Virus record (IMG/VR): IMGVR_UViG_3300027816_000055
From: a virus
DNA: 64,000 nt
Strand: one strand, 5' to 3'
Below the pieces are notes generated by a model. That model searched no databases. It had not been told where the DNA came from and saw only the letters and a list, made by a program, of their open reading frames with translations. Shown here one piece after another: positions 1-64,000 of the stretch; position 1 is the first letter of the stretch, and each line of letters starts with the position of its first letter. The position numbers and the translations under genes are program-made.

Positions 1-1
1 A

Positions 2-1810
2 ACTCCATCCACAATTATAGTTCATTCCATACCTTTAGTATGGAATGAACTTATTTCTAACAGTAAATTTAACATTACTGATAAAACACAGATTATTGGA
101 AGAACCGTTTGGGAGTTTGAAAAAGTACATCCTGATTGGATTGATAGTATTAATAACAGTGTTGTAACTCATGTTAGCGTTCCCACTGAATGGAATAAAA
201 ATATATTTTTAAAGGCAGGTATATTTAAGCCTATTATTGTTGAACCGCATATATTTGTTGACTTTCAAAATCAATTATATACGATTGAACACTTACTAAA
301 GAAAAGTGTAGTTTTAATAAAATCTGACATTAAATTGTTAAATATAAAAGATTATTATAAATTCTATTGTATAGAACAATTGACAGATAGAAAGAATTTA
401 ATTGCAACATTGCATTCTTATTGTAAAGCATTTAAATCAACTGACAAAGTTGCACTATTTTTAAAAACATTTAGATCAAATTATTCAATACAAGAACAAG
501 TCGAGTGTGCTAAATATTTAAATGAATTATCTGCTCAATATCCCGATCACGCACCTATTGTATATATTAAAGAACAATTAAATCATGATGAAGTACACAG
601 TATGCATTATCATTTTGATTGTTATGTAAGTTTAACTCACACTGAAGGATTTGGTCTTAGCATTTATGACGCATATAAACACAATAAAAATCTTATTGTA
701 ACTGGATATGGAGGTCACGTTGAATATTTAGGAGAAAATTATTCGGGATTGGTCAGATATAACACATCCCCAGTAAATTCATACATAACTCAAAAACATT
801 ATTTAAATGAAGATTATGTATGGGCTAATGCTGATGAAAATCATGCAATTGAACTGATGCAGAACGCGTATCAGAATGGAATGGAATCAGAAAAATATTG
901 TGTATCAAATTTTACATTAAATAATAATTCCATACCAATTCAAATTCAAAATTCAAATGTTAAGTTGTTAAACTTACCATATGATGCAAATAATTTTTAT
1001 TTTAATCCAGCAATATTTAAATTTAATAATAATAAATATTTGATGACTAGATATTGCCATATTGATGAAGATAAAATTCCACATAACACGTTAAAATTAT
1101 TTAACTTAAATGAAGGAATAAAAGAAATTCCGTTAAAAATTAAAGATGAAGTTCAAGACGAACAATATGAAGATCCAAGAGTATTAATTCATCAAAATAA
1201 AATTTATGTGGGATGTGCAAATTATCAATTACATGTTTCTGAAAAGATACATCAAAAAATATTAGTATTTGATAGTGCGTTTAATCATATTGAAAATATT
1301 CATCCTGTATATGACGGTAATTCATCTAATTGTTTAAGTAATACTCGTTCCCAAAAAAATTGGACATATTTTGTACATGATGATAAAATTCTATGTGTGT
1401 ATCAAATGCATCCACACACAGTTATAGAATTTGATAACACCGGTCGTATATTGACTGAATACAAAACTTTTGTTGATATTACTAAAACATGGCGCTTTGG
1501 AGAACCGCGCATGGGCAGTAATCCAATTCTGAAAGATGGTATATACTATAATTTCTTTCATAGTAGCGTTCCTTGGAAAAATCCTAAACGACAATATTTT
1601 ATGGGATATTATACATTTGAAGCTAAACCTCCATTTAAAATTATTGAAATCTCAAAGGAGCCTATTATTTGGGGAAATGAATCGGATTTTAGATTTTTAC
1701 CAAATTTTAATCCAATTGTTGTATTTCCATGTGGAGCTATTTATGAAGATAATAGTTTTTATGTTAGTTTTGGATTTAATGACGAAAAGACAGGAATTAT
1801 AAAATTATGA
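2..1810 (+). CDS. 5'-truncated GT4-like glycosyltransferase fused to a C-terminal GH130/GT91-like beta-propeller domain
   Basis: Frame is open from base 2 (GRTVWEFEKVHPDW). GT4 motif LTHTEGFGLSIYDA; C-terminal YEDPRV, QKNWTYF and VVFPCG motifs. Confidence 0.75.
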   Translation, partial: TPSTIIVHSIPLVWNELISNSKFNITDKTQIIGRTVWEFEKVHPDWIDSINNSVVTHVSVPTEWNKNIFLKAGIFKPIIVEPHIFVDFQNQLYTIEHLLKKSVVLIKSDIKLLNIKDYYKFYCIEQLTDRKNLIATLHSYCKAFKSTDKVALFLKTFRSNYSIQEQVECAKYLNELSAQYPDHAPIVYIKEQLNHDEVHSMHYHFDCYVSLTHTEGFGLSIYDAYKHNKNLIVTGYGGHVEYLGENYSGLVRYNTSPVNSYITQKHYLNEDYVWANADENHAIELMQNAYQNGMESEKYCVSNFTLNNNSIPIQIQNSNVKLLNLPYDANNFYFNPAIFKFNNNKYLMTRYCHIDEDKIPHNTLKLFNLNEGIKEIPLKIKDEVQDEQYEDPRVLIHQNKIYVGCANYQLHVSEKIHQKILVFDSAFNHIENIHPVYDGNSSNCLSNTRSQKNWTYFVHDDKILCVYQMHPHTVIEFDNTGRILTEYKTFVDITKTWRFGEPRMGSNPILKDGIYYNFFHSSVPWKNPKRQYFMGYYTFEAKPPFKIIEISKEPIIWGNESDFRFLPNFNPIVVFPCGAIYEDNSFYVSFGFNDEKTGIIKL

Positions 1811-3012
1811 TCGCCGATTTTATTCTTGGAATAATTACATACAATCGATATGACTATTTAGATGACCTATTAAACACTTTGCAAGATCAATCAATCTTGC
1901 CTAAAGAAATAATCATATCTGATAACGGAATTGGATATACATTGAAAAAAAATATAAACATACCCGTTACTATTATTAAAAATGCGTATAACTATGGAAC
2001 GTGTAGAGCACTAAATCAAATAATAAAAATTGCATCGGGTCAAACGATAATGTTTATATGCGATGATATCTATTTTACATCAAATGATTCATTAAAAAGT
2101 ATATATGATAAATTTAATAAAAATCTAAAAGAAGATAATATACATTTAATATGGTGTAATCATTGGGCAGCTTTCATCGCTTCACCAGCTTGGATTGAAA
2201 AAACCGGATATTTTGATGAGAATATATGGCCATGTTATTTTGAAGATTCTGATATGGTTGAAAGAATTAGAAAAAAACAAAATAATAATATATCTCATAA
2301 TTGTATCGGATTTAAATCGGTTAGAATGATAAACAATTTTGAAGAAACAGAAGTACTCGGTAATAAACGGGGCACTGCGGAGCCACTGATAACAACTAAA
2401 TTTTCAGATTTCAAAGATCGTAACTTATTTTATTTTTTGTATAAGTGGAAAAATACATTTAATCTAAATGAAGATATGCATTTGAATACAAAACATTTTT
2501 ATGTGGAACAATCCGATGTAGATTTGTTTGATTTTGAAAGACAATATCTTAATAATCAAATCTCTTCAGTAAATATACACAATCCACAAAACAATGCCGT
2601 TGGTTTTTTTGATGAAATAATCGATCTTAAAAAATATAATATTCAAAATATTATCGAGTATAAAACTGATAGAGCATATATTTCTAGAATTTTACTACAT
2701 CTTAAACCACTTCAGTTCACAACAATACGAGATGAACCACAATTACAACATGATATTTTACATCACTTAAATTATTTATTTAATTATAAAATTAACATTA
2801 TATTCAAAGATAGTAAAATATTAGACGATATTAATTATGAAAATTATGATTTATTAGTATTAAACAATCAACAAGTTCCATCAAATATCAAAGATATAAA
2901 ATATATTTTATATTTTTCAAATAATGACAATTTAATTATAAGCAATTACAAAAAAACAATAATTAAAAAAAATGTAAATAACACATACATGATATTTTTT
3001 GAAAAAATATGA
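1807..3012 (+). CDS. GT2-family glycosyltransferase with C-terminal extension
   Basis: IITYNR...IIISDNG, FICDDI, GYFDENIWPCYFEDSD. Confidence 0.8.
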   Translation: MIADFILGIITYNRYDYLDDLLNTLQDQSILPKEIIISDNGIGYTLKKNINIPVTIIKNAYNYGTCRALNQIIKIASGQTIMFICDDIYFTSNDSLKSIYDKFNKNLKEDNIHLIWCNHWAAFIASPAWIEKTGYFDENIWPCYFEDSDMVERIRKKQNNNISHNCIGFKSVRMINNFEETEVLGNKRGTAEPLITTKFSDFKDRNLFYFLYKWKNTFNLNEDMHLNTKHFYVEQSDVDLFDFERQYLNNQISSVNIHNPQNNAVGFFDEIIDLKKYNIQNIIEYKTDRAYISRILLHLKPLQFTTIRDEPQLQHDILHHLNYLFNYKINIIFKDSKILDDINYENYDLLVLNNQQVPSNIKDIKYILYFSNNDNLIISNYKKTIIKKNVNNTYMIFFEKI

Positions 3013-3923
3013 ATATCGGATATTTCTTCATGAATGCAAACAGCATCGGCGACACTGTTGCTGGTGCTCGACTATTTTTTGCATTATATCACTACGCACA
3101 GTTAAAACAATTAAGAAAGATTGCAATATTGCATATTGCAAATCAAATAGAGTTGAAACTTACGTGCGAAGGCCAGATTGATTCAACATGGGCAATTTAT
3201 ACAGAACTACTGACATTGTATAAAAAAGCGAATATTTTGGATGATTTTACATATATTTGCGGTATATCCGATGAAATAAAAGATAATCCGTCAAGTAGAC
3301 AAAAGATAGAAGACACGATTAAACATTATTTCTCTAAAAGAAATGCGTCAATTGAATGTATGTTAGATAATAAACTAGAACTTTGGAATCATTTCCATTC
3401 TATTATTAGTAGTGATGCTATAATTAAATTTTATCAAGAGCGATTTGCTTTCTTGAAAGAGGATATCACAGAAAATTATAATATAGTGCAGTATTGTAGT
3501 CATCATTATTCACCGCATCACGTTGATAAATTTGCAAAATGTCATAAACGAATATCATTCTCAAATTTAACAAATTGGATTGAATCAAATAATATAATTG
3601 TTAATAAATTTGTTGGCAGCACTATAGATTATGATTTGACACAACGCTGTATTGAAAAGCTTCAGCCATTATATCCAAACAAAATATTCATAAATATGTG
3701 CGGCGATCTTTATTTAGAAGACACATTTAAACAAATATACAACGCTTCCAATGTTTTATCAACCGAAAGCTTTGCCGGACTATTGGGTGGTGTATTTAAT
3801 AAACCTAGTATTATTTATTTTAGACATGAACTAGTACAAACACTACTTAACTTTAAAAGTGGTCTAGATTTATTTCCTAATTTAACTATGAAATTAGATA
3901 ATGTTTTAACAGAGAATGATTGA
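3009..3923 (+). CDS. GT9 (heptosyltransferase)-like glycosyltransferase
   Basis: N-terminal SIGDTV; C-terminal NMCGDLYLED...VLSTESFAGLLGGVFNKPSI resembles the GT9 C-terminal signature. Confidence 0.55.
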   Translation: MNIGYFFMNANSIGDTVAGARLFFALYHYAQLKQLRKIAILHIANQIELKLTCEGQIDSTWAIYTELLTLYKKANILDDFTYICGISDEIKDNPSSRQKIEDTIKHYFSKRNASIECMLDNKLELWNHFHSIISSDAIIKFYQERFAFLKEDITENYNIVQYCSHHYSPHHVDKFAKCHKRISFSNLTNWIESNNIIVNKFVGSTIDYDLTQRCIEKLQPLYPNKIFINMCGDLYLEDTFKQIYNASNVLSTESFAGLLGGVFNKPSIIYFRHELVQTLLNFKSGLDLFPNLTMKLDNVLTEND

Positions 3924-4533
3924 TAATTATATACAATTAAACAATAAACTTATAAAACAAAATATTGTAAATAAAATTACAAAAGAATATTTTGATTATT
4001 ATAATAAAATTAGAACATCTAGTTTACAGATAAGCTATTTGCGTCTTGGATTTTTACTTGGAAATTTAAACTTTATTCCAAAATCATTATTGGATGTTGG
4101 ATATGGTAATGGTGATTTTTTAACAGTTAGTGCCGATATAATAGAAAACTGTTATGGATATGATGTATCAAACTATCCGGCACCAAATAAAATTAAAAAG
4201 ATAAATTCATTGTATGAAAATACATTTGATGTCGTAACGTTGTTTGACGTATTAGAGCATTTTGATGATGTATACGATATAAAAAATATTAAAACGAAAT
4301 ATTATCTAATATCAGTACCAGAATGTCATTATTTTTCTGACGATTGGTTTTTTAATTGGAAGCACCGAAAACCAAATGAACATATATGGCATTTTAACAA
4401 AACTTCGTTAGAAAACTTTATGAATGAAATAAATTTTGATCTAGTAAAATATTCAAATATAGAAGATGTCATTCGTAAACCAGTGGATGGTAATACAAAT
4501 ATTTTAACCGGATTATTTAAAAATAAGTTATGA
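3916..4533 (+). CDS. Class I SAM-dependent methyltransferase
   Basis: LLDVGYGNG, FDVVTLFDVLEHF. Confidence 0.85.
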   Translation: MIDNYIQLNNKLIKQNIVNKITKEYFDYYNKIRTSSLQISYLRLGFLLGNLNFIPKSLLDVGYGNGDFLTVSADIIENCYGYDVSNYPAPNKIKKINSLYENTFDVVTLFDVLEHFDDVYDIKNIKTKYYLISVPECHYFSDDWFFNWKHRKPNEHIWHFNKTSLENFMNEINFDLVKYSNIEDVIRKPVDGNTNILTGLFKNKL

Positions 4534-5138
4534 TAAATTATAATTTAGTAAAAGGTATAGAAGGGTGGTGTAGCACTGAAAAAATGACAAAAATGACAAG
4601 TCTTATATTAGCTACCAAACCACAACGTGTAGTAGAAATAGGTGTTTTTTATGGAAAATCTTTAATATGTCAAGCATTGGCAATGAAGAAAAACAAAATC
4701 GGAAAAATATATGGAATTGATTCATGGAATCCAATAGATTGCTTAATGCATATGACAAATGAAAATGACATTAAATGGTGGAGTTCATTAAACTATGACA
4801 TGATTTATGATCAATGTATAACGAATATAAGAGAATCTGAAACAGAACATTTCGTACATATTTTAAAAGATAATTCGATGAATGTCGCTAATAATATAAA
4901 TTTTCCTATAGACATCCTTCATATTGATGGAAATCACGAAGCATTATCAGCGTGTCAAAACGTTTCATTATATGTACCAAAAATAAAATCTGGTGGATTT
5001 TTATGGTTTAATGACGCCGATTGGGAACAAAGTAAAAAAGCAATCGAATTAATAGAACAAAACTTTAAATTACAATTAATTGATAAAGCCAAATCGGATG
5101 ATATTAATAATCATTGTAACCTATATATTAAATTATAA
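4530..5138 (+). CDS. Class I SAM methyltransferase (Methyltransf_24-like)
   Basis: VVEIGVFYGKS, IDILHIDGNH, GGFLWFND. Confidence 0.85.
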   Translation: MINYNLVKGIEGWCSTEKMTKMTSLILATKPQRVVEIGVFYGKSLICQALAMKKNKIGKIYGIDSWNPIDCLMHMTNENDIKWWSSLNYDMIYDQCITNIRESETEHFVHILKDNSMNVANNINFPIDILHIDGNHEALSACQNVSLYVPKIKSGGFLWFNDADWEQSKKAIELIEQNFKLQLIDKAKSDDINNHCNLYIKL

Positions 5139-6010
5139 TGAATAATTACATTACAAAAATAACAGCGGGATATCCATATAACGATTTTAATTTTTATATT
5201 GGTGATGAAACTGGAAAAGCATGGTATGATGATGTTGTTATTTACAAAACAACAGATCCATATCCAGTTCATGTGAGTTTGAAAAAAAATGAAAATTACA
5301 AATCATATATTTCTTTTGAATTAATTTTATGTACTTTGTTTTTTTATAATAAAATAAATTTCAAAGATCATTTGTATGCAAATAAAAACACAAATAATTA
5401 TTTAATTGACCTTTATCAAAAACTCAATAATATTGATAATACGTACAATAAACTGGATACAATTATTGATGTTGGAGCACATCATGGATTCTATTCATTA
5501 AATTATTCATCAATTTCTAAAAAGGTAATTGCAATCGAACCGTATATAAAAAATTTTGCAATACTACAAAAAAATCTTGAAATTAATAATATAAATAATA
5601 TTTTTGCATACAATTATTATATTACAAATCAAAGAAATAATTTATCATTTACTAATTTGGATAAATTTAAATTTTGCAATGAAAATTTTGAAAGTTGTGA
5701 TTGTATAACTAAAACACTAGATGATTTATTGCCATATTGTTCTAATAATATGTTAATTAAATTAGACACTGAAGGAGAAGAAGTAAAAATTTTAGAGCAA
5801 TCACAACAAGTAATAAAACAATACAAACCTAATTTTTTAATTGAGTTACACTCAACGTGTCTTGAAGATTTGAATGATATTAAAAAGTATATTCCTGTTA
5901 AAAATTATGAGATTGTAAAAATTAACAAATATACATTTTATCCCGAATTATCAACTGAAAATGACAATTATAATAATTGTGGATATCTATTTTGCCGAGC
6001 ATTAATATGA
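5138..6010 (+). CDS. FkbM-family methyltransferase
   Basis: IIDVGAHHGFYS, IAIEP, IKLDTEGEE. Confidence 0.85.
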   Translation: MNNYITKITAGYPYNDFNFYIGDETGKAWYDDVVIYKTTDPYPVHVSLKKNENYKSYISFELILCTLFFYNKINFKDHLYANKNTNNYLIDLYQKLNNIDNTYNKLDTIIDVGAHHGFYSLNYSSISKKVIAIEPYIKNFAILQKNLEINNINNIFAYNYYITNQRNNLSFTNLDKFKFCNENFESCDCITKTLDDLLPYCSNNMLIKLDTEGEEVKILEQSQQVIKQYKPNFLIELHSTCLEDLNDIKKYIPVKNYEIVKINKYTFYPELSTENDNYNNCGYLFCRALI

Positions 6011-6690
6011 ACAAATTACCAAAAATATTCTGTTTAACTTTAAAAAGCACCCCAAAGCGAAAAGAATACGCTGAATCCCATTTTAAAAAACATAATGTTG
6101 ATGTTGAATTTTTTGAAGGATTCGATGGTCCATTATCCGGATTAAGAACAACAATACCATTTACGGAACACGACAAAGAGATATTTATAAGACAAGGTCG
6201 TATCGGATGTATTTTATCTCATTATATGTTATGGAAAACAATATGGCACAGCTCATATGATGAAGTTTTAATTCTAGAAGATGACGCACAACTGGTAGAT
6301 AATTTCACCGAAAAATTCCTAGAAATAAAATCCAGATTGCCGAATGATTGGCAATATGTGTTTGTTGGACATTGTTGTTTACCACAAATGGAACACAATA
6401 CTATTATATCAGATGGAATAATATATCCAATACATCCCCCGATGTGTACACATGCTTATATGATTAAAAAATCAAGTATACCAACACTGATAGATACCAA
6501 TAGTCAAATCCAAGCGGCAGTTGATGTTCAAATACAATTAAAATCATTAAAACAATTAAAACATTACGTTTTAAATCCTCCATTAGTAAATCAAATGTCG
6601 TTACTTCAGCAACAAAATCCTGAATTATTTGATAACAATGATAAAACATTTGCATCTTTAACATTGGATGCAAATTTTGAATCATACTAA
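6007..6690 (+). CDS. GT25-family glycosyltransferase
   Basis: GCILSHYMLW, LILEDDA, CTHAYMI. Start moved to the ATG at 6007. Confidence 0.85.
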   Translation: MNKLPKIFCLTLKSTPKRKEYAESHFKKHNVDVEFFEGFDGPLSGLRTTIPFTEHDKEIFIRQGRIGCILSHYMLWKTIWHSSYDEVLILEDDAQLVDNFTEKFLEIKSRLPNDWQYVFVGHCCLPQMEHNTIISDGIIYPIHPPMCTHAYMIKKSSIPTLIDTNSQIQAAVDVQIQLKSLKQLKHYVLNPPLVNQMSLLQQQNPELFDNNDKTFASLTLDANFESY

Positions 6691-6767
6691 AACTATTCAC
6701 TTTAGATTCAACATTCTATGACAAGTCATTTGAATCTTTTTCTAATTTAAATAAAAAGTATTTTTTA

Positions 6768-7475
6768 CTATCCTATAATATTAATATTTTTAATACCAGT
6801 AGCATGTGCATTCAAATGCAATAATTTTACTGGATTTTTATTCTCCTTTTCATAAATAAATGGAGGATGTGTATATCCTGAATGTAATAATTTGCAAGGA
6901 TTATTTAAAATGTATTTATTAAAATGAGACTCGTCATGCCATATAGCGATATAATTATTTTTTAAATCTTTATTAATATTTTCATTCAATTCCATAGTCA
7001 TTTTAATAAAAGATTGTGCATTCGATCCAAAAAAACAAGCCTGACAATATTTTCCATATAGCATATCCGTAACTTCTACATATGCGGTTGAATTTATATT
7101 TGTTTCATATGTTCCGGTAGAATTTTCTAAATAAAAGTGTTTTGCCGCAACAATTTCATTATTAACGGGTAATATTTCTTCTGTGATAGTGGTATGTACC
7201 AACATATCGCAATCAATATAATAAATATAATCAAATGTTTGTAATAGACTTGATATACTATTAAAATAAAAAAATCTCATTAAAGTGGTAATTGGCCATG
7301 GTAAACAATTGATTTTAATAGTGTTTGTATTTATATAATTTATATCTTTATCTGTAAATACAAATAAAGTTTTATCGTGATCTGGTAGAAACTTTAAAAA
7401 TATACTTCTGTGCAATGGTTCTAAAAATGAAATATATTTATCAGTTGCAATCGTTAATATTGCTATTTTTGCCAT
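6768..7475 (-). CDS. GT6 (ABO-like) glycosyltransferase
   Basis: IATDKY, YIDCD (DXD), AIWHDESHFNKY. Confidence 0.9.
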   Translation of the reverse strand: MAKIAILTIATDKYISFLEPLHRSIFLKFLPDHDKTLFVFTDKDINYINTNTIKINCLPWPITTLMRFFYFNSISSLLQTFDYIYYIDCDMLVHTTITEEILPVNNEIVAAKHFYLENSTGTYETNINSTAYVEVTDMLYGKYCQACFFGSNAQSFIKMTMELNENINKDLKNNYIAIWHDESHFNKYILNNPCKLLHSGYTHPPFIYEKENKNPVKLLHLNAHATGIKNINIIG

Positions 7476-8188
7476 AATTTAAAATTGTTTAATTGTGATT
7501 TGTAAGTATCATAATACCATCCAGTGAAATGATAAATATATCCTTCCATAGTTTTTGAATTTAATGGCGGATCAATATAATTCCATTCTTTAGAAATATG
7601 TATCAGTTTATCATTCAAATAATACATAGTAGTATAGTTTAACAATGCCTGTTCAACTTGATGAATTCGTGGATACGGATCTTGTATCAACGACAATGCT
7701 TTGATCATATGATCGAATAAATACAAATGTTTTTGTGGAGTAAATAAGAACATTCCAGCATTAAAAAAATTATCGTTGTATATTTGATACTCTAAATTGA
7801 CATTTAATACGCGTTTACATTCGTTATACCAAGGTCTACAAAGTTGATTGTTTTTGAAATCCTGTTTGATTTCATCTGAAAGAAATGTCTGCTGCATGTC
7901 TTTGACAACATAAAAATAATCCGTGTCGTTGAAAATATCAAAGGGATTTGGTGAATCGTGTTTTATCAACACATCAGTATCAAGATACATACATCTATCA
8001 AAATTTAATGTTTGATATGGTAAGTATAATTTTGTAAACATATCATGAAATCTACTTGGTTGAAGTGGAGTTTCTATGCGTAGATATTTACAATTCCAAT
8101 TTGCACATGCACATTTAATACTTTCTTCAACATTTGAAGAAACGATATGTGGATTATTTTTTGTATTAAATGATACAATACAATTCAT
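7463..8188 (-). CDS. GT8-like glycosyltransferase
   Basis: YLDTDV, FNAGMFL, EQALLN, EWN, IYHFTG. Confidence 0.85.
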   Translation of the reverse strand: MNCIVSFNTKNNPHIVSSNVEESIKCACANWNCKYLRIETPLQPSRFHDMFTKLYLPYQTLNFDRCMYLDTDVLIKHDSPNPFDIFNDTDYFYVVKDMQQTFLSDEIKQDFKNNQLCRPWYNECKRVLNVNLEYQIYNDNFFNAGMFLFTPQKHLYLFDHMIKALSLIQDPYPRIHQVEQALLNYTTMYYLNDKLIHISKEWNYIDPPLNSKTMEGYIYHFTGWYYDTYKSQLNNFKLWQK

Positions 8189-8198
8189 AAACATATAT

Positions 8199-8895
8199 AT
8201 GCATATGACTATTGAAGATTGGAAATTTTTAGTAGATACTGAAATATCTCATTGGAATAATGTATTTTATAAATATACCACAGATACAAATTCATATTTA
8301 CATCAATATGTAAAAACTAGATTATACATAGAATTACCGGTTCATAGAAATGTTCAATTGTTGATAGATTCAATAAAAAAAAAATAAAATAACAATTTTG
8401 GATGTAGGATCTGGTCCTTTTCCTTTTTTGGGAAGAACGTCCACAAAAAATATACAACTAACTGCGGTAGATTATTTAGCAGAAAGTTATTATAAATTGT
8501 ATAATCAGTATAATGTTTATCCTCCAACGATTCCAATCGCATTGGATGCATCGGAATTATCTTTGAATTTTCAACACAATTCATTTGATATTGTTTATGC
8601 TAGAAATAGTATTGATCATACATATAATCCAATAAAATGTATTCAGGAAATGGTGAATGTTTCCAATAAATATGTTATTCTTGAACACAAAATAAATGAA
8701 GGTATTGTTGAAAATTATCACGGATTGCACAATTGGAATTTTTTCATTAAAAACTCTAAATTTTATATTAGTAATAAATGCGGCGATGAAATTTGTGTTA
8801 ATGATTTATTACCAACATCGACAATTAATTGTCAGTTAACTATTGAAGAAGAAGAAAAAATTACCGATTGGTTAGTGGTTATTATTGAAAAATAA
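8199..8895 (+). pseudogene. SAM methyltransferase split by a frameshift in an A10 tract (8375-8384)
   Basis: Removing one A joins the frames as ...IKKNKITILDVGSGPFP...FDIVYARNSIDH. Confidence 0.75.
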
Positions 8896-8908
8896 TATTT
8901 AAATCTAT

Positions 8909-9841
8909 ATGAAACTTTTATTTGTTGTACATCGCACGTATCCTTACAATGGAGGATCGGAATATAATATTAAATTAATTAGTGAAGCGATGGCTAAAGA
9001 AAAATATCAAGTAACCGTTTTGACTGATTGCAGTCAGGGAAATTATGGAAATGTCACAGTTATTAATGATAGAAACGAATTATTTTCATGCCAATATGAT
9101 TGGATAATCATTCACGGAAATGATATGCCAATTCAAGATTATGCATTATTAAATATTAAAAAAATCAAAGCAAAAACTTTATACTGGATAATTAAACCAT
9201 CTGATAGCGAAAGTGCAATAAATGGTTTTAAACACGCGACGGCAATAGGATGGGGCACATCATATGATTTTAATCATGCTTTAAAATATAATTGTGCAGC
9301 AAAAGCTAAACATATCAGATATTCTGTCGATTTGAATGATTGTTTTGGAACAAAATCAACACATAATGATTTCGTTTTTTTAAGTTCCGGGGGATTTGGT
9401 GCTCATAAAGGATTTTGTGATTTAATTGATATATTTACAGAGTTAAACGTACCAAATACTAAATTGATTTTAACAGGATATATAGGTGATCCTCCTATTT
9501 CAACGAATAAAAATATAGAAGTTTTTAAAATAAATAATCGATTGGATTATTTAAATATACTTGCAAATGCGGATGTATACATAATGAATAGTTATAGTGA
9601 GGGATTTGGATTGGTTTTATTAGATGCAATGATCAACAAAATTCCATGGATTAGTAGAGATATCGCAGGAGCGACTGATATGAAACAATACGGAAACATC
9701 TATTCATCCAATCAAGAATTAAAAAAATTAATTTTAAATTATAAACACGATCAAAATAAAATTGAGGCAGCATATGACTATATTTTAAATGAAAAAACAA
9801 TTAATTGTATGGTAAAAGATTTTTATTCTATACTAAACTGA
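8909..9841 (+). CDS. GT4-family glycosyltransferase
   Basis: GGFGAHKG, YIMNSYSEGFGLVLLDAM. Confidence 0.85.
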   Translation: MKLLFVVHRTYPYNGGSEYNIKLISEAMAKEKYQVTVLTDCSQGNYGNVTVINDRNELFSCQYDWIIIHGNDMPIQDYALLNIKKIKAKTLYWIIKPSDSESAINGFKHATAIGWGTSYDFNHALKYNCAAKAKHIRYSVDLNDCFGTKSTHNDFVFLSSGGFGAHKGFCDLIDIFTELNVPNTKLILTGYIGDPPISTNKNIEVFKINNRLDYLNILANADVYIMNSYSEGFGLVLLDAMINKIPWISRDIAGATDMKQYGNIYSSNQELKKLILNYKHDQNKIEAAYDYILNEKTINCMVKDFYSILN

Positions 9842-9857
9842 TTTAATATTTATATAT

Positions 9858-10334
9858 ATGCCAAAATTAAAAGAAAACGAAATGGGCGATAGAATGATGA
9901 CGGGATTACCCTATTCACAAGGTGGTGGATTGGGTACTACTGGTGTAGATACTATTAATAGTCCAGATATCAGTCAGAAACCAGAAAAATTTAAATATCC
10001 ACAAACCGCTACAAGTGCAAGTGATATTACTACACCCACCCCTGACCAATATGATAATACATCACCCGAAGGTAGCGAAAATTTTAAAAATGATGTAGAT
10101 GCTATTAAAAACGTCGTAACACCAGATGAAGTATTGACAGGTATGCAATATGAACTGAAACAAATGGTATTCAAACGTAAAGATATTGCAAAACAACTGG
10201 TCGTATCCAATTTAAAGAAAGATCCAAAGTTCTATAGTAAATTGCATATGATGCAAGTCGATGAAAACGGAGTTCGTCAAGAAGCCATTAGTGATATTAT
10301 TCGTGAAATGAAAAAAAGAAAGCGTTATCTATGA
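9858..10334 (+). CDS. Hypothetical protein with a degenerate DUF5661-like motif
   Basis: GMQYEL...NLKKDPKFYSKL resembles the motif in the next gene. Confidence 0.6.
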   Translation: MPKLKENEMGDRMMTGLPYSQGGGLGTTGVDTINSPDISQKPEKFKYPQTATSASDITTPTPDQYDNTSPEGSENFKNDVDAIKNVVTPDEVLTGMQYELKQMVFKRKDIAKQLVVSNLKKDPKFYSKLHMMQVDENGVRQEAISDIIREMKKRKRYL

Positions 10335-11431
10335 AAATTACAGGCAAACATCCTACTAAGCTTAATGATCCTATAATTAAACATCCTGCTATGCATGGAA
10401 ATAGATGGCAAATAGATCCAACCGCTGAACCTCATACTAGTTTTGATAAATTATCCAAACATCAAGTGGATGAATTTGCTGTAAACAATATGGACACATG
10501 GACTGATACTAATCATAATGACGTAGATATTGGCTACAATGAATTTTATGAAGAGTTAACAGGGGGAGTTGGTGATGCAACTGCTCCACATGATGTTGAT
10601 CCAATTGAATTGGCATTGGGGCAAACTGTAGAAATGGAACATACAACAGATCCAAACGTTGCCACCGAAATTGCATTGGATCATTTGAGTGAAGATCCAA
10701 AATATTATACCAAACTCAAAAAAGCAGGATTGGCAAAAGAGTTAGATCAAATTGGAACATCAACAGGATTTGGTGATCCAGATCATTCAATTAATCATGA
10801 AAAGCTAGTAGGGTCCAATAAAACAGCAATCGCTGGAAACAATATTGCAGGGAAAATCGGTAATACACCCGATGATCATGTCAATAAAGTTAATGACAAA
10901 ATTTCTAGTGATAATAAAAACTTAAATCAAATGAATAATGATGATTTTACAGTAGATGTAAATATCGAAGAACCTTCTTTGGAGGAAGATAGATGTACTG
11001 ATATTGCAAAAAGAAAATACAAAAAATGGCCAAGTGCATATGCCAGTGGTGCTGTTGTTCGTTGTCGAAAAGGTAAAATATGGAAAAAGACTCAGGAAGA
11101 AATTGAACAGATCAAAAAAGAATTAGAAGAAGATTTCTCAAAAGAAAAAAAACAAGGATTGCATGGCTGGTTTGCCCGTCGTGGCGGTAAAGGAGGCAAA
11201 GGTTGGGTAGATTGTAATACATGCCGCAAAGATCCTGAAACCGGAACTAAAAAATGCAAAACTTGCGGAAGACAATCCGGAGAAAAACGAAGTAAATATC
11301 CTGCGTGCCGACCTACACCTAGTCAATGCACAAAAAAAGGAACCAGTCATAAAAAGGGTCCAAGTACGGTTTCATGGAAGAATGAAGTATCATTGACAGA
11401 AATTGCTAAACGATTGTTAAGTGATGAATAA
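10331..11431 (+). CDS. Multi-domain protein (DUF5661-like plus Cys-rich DUF5872-like)
   Basis: GQTVEMEHT...IALDHLSEDPKYYTKL; KWPSAYASG; LHGWF...WVDC...YPACRP. Confidence 0.65.
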   Translation: MKITGKHPTKLNDPIIKHPAMHGNRWQIDPTAEPHTSFDKLSKHQVDEFAVNNMDTWTDTNHNDVDIGYNEFYEELTGGVGDATAPHDVDPIELALGQTVEMEHTTDPNVATEIALDHLSEDPKYYTKLKKAGLAKELDQIGTSTGFGDPDHSINHEKLVGSNKTAIAGNNIAGKIGNTPDDHVNKVNDKISSDNKNLNQMNNDDFTVDVNIEEPSLEEDRCTDIAKRKYKKWPSAYASGAVVRCRKGKIWKKTQEEIEQIKKELEEDFSKEKKQGLHGWFARRGGKGGKGWVDCNTCRKDPETGTKKCKTCGRQSGEKRSKYPACRPTPSQCTKKGTSHKKGPSTVSWKNEVSLTEIAKRLLSDE

Positions 11432-11876
11432 AATTTATTTATCTAAATATGCAAAATTATTATTACGGGAATCATTAGAAGATATTCCTGAATTGCCCGA
11501 TTTCTTTATAGATAAAGCCACAGGAAAAGAAGTAAAAATTCCTAAAAACCGTTTGGTTTCTACTGCACGTTATTCTGGTATCAATCCGCAACTCGCAGAT
11601 CGAATACATCGGTTATGCATTCACAATTTACGAAATCCGTCTGAAATAACAAAAAAAGGAATCGAATCAGCATATATGTATATCGTTTCTAAAAATCCTG
11701 AAATTAACGCGATTCGTATAAATATATCAGATTATGATCCGCTTCGTAGTCCAATGCATGATATTGTGCATGGAGTAGCATCTGGTATTGAACCTTATAA
11801 TATTTCGTATTTTGTGCAAAATTTAAAAGGTTATGGAAAAAAAGGAGATAGTTCTAAAGGATATATAACAACATGA
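11421..11876 (+). CDS. Hypothetical protein
   Basis: 151-aa ORF overlapping its neighbours in the operon. Confidence 0.6.
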   Translation: MMNKIYLSKYAKLLLRESLEDIPELPDFFIDKATGKEVKIPKNRLVSTARYSGINPQLADRIHRLCIHNLRNPSEITKKGIESAYMYIVSKNPEINAIRINISDYDPLRSPMHDIVHGVASGIEPYNISYFVQNLKGYGKKGDSSKGYITT

Positions 11877-12205
11877 ACGATACCGAATCATATCCAACTG
11901 CTGATTTTAATCAATTGTTATTGAGAAAAATGCAACAACCAGTTGCTAGTGTACCGCATGAATTTGATCCATATCAAGCATTGTTAAAAAGAAAAAAACA
12001 ACAGGACAGTGGAGAATTGCCACCTATCAAAAATATCAATCCCGATGACTTGTATGAGCTACAACAATTCTGTCAAACACACGGTATTGTCGGATTCAAT
12101 TGTGGTAAAATGAATCCAAGAGCAGCATTACAAATGTTAAAATCACGTATGGGAATTAAAGAAAATCCCGCCACTTCTGTCCAGAAAAAAATATTATTAG
12201 GTTAA
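11873..12205 (+). CDS. Hypothetical protein
   Basis: 110-aa ORF with ATGA coupling. Confidence 0.6.
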   Translation: MNDTESYPTADFNQLLLRKMQQPVASVPHEFDPYQALLKRKKQQDSGELPPIKNINPDDLYELQQFCQTHGIVGFNCGKMNPRAALQMLKSRMGIKENPATSVQKKILLG

Positions 12206-13071
12206 CTCCAACGGGCCTTTGGTATTCTAGTCCATATGTTGTTTGTATAGATATAAACATAATGATCATCAAATCTCATTTCTCCGGGCATGCCACTATC
12301 TGTACTATTTGTTGGAGCACTTCCGCTATTAGTTAATGAAAAATATACCACACTTGCTGTATTTGCTGTGACTACATTAAGTGAACTGGTTTGTACTACT
12401 GTTAAATTACTTGCGGTGGCAACACTACCGCTAAAATAACTACTTGTCATTGAACTGGTAGATCCACTTGCTAACGCATCACTAACAAATTGACCAATAT
12501 ATTGATATACAGTTGCATAAACTCGGTTTGATGGTACCGTTGATCCCGAGAATTGCAATACACCGGTTTTATAATCAAATGCATAGTTGCTTGCTGTCCA
12601 ATTCGTAAACGTACTACCATTGGCTGATGTAAACAAAGCAATATTATAGCCCGGTGGATTACCATTGTTACTAGCATCTGCTGTTTGATTTGCAATGGTA
12701 GTTACACCATATTTTGGACTGATAAAATTTGTTTGTTGTCCATTGACAATCAATTGACTACCAGTACCAGAAACACTCCCCGTTGGACTCATAAAAAACC
12801 AAACACTATTTGCAGGTGATGTATCATTTGCTACTGTCAATGGAAATTTAAACCAGTATTTTAAAACACCTGTTGTTTGTGTCGTTCCCGCAGTTGCGCT
12901 TGAACTAAATGGCAAACTTGCGCTTGGAATTAATGCAGTTTGTGACCAGATTTCATCGGCTCCCATTTGAATAGTAGAAGTAAATGCTTCTTGAGAGTCC
13001 GATAAATCGGTAGTTGTATAACGTCGTCCTACCAATAATCTTGCTGCTTTTGTTAGAAGGTCAAATGCCAT
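12202..13071 (-). CDS. Virion/tail-fibre-associated protein
   Basis: S/T/G-rich; C-terminal PTNSTDSGMPGEMRFDDHYVYIY.NN.W.R module typical of phage fibre proteins. Confidence 0.6.
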   Translation of the reverse strand: MAFDLLTKAARLLVGRRYTTTDLSDSQEAFTSTIQMGADEIWSQTALIPSASLPFSSSATAGTTQTTGVLKYWFKFPLTVANDTSPANSVWFFMSPTGSVSGTGSQLIVNGQQTNFISPKYGVTTIANQTADASNNGNPPGYNIALFTSANGSTFTNWTASNYAFDYKTGVLQFSGSTVPSNRVYATVYQYIGQFVSDALASGSTSSMTSSYFSGSVATASNLTVVQTSSLNVVTANTASVVYFSLTNSGSAPTNSTDSGMPGEMRFDDHYVYIYTNNIWTRIPKARWS

Positions 13072-13072
13072 G

Positions 13073-16000
13073 TTATGAAAGTTTTTCTATTTTAATGCTT
13101 GTAATTGGAGTTGGACTTCCGTTGTAACGAATTAGTAAATAAATTTCATCCTGTGCCGTATTAGTGTTATCCAATATTGCACCGTCAGCAGCTCTTGTTG
13201 GAAATATAAATATACCACTTGAGTTACTTGCACCTGTGCCGTTGTTTCCGTATAAATCAATATTTGATCCAAATGGATTTACACCACTTGTACTTAAGTT
13301 GGAAGGTGCTACACTAGATGATATTACGTTGGTTGATAAATTATTTACATCATACAAACGGCATCGAGCATAAACATTACTATTTGCGCTTTCAAATAAA
13401 ATAGCCATTGCCACACTATTTGATGCAGTAGAATCCCAATTTACCAATGAAGTATTTCCCGTGAGTGTAATTTGTAATTTATTAACAACGACATTACTCT
13501 TGAATCTACGTACATAATATTTGTATGTTGTACCATATCCACTTGGATACCAATAACCATTTGAGCCACCCGGATTTACTAAAAATCCGGGTTTGACTTG
13601 TAAAGATGACGTAGCCAATACAGAAGCACTGTTAAACGATGATCCGCTCATATTTAACATATTGTCAGCTAATACGATGCGATTTGCTTCGTCCAGCAAC
13701 TGTTCTGTAATTGCACCCGGATTCAATGATTGTGAACCAAACGTTAAAGATGATGTCACGTAGCCTTCTGGTCTTCCAAAATACAATAAACTACCACTTG
13801 AAGCTGGTGTACCAAATGATCCTGCTGTGTGAACATTGTATGTTTGGGATCCTACGACAGTTCCGCTGCCTGCTCTATTGTATGTAGTTGTAGATACGGC
13901 GAAGGTTGAAAATGACGAACCTGAACTTGCAGCATTGCTACCTGTTCCACCCGCATTTAGAGTCAAATCAAATACAACAACATCACTTTCAAACGGATAA
14001 CTACCAACGGTGCGAGTGGTAACATAATCTGATGATTTTACAACACCCGCAGTTTGAATAGTTGGATTTGTAGTTAATGACGAGCTATTTGGAGTAACAA
14101 ACCCAAGGGTGGCATTTGTAAAAGATACACTTGACACGATTCCATTATAATATAATGGATTAAATGCTCCGCTTGATGTTATAGTATAGCGATAACTAGA
14201 TCCGCTTGTTAAATATGGTGCTCCACTCAAACTTCTTGTGACAGCACTAATATAACTACCGGAACTACTTGGTGAAGTAATAGTTTGGGTAAATGAGCCA
14301 TCCGTTAACGGTGTATAATAATAAGTTACTGTGGATGGAGTATAAACTCTATATGCTGAACTACCAGAACTAATACCAATACTTGCACTAAACACATAGA
14401 TACCACTGCTGCTAATGTTTGATAATGCAATACTATTGGTTAAATTAGAACCAGTGAAATTACTGAAATATCCATCTTGATAAACAGGAGGAATAACTGC
14501 TATATTTGCTGATGGCACTGTATTAAGTGCAATTGGCGTGGCAATTGACGGTGTTAAATTAGTTGTCGATTGACTTAGAATAATCGATGCAGAATTATTT
14601 GTATAATTAATTGTGCCGGCACTACTTGATGCAAATGTTAATCTAAAAGATCCGCTAAGATTTACTTGTGTAATATTATTACTAGTTAATGGCCCCAATC
14701 CAAATGCACTGCTACCTAAACTTGAACTTACAGTTGTACTACCACCAACAGTGCTTGCATAACTTATATATGCAGCACCACTATTAAATGTATAACCACT
14801 AAAAATTGTCGATCCAATTGTTGCCCATCCAAGCGGCTGCAAATATAAAATATTTGAGTTGGTACTTCCAGATGGAACTCTACCATTAATAGTTACAGTA
14901 GAACCAAATCCAGTGTTTGTACCAGTTACTCCGCTAAAAGTTCGTGTATTTGGACTTGGTATCGGATAACTTGCGCTAAACGCTCCTGCAAAAAATCTAA
15001 CGATATCTGATACATTTGTATTAGAGTTCCAAGTACTAAAATAAGATCCTGTCATACTATCGCCCCATGGATAATTATCAGCCGGCGTTCCAACATTTAT
15101 GTTTGATCCAGAATAACGACCGTAAAAATTAAAACTTCCACTATTATTTTGTACATTTATAATGCTCTGTGTTTGAATTAACAATAAAGGTACATTCGAT
15201 ACACTTGAACTTATAAAATTATCGGTCGCAGCAACAAATGTTTGTGTATTTGGACTTGAAATGAGATTTCCATTTACATTTAAATTTGAAATATATGATG
15301 CTGTTAGCGCATAACTTGAACTTAAATTGTAACTTGATGAAACCACATTGTTTGCCCAACTGCTTGTAATCGGATATGTGCTTCCTGTTATTAAATTTGT
15401 TCCACCCGTGCTACTTGATATAAACAAACTTGAAGTCGCTACGCATAGATTTTTATTAACATTATCCCAAGTTACTACGTAATCTACATCGTTAATATTA
15501 GTTGCTGGTGAGCAATCAAAATTATTTACTTTTATACTACCGGTAAAATTAGCTTCCGATGATACATTTAAAACACCAACTGTAATTGTTGATGTATCAA
15601 AGTTATTAATAGGACTACTACTGCCGCTTGGATCAAATGCTTGAATTGTTCTTAAATTTGAGTACACAATGTTTGAATTTGCATCAAACAATTCTGCTTT
15701 AATATCAAACAATTCATTTGGTTGATCAACCGGAAATGGAACTCGGATTGTATATGAAGCATAATTAAATCCATCAATTTTTTCTTGTTGAAGGGAAATA
15801 TTGTTTATAATTAAACTATTAAATTTTCTCGGTACAATTACAATCGTTCCAAATAAATCATTTAATGGAGTAAACTTAAATTTTAATGTATTATTAAAAT
15901 TTCTAGATATAACAGCATCCGCGACCTGAATATTTCCTAACAATACGCCATATACTTCATTATAATTTTTTTCTTTTTTATTATTTGGATACGATCCTAT

Positions 16001-17419
16001 TAAATAAATTGACAAATCCATCGAATCTGTCGCATTTTTTTCTAATAAATTACAATTAAAACTTAAAATATAATTTGTTTTTCCTAATAATTTAATAAAA
16101 TTACAATCATACGCCGCTCCTCTTTGATCTAAATATTCATATTTATCATATGGAATATATGTTGCATCACGATAAGATCCAGTGGTATCTAGTTTTACAA
16201 TAATATAACCATCGTTTATAGAAGATCCCGTGATTTTTAGTCCATTGATATAGTACTGTGAGTCTTCAAATAATTGAAAACTATTAGAGCTTGTAAACCA
16301 AAATTTATTAATAAAATCCTGCGAATAAAAGTTACCTAAATTTTGATAACTCTTTATAGGAACATTATAATTTTTTAAATATTCAAATTGATTAAATGAT
16401 TCATCAACGACAGTGGTATAGTCTTCGGGTACATTTAAACTTCTTTTATATAATTTATGCCGTGTAACAGTTCCACTAAAAGTATCAATATTTCTATACG
16501 TAACTTCGGCAATTGAATTTTTTTTGTATCTAACATTTCCAGAAAAATCAACACTTTCCGTCAAATAGCTTGCTGTTGTAAAATATACTGGATTATAGTC
16601 ATACTCTGAATATAAAATTTCATATGTTCCGTCTATAATTTCTGTGACAGAATTTTTATTATTTGCTGAATTTTTATAAATAAAAGGTGAGTCTAATTGT
16701 AAAGTCGTTGAATTAATTACATTTTTAATTAAAATTGATGACGTTGCATTTACATTCTGCTCCTGTCCTGTCAATGTGTTTTTAATTTTACTGACATATA
16801 GGGTCGCATAAAAATTTTTAAAACTTGAAGAAAATACAGAATTTGTAGCAATTAATTGATAGTCTGTATATGACTTATTATATTTATTGTCCTCAACATT
16901 AAAATTAACAATTGGATATCCCGCTTTTGTGTAAAATGAGCCGGTGGCGGTTTTTGGATTTGCCTCATTTAAATTTGTTTTTGTAACAAATGTCAACAAT
17001 GGTGTTACTTCTATCTGAGGCGTTGAATAAAATGCTACGTTACTATTATTAATTACAGAATTATTAATATATATATTTGTTGAATATCTTACTACTTTAT
17101 TTTTAAAAGTACCAACAATATACAATTTTCCTATACCAGTTGGGTTTTTTTGATAAACATGGAATGAATATATATTTTTTTGACTCTTATTTACAATATC
17201 TACATCTGTCGCTTTTTCATAGTATAGCTCTATACCATTTGCATCATAAGCCTCAATCTTGATATCATTAGGTGGATTATTGATTATAATACTATTTTTA
17301 CCTAATCCAAAATTGCTATCAAATCCGGAAATTAAAAAATATGTAGACGACATCAATGAATTGTCGTCTACATCTACTTTAAGTCGGCTTAAGCTCTTAC
17401 CAGTCTGGAATTGTGACAT
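13073..17419 (-). CDS. Large Ser/Thr-rich virion structural protein (about 1448 aa)
   Basis: Long ORF. Start moved to MSQF, 6 nt after an ATATTTAT motif; contains SSWANN..SSSY..TASY repeats. Confidence 0.7.
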   Translation of the reverse strand: MSQFQTGKSLSRLKVDVDDNSLMSSTYFLISGFDSNFGLGKNSIIINNPPNDIKIEAYDANGIELYYEKATDVDIVNKSQKNIYSFHVYQKNPTGIGKLYIVGTFKNKVVRYSTNIYINNSVINNSNVAFYSTPQIEVTPLLTFVTKTNLNEANPKTATGSFYTKAGYPIVNFNVEDNKYNKSYTDYQLIATNSVFSSSFKNFYATLYVSKIKNTLTGQEQNVNATSSILIKNVINSTTLQLDSPFIYKNSANNKNSVTEIIDGTYEILYSEYDYNPVYFTTASYLTESVDFSGNVRYKKNSIAEVTYRNIDTFSGTVTRHKLYKRSLNVPEDYTTVVDESFNQFEYLKNYNVPIKSYQNLGNFYSQDFINKFWFTSSNSFQLFEDSQYYINGLKITGSSINDGYIIVKLDTTGSYRDATYIPYDKYEYLDQRGAAYDCNFIKLLGKTNYILSFNCNLLEKNATDSMDLSIYLIGSYPNNKKEKNYNEVYGVLLGNIQVADAVISRNFNNTLKFKFTPLNDLFGTIVIVPRKFNSLIINNISLQQEKIDGFNYASYTIRVPFPVDQPNELFDIKAELFDANSNIVYSNLRTIQAFDPSGSSSPINNFDTSTITVGVLNVSSEANFTGSIKVNNFDCSPATNINDVDYVVTWDNVNKNLCVATSSLFISSSTGGTNLITGSTYPITSSWANNVVSSSYNLSSSYALTASYISNLNVNGNLISSPNTQTFVAATDNFISSSVSNVPLLLIQTQSIINVQNNSGSFNFYGRYSGSNINVGTPADNYPWGDSMTGSYFSTWNSNTNVSDIVRFFAGAFSASYPIPSPNTRTFSGVTGTNTGFGSTVTINGRVPSGSTNSNILYLQPLGWATIGSTIFSGYTFNSGAAYISYASTVGGSTTVSSSLGSSAFGLGPLTSNNITQVNLSGSFRLTFASSSAGTINYTNNSASIILSQSTTNLTPSIATPIALNTVPSANIAVIPPVYQDGYFSNFTGSNLTNSIALSNISSSGIYVFSASIGISSGSSAYRVYTPSTVTYYYTPLTDGSFTQTITSPSSSGSYISAVTRSLSGAPYLTSGSSYRYTITSSGAFNPLYYNGIVSSVSFTNATLGFVTPNSSSLTTNPTIQTAGVVKSSDYVTTRTVGSYPFESDVVVFDLTLNAGGTGSNAASSGSSFSTFAVSTTTYNRAGSGTVVGSQTYNVHTAGSFGTPASSGSLLYFGRPEGYVTSSLTFGSQSLNPGAITEQLLDEANRIVLADNMLNMSGSSFNSASVLATSSLQVKPGFLVNPGGSNGYWYPSGYGTTYKYYVRRFKSNVVVNKLQITLTGNTSLVNWDSTASNSVAMAILFESANSNVYARCRLYDVNNLSTNVISSSVAPSNLSTSGVNPFGSNIDLYGNNGTGASNSSGIFIFPTRAADGAILDNTNTAQDEIYLLIRYNGSPTPITSIKIEKLS

Positions 17420-17447
17420 ACATATATAAATATATGTCATTTAGAGT

Positions 17448-20400
17448 TTATACGGCCATAATTTTAGAAAATCCACGCTCTTTCTTGATTTCTAATTGCT
17501 TATCAACCATATCTTTCATAGCATCCAAATGACTTACAACCCATACAAAATCAAATGTATTGCGGAAGTACGACAATAGAGATGACATTGAATTGAGATT
17601 CTCTTTATCAGCACATCCAAATCCTTCATCAATTGCTATGAAATTAGGACGCGGCAAATTGGAGATATTTATTAATGCTACACGTATTGCAAGAGATAAC
17701 ACAAACTTTTCCAAACCGCTACCCATTTCAATTGGCCATTTCTTTCCATCATAATTGATATGACCAATAACATTCTTTCCATCGGTTGTTAAATTGACAG
17801 TGAATTCAACAATTTGATGTAAAATATTATTAATTTCCGATTCTATTGTCGGTAACGCTTTGCTAATAAGATTGTATGGAATGCCGTCGCGACTGATTGC
17901 CATCATGTAATATGTGTATGCATGTTGTTGCAATTCCCATATTTTTGCATTTTTAATTTGTTCTTCATAATTGGCTTTTTGTTCGTTTGCCAACATCAAT
18001 TTTCCATTCAAATCTGAAATTTTACGAGTTGCTGTCTTTATTAGACTATCTAATTTATTAATATTGTCTTTTATTATTTTTATTTTTTCGTTTGTATTCT
18101 TATTAGACTCAATTGCATCTTTTTGTTTATAATACAAGGTAATGTCTTGTTCTAGAGTCAGAAGTTGATTCTCAAACTGAACAAGTTTTGTGGAATTTTT
18201 CAAAAACTCCGAGTTAGCATAATTATATTTTCTTTCCAGATCAGATTTTCTCTGAATAAGTTCATTGACTTTTTGGTTTTTTTCAACAACATCAGAAACC
18301 AAATTAATATCATCAATTAGATTATCTTTACGAAGGGTTAATGATTCAATTTCTATCTGAATCTTGTTGTATTCCTCACCTGTTTTATTGATGTGATCTG
18401 CGTGTTTTTTGTTTGCTTTTACGCAAAAAGAACAATGCGGATCATACTCCATATTACTTCCAAAACTAGATAATATTGATTTTTTGGATGCTTTTTCTAT
18501 GGTTTTCTTGTCAATTTCATTTTGAATCTTTTGAAGATCGCGATTCAAATTATCATAATGAGTTGTATTAGTTTTTAGTTTAATCAGATCAAACTTGTTT
18601 AATTCAATGTCAATTGCATCAATGACATGTTTTAACTTTTCAACCAATTGTTTAATCGATATATTATTTTCTGCCAAGGTATTTTTTTCAGAAATTATCT
18701 TCTTTTGAGTAGACTCCAACAAAATAATATTAGTCGGAGCATTGCCAATATTTATAATATTGGCCATTTCTTCCATTAATCTTTCATTTTCATATTTAAA
18801 TTTAGATTCGACTTTATCTAATTCAATATTTTCAGTCTCAAGATTTTTCTTTAATACAACAATTTCCTGAATTCTCTGTTCAAGTAATTTTGGATAATCG
18901 GTTTTATTATAATTTTTAAGGAGTGTAGTAATTTCTTTGCTTTCAGACTTGGCAATTTGATCCAATTGATCGTATACTGTAATTCCCATGAATTTGGCGA
19001 TCAAATCTTTACGATCTGCCTGCCCCATATCAATGAAATTACCTACGCTATTATTTTGAATGCTTAATACAGTTAGTAGAAAATCATCGTATGTACCAAT
19101 ATAATCACGTATAACATCATTTGTATTACGTCGTGCCTCGCCATTTAAATCGATCATTTTGTTGTCTTTATCTAATTGATAAAATTTTACATCAACTTTG
19201 ACATTTCCTTTTTTGTCCTGAACACCAACTCGTTCAATAAAATAATCAACTCCCTCAATTTCAAAATTAAATTTGCAATTGAAGCTCATTTTTTGTGTAT
19301 TCAAAACATGAACCGCTTTAAATGCACGATCACATTTATCAAACAAACAGTACGATAATGCAGACAAAATACTACTCTTACCGCTTGCATTTGCAGCAAA
19401 TAATCCAATTAATCCTTTGAGTGTAGTAAAGTCAATCACATTGCCTTCTCCATAAGAGAACATATTTTCAAACTCAAACCGCTTTGGCTTCCAACGAATA
19501 TTACGAGGAACAAGTTCTTTTTCTAGCTTACCATTGACATCTTTATTGATTTCAAAAATCTGATCAATCAATTCTTCAGTCATTACTTCGCGTTTCTTTT
19601 CTAACAAAAACTCTTTGATCAATTGATTTTGATAATCAACATTTGATGCAATACTGATAAGATTGATATTTGTAGTATCAATGATATTTTTCTTTTCTTC
19701 ATCTGTGTTGATTTTATCATATGTAATTTCAATTAATTCATGCTTTTTGCTCATTTTTGCCATCAAAGATTTTACTTCTGACGGAATTGTTTCTTTACAT
19801 TTTGCTCTTAATGTAACTTTTTTAGGCATGCTGCTTACATCAGTCAGCAATTTACCCTTTTCAATTTCTACGGTAAAAAATCCGTAGTCATTTGGCAATT
19901 CTACATGTGTATATTCATGATGTTTAATGTCCCATATTACATATCCGTGTTTCTCTAAAGCTTCACCATGATTCTGTTGAATCATAGATCCCGCGTATAG
20001 AATAACAGGTTTATTATAATTGACACTATGTTCTTGAAGTCTCTGAAATTTATGAATATCTCCCAACAAAACAATATCATGACCGTCAAAACTATCATTT
20101 GATACTGTTTTACTCACCACTCTATATCCAACATCAGTGGTAGCACCTTGAACAGGACCATGAAATAATGCGATTCGTGAATCAGTCTCGTTAATTAGTT
20201 TTTTAGGAATGTTAGCCGCAGGAATATACTTTGTATAATCATCAAATACAGAATAATGATTGAATAACAAATTTCCCAACACAAACAAGCCACTTTCTTT
20301 AAGATAAAATAGGTGTGGGTGGTTCAATGGTTCAACTACTGAAGTTAAACTATCCAATCTAGTTTTATTGTTTAATGTTGCATCGTGATTGCCTGAAATA

Positions 20401-20663
20401 AGAATGGTTGTACGTTTATCAGCAATTGTCTTCAGAAAATCACTGGCTAATTTAAGCGATTCTGGAACCAAGTCAGTTTTATTATGAAATAAATCTCCTA
20501 GAATTGCAACAACGGTTGTTTCTGGAGTTTTATCTATCTCTTTATAAAATTTTTCAAATACTTCACGATATTCTTCATGTCGCTTTAACAGACGAATGTG
20601 AATGTCCGCCACATGAACTATGTGAGTAAATTTTTTTACATTTGTATTTAAATACTTTGTCAT
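17448..20663 (-). CDS. Fused Mre11/SbcD phosphoesterase and Rad50/SbcC ATPase (gp47-gp46-like)
   Basis: ADIH, GDLFH, GNHD, HG, GDIH; Walker A AANASGKS; CSFC hook; signature MGSGLEK; Walker B IAIDEGFG. Confidence 0.92.
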   Translation of the reverse strand: MTKYLNTNVKKFTHIVHVADIHIRLLKRHEEYREVFEKFYKEIDKTPETTVVAILGDLFHNKTDLVPESLKLASDFLKTIADKRTTILISGNHDATLNNKTRLDSLTSVVEPLNHPHLFYLKESGLFVLGNLLFNHYSVFDDYTKYIPAANIPKKLINETDSRIALFHGPVQGATTDVGYRVVSKTVSNDSFDGHDIVLLGDIHKFQRLQEHSVNYNKPVILYAGSMIQQNHGEALEKHGYVIWDIKHHEYTHVELPNDYGFFTVEIEKGKLLTDVSSMPKKVTLRAKCKETIPSEVKSLMAKMSKKHELIEITYDKINTDEEKKNIIDTTNINLISIASNVDYQNQLIKEFLLEKKREVMTEELIDQIFEINKDVNGKLEKELVPRNIRWKPKRFEFENMFSYGEGNVIDFTTLKGLIGLFAANASGKSSILSALSYCLFDKCDRAFKAVHVLNTQKMSFNCKFNFEIEGVDYFIERVGVQDKKGNVKVDVKFYQLDKDNKMIDLNGEARRNTNDVIRDYIGTYDDFLLTVLSIQNNSVGNFIDMGQADRKDLIAKFMGITVYDQLDQIAKSESKEITTLLKNYNKTDYPKLLEQRIQEIVVLKKNLETENIELDKVESKFKYENERLMEEMANIINIGNAPTNIILLESTQKKIISEKNTLAENNISIKQLVEKLKHVIDAIDIELNKFDLIKLKTNTTHYDNLNRDLQKIQNEIDKKTIEKASKKSILSSFGSNMEYDPHCSFCVKANKKHADHINKTGEEYNKIQIEIESLTLRKDNLIDDINLVSDVVEKNQKVNELIQRKSDLERKYNYANSEFLKNSTKLVQFENQLLTLEQDITLYYKQKDAIESNKNTNEKIKIIKDNINKLDSLIKTATRKISDLNGKLMLANEQKANYEEQIKNAKIWELQQHAYTYYMMAISRDGIPYNLISKALPTIESEINNILHQIVEFTVNLTTDGKNVIGHINYDGKKWPIEMGSGLEKFVLSLAIRVALINISNLPRPNFIAIDEGFGCADKENLNSMSSLLSYFRNTFDFVWVVSHLDAMKDMVDKQLEIKKERGFSKIMAV

Positions 20664-21598
20664 ATTAATTTCATTTTAATCAGATTGTCAAATTCAATGA
20701 TGGGAGATTTATTGATGATTTCCCATGTTTTATCAAATCCCAATAGTGATGGATCCTTTTCTTCCAGTTTAACCCAAGCAGTAGGAATATGGTTACGTAC
20801 CAGATACTCGCATAATTTTACTGTGTCAGCGTAAGCATCATTATCTAACAATACATTTACTCTAGGTACGTCGCTTTCAAGCAAACGAGCTTTGAGTTTC
20901 TTGGACATATTCTTTCCAAATAATGGAATAACATTTCTACGAACAGATATGGCATCAAATTGTCCTTCAACCAAAGTGATAGGTTCATCAAAATTGATTA
21001 ACAGTTCATTTCCAATGATATTTTTAGAAAAATTACATAGCTTATATTTGTGTCCTGATAATCCCAAATAATCACGGGCGGAAAAGAAATTCAACTTACC
21101 ATCAACGTCATATGATGGTATGATAATACGGTGTTGATAATAACCAGTGTCACAATATCCAATATTGTATCGTAGAATATCATATTTTGTTATGTTACGC
21201 GCAAGTACATAATTGAGCGCCATTTTATAATGGCGTGTATTTGAAGGAATCGCAAGTGGTTTGAATTCATCCGGCAATCTATTAATTGCAGTTACTTCCT
21301 GTAAGTCATCAAAATTTATTTTCCATTCAGAGCCATCGGAACGCATCTGTTCGACTTCTCCCAGTATTGCATAATACTCCGACGAAGCTTGCATTTTCTT
21401 AAATAAGGAGCGAAAACTAAGCCCTCTGAAATTACAGACCCAACAATTATATTTGCCTGTTGTAAGACTAACTTCTAGTTTACGTTTATAATGTTTGCAA
21501 TGAGGACAGTAATAAACTGCGTCTGTTCCTTTACGGATTTTTGCTGTCTGATTAAACAGTTTGTTGAGTGCTACCAAAATTGTCTCTTGTCTTAGCAT
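20660..21598 (-). CDS. DNA primase (Zn finger + TOPRIM)
   Basis: CPHC...CWVC; LVEGQFDAI; LLDND. Confidence 0.9.
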   Translation of the reverse strand: MLRQETILVALNKLFNQTAKIRKGTDAVYYCPHCKHYKRKLEVSLTTGKYNCWVCNFRGLSFRSLFKKMQASSEYYAILGEVEQMRSDGSEWKINFDDLQEVTAINRLPDEFKPLAIPSNTRHYKMALNYVLARNITKYDILRYNIGYCDTGYYQHRIIIPSYDVDGKLNFFSARDYLGLSGHKYKLCNFSKNIIGNELLINFDEPITLVEGQFDAISVRRNVIPLFGKNMSKKLKARLLESDVPRVNVLLDNDAYADTVKLCEYLVRNHIPTAWVKLEEKDPSLLGFDKTWEIINKSPIIEFDNLIKMKLI

Positions 21599-22208
21599 GA
21601 TTATTTTGAATCACTGTATCAGAATGATTTGCTTCGATCAAGTTTTTATCTTCAGAAAGTTTTTTCCATGGATTTGCTTCTATCGCCACAGCCAATTTCA
21701 TCAATTTGATCATGTCAAATTCAGATTCTGTGGAGTTATTGCCTTTATTTTGTTCACTATTCATATTGGGAACTTCCAGTGCAGGTTCTTGTGCCGACTG
21801 TGGTTTTGGTATAAACCCAATTGCGTTTCTTGAAATTATTGCTTGCATCAAATACATTGAATAATCATCAAAATTTTTTTGATAATATTCATATGCATCA
21901 ACAATATTATTATATTGCTCATCCGTTAATTTAATTCTCAATATATTTTTAGACTCGCCACAGCCAAATGACGGAGTTTGTAAAATCATGCAAATCAAAT
22001 TAGACAATAATTTTCTGTCATGTTGGTGTCTAATAATAAAATAACGATTATGAGATTCTTGCAATTCAACAAAATCAGCGTCTGAAAGATTGTATTTTTC
22101 ATATAATCTTTGAAGTTTGATCTTTGCAGACTCCGCTTCACCACCAACACCATGATCCGCTAATTTTTTTACCTTGCGTACTAATTCCAATATGGTTTTT
22201 TTATCCAT
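21552..22208 (-). CDS. DUF2786-like domain protein
   Basis: N-terminal KVKKLAD..GGEAESAK.KLQRLYEKYNL. Confidence 0.65.
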   Translation of the reverse strand: MDKKTILELVRKVKKLADHGVGGEAESAKIKLQRLYEKYNLSDADFVELQESHNRYFIIRHQHDRKLLSNLICMILQTPSFGCGESKNILRIKLTDEQYNNIVDAYEYYQKNFDDYSMYLMQAIISRNAIGFIPKPQSAQEPALEVPNMNSEQNKGNNSTESEFDMIKLMKLAVAIEANPWKKLSEDKNLIEANHSDTVIQNNHAKTRDNFGSTQQTV

Positions 22209-22209
22209 A

Positions 22210-22707
22210 TCAATACATAGAAGTTACTATTGCATCATACATATCAAAATTACGATCATCCCAATTACCATTTTTCTTTGTTTTGTCCCATTTTGCTAAT
22301 GGCATTTTGGCTTCAAGTTGCATTTTGACAAAATCTTTTGACTTTATTCCTTTAATACGACATTTTCCAAACGCCTTTTTACGCATTGTATTGACACTAA
22401 CTAAATTAACAGGTATTTTCCAATATTCACTTATAATATATTCAAATAATGCATTGAATCTAGCAAGTTTAATAATAACTTGTTGGCTTGTGAATCCACC
22501 TGCAAATCCACTCAAAGCAGCTTCTAGATTGATTTTGTCTACTTTGTTTATAAGCGGATGTTTTTTCAGTGTGTCGATAACCAAAAATGCCTTTTCTTTG
22601 TTGGTGGATAATTTACTTATGTCAATAAATCCACAATCTTGTACTGCATTTTGGTCAAAAAAAGACCACCCTACGGTGGTCGTGCTTGCATCAAATCCTA
22701 ATGTCAT
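22210..22707 (-). CDS. RuvC-like Holliday junction resolvase
   Basis: LGFDASTTTVGW, LE, DMYDAI. Start moved to MTLG, after a CTATTTAT motif. Confidence 0.8.
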   Translation of the reverse strand: MTLGFDASTTTVGWSFFDQNAVQDCGFIDISKLSTNKEKAFLVIDTLKKHPLINKVDKINLEAALSGFAGGFTSQQVIIKLARFNALFEYIISEYWKIPVNLVSVNTMRKKAFGKCRIKGIKSKDFVKMQLEAKMPLAKWDKTKKNGNWDDRNFDMYDAIVTSMY

Positions 22708-22729
22708 ATAACCATAAATAGTATAAAAC

Positions 22730-23026
22730 TTATGGTTTATATTTTTTATTTGATAATCCTTGAGTATATTGAGATAATTGCTTAGAAGTACTGTTTCTGC
22801 GATCTGGTACATCAGCCAAGCTTGATAAGCCGGTAGGCATTTTTACTCTAAATCCACCTTTATCAATACTATATTTCTGACCTTGAATAGACGGTTCAAC
22901 TGACGGTGCCACAGTATCCTCCGCCGTTACAATATTTTTTGCATCAAACGCTCCTCCAGCTTTTTGCTTATTGTATCTACTTTCTAAATCAGTGATTAAA
23001 GAATCTCTATTGATTGGGTTGGGCAT
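22730..23026 (-). CDS. Hypothetical protein
   Basis: 98-aa ORF preceded by ATATTTAT. Confidence 0.65.
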   Translation of the reverse strand: MPNPINRDSLITDLESRYNKQKAGGAFDAKNIVTAEDTVAPSVEPSIQGQKYSIDKGGFRVKMPTGLSSLADVPDRRNSTSKQLSQYTQGLSNKKYKP

Positions 23027-23053
23027 ATTTTATCTTTCTTTTTATAAATATTG

Positions 23054-23938
23054 TTAAATATCCCATTTAACCAAAATATTTAGTGGTAATTCACCACTAT
23101 TTTTAATTGGCATTCCTAATTTTGCTACACCTACCAATTCCGCTCCGCTATACAAACCAATCGTGGTAATAAATGGAGCCAAATAAGAACCAGTTTTATC
23201 TAGCGAAGAACTATAATCAAAATTAAAAAATTCAGTATTAATCTTACCATGACCATACTTTCCGGTTTTTTCGTCCAAGTATCTTACGATTGATTCTGTG
23301 CTTTTACGAATTGATCGAATGTCGGCATATTTAAAAATTACATCTTTTGTCAATGTATTTGTAAAGTATTTAAACATTAAATATGCATCCGTGATTTGAA
23401 TTTTACTGTTTCCATCAACATCGAAACTGTTGTATATAGATTCTAAATAATTAATATAAGGAACATGATATGAAGAATCTTTACTTTGTAAATTATATTT
23501 TTCTGAGTAATATGTGTACCAATCAATGTCATCATCTGTGAAAAAGTTAGACAAATAATTATACCATTGGTAATCATTATTTACTTTTAAACTAATATAT
23601 CTTAAAATTAAATCTAAATCAACATATGTAAAATAATTATTTTTATCAATATCAAATTCAAATACATTTGGAATCAATGCACTTGGATTTGTACTGTAAT
23701 TGAATTCACCCGGTTCTATTCTGCACAGTACTTGTTTTTCATATAATGTCTGCTGACTTTTATACGTAATATTGTATTTTGGTAATGTTAAATTAGATCT
23801 ATCTTTCAATAATTCATCAAATACAGAACCGCTGTTTGAAAAAATAATTTTTCCATTACGATAAAAAACATTTCCAACAACATGATCATTGACCAAATTA
23901 TTTAAATCGTAAATATATGCAGATCCACTTGTTATCAT
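23054..23938 (-). CDS. Baseplate/tail-collar-like protein with two dockerin/EF-hand-like repeats
   Basis: FDIDKNN..TYVDLDLILRY and FDVDGNSKIQITDAYLMFKY; C-terminal ITTIGLY..ELVGVAKL. Confidence 0.65.
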   Translation of the reverse strand: MITSGSAYIYDLNNLVNDHVVGNVFYRNGKIIFSNSGSVFDELLKDRSNLTLPKYNITYKSQQTLYEKQVLCRIEPGEFNYSTNPSALIPNVFEFDIDKNNYFTYVDLDLILRYISLKVNNDYQWYNYLSNFFTDDDIDWYTYYSEKYNLQSKDSSYHVPYINYLESIYNSFDVDGNSKIQITDAYLMFKYFTNTLTKDVIFKYADIRSIRKSTESIVRYLDEKTGKYGHGKINTEFFNFDYSSSLDKTGSYLAPFITTIGLYSGAELVGVAKLGMPIKNSGELPLNILVKWDI

Positions 23939-23941
23939 AAT

Positions 23942-25351
23942 TTAAGCTTTTTCAATTACAGGAGATCCTATAATTATTGAAGTGTCATATAACGCAGCAT
24001 CATATCCATAAACACTATATGATTCTCCGTATATTTTGTTTTTTGTTAAAGTTGTAATTGGATTCCAGAACGATTCAGTTGTCTTTTGATAAACTACAAC
24101 CTGCCCTAAAATATTGTATTCATGATCATTCGGATTACAATCATATTTTTTATATAATGTATTTTCAACATACGATTGCGAAAATGGCCAGTTTGTTTTT
24201 AATGAAGTTATTACAGAAGATGTGTTATACATTTCTACATCCCATCCAAAGTAGTTGGTTTTTAATAACTCATCCGTTCCATATTCTTTTTGAATTAAAC
24301 TCCAATAAATTCCTGTGTCAGTACAGTCTTCATAAAAATAAACTGCACCTCGTTGATGAAATATGTCAGATCCGTCGTATTGAAAATAATTTATATCAGT
24401 TGGAGATCCAACCATGATTGATTTTCCATAGATTGCGACCGAACGACCGTAACTAGATGAATTGGCTGATGACGTAACATACGGCGGCCAATTATTGTTA
24501 ATCGTTTGCAGCGATTGTGTTAATTCTAGTGATCTATTTTCTGATAATATAGCTCCTTCCTTCCAATATCCGCTTGAAGAATTATAATTGAAAATATAAA
24601 CATTTCCAGTCAGTGGTGATTTATTACCAACAATAATGTTATACGATCCACTTTGATCTATTTTTACCACACTTCCAAATTTACTATTATTAGTAGTATT
24701 ACTTCCAGTTAACGTTTGATAATACGTCCATGTGCCAGAGATATTTTTATATAAATACACAGCACCTTGGCTTGCAGAAATATTACTTGCACCTATTGCT
24801 AATATATCATTATATAATGACACAGATTCACCAAATGATGTATTAACGTCATATGAAGATTCAAATGTATTAATAATGGTTGTAACAAAACTTGCAGTTT
24901 GTGTAATTGAACCAGATAAAGAAAAAATATCAACACTAGAACCAGTTAAAGTTGTTGTCGCATTGTCTGATACTTTATAATAGAATAGAGAATCACCAAT
25001 TGCTAACGTAGTATTGTATAACGCTACGGATTGTCCAAATCTACTTGCGGTAAAGACTAAATAATCATATTCATACAAAAATTGAGAGCTTGTAACTACA
25101 TTTGATCCCGTGTCTGTTGCCAAAATTTCCGGGGTTTCTGATGCCAAATAGATATCAGGAGTCCATACTTTTTTAATAGTATCTTTATGCTTATATGAAT
25201 CTGAAATATTATTATACTGAAGTACTTCAACGCTGCCTGTCGCAAATACAGATGATGAATATGCAAATATTGACGGATTCGCAATAGCAACATATGTTTT
25301 ATTGGTCGCTACTGAGTATCCATAATTTGCATTATCAATATTAAAACTCAT
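23942..25351 (-). CDS. FG-GAP repeat beta-propeller protein
   Basis: Repeats YGYSVA, FGQSVAL, FGESVSL, FGSVVKI, YGRSVAI, FGWDVEM, YGYDAAL. Confidence 0.8.
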   Translation of the reverse strand: MSFNIDNANYGYSVATNKTYVAIANPSIFAYSSSVFATGSVEVLQYNNISDSYKHKDTIKKVWTPDIYLASETPEILATDTGSNVVTSSQFLYEYDYLVFTASRFGQSVALYNTTLAIGDSLFYYKVSDNATTTLTGSSVDIFSLSGSITQTASFVTTIINTFESSYDVNTSFGESVSLYNDILAIGASNISASQGAVYLYKNISGTWTYYQTLTGSNTTNNSKFGSVVKIDQSGSYNIIVGNKSPLTGNVYIFNYNSSSGYWKEGAILSENRSLELTQSLQTINNNWPPYVTSSANSSSYGRSVAIYGKSIMVGSPTDINYFQYDGSDIFHQRGAVYFYEDCTDTGIYWSLIQKEYGTDELLKTNYFGWDVEMYNTSSVITSLKTNWPFSQSYVENTLYKKYDCNPNDHEYNILGQVVVYQKTTESFWNPITTLTKNKIYGESYSVYGYDAALYDTSIIIGSPVIEKA

Positions 25352-25977
25352 AGGGTAGATTCGAATGTAACTTTTTGAAATGTAGAAAAATAAATACCAT
25401 CTAAAATTAAATTAGTATTACCATCATCGATTATAGTGTAATCAATTTCTCCAAGATTGTCCTGAATTAACACTGAATTTGGTATAATTTTTTCACCAAA
25501 TTGATTTTTAGATAACGTAAACACATCTACCGTATCAGTCAATAAACGGTAATTTGAATTTAAATTAATATTTTCTAATCCCCATATTTGAGTAGGATTA
25601 TCATATGTGTTATAAAATAATTGTTTATTTACAGCGTATACAACACTCATGAAAGTGCCGTCTGAATTGACTGGCTGTGAACCTGAATTATAATAAGGAC
25701 TAGTAATTGGAAAATAAGTTCCACTTCCACTTATGCCACGTTGATATTTTAGAGTTAATTGTGAATCTTGTTGTTGCAATGCTAAATTACAATAACTATT
25801 TGTTATTGGAGCAGACAGTCCATCTTGATAGTCGATATAAATATGAGATATCGATCCAGATTCTGAGCCAGACATCCACAAAATAAGATCTTCATCTTCT
25901 ATATTTTGTAAGTTCCATGTTTTGGCTGCAATAAATGGAGTGACTTGAATATCATCTCTATTTAAACTTTTAATCAT
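25348..25977 (-). CDS. Baseplate-region structural protein
   Basis: Operon position; shares an IIPNSVLIQD...IIDDGNTNL segment type with its neighbours. Confidence 0.6.
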   Translation of the reverse strand: MIKSLNRDDIQVTPFIAAKTWNLQNIEDEDLILWMSGSESGSISHIYIDYQDGLSAPITNSYCNLALQQQDSQLTLKYQRGISGSGTYFPITSPYYNSGSQPVNSDGTFMSVVYAVNKQLFYNTYDNPTQIWGLENINLNSNYRLLTDTVDVFTLSKNQFGEKIIPNSVLIQDNLGEIDYTIIDDGNTNLILDGIYFSTFQKVTFESTL

Positions 25978-25978
25978 G

Positions 25979-27073
25979 TTAGAAATCTAGTCTTACACGT
26001 ACTAATAATTCGCTGTCAAAGCTCTTTTGAACTGGTTGACTTAGTTTTGCAACAGCTACCAATTCGTTAGATGAATCATATAATCCAATAGTTGTTGGAT
26101 ATGCCTTTGGATCAGTTAAAAATTCAGTAATTTTAATTGTTCCTTTAGTATTACCATCGGTTCCGTCACTAACATAAGTTGGATTGTTACTATAATTAAA
26201 GTCTTGATTTTTTACACGAACGAAATACTGTCTAGATGGTAAAAATTCAGATTTACGAACCTTCATTACAGAAGTTTGAGCTTTAACTAAAGCACCATAC
26301 AAATATTGTTGATTTATTTTATAGTTTCCTGTATTTGACTCGTTTACCGTAATACCCACTTGATTTTTGATTGCATCCGCATTCAACACAATCACGCCTG
26401 TTTTTGGATAAAACAAACCAATCGATTGATATGCTACTACATTGCCGGTTTTATATGGATTAGGAACACCATCAACAACGCTTCCACTGATGATATTGTA
26501 TACGTCTTGTTGAGTTTTAATTACCGATGAATCATCGATAAATGTTAATTTATCGACACTTCCACTCAAAGTAAATTCAAGTTGTCCTTCATCAACACGA
26601 TCTTTGTAACGTGTTGTAGAAAAGCTAATAACAAAAATTGATGATCCTGTGACTACGGTGGTGGCATCAATTGGTGCATTACCAGTTGTATAACTGCCTG
26701 TTTTAAAACTAAAATATTGATCATCAGGATTTAACAAATAATTTTTGTATTGTGAGTATATCGCTTTGGTTGGATTTGCTAAACTACTTGTGTTCGCATC
26801 ACCAGATCCAGAATTGTTATAATTACCATATGCAATAGAAAAATGAACTTGTGCATTGATATCTGTTGTTGGATTAGCGTTGTATACATCAAAATAATAC
26901 AATCCACTCTTTACATCAGTGGCTCCATTAGATCCGGTTATTTGCGTTTGAGTAGAAGATGTAAACAACGCTGATTGTGAATGAGCATAGTTACCATCCA
27001 GCCAAAATCCAGATGAGACTCTGTTTGTTCTTCCCAAAACAATATCGGTGTCAGAAAATTGATTAAATATCAT
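25979..27073 (-). CDS. Baseplate/tail-collar-like protein
   Basis: C-terminal YPTTIGLYDSSNELVAVAKLSQP, paralogous to 23054-23938. Confidence 0.65.
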   Translation of the reverse strand: MIFNQFSDTDIVLGRTNRVSSGFWLDGNYAHSQSALFTSSTQTQITGSNGATDVKSGLYYFDVYNANPTTDINAQVHFSIAYGNYNNSGSGDANTSSLANPTKAIYSQYKNYLLNPDDQYFSFKTGSYTTGNAPIDATTVVTGSSIFVISFSTTRYKDRVDEGQLEFTLSGSVDKLTFIDDSSVIKTQQDVYNIISGSVVDGVPNPYKTGNVVAYQSIGLFYPKTGVIVLNADAIKNQVGITVNESNTGNYKINQQYLYGALVKAQTSVMKVRKSEFLPSRQYFVRVKNQDFNYSNNPTYVSDGTDGNTKGTIKITEFLTDPKAYPTTIGLYDSSNELVAVAKLSQPVQKSFDSELLVRVRLDF

Positions 27074-27080
27074 AATATTA

Positions 27081-27710
27081 TTATACGGTTACTTTTACTG
27101 GAATAGTAAGACTGCCACCACTTTCATTACCAATAATTGTAATGGTCGATGTAGTAGTTACAGTTAAAGCTGAATTTGGCACAAATTTAAATTGTATACC
27201 AATAACAACTTGAGAGCTTTCTGTTACGGCATCACCAGCAAAACTCGGAATTGTACTAGATACACTATTTAAACTATTTACTTGGGTTACAATTAAAGTT
27301 CCGATATTTTTATTACCCAAAATTGCAGTATATCCTAGTGTTGTATTGTAAGTAGGATTTGTGCTTGGTGAGATGATAACATCGGCTGCATATGCCCGTG
27401 GAATATCAATAGAGGATTGTGCAACACTAATAACAGGAATCGCAGTGACACCTGCTGGTAATGTGACTAGTTTATATTTCATTAATTGCGATTCGTCGCT
27501 AAATGGTTCCAAAACAGGAGTATTTCGTAATGCCAAATCATAATAAGCACTACCAAGTGGATGATTTGATTGATAAAGATTATAATCAATTTCATCATCG
27601 GCCAAAGCAAATGAAGTTATGTTCAAATTACCATTTTTTGCAAGCAACTCTCGTCCTTTTTTTGTCAAGGTTGCAGTTACGGTTAATGTATTGTTATCTA
27701 AATATGCCAT
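27081..27710 (-). CDS. Baseplate/tail-collar-like protein
   Basis: ATLTKKGRELLA..ITSFALADDEIDY, resembling the DUF3751 N-terminus. Confidence 0.6.
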   Translation of the reverse strand: MAYLDNNTLTVTATLTKKGRELLAKNGNLNITSFALADDEIDYNLYQSNHPLGSAYYDLALRNTPVLEPFSDESQLMKYKLVTLPAGVTAIPVISVAQSSIDIPRAYAADVIISPSTNPTYNTTLGYTAILGNKNIGTLIVTQVNSLNSVSSTIPSFAGDAVTESSQVVIGIQFKFVPNSALTVTTTSTITIIGNESGGSLTIPVKVTV

Positions 27711-27754
27711 ATTACTTATAAGTATGTTTGTTCTGCACTATTTTCATTTAAATA

Positions 27755-30700
27755 TTAACTAGTTGTCAAAGAAATTTGATTTATATCTCTATTTACACTA
27801 GAAATCTCCACGGGCAAACTACCATCTGGAATGCCGAGATCATTGACGGTTGTATATATAGTTTGTTGTGATTTGATAAACAGTGACGAACTTATTGATT
27901 TATTTTCCAATTTAATTACACTAAAACTAGTCAATGGACGATTCAATGTTGACAAATGACCTTTTGGATAGGAGACAGTGTCTATTGAATCCGCACTTGC
28001 AGTTTCACTTCCGCTCAAATTAAAATTGTATGTTAGAAATTCTTTGCTTGAACTGACATCATTTATAATCAACAATTGATTATTTGTAGACTTATATGTT
28101 CTGTAATTTTGCAAGGATCCAGTACGATCTCTATCTATATAATTACCATTGATTACAAACACGCTACGACGCTTTAATACGTCTGCATCTGAAATATAAT
28201 TACTAATATAGTTATTTAAATGTCCCGTTGTTTCATGTCCGTTTTTAGCAATATTTGATGAAATTTCGGAAGGTAACATCGAAATATTAGATCCGGATAC
28301 ATTGTATGCTTTGTTATATGCAGTTACATTAAAATCATTTATTACACCGCTATCAATTGGTCTATGTTGATATTTGCTACGCTCCAGAATACTTGGCTCA
28401 ATTAAAATACCATCAATAACTTTTGCTCTTGCCGGAAACAATTGTTTTGCGGTTGTAAAGAAAGAACCATCAAAATAATTTTTGTAAAGTGTCAAAAATT
28501 CTTGATACAATACCTTTTCAGCAAGATTATTCGTATTGTATTGATTACGCAAAATACGCAACGAATCATATTGATCTGTGTATAATTCAACAGGACTTCC
28601 AATTTGATTCATCAGATCATAATTACCCAAAAAGTTTGTGATGTCATCATCTCTAACTTTAAACGGAGCAATATACACTCCTATTAAATTAGAATCTTGT
28701 GTTACGGTGTTTGATACAACGCTACGTTCATTTGGCATCAACCGTGCAACTACATTTTCAGTTACCTTATTGATTTTTAAATTTTTATATTTGTTTGGAC
28801 CTGCGTTATCAAGTTTTATATTCTGACGAGTATTGATTTCATCAAATTGATAAGGAAATACTGAAGTTGAAATTTCAGAACAATTTACAGTTGTTGTAGT
28901 CGTTTGTAAAAAGTTATAAACAGATGACGTTACAGTGCTATAATATTTATTTGCATTACTTAATTTATATATTCCAGAAGAGGTATATAAATTCACTGGA
29001 TAATCAATACTGTATCTATAATATAAATCACTATATGTTGCGGATGCGCTGTAGTTATTATATGCGTCAAAATTTCTTGCATGATCTAAAAATGACTCGT
29101 CTGTTAATTCAGAAGACCATACATTAATTTTATCAATATTACCGTGAAAATTGTTTGATGCAGTGTAATTACCAACGTATATTGTGCTGCTTGAATAGAA
29201 CAAATCTGCAAACGTAGATGCTATAACCAATGATTTAGTTCTGTCAAATATTAATCGATCATCCTCTACTGACACAACTCTAAATTCTAAATATGATGGA
29301 TTTCCCACACCGACATCAAATTGATCTGATGCAGATTTTACTTTCAAAAGAACGCTATATATTTTTCCATTAAAAATAGGAATATCATCAATCACTAAAT
29401 CAGTATTTTGAAATGATGCAATAATTTTTCCACACTTATCTTTTACATCTTTAACTATACGAATATTCCAATCATTGTTATAATTTGTCATTAAATACAC
29501 AGGAATATTCTGTGTGAAAGAATATTCTGGATCTACTCTAAATTTAAATTCGATTGTTTTTAAAGTTGCTGGCACTGGAACCAATACCGATTCATTATTT
29601 CCTTTATATTTAGTAAAATAATATTTTTGATCAAACACATAAGAAGATTCATCTTCTTGTGAAACATTATTGCCTCCAAACTCTTTAATATTAAGTAAAC
29701 TATGTGGTATACCATAAATGTTTGCAAGCAAACGCACACATTCTTCAGTTCCTTTTGTTTTGTATAATATAGGAAGATTGTGTAAAATACGATTCCAAAT
29801 TGTTTTTAACTTTTCATCGTCTGATACACTATTGCTACCAGTCAGATAGGTATTTGCAATTGTAGAACTATCAAATGAACTGATTGGCTTCCAACCAAAT
29901 TGCTCAAGTAAAGTATTAGCAAATGAAGAAAGATATGAAGACGAAACATTTGTCAAAACAGAATCATCTGTTGGAAATTCTACATTATCAACATATTGTA
30001 ATGTCGGAAATTTTTTGTAATATAAATAGATATTATCAAAATGATGTCCGATCATCGACAAAAAGATTAAATAATCTGAATTATCACTGTCAACTACAAC
30101 ATATTCAGGTGTGTTGTTAATTAAACTATCAGAATTATTTTTATCATATTCAATAGCCTCATTAATATATGTTTTCAACGCATCACCTGCAAGACTTGCA
30201 GACGGCAATGAATTTAAATAAACATCATAACCATCAAATCCATTATAAATTGTATCAATTTGACCCTGTGTAATATTATAATCCACCGAATACGAACTAC
30301 TAATTGCTACTGACGCACTAACTGATGCACTGGCATACTGTGTTAGTTTGTTTTTCAATGTATTTATCTTCGACAATTTATTCAAAAACAAATTTATTCT
30401 CAATTCTGCTGATGAAAACAAAATAAATTCAGAAAAATCACTATAATTAATATTTAATTCAGTTAATTTTTTATAAAATTGTATTTGTGTTGTTTGAGTG
30501 GTGGATAGTTTTAAATCATTACTTGATTGATAATCAACCGGTTTTGATTTGTAATCATCAACTTTAACTTTAAAATTTGGTCCTGCAATTTTGAAACGTC
30601 GTTTTACAACAGGAGCATTTAAAATTAATTTTTGTATCATTGGCTGCAATGATATATTGCTAATCCAACAAAGATCTCGCAGACCGATTGACTTTGGCAA

Positions 30701-31840
30701 ATAGTCTAATAACTTTACTATAATATTAATCGTTCCGTTTTCAACATATCCGTCATAATTTAAAATTGGCAAAAAATTATTATTACCAAAATTTAAAGTA
30801 TTTTGTAAATAACTAAAATATTTGTTTTGATAATCAATATTAATCTGATTAATTACATTTTTTATGAAATTATCATAAAAAATATTAGTAATGAAATTGG
30901 TAATTAATGCTTGATTAACTACGTTGGTTCCAAAAAATGTATTTACTTTACGCAAACGGATTTCAGTTGCTTTATTAATAATATACTGAAATTTTGTTTG
31001 TAATTGTGCCGCCGATTCTACATTTTTATAATATGTATACAACCAATTTTTTAAATATCCAACAATACCATCAAATACATCATATATAATCTGATTATCA
31101 TTGCCTTGAATTGGTTTTGTAAAACCAATGTATGTTTCATTTAAAAAATTAATTACATCCAAATCTGTGCGAAAACCAAAAGTAGTTTTCATGATTTGAA
31201 ATGTTTGCTTGTTATTTTTTATTAATTCTTCTGATTGTGAATAAATTTGATATGAATCCAATTGTTGCACCAATACAGGAACGATATCACGAATTAAAAA
31301 TTTTTTTGTAGCGAATGCTTGTATTTCTAAATTTATTAATACTTGTAATTCATCGTTCGGATCGATTTTAAAAGATGGTATTAGTTGTAATTCTTTTCTT
31401 GAAACTGAAATATTTTTTATGATCAACGGATAAGTTGCATCACCGATGTTACGCACACTATTATATGAAACAACATGATTTCCGTTTACAATATTACTAG
31501 AACTCAAATGTGCGAGAGTATCAAATAAAATATTACGATCATATGAAACTATATATCCACTATTATATTGTTTATAATTATAAGTTAACACATTTTGATC
31601 TACGTCTTTATATGTTTTGCTAATAACATTATAAACCGGATTTACAGGAACATTTTTCAATAGTTGCAAATTTCCGTCTATATCATATACCGAAAACTCA
31701 ATAATATCTTGTTCAGATGTGCCGAAATATTTATCAATAACAGACCCTGATAAAACTGTGTCCAAATCTGATTGATCGTAAAACGATCCAGAATTTACAC
31801 TGTCAATGTTAGTTGATATTGTTTTGTATGGAAATGCCAT
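27755..31840 (-). CDS. Large baseplate wedge protein (P2 gpI/T4 gp7-like domain)
   Basis: IGHHFDNI...ILYKTKGTEECVRLLANIYG; lies next to the gp6-like gene. Confidence 0.65.
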   Translation of the reverse strand: MAFPYKTISTNIDSVNSGSFYDQSDLDTVLSGSVIDKYFGTSEQDIIEFSVYDIDGNLQLLKNVPVNPVYNVISKTYKDVDQNVLTYNYKQYNSGYIVSYDRNILFDTLAHLSSSNIVNGNHVVSYNSVRNIGDATYPLIIKNISVSRKELQLIPSFKIDPNDELQVLINLEIQAFATKKFLIRDIVPVLVQQLDSYQIYSQSEELIKNNKQTFQIMKTTFGFRTDLDVINFLNETYIGFTKPIQGNDNQIIYDVFDGIVGYLKNWLYTYYKNVESAAQLQTKFQYIINKATEIRLRKVNTFFGTNVVNQALITNFITNIFYDNFIKNVINQINIDYQNKYFSYLQNTLNFGNNNFLPILNYDGYVENGTINIIVKLLDYLPKSIGLRDLCWISNISLQPMIQKLILNAPVVKRRFKIAGPNFKVKVDDYKSKPVDYQSSNDLKLSTTQTTQIQFYKKLTELNINYSDFSEFILFSSAELRINLFLNKLSKINTLKNKLTQYASASVSASVAISSSYSVDYNITQGQIDTIYNGFDGYDVYLNSLPSASLAGDALKTYINEAIEYDKNNSDSLINNTPEYVVVDSDNSDYLIFLSMIGHHFDNIYLYYKKFPTLQYVDNVEFPTDDSVLTNVSSSYLSSFANTLLEQFGWKPISSFDSSTIANTYLTGSNSVSDDEKLKTIWNRILHNLPILYKTKGTEECVRLLANIYGIPHSLLNIKEFGGNNVSQEDESSYVFDQKYYFTKYKGNNESVLVPVPATLKTIEFKFRVDPEYSFTQNIPVYLMTNYNNDWNIRIVKDVKDKCGKIIASFQNTDLVIDDIPIFNGKIYSVLLKVKSASDQFDVGVGNPSYLEFRVVSVEDDRLIFDRTKSLVIASTFADLFYSSSTIYVGNYTASNNFHGNIDKINVWSSELTDESFLDHARNFDAYNNYSASATYSDLYYRYSIDYPVNLYTSSGIYKLSNANKYYSTVTSSVYNFLQTTTTTVNCSEISTSVFPYQFDEINTRQNIKLDNAGPNKYKNLKINKVTENVVARLMPNERSVVSNTVTQDSNLIGVYIAPFKVRDDDITNFLGNYDLMNQIGSPVELYTDQYDSLRILRNQYNTNNLAEKVLYQEFLTLYKNYFDGSFFTTAKQLFPARAKVIDGILIEPSILERSKYQHRPIDSGVINDFNVTAYNKAYNVSGSNISMLPSEISSNIAKNGHETTGHLNNYISNYISDADVLKRRSVFVINGNYIDRDRTGSLQNYRTYKSTNNQLLIINDVSSSKEFLTYNFNLSGSETASADSIDTVSYPKGHLSTLNRPLTSFSVIKLENKSISSSLFIKSQQTIYTTVNDLGIPDGSLPVEISSVNRDINQISLTTS

Positions 31841-31843
31841 AAA

Positions 31844-32278
31844 TTATTTTTTTAAATATGGAAAACTGTCAGAGAAATCATCTGCTGTTTTTCCTTCATT
31901 TAATTTGATACGTAAATTTATAATTACATCTTTAGATGCATCAATAACCGCACTGGCGCTATTTTGATTGTCAGCCGCAATAACAGCATTTAATTGGTTT
32001 CTTAAAGTTTCATTTTCTTGAATCAATTGATTTGTATTATTATCAATATTAACGACAGGTATTATAGTTGTGGGAATTGAAAATTCTTTTATTTCCACAT
32101 CATATAACATCTTAATTTGTTCATTATTATATAAATAATTTTGAAATGCAAATTCAATATATCGTTCATTAACATCAATCGGGTCTATAGATAAATTAAT
32201 ATTGCCAACATCATCTAAATTATTATTAAATGTGCCATCAACCAAAAATTGAGTTATTTCTTTGTCAAATGATTTCAT
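31844..32278 (-). CDS. Hypothetical protein in the baseplate operon
   Basis: 144-aa ORF, translationally coupled. Confidence 0.6.
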   Translation of the reverse strand: MKSFDKEITQFLVDGTFNNNLDDVGNINLSIDPIDVNERYIEFAFQNYLYNNEQIKMLYDVEIKEFSIPTTIIPVVNIDNNTNQLIQENETLRNQLNAVIAADNQNSASAVIDASKDVIINLRIKLNEGKTADDFSDSFPYLKK

Positions 32279-33852
32279 CTAGTTACTTTAAATATATATC
32301 CATTATCAAATATTTGCTCTTCATTATTTGTAACAACTTTAACTAAAATTCTATAGAATCTTTCCTGTGCAAACGAAGTTGTGTCCAATATAAAATAATG
32401 CATGTTACCATCACAACTTAATTTTGTAGCATCATCAAAATCAACAATAGTTTGTTCACTTTCATTATCTTTTATACAATAATATGAACTTGTAGGCAAT
32501 AAACTTGATGTTAAAAATTGATTCATTTGATAACCTTTAACAAAATTTTTCAATGGATTTTTTGGACGAGCATATACATCTACTCTAGGAATTGCGCCAA
32601 ATTTATAATTTTTACTCAAGTTACGAAGCACCACAGTAAACGGATTACTTTCAGTTACAGCAGATAAACTACCTGTAACATAACTACTATCGTCCCATTG
32701 TACGTCCAAATACGGTGTATAAATAGTGTTAGTGTCTCTACTAAAGAATTTAAAAGTACCCTTTGTTGTTTCTGCCTGCGATAATTCCAATGACGTTAAT
32801 ACTATCAATCCTTCATTTGGAACACATCCACAAATCCATGATTTAGCAATAGTTGATACATCGATGCCAAGATTACTCTTTTCATAATTAAAATTTTGAC
32901 GAGCAATCAAACTATTGCTCGCAGAAATTGTACTACAATATCCACTAGAAGCCGATGAATAAGAAGCAGGAACATTATAATACCACGTTCCTCCACCTTT
33001 ATTAAAAGATTCAGATGCGTATGACGCTGTATTTAAATAATCTACAAATTTATATGTTGAACTTGAAACGACTGGATACCAATAACTACCAGAATCTCCC
33101 GAAAAATCTCTATAATACCAACTTGCGCCGAGCGTAGAACCCCCTGTTTCATAATATCCATCTCCCATTTCCCAACTTTGGCTTACTGGATATGCATACA
33201 TTGAATAAGACAATGGAATTTCCGATGCTTCTACAATTTCCATTTTTAATGTAAATTTTAAAGATCCAGTCTTTGCTATCGTACCATCAGCAATTGATTT
33301 AGAAATTGAGGAAACATCAAATTTTAATAATGCTCTACTCAATGATGGTATATTTTCAAACGTTGTCGTAGGACTATAAAAACTGCCAGTGCCCAGTGCA
33401 ACTCCTTGGATTAAACCAACAAAACTATTTACAGATCCGCTTGCATTGCAGATAATACCGTACCAATTACCACTTAAACTACCACTTAAACTACCACTCA
33501 AATGACCTGTTTGATTAGATACACTAGAAGTCGTAGTGATTCCATTAATACTACCCGTTATTTTTCCAGTAAATAATAACGTTCCTTGTACGTCCGCACT
33601 TGACGAAATGACGAGTGATGAATTGCTATCTGATCCACTAAGATAGCCGCTCACCTGACCATTAAATAAATATAAACTTGACTCGGACGCGTAACTTTGC
33701 GAAATACTTGCGGTTTGATAAACTGTGACGGTACGATATAATTGTGTATTTGCTTTTACTTCTAAAATTTCATCTAATCCCAAGTTTTTACTCAGGTAAT
33801 TAGTTTCGTTAGTAATATATGTATCTTTAGATGGATAAATAAAATGGTGCAT
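32275..33852 (-). CDS. DNRLRE/CBM96-like virion protein
   Basis: PSKDTYI, RALLKFDVS, FFSRD....PYLDV. Confidence 0.55.
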   Translation of the reverse strand: MHHFIYPSKDTYITNETNYLSKNLGLDEILEVKANTQLYRTVTVYQTASISQSYASESSLYLFNGQVSGYLSGSDSNSSLVISSSADVQGTLLFTGKITGSINGITTTSSVSNQTGHLSGSLSGSLSGNWYGIICNASGSVNSFVGLIQGVALGTGSFYSPTTTFENIPSLSRALLKFDVSSISKSIADGTIAKTGSLKFTLKMEIVEASEIPLSYSMYAYPVSQSWEMGDGYYETGGSTLGASWYYRDFSGDSGSYWYPVVSSSTYKFVDYLNTASYASESFNKGGGTWYYNVPASYSSASSGYCSTISASNSLIARQNFNYEKSNLGIDVSTIAKSWICGCVPNEGLIVLTSLELSQAETTKGTFKFFSRDTNTIYTPYLDVQWDDSSYVTGSLSAVTESNPFTVVLRNLSKNYKFGAIPRVDVYARPKNPLKNFVKGYQMNQFLTSSLLPTSSYYCIKDNESEQTIVDFDDATKLSCDGNMHYFILDTTSFAQERFYRILVKVVTNNEEQIFDNGYIFKVTR

Positions 33853-33853
33853 A

Positions 33854-35833
33854 TTATATTACGGCTCCTTTAACATCATTATCTGGATATTTTAGTTCAA
33901 AAACAGATGGATCTAGTGATGGGTAAACAATTTTATTCAATGTTGCTTGGTCCAAGTTATATTCATGCGGTGAGTAATCACCGTCATTCATTGTTAAATT
34001 TTTAAACTTGATTTCTACCACAGATTGAACACCTTCTACTTTTGCAATCTCAAGTTCCAATTGACTAATATTAATTGGTTGATTAAAAGTCCATTTATCA
34101 ATAACAAAAAAATCTTTTACTTTTTGAATACATATATTCAAAACATCACGCTTATTATAGTTGTTAAATACAGATATTTTAAAGTCTACACCAAAATTAA
34201 TAATATATCCATCGATAATGTTGATACCATCTGTTAAAAGTTTATATTTTTCTAAATATTTACGTAAATTGTATAATAGTGCTTCATTAATGCTAGTCAA
34301 ATTTTTATTTGAATTGTAACTTAACACATACAAATTGATGCTAAACGGATTGGAAATATCGTAGTTTACTTTACGAAAATAATTGGATACAGCATCATTC
34401 AATAATGTAACTTGATCTATATTATCACTAAACCCACTTACATATTTATTGATATTTACATTTAAATTTGAATTAGAAACAACGTAAGCTTTTGCAATTG
34501 TTCCAAATCTAGGCGGAAGATTATAAATTCTAGAAGTATAATCGTCTGTTGTGACTGCTCTGTTCTGTGAAGCAAAATACGCAAGTGCATTTTGACGAAT
34601 TTCGTCTACACTTTCGGAATCTGCGCCGCCAGTCGCAGGCACTGGATTAGTTACACGCAGAGAATTTTTAACAGTTTGCATTAATGCCAATTGTGAAGGT
34701 GTCAATCCACTTGTATCCGTGGCAAATTCCACTGAGACAATTGTTTTAATGTCATCCGAGGCACAATTACTCAATACACCGCCACCTACAATATATTTGA
34801 TAGTGAGTGTAGTATTTGCAGGTGCTTGACCCATACTGTTTGTGTTTAACAATTTACTACTGTCATACGAAATATTTAAATTAGTAATGTTTTGTAGTCC
34901 AATGCCGACCAATTCTTGAGACGGATAAATGATTTCGTCAGACAAACTCTCAGTTCCGGGACCAAATTGTAAATATGTTACATTATTTGCATTTGTATTG
35001 ACTGTAAATTTACGTGAAGTTATAAATGATTTCAGTAATTTTGGCACTTCGCTATTATATTGAAATAATACTCCATCGTTTACACTCGTATTTTCTTCTT
35101 CTGAAAAAATTAAATCTTGAGCCAAATAATCTACTTGATACCATCTATTATTGTCACTGTCTCTTACCTCCAATACATCAATGACATTATTTTCATTTAG
35201 CGGAATATTTAAAAACGCTTGTGCATTATTTAAATTAAAACTTGCTACAACAATTCTACCTGCAATTGCACGTATTGATTTTTTTAATAAAAAGAATTGT
35301 GGTACTCCATAATCATCGCGAGAATATACAGTTGATTCTCTTGGTGAATTTTTTGTGTCCACGGCAAAATTTACTGGATCCGTAGTTAAGTAATTTACTC
35401 CCGCGCTATTAACTAGTTGCATATATTCGCGCAAAGATAATGCATATGTATTGTCAGGTACATATTCTCCTGCGCTATTTTTGATTGATGGAACCAGTTG
35501 ATAGATATCAATTGTAGTAACTGCGGCTTTGGTTGGTTTGGTTTTATAACCAAGATAATTTGCCAACGCAATAACATTTTTGCGCTCGCCGGCATAATTT
35601 AACAAACTTTCTTTTAATTGATAATCACCATAGTAGGAAAGAACATCTCCAACATATGCAGCTTGTTCAATAAACATTGTTCCCGGCGAAGCAGTATTAA
35701 AGTCCTTGTATGTATTTGGAAAATATGTCTGTGCATATTGAATTAATGCATCTCGAAAAGAATTGAAATCTTTATTAATATACTTCAAATCTTTTTTTCC
35801 GGTATTAAATTGTTTTTGAATGATGTCAGCCAT
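33854..35833 (-). CDS. Baseplate wedge protein, T4 gp6-like
   Basis: YINKDFNSFR, GGADSESVDEIR, QNRAVTTDDY. Confidence 0.9.
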   Translation of the reverse strand: MADIIQKQFNTGKKDLKYINKDFNSFRDALIQYAQTYFPNTYKDFNTASPGTMFIEQAAYVGDVLSYYGDYQLKESLLNYAGERKNVIALANYLGYKTKPTKAAVTTIDIYQLVPSIKNSAGEYVPDNTYALSLREYMQLVNSAGVNYLTTDPVNFAVDTKNSPRESTVYSRDDYGVPQFFLLKKSIRAIAGRIVVASFNLNNAQAFLNIPLNENNVIDVLEVRDSDNNRWYQVDYLAQDLIFSEEENTSVNDGVLFQYNSEVPKLLKSFITSRKFTVNTNANNVTYLQFGPGTESLSDEIIYPSQELVGIGLQNITNLNISYDSSKLLNTNSMGQAPANTTLTIKYIVGGGVLSNCASDDIKTIVSVEFATDTSGLTPSQLALMQTVKNSLRVTNPVPATGGADSESVDEIRQNALAYFASQNRAVTTDDYTSRIYNLPPRFGTIAKAYVVSNSNLNVNINKYVSGFSDNIDQVTLLNDAVSNYFRKVNYDISNPFSINLYVLSYNSNKNLTSINEALLYNLRKYLEKYKLLTDGINIIDGYIINFGVDFKISVFNNYNKRDVLNICIQKVKDFFVIDKWTFNQPINISQLELEIAKVEGVQSVVEIKFKNLTMNDGDYSPHEYNLDQATLNKIVYPSLDPSVFELKYPDNDVKGAVI

Positions 35834-35836
35834 ACA

Positions 35837-36232
35837 TTATAAATTATTAGACGTAAATTCCATAGACACAGAATCTGTTTGTTGATTAACACTAAATATA
35901 ATTTTTAGATATACTTTATAAGTATCAGTGAGCATGTTTTTTTCACTATTCGATATATTTAAATTTATATTTTCTACTGTTACACCCGGTATCCACATAT
36001 TTATTTTGTTTTCAATAATACGTTTTATTAAATCGGGGGTATTTTGCAAATTTTGCTCAAACAATGCTTCTTGTAATCCAGAAGAAAATTGAGGTTGCAT
36101 TCTTCGTTCACCACTATTGGTACGTAAAAGATTAATAATGTTACTTTTGATCTGTGTCATTGTATCATATGACTGATCAAAATATCCATTATTTCCTCTA
36201 GTTAAAGGTAATACTAGTCCAATAGGTTTCAT
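35837..36232 (-). CDS. GPW/gp25-family baseplate protein
   Basis: IKSNIINLLRTNSGERRMQPQF. Confidence 0.9.
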   Translation of the reverse strand: MKPIGLVLPLTRGNNGYFDQSYDTMTQIKSNIINLLRTNSGERRMQPQFSSGLQEALFEQNLQNTPDLIKRIIENKINMWIPGVTVENINLNISNSEKNMLTDTYKVYLKIIFSVNQQTDSVSMEFTSNNL

Positions 36233-36234
36233 AA

Positions 36235-36774
36235 TTAATCAATTGTACTAAAGTCATTTGGTACGCCGCCCTCAATACTTAGTCCGCCAATGCTGCCTCC
36301 ACCAAACGGTCCTTGTTTTTTCTTTACATCGACTGCTTTCATCAATTTACGATAATCTTTAAATACGCCAAGTTCAGCTTGCGCTTTAGTTGTCTCATTT
36401 AAAACTGGAGATACGGGTGCCTGAATATTCAATGGTTGTGTACCTTGTTTAAAGTTTATTTGTTGCATTTGACTACCAAATGAAACGTCTTGTGGAACAC
36501 CATCTTCTGTTTCATTCAACACTTGGTTTAATAATGGATTGTTAGTAAATTTCTTTGGTTGTTTTGGTTTCGGTGCCGCTGGAATTGGACTTCCCGCCAT
36601 CTCATTTTTTAAGCTTTCAAAAAAATCTTCGTTATTGGTTTCAATCAATTTTGGTTTGACAGACTTACCAGATAATGCTTCAGCAACAATCTGAGGCACC
36701 AACACAGGTAATGATTTTTTAATTTCTTCTTGCACAATTGCTCGTACTAATTGTTTGAATTGTTCTGCTTTCAT
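36235..36774 (-). CDS. Hypothetical (probably virion-associated) protein
   Basis: KKFTNNPLLNQVLNET motif; located in the structural operon. Confidence 0.6.
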   Translation of the reverse strand: MKAEQFKQLVRAIVQEEIKKSLPVLVPQIVAEALSGKSVKPKLIETNNEDFFESLKNEMAGSPIPAAPKPKQPKKFTNNPLLNQVLNETEDGVPQDVSFGSQMQQINFKQGTQPLNIQAPVSPVLNETTKAQAELGVFKDYRKLMKAVDVKKKQGPFGGGSIGGLSIEGGVPNDFSTID

Positions 36775-36809
36775 AAGATTATATAATAACTATCGTGAAT
36801 ACAATGGTT

Positions 36810-38408
36810 TTATTTATTTAATTTTCTACTATTTTTACCGAAAAATCCTCCCGGCACACCATTTCCATTACGTGTATTAATAGAAACTGGCTCGACTTTA
36901 CTATCTGTATTTACTGGCTTTACTCCATTTGCACCCGGTGCATATCCACCACCAGTAACAAATACTCTTCTACTTAACAATGGTTCCAACCGAGATTGCA
37001 ATGCCTCCAATTGGACAATTTGAACTGGTTTTTGTGTTTGATTTGGTTCAGCACCTCCAGCATCTGGATGGCTATGATTATACCAATGAGTATGCGCTTT
37101 TAACCATTCACACAAATCGTACAACCAATCAAGTGTTGTTTGTCCCAATAATACAGGTTCATTGGTTTGATCATACTGCCCTAAATAAATCGCAGGACTA
37201 TTGATGACAGTTTTTTTGTTGGTAGTAATAACAATTTGATCATGTGCATCTAATGTGTATTCGCTATCTGTAACAATACCATATCGTTTTTTACTGTAAT
37301 GAAAAGTTTCTTCAAATCTACTACTAAAAATTAGTCGATCTGTTTGTATAACAATTTGATCCCCTGTGTATTTTGGTTTTGTAAATTCGGTGGCATCCTT
37401 TGGAGAAAACAATGGCTGTTCTTCATTTATTTCTTTACAAAATATTGTTTTATACACTGTGGTTTTCCATCCACTTTCTGTTAATCCCGACGTAATATGT
37501 ATACTACTACCATCGTTATTAATGTCTTCTTCTATAATACCACCGGCATTTTTTTCCAAATTTGTTATTTTTGGAATAGGATTTAACAACGGATGTAGTG
37601 GTCTATCTCGTTTTTCATCACCAAGTGGGCGTTGACGATTTCTAATCAATATCATTGGATTGCCCGTATTTTTATAATCTGGATATCTTGGATCGCCTAT
37701 ATCATTTTTTCGTAAAGCATCATATGATGAAAAACGAATAGATTGCCCATGACGACTTTCAATCGTAAGATCACCTTCAAATTTACGCACGGCACGTATT
37801 TTATTATTTGCATTAAAATAAGCACCCATTCTTCCACTATTATTTGCGTTTTTTACAGAAATCGGCCCTGTATATGATATTGGTCCCTCAATTGGAATGC
37901 TTTTGTTAATATTTTGAAAATCATCTTGTCGATTGCCAGAAGTATTACCTTCTGTTTTTTCAACATTAAAATTAACATTATTATTAACAAATCCATTAAT
38001 ATTCAACTTACGAAAATAATACCACTCATTTCTATATTTTGCTACCGTTACAATTTCATTTAACAATGGATACTCAATCAACCCAGTCGAATGTGCTGGT
38101 TTTGCCCAAGATAATGATTCTTTAGGTAAATTGATTTGTGAATGTAGTAATCTAAAACAAACACGACCAATATAGCTATAATTTTTATCTTTTGGATTAG
38201 CCGGTTCGTCTTTATAATTATCGGGCCATTGATTTACAATAAGATTTTTAATTTCTGGATGTGTTTCATCATAAATTACATCAAGTACAACAGCTTCTTC
38301 GAATTCATAAAATTCTGAAAGTTGTGCAAACGAATCGTTTGTGCGAAATCCAGCCTCATGAATTCTAGAACTATTACCAATATCACGTTTTATGTTCCAA
38401 TATGACAT
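36810..38408 (-). CDS. Baseplate hub/central spike (gp5/gpV-like)
   Basis: OB-fold-like YPLLNEIV; EGDLTIESRHGQSIRF; C-terminal HTHWYNHSH double HxH. Start moved to MSYWN. Confidence 0.75.
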   Translation of the reverse strand: MSYWNIKRDIGNSSRIHEAGFRTNDSFAQLSEFYEFEEAVVLDVIYDETHPEIKNLIVNQWPDNYKDEPANPKDKNYSYIGRVCFRLLHSQINLPKESLSWAKPAHSTGLIEYPLLNEIVTVAKYRNEWYYFRKLNINGFVNNNVNFNVEKTEGNTSGNRQDDFQNINKSIPIEGPISYTGPISVKNANNSGRMGAYFNANNKIRAVRKFEGDLTIESRHGQSIRFSSYDALRKNDIGDPRYPDYKNTGNPMILIRNRQRPLGDEKRDRPLHPLLNPIPKITNLEKNAGGIIEEDINNDGSSIHITSGLTESGWKTTVYKTIFCKEINEEQPLFSPKDATEFTKPKYTGDQIVIQTDRLIFSSRFEETFHYSKKRYGIVTDSEYTLDAHDQIVITTNKKTVINSPAIYLGQYDQTNEPVLLGQTTLDWLYDLCEWLKAHTHWYNHSHPDAGGAEPNQTQKPVQIVQLEALQSRLEPLLSRRVFVTGGGYAPGANGVKPVNTDSKVEPVSINTRNGNGVPGGFFGKNSRKLNK

Positions 38409-38409
38409 A

Positions 38410-38778
38410 TTATTTGTCCTTATTTGGTAAAGGTTTAGTAACTTCCTTTGCAATTGTATTCGCTTCCTCCATCAATTGTTTGCGTTCTTCTTCACTTAAT
38501 CCGAACGCACCCTCACCTTCTTTTCCAGCACTATTAGAAGCCAATCTTTGAACAATTGCAGCCAATTTTACCAACTGTTCGTCATTTTTAACAGTGACAT
38601 CAAGATACTCTTTTATCAATGGAATAATAATAATAGCATCATTTGGCGTTTTGACCATGATACGAAGATCATCAATTAGTTTCTGAATAGTATCATTACG
38701 ATCTTCGCTGTTCACCACAATATCCTTCAACAAAGAAGAAAATTTCTTTCCTTTATAAATTTCAAATTCAAAGTCCAT
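38410..38778 (-). CDS. Hypothetical helical protein
   Basis: 122-aa ORF after an ATATTTAT motif. Confidence 0.65.
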   Translation of the reverse strand: MDFEFEIYKGKKFSSLLKDIVVNSEDRNDTIQKLIDDLRIMVKTPNDAIIIIPLIKEYLDVTVKNDEQLVKLAAIVQRLASNSAGKEGEGAFGLSEEERKQLMEEANTIAKEVTKPLPNKDK

Positions 38779-38790
38779 AATTAATAAATA

Positions 38791-39717
38791 TTACATTTTA
38801 TAAGTATTAGTTTGTAAAATACCATTATTTATGTAAGATTTGGTAATATTGGTTTGATACTGCTTCATCTTATTAATTACTTTGGTAATTTGTTGGGTTT
38901 TACATGAGCTAATTTCTCTAATGTAAAGATATAACGCTTTCTTATTAAAAGCATCAATTCGATCACTGTTTCGAAACAATTCAATAACAGCATTCGCAAT
39001 ATTTAAATCTTTTTGTTTGGTAAAAATTTTACCAACATGCTTTTCCCAATAATCAATCATCATTTTCATAAATTCTGACATTTCAGTGTTCTTATAATAT
39101 GAATCTTCAACTTGTAGACATACTGTGGTTTCGCTTGGTGTGTCGCTAATGTCTACATTTTGTTTGAAACGTTTATAATTATTATTATTATGAAAAATTA
39201 AATAGTGCTTCGCAACAATACTAAAATAACCAAATGCCTTGCCTTTGTCTTGTTGATACTTGTTTAAGTTGGCAACCAAGTGTGCAACCGTTTCTTTCTG
39301 AATTTCTAATGGAGATGTTTCAAAATAAGTAAACTTAAATGTATTAAATATATTTTCTACCAATTTTTCAAAACTATATTTAATACGCTCGTTGTAAATA
39401 GTATTTCGTTTATCAATATCCTCTTCTTGATTGTATTCAATAACTGCGTTTTCTGTATCTTGTGTAAAATACATGATCGGCGGCTTTTTTGCTTTCTTTT
39501 CTTTTACTTGCAATTCTTCTGCCTCTAAAATGATTTCAGGAACCTCAATTTTAATATTGGGTTCCTTGTTAATTTTCATTTTAGACTTATTTGTCTTTTT
39601 TATTGTTTTTCTAGGCGCTGTCTTGATTTTAGAAACTTTGCCTATTTTTTTGACTTTATTTTTTGGTGCTAGTTTTGACTTTTTTTTATTATTACGCTTC
39701 TTTATGGTTTTTATCAT
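38791..39717 (-). CDS. T4 gp55-like late sigma factor with Lys-rich N-terminal extension
   Basis: YFTQDTENAV.EY...KYQQDKGKAFGYFSIVAKHYLI, resembling gp55 KNPFAYFT. Confidence 0.7.
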   Translation of the reverse strand: MIKTIKKRNNKKKSKLAPKNKVKKIGKVSKIKTAPRKTIKKTNKSKMKINKEPNIKIEVPEIILEAEELQVKEKKAKKPPIMYFTQDTENAVIEYNQEEDIDKRNTIYNERIKYSFEKLVENIFNTFKFTYFETSPLEIQKETVAHLVANLNKYQQDKGKAFGYFSIVAKHYLIFHNNNNYKRFKQNVDISDTPSETTVCLQVEDSYYKNTEMSEFMKMMIDYWEKHVGKIFTKQKDLNIANAVIELFRNSDRIDAFNKKALYLYIREISSCKTQQITKVINKMKQYQTNITKSYINNGILQTNTYKM

Positions 39718-39977
39718 AATTGAGATTTTAATTTTTCTATCAGCTTAACAATGTTTGAAAAAACAAAGCCAACATCATCGTCTTTTTCAAACATCTGCTT
39801 GTCATCAATCAATTTTAACTTATTGTAAGTAATATTGATTGCATTTTCAATATCAGAAATCCATTGTTCATACTGTTCATTTTTATCAATGCTACGATTC
39901 AACATGGCACCAAAATAAACGTTTACTCCAATAGATGTTAGTAATAATACACCTAATATAACAATTGTCAATATCAT
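39714..39977 (-). CDS. Small membrane-anchored coiled-coil protein
   Basis: N-terminal hydrophobic helix. Confidence 0.6.
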   Translation of the reverse strand: MILTIVILGVLLLTSIGVNVYFGAMLNRSIDKNEQYEQWISDIENAINITYNKLKLIDDKQMFEKDDDVGFVFSNIVKLIEKLKSQL

Positions 39978-39991
39978 ATATTTATTTTATT

Positions 39992-40135
39992 TTACTCTTC
40001 TTCGTCATCATCTTCCGATGATTGTTCACAAAAATCAGAGAGATAATCAATAGCTTCTTCTACCATTGACCAATCTTCTAATTTATATGCCTGTTTTAGT
40101 AATTTTTTTACTTCTTGAATATCAGATTCTTCCAT
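39992..40135 (-). CDS. Small acidic protein (47 aa, not in the ORF track)
   Basis: MEESDIQEVKKLLKQAYKLEDWSMVEEAIDYLSDFCEQYSEDDDEEE. Confidence 0.6.
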   Translation of the reverse strand: MEESDIQEVKKLLKQAYKLEDWSMVEEAIDYLSDFCEQSSEDDDEEE

Positions 40136-40194
40136 ATATAGTTTATTCAACTGTTATCTATATATAACCAATTTTCTGAAAAGCAATAAAATAT

Positions 40195-41187
40195 TTAAAA
40201 ACTGAAAGGATATGGCTTTGAACTTGGTTGGGGAGGTGCAACGACCGGTGTAGGTGTAACCGTCAGTTCTTCTGATTTAATAGTACTAGATTCCGGTATA
40301 ATATTTGATGCATCAGATTCTGTCTTCGGCACAGTACTATCAGGTACTACCTCATCGGGTTTATTTGGATCAACAATTAATTTTTCTTTAGATTTACTAT
40401 CGGTAGACTCATTTGAAATTGCAGTATTATAAGCCAATAACAAGCATACTGCCAATGGATCAAATACAGAAATTAATGCTACAATAAACCACTTTACTAC
40501 TTTATTTATATTGACGCCCAATTCATCCGCAACGAATTTAAAAGTTTGCACATCTTTTTTAGATCCACTTTCTAATTTTAGATTTGTGATTTGTTGGTCT
40601 AATTGCTGCAATTCATCAGTTGATTTTTGAATTTTTCCAGTTTCGGTTTCCAAATCTCGGTCACTCTGTTCGATAAGTTCTTGTGTTTGTTGTTGAACTT
40701 GTCTTAATTGAATAGGATTTCTCGCAATTAAAGTGTTTGTCATACTTTGTGACAAACGCAATTCTTGACTATTACGTAGCTGAGTAACATTTAAAATTCT
40801 ATTTTTTGAAGTGGAAATTTTTTCTCTAATTAATATTTTTTGTTCTTCAATTAATTGAATTTTTTGTTCAATTAACTGAGTTTCAAGACTGGATTGTTGA
40901 TATGCACTACTAAGATATCCAAAAATTCCTAACGAAGTAATAATCATCAATACAATAACAGATGTTGTTAAATATAATTTTAAAAATGTTTTTGTTTTAT
41001 TCCAATAGCGATATAAAAAACTAGTCGCGACCAATTTACCAAGTTCCAAAGAACTTGCCATAATCATCGCAGCAATTGCAGATCCACTAAACAACATTCC
41101 AATACCAACAATACTAAAAAATGCCGCACATGATGCGATAAATAAAGAACTGAATCCTAATAAACGCTCAAAATTGATAAATTTCAT
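40195..41187 (-). CDS. Multi-pass membrane protein with coiled coil
   Basis: Three N-terminal TM helices, a coiled coil and a further TM helix (VFDPLAVCLLL). Confidence 0.7.
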   Translation of the reverse strand: MKFINFERLLGFSSLFIASCAAFFSIVGIGMLFSGSAIAAMIMASSLELGKLVATSFLYRYWNKTKTFLKLYLTTSVIVLMIITSLGIFGYLSSAYQQSSLETQLIEQKIQLIEEQKILIREKISTSKNRILNVTQLRNSQELRLSQSMTNTLIARNPIQLRQVQQQTQELIEQSDRDLETETGKIQKSTDELQQLDQQITNLKLESGSKKDVQTFKFVADELGVNINKVVKWFIVALISVFDPLAVCLLLAYNTAISNESTDSKSKEKLIVDPNKPDEVVPDSTVPKTESDASNIIPESSTIKSEELTVTPTPVVAPPQPSSKPYPFSF

Positions 41188-41226
41188 AAATAATATATAT
41201 TAAAAATACAAAATTTATTATTAAAT

Positions 41227-42162
41227 TTATTCTATAGGATTTGGAGGTAACTGATTATCTAATGTATACTCGCTAATGTATTTATCGGCAAATCGAAGAC
41301 CTGCATATGCTTCATAATCTGCTACTGTTCTTATATTACCAAATACATTTGTAATTTTATCAGATGTATTCTCCATTCCAAATAAAATTCTATGTTTCTT
41401 GGTTGATTTAGCATCATGTTCCCACCAAGATTGATTTATATTATTTCCACTTTTGACATTATCATCCCAGTGAGTAGGACGATATGTTCTTTTGTATTGA
41501 TGCCATGCAATTAATTTATGCGGATGATATAGATCATATCCATGTGTAAATCCACGAACAGCAATATTTGTTTCTTCGCCATAAAAATAGTAATCGGGAT
41601 CATGTGGAACTAATTTGCAAAAGTTACCATCTGTAAATGCAAAATGAGCACTGTAAAATCGCGCAGGTATAGGTGCTGTTAATTTATCTATATTCAAAAT
41701 CGGTTCGGGCACAAAAAATAATGGACCCTCATCCATAAATTTGTCTAACCGCATCTGCCATACTTCATGTAAATATTCTTCAGTCAACGCATCATAGTTT
41801 GGAAGATATGTGGTTAATAAAGGGAGATCACTTCCCATATTTTTACATTGTTGATACATTTGTAACAACAAACTATCCCATCCTTTTACGAATCTATGAT
41901 GACTATCCAAATGAAGTGTATATTCTTCATTATTATATTTTTGTTGAATTAAATTACGTGCCCAACAAACTCCTTTACTATCAACATAAGGAATATCAAT
42001 ATATTCTATTAAATGTTTTATAGGGTCAATAGATTCTAAATCATCATGCTGCCATGCCACGACAATACGTAATTGAGTTGGATCATCAGCTTTTTCAACC
42101 AAATCCAAAACAGTAGGTATTAATTCGGGATCTCTATAACTCGCTATTTGAACAAAAATCAT
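41227..42162 (-). CDS. GT60/GlcNAc-transferase-like protein
   Basis: IFVQIASYRDPEL, LHLDSHHRF..GWD, FYGEE. Confidence 0.85.
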   Translation of the reverse strand: MIFVQIASYRDPELIPTVLDLVEKADDPTQLRIVVAWQHDDLESIDPIKHLIEYIDIPYVDSKGVCWARNLIQQKYNNEEYTLHLDSHHRFVKGWDSLLLQMYQQCKNMGSDLPLLTTYLPNYDALTEEYLHEVWQMRLDKFMDEGPLFFVPEPILNIDKLTAPIPARFYSAHFAFTDGNFCKLVPHDPDYYFYGEETNIAVRGFTHGYDLYHPHKLIAWHQYKRTYRPTHWDDNVKSGNNINQSWWEHDAKSTKKHRILFGMENTSDKITNVFGNIRTVADYEAYAGLRFADKYISEYTLDNQLPPNPIE

Positions 42163-42494
42163 GGATATAACGACGACGGATACGCAACAACGGCAGATAC
42201 ATCGCCCGGCAAAGATTCTATTGTAACATCATAAATAACACTGTTAACAGTTACATTGACAACTGTTGCAGCAACAGTTGCATTTGAAACATATGAATTA
42301 ACAACAGATATCATAGCTGTTTTTGCATCGGCAGAAAGCGATGTGCTTGCGTTAATTTGAGAATTTAAATTTGATTTTACAGTTGCTGCATTCCATGAAA
42401 AACTGTAATATGAAAAAATTCCAGAACCTGCTCCACCTCCTCCACCTCCACCGCTTGAAGCAGTTATAGCATTCCAATATGCAAAACCAATCAT
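42159..42494 (-). CDS. Small tail-associated protein with a poly-Gly linker
   Basis: SGGGGGGGAGSG; coupled to the fibre genes. Confidence 0.55.
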   Translation of the reverse strand: MIGFAYWNAITASSGGGGGGGAGSGIFSYYSFSWNAATVKSNLNSQINASTSLSADAKTAMISVVNSYVSNATVAATVVNVTVNSVIYDVTIESLPGDVSAVVAYPSSLYP

Positions 42495-42497
42495 ATA

Positions 42498-43808
42498 TTA
42501 ATACATGTTTTGCACAGCAGTTGCATATATCACTGTGTTGTTTGGTGCTGTAGATCCACTTGGTCCCAATGTAGATGTGTTCACGGCAATAAATGTGAAA
42601 AAATCTGCTCTGTTTAAAGTACCGGTTGTAATTGCTGGTTGAACACCATTTCTCCACACAATAGGACAGTCATAATATATACTACCACTATAAAGTGCTC
42701 CTTTAAACATTAAACTTGCGGTTGGAGTAGTTGCTGCTTGATTAACAACTACATTTAATTGTTGACCACGACTCATTGTTATAGATGCAGTTCCGTGGTT
42801 ATTCAATTGAAGAAATCTAGTTGCTGCACTGGAAGCATCCAAGTATAGAGTTTCTTGAGCAGTTGCAATTCCATCGTAGTCTGCGCTTTTTAACGTAACT
42901 CCACCATTAACTATCAACTCATTTCCAATATAAGTTTTTCCACTGCTACTTACACAAAAAGTTGTGTCAAGGCTACTGCTGCCATAACGAACTTCAATAG
43001 CTTTTTGTATATGATATGTTTGAGGATTGCTTACACTACTACCACTGTATACGTTAATTAAGAAACGAGTGTCTGTGTTTGCCGTTCCTGAATCTACACC
43101 TACATTAAATGTACCATCACGGGATATTGACTGTGCTCCTACCAAAGGCCACATATATATTCCATTACCAGCAATACGCATTGCACGAATTGTACCATTA
43201 CCATCTGGATCATTACCTTGTTTACTTATTAATTGATTTGATCCACTGTATGTTATCAAATCAAGCATGCCTCTTGCGCCTCCTGTATTTTCAGTTCCGC
43301 ATGCCAATGCCCATGCGTCTGATGCACTATACATGCTTTGCATACTATATCCACAGTTGAATGTACCACGGGCATTAAAAAATGCCTGTCCGTTTTCAAT
43401 TGCAATATTTTTATAACTTGAAACGTATCCTAATGATGCTGTGTAATATATACTTGAATCGCCTAACACCGTCGTACCGGTCCATATAGGTAAATAATTT
43501 ACAGTTCCGTTACCGGCTATAATTCCCGCACTACCAGATAAATAACTAGCAGTTAACGCATAACTGGCACTAATAGTATTTCTAGAATAACTTGACGTAA
43601 TTGCATAACTTGAGCTAATAGAATTATTTGCCCAACTTGAAGTGCCAATTAAAGATCCTGAAAAACTACCAGTAGACAATAGTGTTTGCAATTGTCCGAG
43701 TGTAGCACGATATGTTAGTAAACTACTACTTCTGTCAATTGGAAAAAAATCTTCCGTTTTTAACAGCGCCGGAAATGTATTTAATTCGCTTATTTTAATA
43801 GTTGACAT
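42498..43808 (-). CDS. Tail fibre protein
   Basis: MSTIKISEL N-terminus; GTSSWANN..SSSY repeats. Confidence 0.7.
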   Translation of the reverse strand: MSTIKISELNTFPALLKTEDFFPIDRSSSLLTYRATLGQLQTLLSTGSFSGSLIGTSSWANNSISSSYAITSSYSRNTISASYALTASYLSGSAGIIAGNGTVNYLPIWTGTTVLGDSSIYYTASLGYVSSYKNIAIENGQAFFNARGTFNCGYSMQSMYSASDAWALACGTENTGGARGMLDLITYSGSNQLISKQGNDPDGNGTIRAMRIAGNGIYMWPLVGAQSISRDGTFNVGVDSGTANTDTRFLINVYSGSSVSNPQTYHIQKAIEVRYGSSSLDTTFCVSSSGKTYIGNELIVNGGVTLKSADYDGIATAQETLYLDASSAATRFLQLNNHGTASITMSRGQQLNVVVNQAATTPTASLMFKGALYSGSIYYDCPIVWRNGVQPAITTGTLNRADFFTFIAVNTSTLGPSGSTAPNNTVIYATAVQNMY

Positions 43809-43811
43809 AGA

Positions 43812-44906
43812 TTATTTCCAAGTTCTAATTTTAATTTTCCATTTTGTAGGATCTAAATTGACGCGACCGCCAGTTTTTGCATGCGCATATACTCCACCGA
43901 TCCAATTAGCCCATGATATACCAACTTGAGTTGAATTTGTCCAAACAGTTGTAATTGGACGTTCATCATCGGCTCCTCCTGAATCATCATGTAATTGTTC
44001 AACACTAATTTCATCATTTACCGCATATCCTTGATCAATTACTTGACATATTAAAGTCACACGCACAAGTGAAGGAGTTGCTGCAAATCCATGGTTTACC
44101 GCATAATAAATATTAACATATGAGTTTAATGTTGACGGACTTGTTGCTGAATAATAAATACTTGAGTCCAATCCGGCAAATCCACTTCCACCAATAGTTC
44201 CTGCTGCGCTCGCTGCATATGAAGATGTTGTAGAATAACTAGAACTTAATGAATAACTTGATGATATGCTTGACGATGCTCTGCTAGAAGAAACTGCAAA
44301 ACTAGATGTACCTACAAATCCTACAGCATTTGTCACACTTGATGTAAATGTTGTTGCAGATACACCACCGACAACAGTCAATAAATTATTATTGGTAGTA
44401 TCCCATGATAAATTATTAGTGCCAGCAAATGTTCCTGCGGGTGAGCGATATTGAATATTTCCTGTTGCTCCACCTGCGGTTGTTGTTGTAGCAGCAGAAA
44501 TAACAACTACATTAGGATCAAGAGAATCATTGGCAATTGTTATATTTGAGCCTTGTCCTATTTTTTTAAATCTCAAATCTACGCCTACTTTGTCGGAAAC
44601 TAATCCATAGCCGTATGAGCCAGTGTTCGATGCAGTATTTACTTCACCTGTATTTGGTGAATATGAAGCAGTCAGTGCATTTGTTGCCCAGCTACTCGTA
44701 CCACTCAAAGAACCTATAAAACTACCAGTAAAACTACCTGTATATGCTCCTCCAATACTAGTAACATATTGACTCAATTCAAGTGCTGTGATTTTTTTAG
44801 TTTCTTGATTTGCAACATCTGTAATAAACAACAAATCTGTGCCGCTGGATGCTGATAATTCAGCGGCACTATAACTAGTCAAATCGGTAATCTTTTTACT
44901 GGACAT
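43812..44906 (-). CDS. Tail fibre protein
   Basis: MSSKKITDL N-terminus; GTSSWA/GTSSFA repeats. Confidence 0.7.
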   Translation of the reverse strand: MSSKKITDLTSYSAAELSASSGTDLLFITDVANQETKKITALELSQYVTSIGGAYTGSFTGSFIGSLSGTSSWATNALTASYSPNTGEVNTASNTGSYGYGLVSDKVGVDLRFKKIGQGSNITIANDSLDPNVVVISAATTTTAGGATGNIQYRSPAGTFAGTNNLSWDTTNNNLLTVVGGVSATTFTSSVTNAVGFVGTSSFAVSSSRASSSISSSYSLSSSYSTTSSYAASAAGTIGGSGFAGLDSSIYYSATSPSTLNSYVNIYYAVNHGFAATPSLVRVTLICQVIDQGYAVNDEISVEQLHDDSGGADDERPITTVWTNSTQVGISWANWIGGVYAHAKTGGRVNLDPTKWKIKIRTWK

Positions 44907-44935
44907 ATACTTTTAATATATATAAGTATATTTAA

Positions 44936-45652
44936 TCACAAGTTTTTTATTTTTTTAATAATATATTTTACCAATCCACTACGAACAATATCTTCTTCAG
45001 TAAATTTAAATGTAAATATACCATTTTCTCTACTTTCCGCATCATCGAAAACATTTACAATTTTGGTAAACCCGCTTTTATTTCCGATATCAGTTTGTTC
45101 TGGATCACCGATAATAAAAACTTTACTAAATTCACCAGTACGTGTAATAAGTGTGATTATTTCTTTCTGAGTCATGTTTTGAGCTTCGTCTGCAATAATA
45201 CATTTGGCATTCCAATTCAAACCACGTAAAAATCCAATTGGAACACTTGAAACACGACCATCTTTCTCCAACAAATCAACTTCTGATTTTGGTAATAATT
45301 CGTTTAATTTTTCCAAAAGAGGTTGCAAATATGGTGCCATCTTTTCATTGGCTTCTCCGGGTAAAAATCCAATTTTACTATCCGAACTTTCTACAGCACT
45401 TCGTAAATATAGCAAGTCACTTACTTTTTTTAAATTCATCAATTGCAACGCAGCCATTATACTTACATAAGTTTTCGACGTTCCCGCTGGTCCACTAACA
45501 AAAATCATTTTCGTATTTTTATCCATTGCAAGTTCCAAAAACGCTTTTTGTTTTTCAGTTAACTCACGCTGTGTTATATTTAATTCGTTTTTAATTTTTG
45601 ACTTTTGTGGAACAAGTGGACTTGTATCCGGTTTAGATTTATTTTTTTTCAT
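44936..45652 (-). CDS. phoH: PhoH-family ATPase
   Basis: GPAGTSKT, GFLPG, RG, IIADEAQN, GDPEQTD. Confidence 0.95.
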   Translation of the reverse strand: MKKNKSKPDTSPLVPQKSKIKNELNITQRELTEKQKAFLELAMDKNTKMIFVSGPAGTSKTYVSIMAALQLMNLKKVSDLLYLRSAVESSDSKIGFLPGEANEKMAPYLQPLLEKLNELLPKSEVDLLEKDGRVSSVPIGFLRGLNWNAKCIIADEAQNMTQKEIITLITRTGEFSKVFIIGDPEQTDIGNKSGFTKIVNVFDDAESRENGIFTFKFTEEDIVRSGLVKYIIKKIKNL

Positions 45653-45983
45653 GCGAGTTTAATTTATACAAAACAGTATTTAATTTTTCTTCAATTTTTT
45701 TTACTCTTGCACATAATTCATATTTTTCAGTCGAAATATAGTAATTATATACATTTTCTAAATTCTGTTTGAAAGTTTCATGTGACAATGTGATGACAAA
45801 ATCAGATCGTTTAAACTTAAATACCTCCACGATTTCTAATTTTTTATCAATGGCATATTCTATGGAAGACACTACCTGCTCTGTCATTATTGTTTTATTT
45901 TTTTCTATAAATGTATCCATCTCCGAAAAGTCCGAAGGTAACAAATATGGTTTATATGTAACAGTTAATGATTTTTTTGCCAT
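45639..45983 (-). CDS. Hypothetical protein with a C-terminal UVR-like motif
   Basis: YISTEKYELCARVKK. Confidence 0.6.
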   Translation of the reverse strand: MAKKSLTVTYKPYLLPSDFSEMDTFIEKNKTIMTEQVVSSIEYAIDKKLEIVEVFKFKRSDFVITLSHETFKQNLENVYNYYISTEKYELCARVKKIEEKLNTVLYKLNSHEKK

Positions 45984-46011
45984 ACATCAATAAGTATCTG
46001 ATAACCATTTA

Positions 46012-46053
46012 CAAAAACAAAAAAACGTCATCAAATATTATTTTGATGACGTT
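46012..46053 (-). terminator. Intrinsic terminator
   Basis: AACGTCATCAAA/TTTGATGACGTT stem followed by a T-tract on the minus strand. Confidence 0.8.
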
Positions 46054-46076
46054 CATATTTATGTATTTATGTATAC

Positions 46077-46316
46077 TTACTTCTTCTTTTTATAAGAAGA
46101 CTTCTTTTTGGAACTAACTTCTGGCTGTTTATTTGTGTTTGTTGTATCGACAACATTCTGTAGCTGACGCTCTCTGCGTTGCGCGGTGTATCTCCAACTT
46201 AGTTTTGTACGGCGGCTTGCATATTCAAATGCAAGCCCTGTTGCCAACAAATTAATTACTTCCGCTTCAGTTTCAGCGTTGGCAATTTTTTCTCTCAATC
46301 CAATTGGTGTACTCAT
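46077..46316 (-). CDS. Hypothetical protein
   Basis: 79-aa ORF with a basic tail. Confidence 0.6.
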   Translation of the reverse strand: MSTPIGLREKIANAETEAEVINLLATGLAFEYASRRTKLSWRYTAQRRERQLQNVVDTTNTNKQPEVSSKKKSSYKKKK

Positions 46317-46318
46317 AA

Positions 46319-46534
46319 TTAATAGATGCGATGTTTCTTATCGTTGTATTCTTCTACTGTTATTTTTGTTCCATCCGGCCATGTGGCGATGATCTTTTTC
46401 CAATGATCAACTTCTTCAGTTGCATCACTAACATTATCATATTCGCGTTCACTAACACGAATACCACTGCGAGTTACAACAAACTTCTTGTGTGAAGCTG
46501 TTCCATTGTCTTGCTTACTTGTTTTAGTAGCCAT
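46319..46534 (-). CDS. Hypothetical protein
   Basis: 71-aa ORF. Confidence 0.6.
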   Translation of the reverse strand: MATKTSKQDNGTASHKKFVVTRSGIRVSEREYDNVSDATEEVDHWKKIIATWPDGTKITVEEYNDKKHRIY

Positions 46535-46615
46535 AATATACTATCCTTTTTTTAATTCATACTATTTGTTTGGTTTTATTAAAATGATATGCGATAACCA
46601 GTCAACATACCAAAA

Positions 46616-47140
46616 TTATTCGTCAATATTTTTTACTCTGTATTTGTCTTTCTTTGTGGGATGTAGTGCCACAGAATCATAATAAAAATATTGTGTCTGT
46701 TCAAAAGTTGCATTATAGACTTTTATTCCGCCAACAGGAAAATGTGGTTTACCTGCATCAATATATTCCATGAAATATATTTTATAAAACAATGGATATT
46801 TGGCAACAACTACACGGCTTCCAATGTCAGTGTCTTTTGTAATGCGTCTTTCAATAGGAATATGATTATAGATTTCAAATTCAATACTTGAATGCCGAAA
46901 GGTTTTTGAAACAACTTTTAAATCTGAAATAGATTCGTCTGATTCCGCTTCGTCTATCTTTTTTGATTTCGCATCCGATTTAACAGTCTGTTTAATCTCT
47001 TTTTTCGGCTTTATTGGTGTTTCTACTTTTTTAGATTCTACTTTTTTAGGAGTAGAAGGGGCGACTTTTTTTACATCATTACCCTTTAACTTTTTAGTAA
47101 TAATGTCTTTAAAGTCGCCCTTTTTCTTTGGTCGAGCCAT
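46616..47140 (-). CDS. Hypothetical protein with a Lys-rich N-terminus
   Basis: 174-aa ORF. Confidence 0.6.
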   Translation of the reverse strand: MARPKKKGDFKDIITKKLKGNDVKKVAPSTPKKVESKKVETPIKPKKEIKQTVKSDAKSKKIDEAESDESISDLKVVSKTFRHSSIEFEIYNHIPIERRITKDTDIGSRVVVAKYPLFYKIYFMEYIDAGKPHFPVGGIKVYNATFEQTQYFYYDSVALHPTKKDKYRVKNIDE

Positions 47141-47145
47141 AAGTG

Positions 47146-48153
47146 TTACTTCAACACTAACAATTTGGTGCCCTTAATCAACTTACGATTGGTGCTAGTG
47201 CTTTGAACGAAAATATCAAATGCACTATGAGAAGCAGGATTAACTTTTACTTCCTGATTAGGTAATGCCAACATTGCTCGGGCATTTACACCACTGTATA
47301 CTTTGCCGTTCATTTTGTCTTGAATGCAAACTTGCTTATAGCTTTGAATCTTCTCAGGTTTGGTTAGCTGATAATATGAAGAACCATTTACATATGCCGA
47401 TTTAGTCCAGCTTTCAACAAATGGTTTGATTACGCTGTCCGATTGAATTGGAAGCAATAAATAATCGGTAGCAGGCAACTGTGTAAGATTAGTTGCAACC
47501 GCTGCGGTTGTCAACTTCGTTACATCCAAATCAAATAGATTTTTAGTGCTACGAATTCCTTTGGCGCGAGCAGCCATGAAATTATCAGTTGCTGCTTTGA
47601 TAGTTTCACCTGCTTTTTCAACACCGCCAACAGTCGCATTCCATACTTGGATGTTATTTGTTGGAAATCCAAATTTCTTGGCTTCATGAACACCTGTTTG
47701 ATTTGGAACCAACACGGCAACAGTCCAATTATCAGGTAGGGTTTTGAGTTTTGTAGCCAAATGTTCAGGCGTGTTTCGGCTATTGTTTTCTTCTCCGTCT
47801 GTCAGAACATAAGACAAAAACGCATGGTCGCCATACTTTTGTGGAGTCAATGCAAGATCATCCAATGCAGTTACGGTTCCATCAATTAATGATGTATTTC
47901 CACCAGTGCGATAGTAATCTTTTAATGATGGCAGACGTAGTACGTCTTTATCGTAAATTAAACAGCTAACACTGCTATTAAAAAGATAAACAGTGACGCG
48001 AGTTTCTTGATCCAATTCCTTGCTACGTAGAGCAAGGTGCTTAATCTGCGCGTCGAAAACTTTTACAACTTCGTTTGAAAGATGGCCCATTGACCCTGAA
48101 GAATCTACGACGAACACAATGTGATTAATATAATTTTGTAAATTTTTATTCAT
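47146..48153 (-). CDS. vWA-domain protein
   Basis: IVFVVDSSGSM MIDAS, GGNTSLIDG, VLTDGEEN. Confidence 0.9.
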   Translation of the reverse strand: MNKNLQNYINHIVFVVDSSGSMGHLSNEVVKVFDAQIKHLALRSKELDQETRVTVYLFNSSVSCLIYDKDVLRLPSLKDYYRTGGNTSLIDGTVTALDDLALTPQKYGDHAFLSYVLTDGEENNSRNTPEHLATKLKTLPDNWTVAVLVPNQTGVHEAKKFGFPTNNIQVWNATVGGVEKAGETIKAATDNFMAARAKGIRSTKNLFDLDVTKLTTAAVATNLTQLPATDYLLLPIQSDSVIKPFVESWTKSAYVNGSSYYQLTKPEKIQSYKQVCIQDKMNGKVYSGVNARAMLALPNQEVKVNPASHSAFDIFVQSTSTNRKLIKGTKLLVLK

Positions 48154-48209
48154 AATTTTTTATTTGTTAATTTGTTAAGTATGTGCATACCTTTTACCGC
48201 ATGCACACT

Positions 48210-48238
48210 AATATATAGTATCTCAAAACAGATTTCAA
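48210..48238 (-). promoter_or_regulatory. Sigma70-like promoter
   Basis: TTGAAA-N17-TATATT upstream of the vWA gene. Confidence 0.5.
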
Positions 48239-48239
48239 C

Positions 48240-48488
48240 TTATTTTATCTGTGTTGTTTTAAATATTTTTCCAGAGGTTGTGTAATGTGCCCGGTATATG
48301 TTAGTGACAATATAATTGATTGATAGTGTGTTAGTTACATAATGTTCATATTCAATGTAATCATTTGTAATAACAACCACATTACCTGTTTTTTGTATTT
48401 CGTTTAATGCAGGTTCATAATTATATCTTAACATTTTACAACCGGTGTTTAATAATATAATTGCTCCAAAAAACATTAATTTTTTCAT
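48240..48488 (-). CDS. Putative lipoprotein
   Basis: MKK, hydrophobic stretch, then LNTGC lipobox. Confidence 0.55.
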   Translation of the reverse strand: MKKLMFFGAIILLNTGCKMLRYNYEPALNEIQKTGNVVVITNDYIEYEHYVTNTLSINYIVTNIYRAHYTTSGKIFKTTQIK

Positions 48489-49630
48489 TATACAGCTACT
48501 TGTCCTTTAATTGCCGGATGTGGATCATAATCCAACAACTTGATGTCATCATATTTGAAATCAAATAATGATTTAATTTCAGGATTTAACCACAACTTAG
48601 GAAGTTGCTTTGGTTCTCTAGTCATTTGCAATTTAATTTGATCCAAATGATTAACATAAACATGTGAATCTCCATGCGAGTGTGTAAATTTTCCCGGCAC
48701 CATATTCGTGACTTGGGCAATCATAGCGATCAACAAACTATATGATGCAATATTAAATGGAACACCGAGGAAAAAATCATTTGAACGTTGATAGAGCAAA
48801 CAATTCAAACGACGGGTTGGAATATTATATTTTTCCACTAACTCCAAATCAGAACTTGGACGTATTCCATAACTATTTGTTAAATCCAAGTCTTTCTTAC
48901 ATTGTTCGTCAGTTAATAACTTTGTTCGTTCTTCCAAAGTCAATTCTTCTGTATGAAAGTGATACATAACATGACATGGAGGTAATGCACAGTGATCTAC
49001 CCAATATGGGTGCCACGCAGAGACAATAATGCGTCGATCATCTGGATTAGTTTTAAGTTTAACAATTGCCTTTTGTAATTGGTCAACATGATCTACTTCC
49101 GCTACAATTTTATGTCCATATAATGATTGGGTTTCGCTGGATTCATCATAATATGGAAATGCTCTCCACATTCCTCCATAAGTTCCTTCACCGAGTTCAC
49201 CCCATTGTTTGGCAAATTCTGAGTTGGTTTTAATGCGATCAATAAATTCTTCCTGCGTCAATTTACGACAACTTCTAGCTACGGCTTCTCCATCTTTTTC
49301 ACGAATTCCATTTTCTTCATTGAAGATGACATTTTCTTTATGAGCATCTGCATACTTTTTATATGCCCATTCATTCCAAATACGAACATTGTTATCAACC
49401 AGATACTTGATGTTTGTATCTCCACTAATGAACCAAAGCAATTCATGCACAATAGCTGGCCAATGAACTTTCTTGGTGGTTAATATAGGAAATGCGTTGA
49501 GGTCAACATCATATTTGGCTTGAGCACCAAAAATACCAATAGTATCGATACCGGTTCGGTTCTTTTTGAGTCGTCCGTTGGTTAGAATGTCGTTTACAAC
49601 TCTAAAATATTCTGTGTCTACTTTGTTCAT
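48488..49630 (-). CDS. thyA: Thymidylate synthase
   Basis: HELLWFISG, ALPPCH, YQRSND, GVPFNIASY, HVYVNH. Confidence 0.95.
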   Translation of the reverse strand: MNKVDTEYFRVVNDILTNGRLKKNRTGIDTIGIFGAQAKYDVDLNAFPILTTKKVHWPAIVHELLWFISGDTNIKYLVDNNVRIWNEWAYKKYADAHKENVIFNEENGIREKDGEAVARSCRKLTQEEFIDRIKTNSEFAKQWGELGEGTYGGMWRAFPYYDESSETQSLYGHKIVAEVDHVDQLQKAIVKLKTNPDDRRIIVSAWHPYWVDHCALPPCHVMYHFHTEELTLEERTKLLTDEQCKKDLDLTNSYGIRPSSDLELVEKYNIPTRRLNCLLYQRSNDFFLGVPFNIASYSLLIAMIAQVTNMVPGKFTHSHGDSHVYVNHLDQIKLQMTREPKQLPKLWLNPEIKSLFDFKYDDIKLLDYDPHPAIKGQVAV

Positions 49631-49631
49631 A

Positions 49632-50141
49632 TTATTTGTTCCATTTAAATAAATCTAAAAATAAATCCCAACTAGTCATCTCTCTTGGATATTTGTCTTT
49701 TTTCTTTTTAATTTGCTCTAATTGTTTAATTCTAGTAGGTGAAGGAAATTGACCCGTTCCTTCACACAAACTACATTTTTTTAATTCAAAATCTATTGCT
49801 TTATACGATCCTTTACCATCACATATTCTACACAAAATATCATTGTTTGAAATTCTGTGATTTTCCCAATCCTCATAACATTTAAATGAGTATGAATATA
49901 CACTTGGAGTTCCACGCTTCAGCAATGTTTCACATTTATCACAATATCGATCATATTCTGCAATTGTTCCGCTAAAATCTCCATATGACGAACATAAACT
50001 CAACAAAAAATCGAATGATTGGATATTACATCGTCTACAAGCCATATGTGAACAACGATCACAGGTCTTAAAATAATGCCCTTGATCATCAATACAAACG
50101 GGTAATTTCTTACCATCGAATGTGTGAGTATTTTTGTTCAT
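49632..50141 (-). CDS. Cys-rich protein with DnaJ-type CxxCxGxG motifs
   Basis: CRICDGKG, CSLCEGTG. Confidence 0.6.
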   Translation of the reverse strand: MNKNTHTFDGKKLPVCIDDQGHYFKTCDRCSHMACRRCNIQSFDFLLSLCSSYGDFSGTIAEYDRYCDKCETLLKRGTPSVYSYSFKCYEDWENHRISNNDILCRICDGKGSYKAIDFELKKCSLCEGTGQFPSPTRIKQLEQIKKKKDKYPREMTSWDLFLDLFKWNK

Positions 50142-50142
50142 A

Positions 50143-50331
50143 TCATTTCTTCATTTTACTTTTGCATTGGCATTCTTTCTTACCACACCCAAGACATAAA
50201 TTGTTTCTATAACGATGATGTAATTTATCTATTGCGGGTGATTCATTAAGATGAATTGGTTGTCCATTTATATGCGGACCATCAAAATGAATATCATATC
50301 CTTTAGTTCGTGGTTTCCGCTTTTTAGCCAT
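50143..50331 (-). CDS. Small basic Cys-containing protein
   Basis: 62 aa, directly downstream of a consensus promoter. Confidence 0.6.
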   Translation of the reverse strand: MAKKRKPRTKGYDIHFDGPHINGQPIHLNESPAIDKLHHRYRNNLCLGCGKKECQCKSKMKK

Positions 50332-50338
50332 ATTACTT

Positions 50339-50367
50339 ATTATAATTCACAACTTTGTGTAGGTCAA
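50339..50367 (-). promoter_or_regulatory. Sigma70-like promoter
   Basis: TTGACC-N17-TATAAT, 7 nt before the ATG. Confidence 0.75.
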
Positions 50368-50677
50368 ATTCTTTTACAACGCCTCGTTTGTTATAAATAT
50401 GTACCCAACAAAGACATTAACCGGTAAAATTTATTCATACAGTTTTCTTGCGAGTCTTAATAAGTTCCATAAAGGCGGCGGGTTTCTTAAGATCAGGATT
50501 ACTGTGATCCTTCTCTGTTACTTCGTCAACTTCTTTTGTATTGCCGGATTCGATTTGTGTCTCAGCCATTACAGCTTTGATTGCCATTTTTGATTTGACT
50601 CGCAAGTATTTTACTATCTTCTAAAGGATCATGAAAAGTATATTCAGTATCTACTTTGATCATATCAATCTTTTTAT

Positions 50678-50875
50678 TCAAATTATTCCAGCAGTTGAGT
50701 GGTTATTTCTATCGGCAAGTGCTATTTTATATGTTTCTTCTAATACAGAAACATTATATAATTCTTTTACTGTGGAAATTGTTTCCCAATCTACTAAGAA
50801 TGTTTTATTTTTTCCATCACGATATTTGATGGTTACTTCCAAATCGTGTGGGTCTATTTCATCGTAATTGTTCAT
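50678..50875 (-). CDS. Hypothetical protein
   Basis: 65-aa ORF, coupled to the HEAT gene. Confidence 0.55.
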   Translation of the reverse strand: MNNYDEIDPHDLEVTIKYRDGKNKTFLVDWETISTVKELYNVSVLEETYKIALADRNNHSTAGII

Positions 50876-51138
50876 ATATCTAATATATCCTTGGCAATAT
50901 CTCGTATCATAGGATCAGGATCACTATCCGCTATCGTTTCGATTTTGTCAACAACATTTTGATGTTCGATAAAAAAACTTAATCCCGCCAATGCTCCTTC
51001 TCTCACAGTTGGATCTTCATGCCGAAGAATTCTAAATAAGGTTGGAATTGCGGCGGGATCACCTTCGATACCCAAGTCTTCCGCATGATATGTAAGTATA
51101 TGCGGCTCCATATTTTCAATCTCTCTGTCGTAATTCAT
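50872..51138 (-). CDS. HEAT-repeat protein
   Basis: LRHEDPTVREGALAGL, DPDPMIRDIA. Confidence 0.75.
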   Translation of the reverse strand: MNYDREIENMEPHILTYHAEDLGIEGDPAAIPTLFRILRHEDPTVREGALAGLSFFIEHQNVVDKIETIADSDPDPMIRDIAKDILDI

Positions 51139-51146
51139 ATGCGCTG

Positions 51147-51175
51147 ATACTACGCCAGAGAGTCTATATGGTCAA
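51147..51175 (-). promoter_or_regulatory. Sigma70-like promoter
   Basis: TTGACC-N17-TAGTAT, 8 nt before the ATG. Confidence 0.65.
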
Positions 51176-51184
51176 TTTTTTATA

Positions 51185-51958
51185 TCAACTATACGTATTG
51201 TTATCAATTTTTGTATATGTCACAGATTTTGGTTCTTTAGTTACTCCTTGTTCCAAAAATCCAAAACTATAACTATATTTTCCAATATGTGCCAGTTTAA
51301 TTCGGGTATCACAATACAATTTGATTCCAGCACTTCGTATTCTATGACAAAATGCAAAATCTTCACCGATATATTCGTCATTTAATAACAATGGATAAAA
51401 ATAAGGATATACTTCGTATTGCCCACCCCAAATTTTTACTCTTGTCATCTTTTCATTTTTCACAATTGCCTCATATACACTACGATGTGTATACATAAAC
51501 CCAGTGGCAGCATATTTTATTTCATATAATCCGCCGCTTTCACCAAGCAAAACTTTTTTGTCAAGAAATTCAGTGGTTAATGCTGGCCAACCTTTGACAC
51601 TATACGGAGCACTAACAAATGGAAGGCCCAATTTAATTACCTTTTCAACATCATATGGCCAAAATGCTACATCCGCATCAATCCAAAACAAATGTTCGAA
51701 ACCTTCGTCTAATGCATCCTGTGCCATGGCGCATCTACCTTGATCAATCGCACTAAATCCATATTTTCTACGAACTGTGTAACCAAATGATTCCAATTTT
51801 CTTAATGCTTCATCCACGGCTGGTTCGATACTATGTGCAACAGGAACCAAAATAACGACGGAATTTGGTTTAAATGATTGTGGCAAAATAGCATTAACTT
51901 TTGCTTTTTTAGACGAGCGTAACTTCTGAAATAATCCAACGATGTAATCTATAATCAT
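51185..51958 (-). CDS. GT-A fold glycosyltransferase
   Basis: HLFWIDADV, ATGFMY, GEDFAFC. Confidence 0.85.
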   Translation of the reverse strand: MIIDYIVGLFQKLRSSKKAKVNAILPQSFKPNSVVILVPVAHSIEPAVDEALRKLESFGYTVRRKYGFSAIDQGRCAMAQDALDEGFEHLFWIDADVAFWPYDVEKVIKLGLPFVSAPYSVKGWPALTTEFLDKKVLLGESGGLYEIKYAATGFMYTHRSVYEAIVKNEKMTRVKIWGGQYEVYPYFYPLLLNDEYIGEDFAFCHRIRSAGIKLYCDTRIKLAHIGKYSYSFGFLEQGVTKEPKSVTYTKIDNNTYS

Positions 51959-51972
51959 AACAATAATAAGTA

Positions 51973-52461
51973 TTATACTGTTTTTGAATACTTCAAAACT
52001 TTATGTTCTCCTTCAAATTCTCTTATAACTTCTTGCTTATCAAATAGATGCTCAAATGGTGACATATAAGTATCAGCATCAAATTCTCCATTTACATGTG
52101 TAACATAAAATTCTCTGATATATGGAAGAAATAATTCATATGTCTTGGCACCACCGATGACAATCAATTCTCCTTTGAGTTGAACGTCAAGATTGACAAT
52201 ACTCATTGCATTGCGATAGGTATGCGCCGAATTATAAATAACATTATAATCATCTACGTGTTTATATGGAGTTCTCGTCAGTACAATTAAATTGCGATTT
52301 TTTAGTTTTGGTAACGTTGAAAAAGTCGTGTGTCCAACAACCAAAATTTTATTAGTTGTAAACTCTTTAAACCATCTGAAATCATCTTTTATACTTGGCC
52401 AAGGCAATTGATTTTTTTTCCCAATTGCTCTATTTTTATCCATTGCAATAATTGCTTTCAT
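51973..52461 (-). CDS. folA: Dihydrofolate reductase
   Basis: IGKKNQLPW, DFRWFK, VIGGAKTY, DTY. Confidence 0.92.
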   Translation of the reverse strand: MKAIIAMDKNRAIGKKNQLPWPSIKDDFRWFKEFTTNKILVVGHTTFSTLPKLKNRNLIVLTRTPYKHVDDYNVIYNSAHTYRNAMSIVNLDVQLKGELIVIGGAKTYELFLPYIREFYVTHVNGEFDADTYMSPFEHLFDKQEVIREFEGEHKVLKYSKTV

Positions 52462-52570
52462 ATATCTTTAATCAAATTTTTGAAACTAGTAGTTGTTAAT
52501 TTTGATGCTGTTGTGTTACTACATTTGTATTGTCACGATTTTCATTGAATATTATGTATTATATCTAAAA

Positions 52571-52610
52571 CAAAAAAACCGTCAACATATAAATAATGTT
52601 GACGGTTTTA
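52571..52610 (-). terminator. Intrinsic terminator at the end of the RNA cluster
   Basis: AAAACCGTCAACAT/ATGTTGACGGTTTT stem plus T-tract. Confidence 0.85.
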
Positions 52611-52617
52611 AATAAAT

Positions 52618-52709
52618 TGGCGGATAGAACAGGATTCGAACCTGTGGTACGCTTTTAAACGTACAGAAGTTTAGCAAACTTCCGCTTTCGGCCACTCAGC
52701 CATCTATCC
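52618..52709 (-). tRNA. trnS: tRNA-Ser(GCT), canonical
   Basis: GAAGT-TTGCTAA-ACTTC, long V arm, TTCGAAT, CCA. Confidence 0.95.
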
Positions 52710-52713
52710 ATTA

Positions 52714-52913
52714 GCTGTAAATTAATAGTTTGTTTTGACCTTGCAGCATTGACGCTTTTGACGCCCCATTCGGTTCGTGCTGCTACCATAGCACTGTTTC
52801 AGTCGTACCACTTTTCTTGATTTTCCTTGCATTCAAGCAATTACTTTTTAATATCAAGGCAACCGGCATGATCTTCAATCCGGCATTACCGTATCGGTAT
52901 ATCAATTTACAAC
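52714..52913 (-). ncRNA. Unknown 200-nt structured RNA
   Basis: 14-bp closing helix GTTGTAAATTGATA/TATTAATTTACAGC with internal hairpins; lies between two tRNAs. Confidence 0.6.
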
Positions 52914-52920
52914 TATAAAT

Positions 52921-53010
52921 TGGAGGAAAGAGAGGGATTCGAACCCCCGGAGGCTTTTAGACCCCTACGGTTTTCAAGACCATCGCCTTAAACCACTCAG
53001 CCATCTTTCC
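52921..53010 (-). tRNA. trnS: tRNA-Ser(TGA), canonical
   Basis: ATGGT-CTTGAAA-ACCGT, long V arm, CCA. Confidence 0.95.
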
Positions 53011-53028
53011 AATATTTTAAAAGAACAA

Positions 53029-53229
53029 TTATACGTCTTCTTCTGGTACAATTTTATCTGCTTTCAAACTCAAATCGCCACCCGCTTCTTCTACCACAGC
53101 TTTGATTTCACTTTCAAGCTCTTTGATTTTTTCTTTGTAACCAGCGGCTACATCCTTAAAATCTTTTTTGGTGAAGATTAATTTTTCCGTCAATTCGTAA
53201 ACCTTTTTTTCTGCTTCTGCTTTTGTCAT
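53029..53229 (-). CDS. Small coiled-coil protein
   Basis: MTKAEAEKKVYELTE... Confidence 0.6.
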   Translation of the reverse strand: MTKAEAEKKVYELTEKLIFTKKDFKDVAAGYKEKIKELESEIKAVVEEAGGDLSLKADKIVPEEDV

Positions 53230-53246
53230 ATGACAATACATAGTTG

Positions 53247-53570
53247 TTACATTGTCAATTCATTTGATTTTTTTACAGCAATTTCATATGACGAATTTAT
53301 TAATTTATACAAATCATTTGGATACATTCCATCCACACCATTTGTTTTATTAAATATATGATATTGCTCTGCTTCAAGATGATGAAGTGAGCATAACGTT
53401 ATACCATTTTCTATTACATAGCCTCCATTTGGCATTTCATGTCTATCTGTAATATGATGTGCATCAAGATTTTCAGTCGATCCACAAATTTTGCACCGAT
53501 TCTTATCTCGCGCAAATACATTTTTTGAGAAATTCTTGCGCCATTCCTTATGTGCTTGTTTCTTGCTCAT
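53247..53570 (-). CDS. HNH endonuclease
   Basis: CKICG..LDAHHI..NGITLCSLHH. Confidence 0.85.
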   Translation of the reverse strand: MSKKQAHKEWRKNFSKNVFARDKNRCKICGSTENLDAHHITDRHEMPNGGYVIENGITLCSLHHLEAEQYHIFNKTNGVDGMYPNDLYKLINSSYEIAVKKSNELTM

Positions 53571-53751
53571 CTTTTTTAATTTGTTTATATATTGCATCTG
53601 CTTCTTCTAAATAAAGATCTTGTTCGCATCTGGCCCATTCTTCCGCCGACATTCCATTTCCATAATATCCATGAAATTCAGCATGCATTTTCCAACCTTC
53701 TGCATATTTTTTTGCCAAATTATATGCAATATTTGTAATAACTTTATTCAT
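53548..53751 (-). CDS. Hypothetical protein
   Basis: 67-aa ORF. Confidence 0.5.
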   Translation of the reverse strand: MNKVITNIAYNLAKKYAEGWKMHAEFHGYYGNGMSAEEWARCEQDLYLEEADAIYKQIKKDEQETST

Positions 53752-53763
53752 ATTTTACTAAAT

Positions 53764-54147
53764 TGGTGGACGTGGAGGAAGTTGAATCCTCGTCTTTAAC
53801 ATTTTACCCATACCAGACTACATGTTTATTCATTTTGAATTTATTCGTGGCAATTCTAATAAATGAAAAACAAAATTGCCCTTAAGATTGCTCAATGTTC
53901 AACAATACAACACAATCCGATTATATCGTTTACTCTGATAAATGGCGTTTACATCAGTATCAGATATTCTGATATAAACGGGCTACCAGTAAATTAGGCA
54001 GCAACAGCGACTTCATCATAGTTGAAGTCATATGCAATTACATTGTCTTCTGCATTTAGGTTTTTAATGGATTTTTTTAGGAAGCCAACCATCATCTTCC
54101 ACATGCCTAGCATGACTAGTATATTAAATCGAAACCAGTACACGCCC
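53764..54147 (-). ncRNA. ssrA: tmRNA; tag reading frame 54053-53994 (AEDNVIAYDFNYDEVAVAA)
   Basis: GGGCGTG/CACGTCC acceptor with G3.U70, ACCA end, T-arm GAGG-ATTCAACTT-CCTC, tag ending in AA-TAA. Confidence 0.93.
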
Positions 54148-54153
54148 GTAAAA

Positions 54154-54342
54154 TTATATTTCTGTATTAATAGATTGTGCTTTTTCAGCATCAAAATTTT
54201 TTAATGCCTGATAAACTTCTTTCAGACACGAATACTCACTTTGATCCATACCCGGCATCACACTAACTCTTAAGTTAGAGTAATTTTTTTCTTTACAAAT
54301 TTTGTTTAATTGGTGTTTATACCAGTCATTGCTTTTTTTCAT
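54154..54342 (-). CDS. Hypothetical protein
   Basis: MKKSNDWY..., coupled to the Sir2 gene. Confidence 0.5.
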   Translation of the reverse strand: MKKSNDWYKHQLNKICKEKNYSNLRVSVMPGMDQSEYSCLKEVYQALKNFDAEKAQSINTEI

Positions 54343-55079
54343 ATTATTGATTCCTCTAATACTTGGCCACAACTTTCTCGTAAAACAAGTGCGGCAAACT
54401 TATCAAACGCAGTAGGAGTATTGTTGATAATTACCAACTTGCATTGTGGATTACGATCCAACAACAAATTGCATGCTGGCATAACCTGTAAACTACTGCC
54501 AATTGCAATCAATAAATCACATTCAGCAATTGCTTTTTGTGCCGTCTCAAAAACAACATCATCCAACCATTCATCAAACAATACCGTGTTTGGTCGAATA
54601 GTTCCAAATGTACAAATTGGACACTTAGGAATTCCTTTGTCATTGAATAAACCAAGATATTGAGAAATATCAAATGTATATTTACATCCATTGGTACATC
54701 TAAAAGATTTACAAGTGCCATGTAATTCTAAAACTTTCTTAGAACCAGCTTTTACATGTAATCCATCAATATTTTGAGTAACAACAGCTTTTAATTTTCC
54801 TTGCTCTTCTAATTTTGCAAGAGCAAAATGCGCTCTATTTGGTTCCTTATCAACCAATTTTAACAACCGTTCCTTGTAAAATAACGATAACAATGCTGGA
54901 TCTTTTCTAAGAGTACGACGAGAAAGAATATCTTCAGGTTCCATTCCTTCAAATGGTCCGCTTGTATACAGCCCACCAACACTACGAAAATCAGGAATTC
55001 CACTTTCGGTGCTAATTCCCGCCCCCGTAAATGCAACGATATTTGTTGCATTATCAATATAACTTTTTAATGTATTCAT
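54339..55079 (-). CDS. Sir2/CobB-type NAD-dependent protein deacylase
   Basis: TGAGISTESGIPDFR, TQNIDGLH, ELHG, Zn Cys pairs, GSSLQV. Start moved to MNTLK. Confidence 0.93.
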   Translation of the reverse strand: MNTLKSYIDNATNIVAFTGAGISTESGIPDFRSVGGLYTSGPFEGMEPEDILSRRTLRKDPALLSLFYKERLLKLVDKEPNRAHFALAKLEEQGKLKAVVTQNIDGLHVKAGSKKVLELHGTCKSFRCTNGCKYTFDISQYLGLFNDKGIPKCPICTFGTIRPNTVLFDEWLDDVVFETAQKAIAECDLLIAIGSSLQVMPACNLLLDRNPQCKLVIINNTPTAFDKFAALVLRESCGQVLEESII

Positions 55080-55084
55080 AAAAT

Positions 55085-55158
55085 TGGCAGGGGATGAAGG
55101 AATCGAACCTTCACTAAGAGATCCAAAGTCTCCTGCACTACCATTATGCAAATCCCCA
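55085..55158 (-). tRNA. trnQ: tRNA-Gln(TTG) copy 1
   Basis: GGAGA-CTTTGGA-TCTCT; CCA. Confidence 0.9.
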
Positions 55159-55265
55159 GTTAAAATTAACCTAACACAAACCGTGCTATTATACGCTAAA
55201 AAGCAATGCGGCACATGCGCCCAAACCCTTATGAAATACTTCTTTCGGGTGTTTGTGTTGAAATT

Positions 55266-55535
55266 GACACTCGCCGTAGCCGATGTTCTGTTCTATTCCT
55301 ACATTTATCTCAATATTTCTATTGGCAATCTGTTAAAGATTGCTGCTCCAACCTTGTCCTGATAACGTGCAGCACTACACTCGGACACTTTAGGATTACT
55401 GCTAATTTGTGGTATTAACGTGCGGTATGTCGTCGTATAACGCTTGAGCGCATCAAACGAAAGCACTCCCAATCATCTGCTGTGCAGCATCGAACTTCCT
55501 CTAAGATATAATCTCAGCGTAGGATCGCTTGTGTC
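55266..55535 (-). ncRNA. rnpB: Compact RNase P RNA
   Basis: CR-I GAGGAAGTTCGATG pairs with CR-V AACAGAACATCGGCT (P4 with bulged U). P1 GACAC/GTGTC; P2 ATCCTAC/GTAGGAAT; P3 CTGAGAT/ATCTTAG; CR-IV-like CCAATAG. Confidence 0.85.
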
Positions 55536-55540
55536 AAAAT

Positions 55541-55615
55541 TGGCTGCTCTTGATGGAATTGAACCACCATTCTCTCGTTCAAAGCGAGTAGTAATAGCCA
55601 TTATACTAAAGAGCA
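55541..55615 (-). tRNA. trnQ: tRNA-Gln(TTG) copy 2
   Basis: CTCG-CTTTGAA-CGAG; TGCTCTT/AAGAGCA acceptor; CCA. Confidence 0.85.
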
Positions 55616-55624
55616 ATATTAAAA

Positions 55625-55700
55625 TGGTGCCAGAATTTGGATTTGAACCACGACAAAAAGATTCAAAGTCTTTTGTGCTAAACCGTTACACCATCGGGCA
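55625..55700 (-). tRNA. trnQ: tRNA-Gln(TTG) copy 3, weak T stem
   Basis: AAAGA-CTTTGAA-TCTTT; mismatches in the T and acceptor stems; CCA. Confidence 0.75.
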
Positions 55701-55709
55701 ATTAAAAAA

Positions 55710-56003
55710 TCAGTCGTATTCCGCTTCTTCATATCCATTTTCTTTTAGATATTTTTCTATCTTTTTACATAAAGCTTTACTAAGCTTTTTTTGAAAATCT
55801 AATGATATAAATTCCGAATCATATGTTGCTTGAAATTTTTTCATGAAAACACGCGGCAACTGTTCTGGAAACTCAAACGATGAATCACTCCAATCATGAT
55901 GATAAATAACATTTTTATTTTCATCAAGAACAACTAAAATTTCTCCAGCTATATTTATAGCATCGTGATCGCACGTATTATTTAAATAATAAAATTTTTT
56001 CAT
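55710..56003 (-). CDS. Hypothetical protein
   Basis: 97-aa ORF between tRNAs. Confidence 0.6.
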   Translation of the reverse strand: MKKFYYLNNTCDHDAINIAGEILVVLDENKNVIYHHDWSDSSFEFPEQLPRVFMKKFQATYDSEFISLDFQKKLSKALCKKIEKYLKENGYEEAEYD

Positions 56004-56010
56004 AAAAATT

Positions 56011-56096
56011 TGGTGCCAGCGATTGGATTTGAACCAATGATTCCATTGTTTGGATTGCTGTTAATACCTTTATGATCTAGATATATTTCACTGGCA
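56011..56096 (-). ncRNA. tRNA-like RNA with acceptor stem, T arm and CCA but no recognisable D or anticodon arm
   Basis: TGCCAGT/GCTGGCA, ATTGG-TTCAAAT-CCAAT, internal ACAGCAA. Confidence 0.6.
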
Positions 56097-56104
56097 TTAT
56101 AAAT

Positions 56105-56179
56105 TGGAGCGCGGAATGGGACTTGAACCCACAACAATTTGCTTGGAAGGCAAATACTCTGCCATTGAGCTACCCGCGC
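56105..56179 (-). tRNA. trnG: tRNA-Gly(TCC) copy 1
   Basis: TTTGC-CTTCCAA-GCAAA; CCA. Confidence 0.93.
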
Positions 56180-56189
56180 ATTTTAAATT

Positions 56190-56264
56190 TGGAGCGTCAT
56201 GTCGGAATCGAATCGACTTGTTCAACTTGGAAGGATGATGCCTAATCCAATCGGCCAATGACGC
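56190..56264 (-). tRNA. trnG: tRNA-Gly(TCC) copy 2
   Basis: TCATC-CTTCCAA-GTTGA; A-C mismatch at the T-stem closing pair; CCA. Confidence 0.85.
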
Positions 56265-56270
56265 ATAAAT

Positions 56271-56364
56271 AGGTGAGACAAAAAATCATTTGTCTGCTGG
56301 ATTAGCTCCCCAGCTTATATTAGTTTTACAACTAATCATAGCTAATAGTGTTTTATTTTCACCT
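56271..56364 (-). ncRNA. Multi-stem tRNA-like element (possible permuted tRNA)
   Basis: AGGTG/CACCT closure, ATTAG/CTAAT arm, GCTGG/CCAGC arm, then a 7-bp AGACAAA/TTTGTCT hairpin. Confidence 0.4.
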
Positions 56365-56370
56365 TTAAAG

Positions 56371-56469
56371 TGGCGGATGATGTCCGTACTGCCCGGACCT
56401 TCGACATTCATATAGAAGCGAATTTAGTTTTCAAGACTAACGAGGCCAGCTTATATCCCCCTATCATCC
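56371..56469 (-). tRNA. trnS: Non-canonical tRNA-Ser(TGA)
   Basis: GGATGAT/ATCATCC-G-CCA; TTAGT-CTTGAAA-ACTAA; A8; T loop GGCAGTA. Confidence 0.75.
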
Positions 56470-56587
56470 ATGTCAATTAAAATCGTTACAAAAGCTCACT
56501 AGTGGAATTAATGTCATCGCCAATACAATTGTAACTAGTTCTTTAGTTTAATATACAACGTCTTATATATCGTTTCAAGAACGAAAA

Positions 56588-56677
56588 TGGCGGAAGTTGA
56601 GGGAATTGCACCCCCACCGGTTTTACCCGGCACTGTTTAGCAAACAGTTCTGACAACCTAATATTCAGCTAACTTCC
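56588..56677 (-). tRNA. trnS: Non-canonical tRNA-Ser(GCT)
   Basis: ACTGT-TTGCTAA-ACAGT; A8; T loop TGCAATT; CCA. Confidence 0.85.
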
Positions 56678-56682
56678 AGAAA

Positions 56683-56760
56683 TGGTGGACACAGAGGGGA
56701 TTCGAACCCCTAATATTCTCATTGCAAGTGAGATGCATTGCCAATTGATGCTACTGGCCC
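56683..56760 (-). tRNA. trnA: tRNA-Ala(TGC) with a bulged acceptor stem
   Basis: TCTCA-CTTGCAA-TGAGA; G3.U70; one extra T in the 3' strand. Confidence 0.85.
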
Positions 56761-56770
56761 ATTTTAAAAT

Positions 56771-56856
56771 TGGTAGGTGTGGTAGGATTCGAACCTACAA
56801 GGACTTCTCGTTTTAAGCAAGATGTTTCTTCCAATTTCACTTTCGTCCACACACCC
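56771..56856 (-). tRNA. trnL: tRNA-Leu(TAA), atypical (short V region, long 8-9 linker)
   Basis: TCTTG-CTTAAAA-CGAGA; GGGTGTG/CACACCT-A-CCA. Confidence 0.85.
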
Positions 56857-56870
56857 ATTATTAAATTAAC

Positions 56871-56922
56871 AAGATACATTTGTTTATTTTTGCTAAATAA
56901 TTTTTGTTGCTGTATGTATCTT
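56871..56922 (-). repeat. Stem+ACAGCAA element copy A
   Basis: AAGATACAT-ACAGCAA...ATGTATCTT; flank identical to copy B. Confidence 0.75.
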
Positions 56923-56927
56923 AAAAT

Positions 56928-57012
56928 TGGTAGTCATGACCCGATTCGAACGTGCAAAGGATATGATATTTTGAGTATCACGGTTGTTCCAGTTTCCCTT
57001 ATCCACATGACC
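56928..57012 (-). tRNA. trnL: tRNA-Leu(CAA), atypical (short V region, long 8-9 linker)
   Basis: TGATA-CTCAAAA-TATCA; GGTCATG/CATGACT-A-CCA. Confidence 0.75.
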
Positions 57013-57035
57013 ATTATCCACATGACCATTATCCA
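56999..57035 (+). repeat. 15-bp tandem repeat (about 2.5 copies) containing TTATCCACA DnaA-box matches
   Basis: TTATCCACATGACCA x2 followed by TTATCCA. Confidence 0.85.
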
Positions 57036-57038
57036 AAT

Positions 57039-57206
57039 TTACGTTTTTAGTACTTTGAGTACGAGTTTTGCTTTTTTTAATTTTTCTTGAGTTGCCGCAA
57101 ACTCTTCGGCACCAACATTACGTTTGAAGTTTGCACTATTCAATTTTCTTTCTAGAAACTTGATATAAAGTTCTTCGTGTGCAATACGTTCTTTATTTGT
57201 TTTCAT
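57039..57206 (-). CDS. Small basic protein (55 aa, not in the ORF track)
   Basis: MKTNKERIAHEELYIKFLERKLNS... Confidence 0.6.
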   Translation of the reverse strand: MKTNKERIAHEELYIKFLERKLNSANFKRNVGAEEFAATQEKLKKAKLVLKVLKT

Positions 57207-57252
57207 AATGTTGCGGTTTTATTTGAAGGATAACCGCAAACCTTATGCTAAG

Positions 57253-57627
57253 TTACTTTACTTCAATATACTTTGTTTTTGCTTCCGGCGTTTTCGGCAC
57301 CGTCAACTTTAACACGCCGTCTTCTAGTTTAGACTCGATTTTATCGAAATCGACATAAGGCAATGCAAACTCTCTCACATAACTTGCTCTTGCATTTTTT
57401 GCAGATACCTTAATTACACCCTTAGTGACTTCAACTTTAATTTCGTCACGTTTGAAGCGGGGCAACTCAATTTCAATCGTATATTGAGATTCAGTTTCCG
57501 CAAAATCAGTTGGTCTCCAATTGCGACTCAATTGAAATGATGGTTCTTTCCAGAAGTCATCATGCAATCTATCAAACAACTGAAATATATCTGTCATTCC
57601 ACTGCCATATCTTTGAATATTATTCAT
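57253..57627 (-). CDS. Hsp20/alpha-crystallin small heat shock protein
   Basis: IELPRFKRDEIKV, YVREFALP, SKLEDGVLKLTVPK; SD AAGGA. Confidence 0.92.
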   Translation of the reverse strand: MNNIQRYGSGMTDIFQLFDRLHDDFWKEPSFQLSRNWRPTDFAETESQYTIEIELPRFKRDEIKVEVTKGVIKVSAKNARASYVREFALPYVDFDKIESKLEDGVLKLTVPKTPEAKTKYIEVK

Positions 57628-57723
57628 ATTTTTATTTCCTTTATTTATATTTCACAAATAAAGTATTTGGATATGTTCTCTACACAAGATATTATCCAAG
57701 ATAATACTTTATGTGAAAAAAGT

Positions 57724-57798
57724 TGGTGGACCTGAGCGGGATCGAACCGCTAACCTCTGAGTGCAAATCAGATGTGTTACCATTAGCACCACAAGCCC
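57724..57798 (-). tRNA. trnA: tRNA-Ala(TGC) copy 2
   Basis: TCTGA-TTTGCAC-TCAGA; G3.U70; CCA. Confidence 0.93.
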
Positions 57799-57825
57799 AT
57801 TATATAAAAATATAATGTAATAAAT

Positions 57826-58060
57826 ACGGCAGGAGTTCCTGCTCCCAGCATAATTTGCAGGTAGGCATATCTACTGAGCCATCTGCGACCAGATACGGTT
57901 TGTCTGTGATTTCGGATCTTGTAGTATTTCCCCCGACGCACGAATTTGCAGAATCTCTACTTCAGGATTTTCACCTTGCCTCAATTCTCACCATTCTACA
58001 TGGTAGACCAACGGGCTCTCGCTTATGCAGTCTAATTTGGACATTAGGTGTCCCCGACAT
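57826..58060 (-). ncRNA. Unknown structured RNA, about 235 nt
   Basis: GC-richer inter-tRNA stretch with at least six hairpins and no credible ORF. Confidence 0.55.
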
Positions 58061-58073
58061 TATTACATAAAAA

Positions 58074-58157
58074 TGGTAGGCATGATAGGACTTGCACCTA
58101 CACGGATTTCTCCATTGATTTCTAAGACCAACGCGGCTTCTTTTACGCCACATGCCC
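58074..58157 (-). tRNA. trnL: Non-canonical tRNA-Leu(TAG)
   Basis: TTGGT-CTTAGAA-ATCAA; T loop TGCAAGT; D loop lacks GG. Confidence 0.88.
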
Positions 58158-58171
58158 ATTATTAAATTAAC

Positions 58172-58279
58172 AAGATACAACAATTTACAGTTTTGCTTCT
58201 GACCTGCATTTTTTTCATGGTCCGCAGACAAGACGATTCATTTCCTATGATAATTTATATTTGTTGCTGTGTGTATCTT
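58172..58279 (-). repeat. Stem+ACAGCAA element copy B
   Basis: AAGATACA-C-ACAGCAA...TGTATCTT. Confidence 0.75.
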
Positions 58280-58288
58280 AAAAATTAC

Positions 58289-58404
58289 GAGATGTGTTTT
58301 TATAATTTGAGTTTCAAGCTCAATGCCTTACCATTAGGCGAATTTTCCACACGGAAAATATTGGATTTGAACCAATAATTTATTTGTATTGCTGCGCACA
58401 TCTC
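58289..58404 (-). ncRNA. Circularly permuted tRNA-Ser(TGA)
   Basis: Order is T arm, closed 7-bp acceptor, D arm, anticodon arm, all inside a GAGATGTG/CACATCTC helix. Confidence 0.75.
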
Positions 58405-58410
58405 TGAAAT

Positions 58411-58488
58411 TGGTCGGCAAGACAGGATTCGAACCTGCGACCTTCTGCTCCCAAAGCAGACGCACTAGCCAAGCTGTGCTACTTGCCG
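58411..58488 (-). tRNA. trnP: tRNA-Pro(TGG), canonical
   Basis: TCTGC-TTTGGGA-GCAGA; CCA. Confidence 0.95.
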
Positions 58489-58496
58489 ATAAAAAA

Positions 58497-58572
58497 TGGT
58501 CGGGATGGAGAATTTTGCAATCTCAACCTCCTGTCTCCAAAACAGGCCGTCTACTTTTGACATTACATCCCG
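58497..58572 (-). tRNA. trnP: Non-canonical tRNA-Pro(TGG)
   Basis: CCTGT-TTTGGAG-ACAGG; T loop TGCAAAA; D loop AAAAGTA. Confidence 0.85.
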
Positions 58573-58579
58573 ATAAAAT

Positions 58580-58654
58580 TGGTAGGCGGTGAAGGATTTG
58601 AACCTCCGACAAACTGAGTGTAAGTCAGCTACTCTACCCCTGAGCTAACCGCCC
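58580..58654 (-). tRNA. trnV: tRNA-Val(TAC)
   Basis: GCTGA-CTTACAC-TCAGT; CCA. Confidence 0.93.
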
Positions 58655-58808
58655 ATTTTTTAATAAATTTAAGGATTTGTGTACCTATCGTTGGTAGCCC
58701 AATTTTCATTGAACCGGCGTCTCCGATTTCCCACGGCTCGCCTCTACGGTTTTGATTATACGCTCAAAATTTCTAAATGCGTTACTTACTATCTTCAATG
58801 TGCTAACT

Positions 58809-58927
58809 ATCTTAGCACTGATTTCATCGTTGTCAACAGCTTTGTTGAGTTTTTTGTTTCTTACGTTTCGCTCAACCTCGCAGTCTCAACTGTGGATACA
58901 TCTTACACCATCCGATCCAAACGTCAA
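58809..58927 (-). promoter_or_regulatory. Tandem sigma70-like promoters heading the tRNA cluster
   Basis: TTGACG-N16-TAAGAT (58927-58900) and TTGACA-N16-TAAGAT (58836-58809). Confidence 0.6.
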
Positions 58928-58941
58928 CAACTTTCGCAAAC

Positions 58942-58974
58942 AAAAAACCCGTTGGTTTTTAGGCCAACGGGTTT
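58942..58974 (-). terminator. Intrinsic terminator
   Basis: AAACCCGTTGG/CCAACGGGTTT plus T-tract. Confidence 0.85.
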
Positions 58975-59126
58975 AAACTTACGAAAATGTCCGTTGGTTA
59001 GCCTAGTACCAAACTAGGTTGTGACGCAGCACTAGCAAGTGCTGGCCCTACTACGGATAATTGTACAAATGTATTCATTGTAAGAATAAATATTTTCAAT
59101 TTTTCGAAACGTTCATTTTTTTTTAA

Positions 59127-59279
59127 TTACTTTGCAGAGGTCTTTGCAACAACCTTCTTGGTGACACTTGCAGTCTTAGTCTTTGCAGGTGTCTTGGCTA
59201 CCGTCTTGGTTGCCTTCTTGGTAGCTGTCTTGGTTGTCTTAGTTGCCTTTGTGGTCTTTGTTGTCTTTTGTGTTGCCAT
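59127..59279 (-). CDS. Histone H1-like Lys/Thr/Ala-rich protein (50 aa, not in the ORF track)
   Basis: MATQKTTKTTKATKTTKTATKKATKTVAKTPAKTKTASVTKKVVAKTSAK. Confidence 0.75.
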   Translation of the reverse strand: MATQKTTKTTKATKTTKTATKKATKTVAKTPAKTKTASVTKKVVAKTSAK

Positions 59280-59422
59280 AACTTATTTTTTCTTTCTATT
59301 GTTTTACGATTCTTACGAATCAGATTAATCAATATATAACTGAAACTATTTTATTACATTTATTTTATTTTGGAATATTTGATATGTTTCTAAATCACAT
59401 CTACATTTTCTTTTAATTTTTA

Positions 59423-60424
59423 TTAACGTATTTTTGGATTTCCGTGAATCGTAAATTTCCAATACTCGGAAAATGGACCTTCTTCGTTTTTGACGTGTTC
59501 TATATCACTTATTTCAAATCCACTTCGTTTAAGTAATTTCCAATATCGTGATGAGCGAACTTGATTCATAGTACCTATATCTAGTGGTGCATAACGATTC
59601 ACCCATTCTCCAAGTTTATGTATTAATTTTTTATAAATTTCAATTTGATTTTTTCTACCAATCACAGGAGATCTTTTAATTTGAGACTGATGTGTTGTAA
59701 ATGATTGTTCTCCTGAAGTTAATGCAACTTCATGTGATCCATCTTCATTCTTTATTAGAATCATCGTATAATCACCGGCCACAATTTTATCTATAGGTTC
59801 CATTCCAATACTAGTTAAGTATTCTAATTCATCATTTACAGATTCTTCCAATTCTTCCACTTGCTCATTCATCTGCAAAATGCCTATTGGATAGTTTGTA
59901 ACAATATCATCTAATTTTTCAGCAAGCGTTGTTTTATCACTCTCCTGTAATTTAGTACGTAAATACTCACGTAAACTTAAAAGATGTTTGCATAGACCGG
60001 GACGCAAATATGGATTCGTTGTTTTTGGAAAATTGCCATTACATTTATTTAAACTATTATTGCCCATTTCGCCTGCTTCTTTGTCGTTATTTGCGTAGGC
60101 GTATTTATACCGATAATCTTCACACGTACAATCTACTTTGCAAGGAATATCAATGGAACTTGCACTGCTATTTTCTTTTTTAAATGTGATTCTGCCTTTG
60201 TGCCCGATACCATTTGGTTTTTCAGGACGTGGTGTAATATGACTAAGATCACTCTTATAACTAAAATTCCAATATTCGTTTGTCGAGTCGGCGCGTATTG
60301 GCAATGATTGCGTTCTCATTTTCAATGCGCGTTTTTTTCTTTTTGGCTCAGAAAAATTCATGAGTTCTTTAAATGATAAAATCTCATTTAATACTCGTTT
60401 AGCGATGTTCGACAGCAAAATCAT
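59423..60424 (-). CDS. SWIM zinc-finger-containing protein
   Basis: VDCTCEDY...GLCKHL. Confidence 0.7.
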   Translation of the reverse strand: MILLSNIAKRVLNEILSFKELMNFSEPKRKKRALKMRTQSLPIRADSTNEYWNFSYKSDLSHITPRPEKPNGIGHKGRITFKKENSSASSIDIPCKVDCTCEDYRYKYAYANNDKEAGEMGNNSLNKCNGNFPKTTNPYLRPGLCKHLLSLREYLRTKLQESDKTTLAEKLDDIVTNYPIGILQMNEQVEELEESVNDELEYLTSIGMEPIDKIVAGDYTMILIKNEDGSHEVALTSGEQSFTTHQSQIKRSPVIGRKNQIEIYKKLIHKLGEWVNRYAPLDIGTMNQVRSSRYWKLLKRSGFEISDIEHVKNEEGPFSEYWKFTIHGNPKIR

Positions 60425-60471
60425 ACATATAAATAGTTAAAAAAACTATAATATGTCTATTTATTAGAGTT

Positions 60472-60972
60472 ATGATTACACCAACAAGTTTTAAAATAAA
60501 AGTCAGCGGCGAGCCAAAAACCATCGACACTGTTATCGACACCGATCCTACAAAAGATAATATTGAAAATTATACTAAAGATTTGTTTGAACCAAGAACA
60601 AACAATAGATTTTTGGTAAAAATCTTAGATGATCAAAATAATGATATTGTTCCATCTTTTTTGATTAAGGAATTTAATCGTCCAGAATTGACGAGTGCTA
60701 TGGCCACGTCTTTTTCATGTATTATTTATGACAGTGTAACACAACGTGTAGTTGCATTGTTAATGCCATTTTTAATGCCGGTTTTAGAAAACAAAATTAA
60801 AGTAATTTTGCAAATTACAGATCCAATTGGCAATATTATTGAAACATGGACATTTAAAAATGTCACATTAAAAAAGGTTTCGCCATCGTTACTCAATTGG
60901 TCCGATGATGATGTTTCTTTGATTTATGCTGAATTTAGAGTAAGCTATTCAGATATAACTATCGAAGGTTAA
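60472..60972 (+). CDS. Tail tube protein, T4 gp19-like (orphan copy)
   Basis: FEPRTNNRFLV...DPIGNIIETWTFKN...LNWSDDD. Confidence 0.75.
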   Translation: MITPTSFKIKVSGEPKTIDTVIDTDPTKDNIENYTKDLFEPRTNNRFLVKILDDQNNDIVPSFLIKEFNRPELTSAMATSFSCIIYDSVTQRVVALLMPFLMPVLENKIKVILQITDPIGNIIETWTFKNVTLKKVSPSLLNWSDDDVSLIYAEFRVSYSDITIEG

Positions 60973-61451
60973 ACGGGTATCTTTTTGAGCTTACTGATAG
61001 GCAGATTATAGCAATCAGCCTTAAATTTCCATTTGTACGAAGAACTTTCGTCAATGGTTCCCTTTTTGTTTAATTGAGCATGCTTATAAAAATAATCTTT
61101 ACTACAGCCGCCTAGTATCCATGCTCTACTAAAATCTTCCATTATGCGAACAAAAAAATATACGTCGCATTTTTGACGTATATTGTATGCGGCAACACTA
61201 CAATAATAATGAGGTTGTGGTGGACTTGTGCAAGTTTTTGTTTTAACATCTATTTTGATATCATCTTTAATAATATCATAATCATATGTGTTTTTCGACT
61301 TGCCACCAATATATTCGTTTACCAACAATTCTCCCAAAAAACCATAAACATTTCCCTTGCCGTCTGTAATGCTATTGTTCAGAACTCCCATTTCTTTTGA
61401 TTTACGCTTGGCAACAGAAATTTGTTTTTTAGTTGGAATTACTTCGATCAT
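60969..61451 (-). CDS. PD-(D/E)XK-like nuclease
   Basis: GFLGE...YDYD...IDVKT. Confidence 0.55.
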   Translation of the reverse strand: MIEVIPTKKQISVAKRKSKEMGVLNNSITDGKGNVYGFLGELLVNEYIGGKSKNTYDYDIIKDDIKIDVKTKTCTSPPQPHYYCSVAAYNIRQKCDVYFFVRIMEDFSRAWILGGCSKDYFYKHAQLNKKGTIDESSSYKWKFKADCYNLPISKLKKIPV

Positions 61452-61563
61452 CTTTTTCCAATTCTTCTTCTAGTCTAGAATTGATTCCACAAAATCGTGC
61501 AATCAATACTGCGACAACAACATATGCACAAATTAATATTGCTCCAATTAATACGTATTTCAT
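61429..61563 (-). CDS. Small membrane protein (44 aa)
   Basis: MKYVLIGAILICAYVVVAVLIARFCG... Confidence 0.45.
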   Translation of the reverse strand: MKYVLIGAILICAYVVVAVLIARFCGINSRLEEELEKDDRSNSN

Positions 61564-61913
61564 TTCTTTTTCTTTTTAGATGACTCTTGATTCTTAATTT
61601 CACCTGCACACTGCTTGCCCAGTTCAGTTAACCCAAACTTTGGTTCTCCGTTTTCATCAACACCAGTGCATTCTAAAATACCATCTTTCACTAACTTATC
61701 AACAGTCTGCTTGACTTCCTCTAGAGCAATCATATTATAAATTTCAATAGCTTCATCTCTTGAAACTTCCTCACTGTCCATAATGAGTTGCAACGACATT
61801 TCGTATTCTCTTTGTTTAATTTGTTCTTCGCTAATATCAAACTCTAATTTTGAACAATGTTCAAGTAGTTGATCGACAGTGCCTGTGAATGTTGTGTTGA
61901 TGTTTTCGTTCAT
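61560..61913 (-). CDS. Hypothetical protein, possible C-terminal winged helix
   Basis: VDKLVKDGILEC...KFGLTELGK. Start moved to MNEN. Confidence 0.6.
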   Translation of the reverse strand: MNENINTTFTGTVDQLLEHCSKLEFDISEEQIKQREYEMSLQLIMDSEEVSRDEAIEIYNMIALEEVKQTVDKLVKDGILECTGVDENGEPKFGLTELGKQCAGEIKNQESSKKKKK

Positions 61914-61921
61914 ATATAAAT

Positions 61922-61996
61922 TGGTGCGCCCAGCGAGATTCGAACTCGCAAATATAGTTTTAGAGACCACTGTTTTAACCGTTAAACTATGGACGC
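61922..61996 (-). tRNA. Amber suppressor tRNA (anticodon CTA)
   Basis: GTGGT-CTCTAAA-ACTAT; GCGTCCA/TGGGCGC-A-CCA; TTCGAAT. Confidence 0.92.
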
Positions 61997-62236
61997 ATTA
62001 ATAGTAGCTTCATTCAGATCATCAATAACGACGTTTACATTTTTGAATTTTAAACTTCCCTTGGTGTGCGAGCTATCAGGAGTTTCTTTTGTGGTCCAAC
62101 CAACATTTGCATTGACATGGTTGACATAATAGGTCGTTCCTTTAGTTTTTAACACCCACATTGGGATATTATTGTCAGTCAAGTGCGCTTTGTTGAAGTG
62201 AAATACAACTTCTTTGCAATTCTATAATGTAGTCAT
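61982..62236 (-). CDS. Hypothetical phage protein with an in-frame TAG at codon 5
   Basis: AAGGA-N8-ATG ACT ACA TTA TAG AAT TGC AAA GAA GTT GTA TTT CAC TTC AAC AAA continues into MWVLKTKG...KETPDSSHTKGSLK. Confidence 0.7.
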
Positions 62237-62270
62237 ATGATGTATCCTTATTACGTCCAATAGCATAGAG

Positions 62271-62447
62271 TCACTTTGCGTCGTTGTCAATCTTTTTCTG
62301 TGCCGACACCCAATCAGGTAAATGCTTTGTAACCCATTCTACAAGCGCAGTCTCAAATCCAATATCATATTTCTTTTTTTCGCTTTCAATCCATTTGTGC
62401 TTCATTATTTCTTCACGAATTAATATAAATTTTTGATATAAAGACAT
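62271..62447 (-). CDS. DUF4032-like small protein (58 aa, not in the ORF track)
   Basis: REEIMKHKWIESEK...DIGFETALVEWV.KH. Confidence 0.75.
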   Translation of the reverse strand: MSLYQKFILIREEIMKHKWIESEKKKYDIGFETALVEWVTKHLPDWVSAQKKIDNDAK

Positions 62448-62468
62448 AGACTTTTTATATATATAATT

Positions 62469-62690
62469 ATGAAATCGAAAATATTACTTTTAATTACAAC
62501 GGCCCTTCTTTTTGGATGTGCAAATGAAAAAACCATTAGCATTGATGGTCACACCTACACATTGGTTCGTGCAGGGCAAACAAATGCCAATGGTATTAAT
62601 GATTTGGAATTATGGGAACGTAAAGGAGTCACAAATAGATACTATACTCCATCATTGGATGGAAAATCTATGCATTCGATTATGAAATAA
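62469..62690 (+). CDS. Putative lipoprotein
   Basis: MKSKILLLITTALLFGC lipobox. Confidence 0.6.
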   Translation: MKSKILLLITTALLFGCANEKTISIDGHTYTLVRAGQTNANGINDLELWERKGVTNRYYTPSLDGKSMHSIMK

Positions 62691-63414
62691 TATCTGACTC
62701 GTCAATCTCTTCAAGCGCATGATAAATTATAGATTTTTTATCATCGTATTTGGTTGATAACAACTCCATTTTATACAATTTATCGCTAACACTACGTTTA
62801 TTAACGTATCGTTCGTAATAATGATTGTAATACATTTCTTTATCTATTTCGTCTAAGCGACTTTCCAATTCTCCATATACAGGAGTATAGTGTGTCAGAT
62901 AATGTGGTTTTGTAACTTCTTTCAACATCCATGGAAATTTAAAATAATAATGTGGTCGAAAATATTTTGTATCGTTTTGAAATAATTTCTTTTCATTTTC
63001 GCACGAACAGTTATACAAACTGGAATGATACCACAAATATTTTTCAATTGACTTAATTTTTTCAATATCAGATGCTCTTTTTGCTTCTGTATAATAAAAT
63101 TCGAAACGTGGATCTGTTGCTGATTTCAAGTGTGCGTGTTTCTCGAAACACGTTTTTTTAGTGTGCGTAATAAAATCTTTTTTGGGATGATACGCTTTGT
63201 TTTGCCCAAGAAAATTTATTACTTCCAAAATTTTTGGATAATCACGACGTTGCTTAACATCATCACGCAATTCCAAACTACGAACATAACCGTGATGTAT
63301 TGGCGTATCCAGTTTAATTGGAACAATATTATATTTTTGTCGGTATAATATATCTGCTTCGCGCATCAACGCCAACGCTCGCTTTTTCTCTTTTTCTTTT
63401 TTATGTAGGTCCAT
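62680..63414 (-). CDS. Hypothetical protein
   Basis: 244-aa ORF. Confidence 0.65.
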   Translation of the reverse strand: MDLHKKEKEKKRALALMREADILYRQKYNIVPIKLDTPIHHGYVRSLELRDDVKQRRDYPKILEVINFLGQNKAYHPKKDFITHTKKTCFEKHAHLKSATDPRFEFYYTEAKRASDIEKIKSIEKYLWYHSSLYNCSCENEKKLFQNDTKYFRPHYYFKFPWMLKEVTKPHYLTHYTPVYGELESRLDEIDKEMYYNHYYERYVNKRSVSDKLYKMELLSTKYDDKKSIIYHALEEIDESDIIS

Positions 63415-63416
63415 AA

Positions 63417-63671
63417 TTAGTCATTTTTAACAACAGATGAAAAATTACTTAATTCAACTGTTTTTGGTTCTTTATTAATTGTTTCTACATGCTTTCGTAT
63501 ATATCTCAAAAACAATAATGCTTTGTCCTCGGCCAATAAGGTTGCTTTTCCAATATCCGCAAGCGGCACTGGAAATTCAAATCCACATTCAGTGGAATAA
63601 ATAAACTCTCCCTCACGAAAATATACAAATTTAACTCGCTTGTTGTCACTGACCATGTTTTTGATGTTCAT
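63417..63671 (-). CDS. Hypothetical protein
   Basis: 84-aa ORF directly after a promoter. Confidence 0.65.
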   Translation of the reverse strand: MNIKNMVSDNKRVKFVYFREGEFIYSTECGFEFPVPLADIGKATLLAEDKALLFLRYIRKHVETINKEPKTVELSNFSSVVKND

Positions 63672-63677
63672 ATGTTT

Positions 63678-63705
63678 AATATATCAGATTTTTGTTGTGT
63701 GTCAA
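63678..63705 (-). promoter_or_regulatory. Sigma70-like promoter
   Basis: TTGACA-N16-TATATT with extended TG, 6 nt before the ATG. Confidence 0.6.
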
Positions 63706-63708
63706 TAT

Positions 63709-63741
63709 AAAAAAAAGACGATATCATAATGATATCGTCTT
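63709..63741 (-). terminator. Intrinsic terminator
   Basis: AAGACGATATCA/TGATATCGTCTT plus T-tract. Confidence 0.85.
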
Positions 63742-63748
63742 GATAAAT

Positions 63749-63822
63749 TGGTGGTTCTCCAAGGAATTGAGCCTTGTTCTATACAATGTCAATGTATTAT
63801 TCTACCGTTAAACTAGAGAACC
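63749..63822 (-). tRNA. trnV: tRNA-Val(GAC)
   Basis: ATACA-TTGACAT-TGTAT; T loop CTCAATT; CCA. Confidence 0.88.
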
Positions 63823-63826
63823 ATTA

Positions 63827-63940
63827 GAAGGATTTCACGACGAGCTAATTAGACTCAACAACAACATTTTAATTTTGTCTTTCGTTCCACATTAACACGT
63901 TAACCAAAGGGAATCGAACCCCCGTGATGTGTCTTTCTTC
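63827..63940 (-). ncRNA. Possible permuted tRNA-like element
   Basis: T arm GGGG-TTCGATT-CCCT near the 5' end and an anticodon-like arm near the 3' end, closed by TCACG/CGTGA; no CCA. Confidence 0.45.
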
Positions 63941-63945
63941 AAAAT

Positions 63946-64000
63946 TGGAGCACCGTGTTGGATTTGAACCAACGATTTTAGAGTTTTGCAGACTCTTGCC
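63946..64000 (-). tRNA. trnC: tRNA-Cys(GCA), 5' end outside the window
   Basis: AGAGT-CTGCAAA-ACTCT; T arm; CCA. Confidence 0.9.

What the first reader, a model, noticed from the sequence alone, without database searches (positions are those of the whole stretch)
61922..62236. Amber-suppressor tRNA overlapped by a gene that needs amber readthrough
Seen: a clean tRNA with anticodon CTA at 61922-61996. The gene directly upstream has an SD (AAGGA) 8 nt before the ATG at 62236 and reads ATG ACT ACA TTA TAG AAT TGC AAA GAA GTT... (MTTL*NCKEVVFHFNKAHL...). There is no in-frame ATG, GTG or TTG between the TAG (62224-62222) and codon 19. Its stop codon lies inside the tRNA D arm, a 15-nt overlap. From memory, homologues of this phage protein family conserve the segment K.(I/V)VFHFNK.HL...IPMWV, so the part after the TAG looks like genuine coding sequence. 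Inference: this is a self-contained conditional switch in which the protein is made only once the suppressor matures, and tRNA excision destroys the mRNA stop codon. It could also be incipient TAG recoding.
Basis: partly seen in the sequence, partly recalled or inferred. Interest (0 to 1): 0.85.

Follow-up and report, generated by a model that had tools for sequence, protein, structure and literature searches.

The report
Phage gene gated by its own amber-suppressor tRNA
A large phage that otherwise uses the normal genetic code keeps a UAG stop as the fifth codon of one small conserved gene. Its own UAG-reading tRNA lies directly behind that gene, so the protein is very probably made only when the tRNA overrides the stop.

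Summary
The tRNA(CUA) lies at 61922-61996(-). AAGGA sits 8 nt before the ATG at 62236. A TAG is codon 5, and no canonical start follows until a TTG 14 codons later. The TAA stop lies inside the tRNA, a 15-nt overlap.

The TAG is neither an error nor chance. Of 81 homologous loci, 77 (68 distinct sequences) carry TAG, never TAA or TGA, 1-5 codons after an SD+ATG and just before the invariant FHFNK motif. In 52 of 81 loci a tRNA(CUA) lies within 3 kb on the same strand.

The window (64 kb) and a 99%-complete 344-kb relative are otherwise standard code, and TAG also serves as a terminator. This is therefore a one-gene translational gate, not genome recoding.

The gated protein has no Pfam, PHROG or PDB match. 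A cultured phage, Rhizobium phage RHph_I1_18, has the same layout, unannotated.

The stop-inside-tRNA overlap is specific to this sub-lineage, so the "excision destroys the stop" idea is only inferred.

This scan has already found the same gate family on at least seven other genomes. I found no description of it in the searchable literature. No protein or RNA evidence was obtainable.

The parts
62262..62290 (-). Promoter-like site TTGACA-17 nt-TATGCT just upstream of the gated gene
   Evidence: Consensus scan, 10 of 12 matches. The hexamers are kept in the close relatives L002 and L003. This is a consensus match only; function is not shown.
62245..62249 (-). Shine-Dalgarno AAGGA, 8 nt before the ATG
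   Evidence: Read from the sequence. 62 of 68 distinct gates have an SD-like motif in front of the leader ATG.
62225..62236 (-). Four-codon leader ATG ACT ACA TTA (M-T-T-L)
   Evidence: Leaders in relatives are 2-6 codons long and variable in sequence.
62222..62224 (-). Gate codon TAG (codon 5), followed by A
   Evidence: TAG is present in 77 of 81 loci, never TAA or TGA. The next base is A in 65 and G in 3 of 68 distinct gates, against A in 26 of 91 real TAG terminators.
61985..62221 (-). 79 codons after the gate: the FHFNK domain protein (short form, N-terminal domain only)
   Evidence: 134 homologues in the word-indexed search. 159 clusters in the exhaustive profile search. AF2 pLDDT is 94, with the first beta strand at residues 2-10, upstream of any canonical start. 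In the 13 codons before the TTG, 18 codon differences are synonymous and 3 non-synonymous.
61982..61984 (-). TAA stop of the gated ORF, made of tRNA positions 13-15
   Evidence: The same overlap is present in L002-L006 and L009.
61922..61996 (-). tRNA with anticodon CUA (anticodon at 61961-61963), CCA encoded, discriminator A73
   Evidence: ARAGORN. Rfam 65.7 bits. Across 44 distinct relatives, 16 of 18 stem pairs show compensatory changes and the TCTAA of the anticodon loop is invariant.

Best explanation
This is a suppressor-tRNA-gated gene. Ribosomes start at the SD-ATG at 62236, translate four codons and meet UAG. Without a UAG-reading tRNA they release a tetrapeptide and nothing useful is made. 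With the phage tRNA(CUA), encoded directly behind the gene and charged by a host synthetase, they read through and make the 84-residue FHFNK protein.

The gate sits in a short, variable leader. The identity of the inserted residue therefore does not matter, and almost nothing is wasted when the gate is shut.

Because gene and tRNA are neighbours on one strand, probably in one transcript, the pair would act as a coherent feed-forward loop. Protein output would depend both on mRNA and on accumulated, processed, charged phage tRNA, which delays and sharpens expression.

Shown here: the anatomy, the family-wide conservation of TAG, the tRNA linkage, the standard code elsewhere, and purifying selection between the TAG and the first canonical start. 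Inferred: actual read-through, the amino acid inserted, co-transcription, and the purpose of the gating. The biochemical role of the protein is unknown.
For: (1) 77 of 81 homologous loci (68 distinct gate sequences) have TAG, never TAA or TGA, 1-5 codons after an SD+ATG and 7-11 codons before FHFNK.

(2) A tRNA(CUA) lies within 3 kb on the same strand in 52 of 81 loci. It is often the only tRNA there, and in many loci its 3' end lies a few tens of nt before the leader ATG. In the 344-kb genome G001 it sits at 188959-189033, 20 nt before the gate ATG at 189054 and 8 kb away from the main tRNA array.

(3) The tRNA family is under selection. There are 44 distinct sequences, compensatory changes in 16 of 18 pairs, and an invariant anticodon.

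(4) The stretch between the TAG and the first canonical start is coding. It holds invariant residues, shows 18 synonymous against 3 non-synonymous codon differences, and the TTG is not conserved. It also forms strand 1 of a confident fold.

(5) The rest is standard code. The window has one gate and no other TAG-split genes. G001 has 389 ORFs covering 93% of the genome, and about 25-30 of them end in TAG.

(6) The base after the gate is A or G in 68 of 68 distinct gates, across five different amino acids. Real TAG terminators mostly have T. From published E. coli work as I recall it, a 3' purine favours amber suppression.

(7) In the neighbouring gated PTH2 gene of two cultured relatives, the stop codon matches the phage's suppressor. 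Phosso has a TAG gate and a tRNA(CUA). Atu_ph07 has a TGA gate and a tRNA(UCA), and I found no tRNA(CUA) among its 31 Rfam tRNA matches (ARAGORN typed the anticodon of 30) (PMC6102473).

(8) No stable RNA structure surrounds the gate (z = +1.8).
Against: - There is no protein, ribosome-profiling or RNA evidence.
- The 93%-complete 330-kb relative G006 keeps the gate, but no tRNA(CUA) was detectable in the recovered contig. The gate there is 4 kb from the contig end, so the tRNA may lie in the missing part.
- In 29 of 81 loci no tRNA(CUA) lies within 3 kb.
- TAG is still used as a terminator, and I found no excess of back-up stops behind it (n = 91 against 1014, p = 0.24 and 0.56). If the suppressor is active it causes some unwanted read-through, or it is weak or short-lived.
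- 51 of 68 gates are followed by AUU, AUC or AUA. In those loci, though not in this window, these could serve as weak re-initiation codons.
Confidence: 0.8

Rival explanations
1. The four-codon ORF is a real leader peptide that ends at UAG. The main frame is translated by termination-reinitiation or by non-canonical initiation just after the stop, without any suppressor.
For: 51 of 68 distinct gates are followed by ATT, ATC or ATA, which are weak start codons in E. coli (my knowledge of infC-type AUU starts). TAG-less homologues have their ATG exactly at the TAG position.
Against: - In this window the codons after TAG are AAT TGC AAA GAA GTT GTA..., with no canonical or near-cognate start for 13 codons.
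- 17 of 68 gates are followed by AAT, AAC, ACT, AAA, GAA, GTT or GTA.
- The SD is spaced for the leader ATG, not for the codon after the stop.
- This reading explains neither the exclusive use of TAG, nor the linked tRNA(CUA), nor the TAG/TGA match to the suppressor anticodon in Phosso and Atu_ph07.
Confidence: 0.06
2. Read-through happens but does not depend on the phage tRNA. A host near-cognate tRNA or a host suppressor reads the leaky early UAG, and the phage tRNA(CUA) has another role.
For: G006 keeps the gate without a detectable tRNA(CUA). 29 of 81 loci have none within 3 kb. Termination after very short nascent peptides is known to be inefficient (my knowledge).
Against: The tRNA(CUA) lies within 3 kb in 64% of loci. 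The expectation is about 2% for a randomly placed gene in a genome of about 340 kb. In G001 it stands apart from the main tRNA array and directly in front of the gate. The stop codon and anticodon match in Phosso and Atu_ph07.
Confidence: 0.07
3. The phage is on its way to, or partly uses, a TAG-sense code (code-15-like), and this gene is just one recoded gene among many outside the window.
For: TAG is the rarest stop in the window (3 of 64-72 ORFs). GC is low at 32%. A suppressor tRNA is present. These are the preconditions proposed in bioRxiv 10.1101/2021.08.26.457843.
Against: - The 64-kb window, including the tail and baseplate genes, has no other TAG-interrupted gene.
- The near-complete relative G001 (344 kb) is fully standard code, with about 25-30 ORFs ending in TAG and one convincing gate.
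- The gate always sits in the first 2-6 codons, which is a regulatory position. It is not scattered through the ORF as in recoded phages.
- The rest of this phage's genome was not available.
Confidence: 0.05
4. The TAG is a sequencing or assembly error, or the gene is a decaying pseudogene.
For: None beyond the presence of a stop codon.
Against: The same TAG is present in a Logan assembly and in 76 IMG/VR loci. The reading frame is under purifying selection on both sides of the first canonical start.
Confidence: 0.01

Closest known systems
Stop-codon-recoded phages with phage-encoded suppressor tRNAs (TAG read as Gln, 'code 15'; crAss-like, Lak and others; bioRxiv 10.1101/2021.08.26.457843, PMC7886860)
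   Same: A phage-encoded tRNA(CUA) in a standard-code host lets phage genes with in-frame TAG be translated. The papers propose it as a timing device.
   Different: In those phages there are many in-frame TAGs scattered through blocks of late genes, and TAG is abandoned as a stop. Here one TAG (in some relatives two) sits in the first 2-6 codons of a specific gene next to the tRNA. The rest of the genome is standard code, and TAG still terminates 5-10% of genes.
'Orphan' suppressor tRNAs of standard-code jumbo phages (XacN1 PMC5852040; RsoM2USA PMC8504454; Atu_ph07 PMC6102473; Summit PMC9022506)
   Same: Large standard-code phages that carry a CUA or UCA tRNA.
   Different: None of those papers names a specific target gene. 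XacN1 and Summit state that none was identified. The other two only note that many stop codons are possible targets. Here the target is identifiable: it was missed because the stop lies at the 5' end of an unannotated or truncated ORF, not at the end of an annotated one. I found no FHFNK homologue or gate next to the XacN1 or Xoo-sp13 suppressor tRNAs.
bldA control in Streptomyces (rare UUA codon plus tRNA-Leu(UAA); see PMC10732093 for adpA)
   Same: It works alike: translation of particular genes is made conditional on one dedicated tRNA.
   Different: bldA uses a rare sense codon and a cellular tRNA. Here the codon is a stop that competes with release factor, and the tRNA is viral and encoded in cis.
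Synthetic suppressor-tRNA feed-forward 'leak dampener' (PMC7969014)
   Same: A suppressor tRNA and a target gene carrying early nonsense codons are driven together, so output needs both. This removes leaky expression.
   Different: That system is engineered. The natural module here is conserved across dozens of phage lineages. In this window the tRNA overlaps the target's stop codon.

Membership tests
Suppressor-tRNA-gated phage gene (early in-frame stop plus cognate phage tRNA; a class seen repeatedly in this scan, not a published family) | In-frame stop within the first few codons after an SD+start | tested here: met
   TAG is codon 5, and AAGGA lies 8 nt before the ATG. The same holds in 77 of 81 loci.
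Suppressor-tRNA-gated phage gene (early in-frame stop plus cognate phage tRNA; a class seen repeatedly in this scan, not a published family) | Conserved coding sequence between the stop and the first canonical start | tested here: met
   FHFNK is invariant. Codon differences are 18 synonymous against 3 non-synonymous, and the TTG is not conserved. Strand 1 of the fold lies there.
Suppressor-tRNA-gated phage gene (early in-frame stop plus cognate phage tRNA; a class seen repeatedly in this scan, not a published family) | Phage tRNA whose anticodon matches the gate codon, linked in cis | tested here: met
   The tRNA(CUA) overlaps the 3' end of the gene. 52 of 81 loci have one within 3 kb.
Suppressor-tRNA-gated phage gene (early in-frame stop plus cognate phage tRNA; a class seen repeatedly in this scan, not a published family) | Genome otherwise standard code | tested here: met
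   Shown for the window and the relative G001. The rest of this phage's genome is not held.
Suppressor-tRNA-gated phage gene (early in-frame stop plus cognate phage tRNA; a class seen repeatedly in this scan, not a published family) | Read-through product actually made, and dependent on the tRNA | not testable with these tools
   This needs proteomics or reporters.
Code-15 (TAG-sense) recoded phage | Many in-frame TAGs inside conserved genes, and TAG not used as a terminator | tested here: not met
   There is one in-frame TAG in 64 kb. Two solid genes end in TAG (6768-7475, 7463-8194).
Pyrrolysine system (ARAGORN labels the tRNA 'Pyl') | tRNA-Pyl architecture and pylS/pylBCD genes | tested here: inconclusive
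   The label comes from the anticodon alone. The tRNA fits the general tRNA model end to end (65.7 bits), with an ordinary D loop (GG) and T loop. pyl genes were not searched for because no genome is held.
Leader-peptide / termination-reinitiation control | A usable start codon at or just after the leader's stop | tested here: not met
   In this window there is no ATG, GTG, TTG or AUH codon in the 13 codons after the TAG.
FHFNK domain protein family (no Pfam or PHROG entry) | Invariant FHFNK...P.W..K..G...Y..H...TKET...TKG motifs | tested here: met
   All are present in the window protein. No Pfam or PHROG match.

The most novel reading that the evidence does not exclude
In this sub-lineage the gated ORF and its own suppressor tRNA would be one transcript. 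RNase P cleavage at the tRNA 5' end (between 61997 and 61996) removes the last four sense codons and the stop of the ORF. Each primary transcript would then become either a tRNA donor plus a non-stop mRNA, which would feed the phage-encoded tmRNA at 53764-54147, or an intact mRNA that needs tRNA matured from sister transcripts. That would be a self-contained pulse generator or ratio sensor, built from a tRNA overlapping its own target.
Probability: 0.15. Interest if true: 0.9.

Novelty: new variant of a known kind. Interest (0 to 1): 0.78.

Why it matters
Suppressor tRNAs in standard-code phages have been a loose end. Of the genome papers I read, none names a specific target, and two say explicitly that none was identified.

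An early stop codon that locks one conserved gene, next to the matching tRNA, gives those tRNAs a concrete and testable job. It also shows a natural translational AND-gate of the kind synthetic biologists have built.

It has a practical side as well. Gene callers truncate or drop these genes, so annotation pipelines miss them. Database entries start at Met-26, and the gene is unannotated in RHph_I1_18.

The gated protein has no Pfam or PHROG family and no convincing structural match in the PDB. A cultured Rhizobium phage with the same layout makes the hypothesis directly testable.

Tried and rejected
- Function of the protein. There was no Pfam or PHROG hit and no PDB sequence hit. Foldseek and VIA fold searches gave only weak, generic matches: the C-terminal domain of long forms is ferredoxin/ACT/RRM-like at Z about 5, and the N-terminal domain scores at best Z 3.4. 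The ESM Atlas gave only viral hypotheticals. Domain fusions found in the exhaustive search gave no useful Pfam clue. The neighbourhood across loci is variable.
- tRNA identity. There is no close paralogue among the window's or G001's tRNAs (best 63-66% identity). A73 and a short variable loop argue against Gln-, Tyr-, Leu- or Ser-type recognition and are compatible with Lys. This is inference only.
- Back-up stops behind TAG terminators, as a signature of active suppression. None was found beyond expectation. The two window genes with TAA 0 and 2 codons after TAG are not significant.
- A read-through-stimulating RNA structure at the gate. None was found.
- XacN1 and Xoo-sp13. There is no gate next to their suppressor tRNAs.
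- Raw reads and RNA runs.
- Whole genome of the window. None is held.

Full report
**Observation**

ARAGORN finds 14 tRNAs and a tmRNA in the window. One tRNA, at 61922-61996 on the minus strand, has anticodon CTA. Rfam's tRNA model matches it end to end at 65.7 bits, E 8.8e-14. The 'Pyl' label is only ARAGORN's name for that anticodon.

Read on the minus strand, the gene in front of the tRNA runs as follows:
- AAGGA at 62249-62245, then an 8-nt spacer.
- ATG ACT ACA TTA at 62236-62225.
- TAG at 62224-62222.
- 79 sense codons, then TAA at 61984-61982.

The first canonical start after the TAG is the TTG at 62182, 14 codons later. The TAA is made of tRNA positions 13-15, so ORF and tRNA overlap by 15 nt.

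**The TAG is neither an error nor chance**

A Logan assembly of run SRR6466476 holds the identical gene with the TAG. I do not know whether that run is independent of the window's source.

A search of IMG/VR returned 80 homologous loci. I walked upstream from the conserved motif in each:
- 77 of 81 loci, window included, have an in-frame TAG 1-5 codons after an ATG and 7-11 codons before FHFNK. These are 68 distinct gate sequences.
- The stop is always TAG, never TAA or TGA.
- An SD-like motif precedes the ATG in 62 of the 68 distinct gates.
- Leaders are 2-6 codons long and variable in sequence.

The same scan finds this one case in the 64-kb window.

Three homologues without a TAG (L058, L067, L069) have their ATG exactly at the TAG-aligned position. 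A fourth TAG-less homologue (L020) starts a few codons further in, still upstream of FHFNK.

Many database proteins of this family are 59 residues long and start at the internal Met of IPMWV. That is what a gene caller produces when it meets the TAG.

**The stretch behind the TAG is coding**

- FHFNK and further residues are invariant in 48 sequences.
- Against five relatives, the 13 codons between the TAG and the TTG show 18 synonymous and 3 non-synonymous codon differences.
- The TTG itself is CTA, TTA or CTG in four of the five relatives.
- AlphaFold models are confident: pLDDT 94 for the 79-residue domain and 86 for a 186-residue long form. They place the first beta strand at residues 2-10 after the TAG.

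Translation must therefore begin upstream of FHFNK. In this window the only way in is through the TAG.

**The tRNA is linked and functional-looking**

- In 52 of 81 loci a tRNA(CUA) lies within 3 kb on the same strand. It is often the only tRNA there.
- In many loci its 3' end lies a few tens of nt before the leader ATG.
- In the window's sub-lineage (L001-L006, L009) it lies behind the gene, with the same 15-nt overlap.
- The 44 distinct tRNA(CUA) sequences keep the cloverleaf. Compensatory changes occur in 16 of 18 pairs, and the TCTAA of the anticodon loop is invariant.

**The genome is otherwise standard code**

The window is densely coding under table 11. It has no other TAG-interrupted gene, including its tail and baseplate genes.

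No whole genome is held for the window, so I fetched relatives:
- G001 (343.6 kb, 99% complete). It has 389 ORFs covering 93% of the genome, about 25-30 ending in TAG, and 32 tRNAs plus a tmRNA. There is one convincing gate at 189054, 20 nt behind a tRNA(CUA) that stands 8 kb apart from the main tRNA array.
- G008 (247 kb, 97% complete). Its tRNA(CUA) lies 11.7 kb from the gate.
- G006 (330 kb, 93% complete). It keeps the gate but shows no tRNA(CUA) in the recovered contig. The gate is 4 kb from the contig end. This is an open caveat.

**Context of the gate**

The base after the gate TAG is A in 65 and G in 3 of the 68 distinct gates, although the following codon encodes Ile, Asn, Thr, Lys, Val or Glu. 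At 91 real TAG terminators in four genomes the next base is A in only 26, and T is commonest. These counts are not phylogenetically independent.

From the E. coli literature as I recall it, a 3' purine favours amber suppression. No stable RNA structure surrounds the gate (z = +1.8). I found no excess of back-up stops behind TAG terminators (p = 0.24 and 0.56).

**Other gated genes, and a stop-anticodon match**

Next to the FHFNK gene, some loci carry further gates:
- A PTH2-like gene in L020 and L058. In these two loci the FHFNK gene itself lacks the TAG.
- A homing-endonuclease-like ORF with a NUMOD3 motif in L033, L042 and L068. It has copied the leader M-x-TAG-I-E-Y, and it ends at the FHFNK gate TAG.

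In two cultured jumbo phages the FHFNK domain lies two genes downstream of a PTH2 gene.

Sinorhizobium phage Phosso:
- Its PTH2 gene opens ATG AAG TAT TAG.
- An isolated tRNA(CUA), annotated as undetermined, lies 4.4 kb upstream on the same strand.

Agrobacterium phage Atu_ph07:
- The orthologue is 72% identical and matches Pfam PTH2 at E 1.6e-20. The annotated start cuts into the domain.
- It opens ATG ATT GGC GAA CAC TTT TGA.
- The phage has a tRNA(UCA). I found no tRNA(CUA) among its 31 Rfam tRNA matches; ARAGORN typed the anticodon of 30.
- Its paper also reports a UCA suppressor (PMC6102473).

Stop codon and anticodon thus change together. This is the strongest indirect evidence that the tRNA is what opens such gates.

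**What the protein is**

It remains unknown. There is no Pfam, PHROG or PDB sequence match. No convincing fold match exists for the N-terminal domain (best Z 3.4). The C-terminal domain of long forms gives only a generic ferredoxin-like match (Z about 5).

The family is small, at 159 clusters at 50% identity. It occurs as a short form (as here), as a long form, or as a C-terminal domain. The window's form has lost the C-terminal domain, and its last four residues are encoded by the tRNA's 5' end.

**Mechanism proposed**

Initiation occurs at the leader ATG. At codon 5 the suppressor tRNA competes with release factor 1. Read-through yields the protein; termination yields a tetrapeptide.

The inserted residue lies in a variable leader, so its identity should not matter. 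The tRNA has G1-C72, A73 and a short variable loop. This does not look Gln-, Tyr-, Leu- or Ser-like and is compatible with Lys, but that is inference.

Gene and tRNA on one strand, behind a promoter-like site, would form a coherent feed-forward loop like the synthetic leak dampener of PMC7969014.

It follows from the geometry, but it holds only in this sub-lineage. In RHph_I1_18 the ORF ends 10 nt before the tRNA, and elsewhere the tRNA is upstream. I keep it as the novel case. The phage tmRNA at 53764-54147 is a possible sink for the resulting non-stop mRNAs.

**Comparison with what is known**

Published phage recoding concerns genomes with many in-frame stops in late genes (bioRxiv 10.1101/2021.08.26.457843). 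For standard-code phages with suppressor tRNAs, none of the papers names a specific target:
- XacN1 and Summit say none was identified (PMC5852040; PMC9022506).
- RsoM2USA and Atu_ph07 only note that many stop codons are possible targets (PMC8504454; PMC6102473).

My searches of the held library found no description of an early-stop gate.

Within this scan, however, the same FHFNK gate has been followed up on at least seven other genomes. Gated PTH2 genes have been followed up on many more. This window is another member, with a distinctive short form and a tRNA-overlap layout.

A cultured carrier of exactly this layout exists: Rhizobium phage RHph_I1_18. Its gene (ATG AGT GAG TTC ATG TAG AAC...) is unannotated, and the tRNA(CUA) follows 10 nt after the stop.

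**Verdict**

- Observation: confirmed.
- Interpretation: partly supported. The switch is supported, incipient recoding is not, and the stop-destroying excision is unproven and lineage-specific.
- Confidence that translation depends on the phage suppressor tRNA: about 0.8.
- The evidence is comparative only. No protein or RNA evidence could be obtained.

Noticed in passing
L102:2478-2814 (Rhizobium phage RHph_I1_18, MN988519.1, about 10911-11247): This cultured phage has the same short-form gated gene (ATG AGT GAG TTC ATG TAG AAC...), with the tRNA(CUA) starting 10 nt after its TGA stop. The gene is not annotated in GenBank. It is a ready experimental system.
   Followed up: partly
L104:1387-1881 and L138:484-559 (Phosso); L103:1432-1881 and L147:114-188 (Atu_ph07): Orthologous PTH2 genes in two cultured jumbo phages are gated by TAG (phage has tRNA-CUA) and by TGA (phage has tRNA-UCA, and no CUA found among 31 tRNA matches). 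The annotated starts cut into the PTH2 domain.
   Followed up: yes
L033:2317-2985, L042:2317-2985, L068:2299-2985: A homing-endonuclease-like ORF with a NUMOD3 motif sits directly upstream of the FHFNK gene. It carries its own copy of the gate leader (M-x-TAG-I-E-Y...), is in frame with the FHFNK gene, and ends at that gene's gate TAG. Read-through could therefore give a fusion protein.
   Followed up: partly
L020:2613-2987, L058:2321-2698: A PTH2-like 121-aa gene with TAG at codon 3 lies directly upstream of FHFNK genes that themselves lack the TAG. The gate seems to have moved to the first gene of the pair.
   Followed up: partly
G006 = L107-L123 (IMGVR_UViG_3300042564_002819, 330 kb): This relative keeps the gate (about 325.9 kb) inside a tRNA array, but no tRNA(CUA) is detectable in the 93%-complete contig. 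Two odd tRNAs with unassignable anticodon loops lie at 324615-324690 and 329728-329801.
   Followed up: partly
window 6768-7475(-) and 7463-8194(-): The only two solid TAG-terminated genes of the window have a TAA 0 and 2 codons after the TAG. Pooled over four genomes, no such excess exists (p = 0.56).
   Followed up: yes
A5 alignment of 44 tRNA(CUA) sequences, columns 8-9: Many members have A or G instead of the near-universal U at tRNA position 8, and three have G73 instead of A73. I did not work out what this means for folding or charging.
   Followed up: no
window 53764-54147(-): A phage-encoded tmRNA (tag AEDNVIAYDFNYDEVAVAA) lies in the same minus-strand RNA-gene cluster. Relatives G001 and G008 also carry tmRNAs. 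It may be relevant to non-stop mRNAs made by tRNA processing.
   Followed up: no
window 62271-62447(-): The 58-aa ORF just upstream of the gated gene has a weak DUF4032-like match (E 2.6e-4, below threshold). It is conserved in 7 loci.
   Followed up: no
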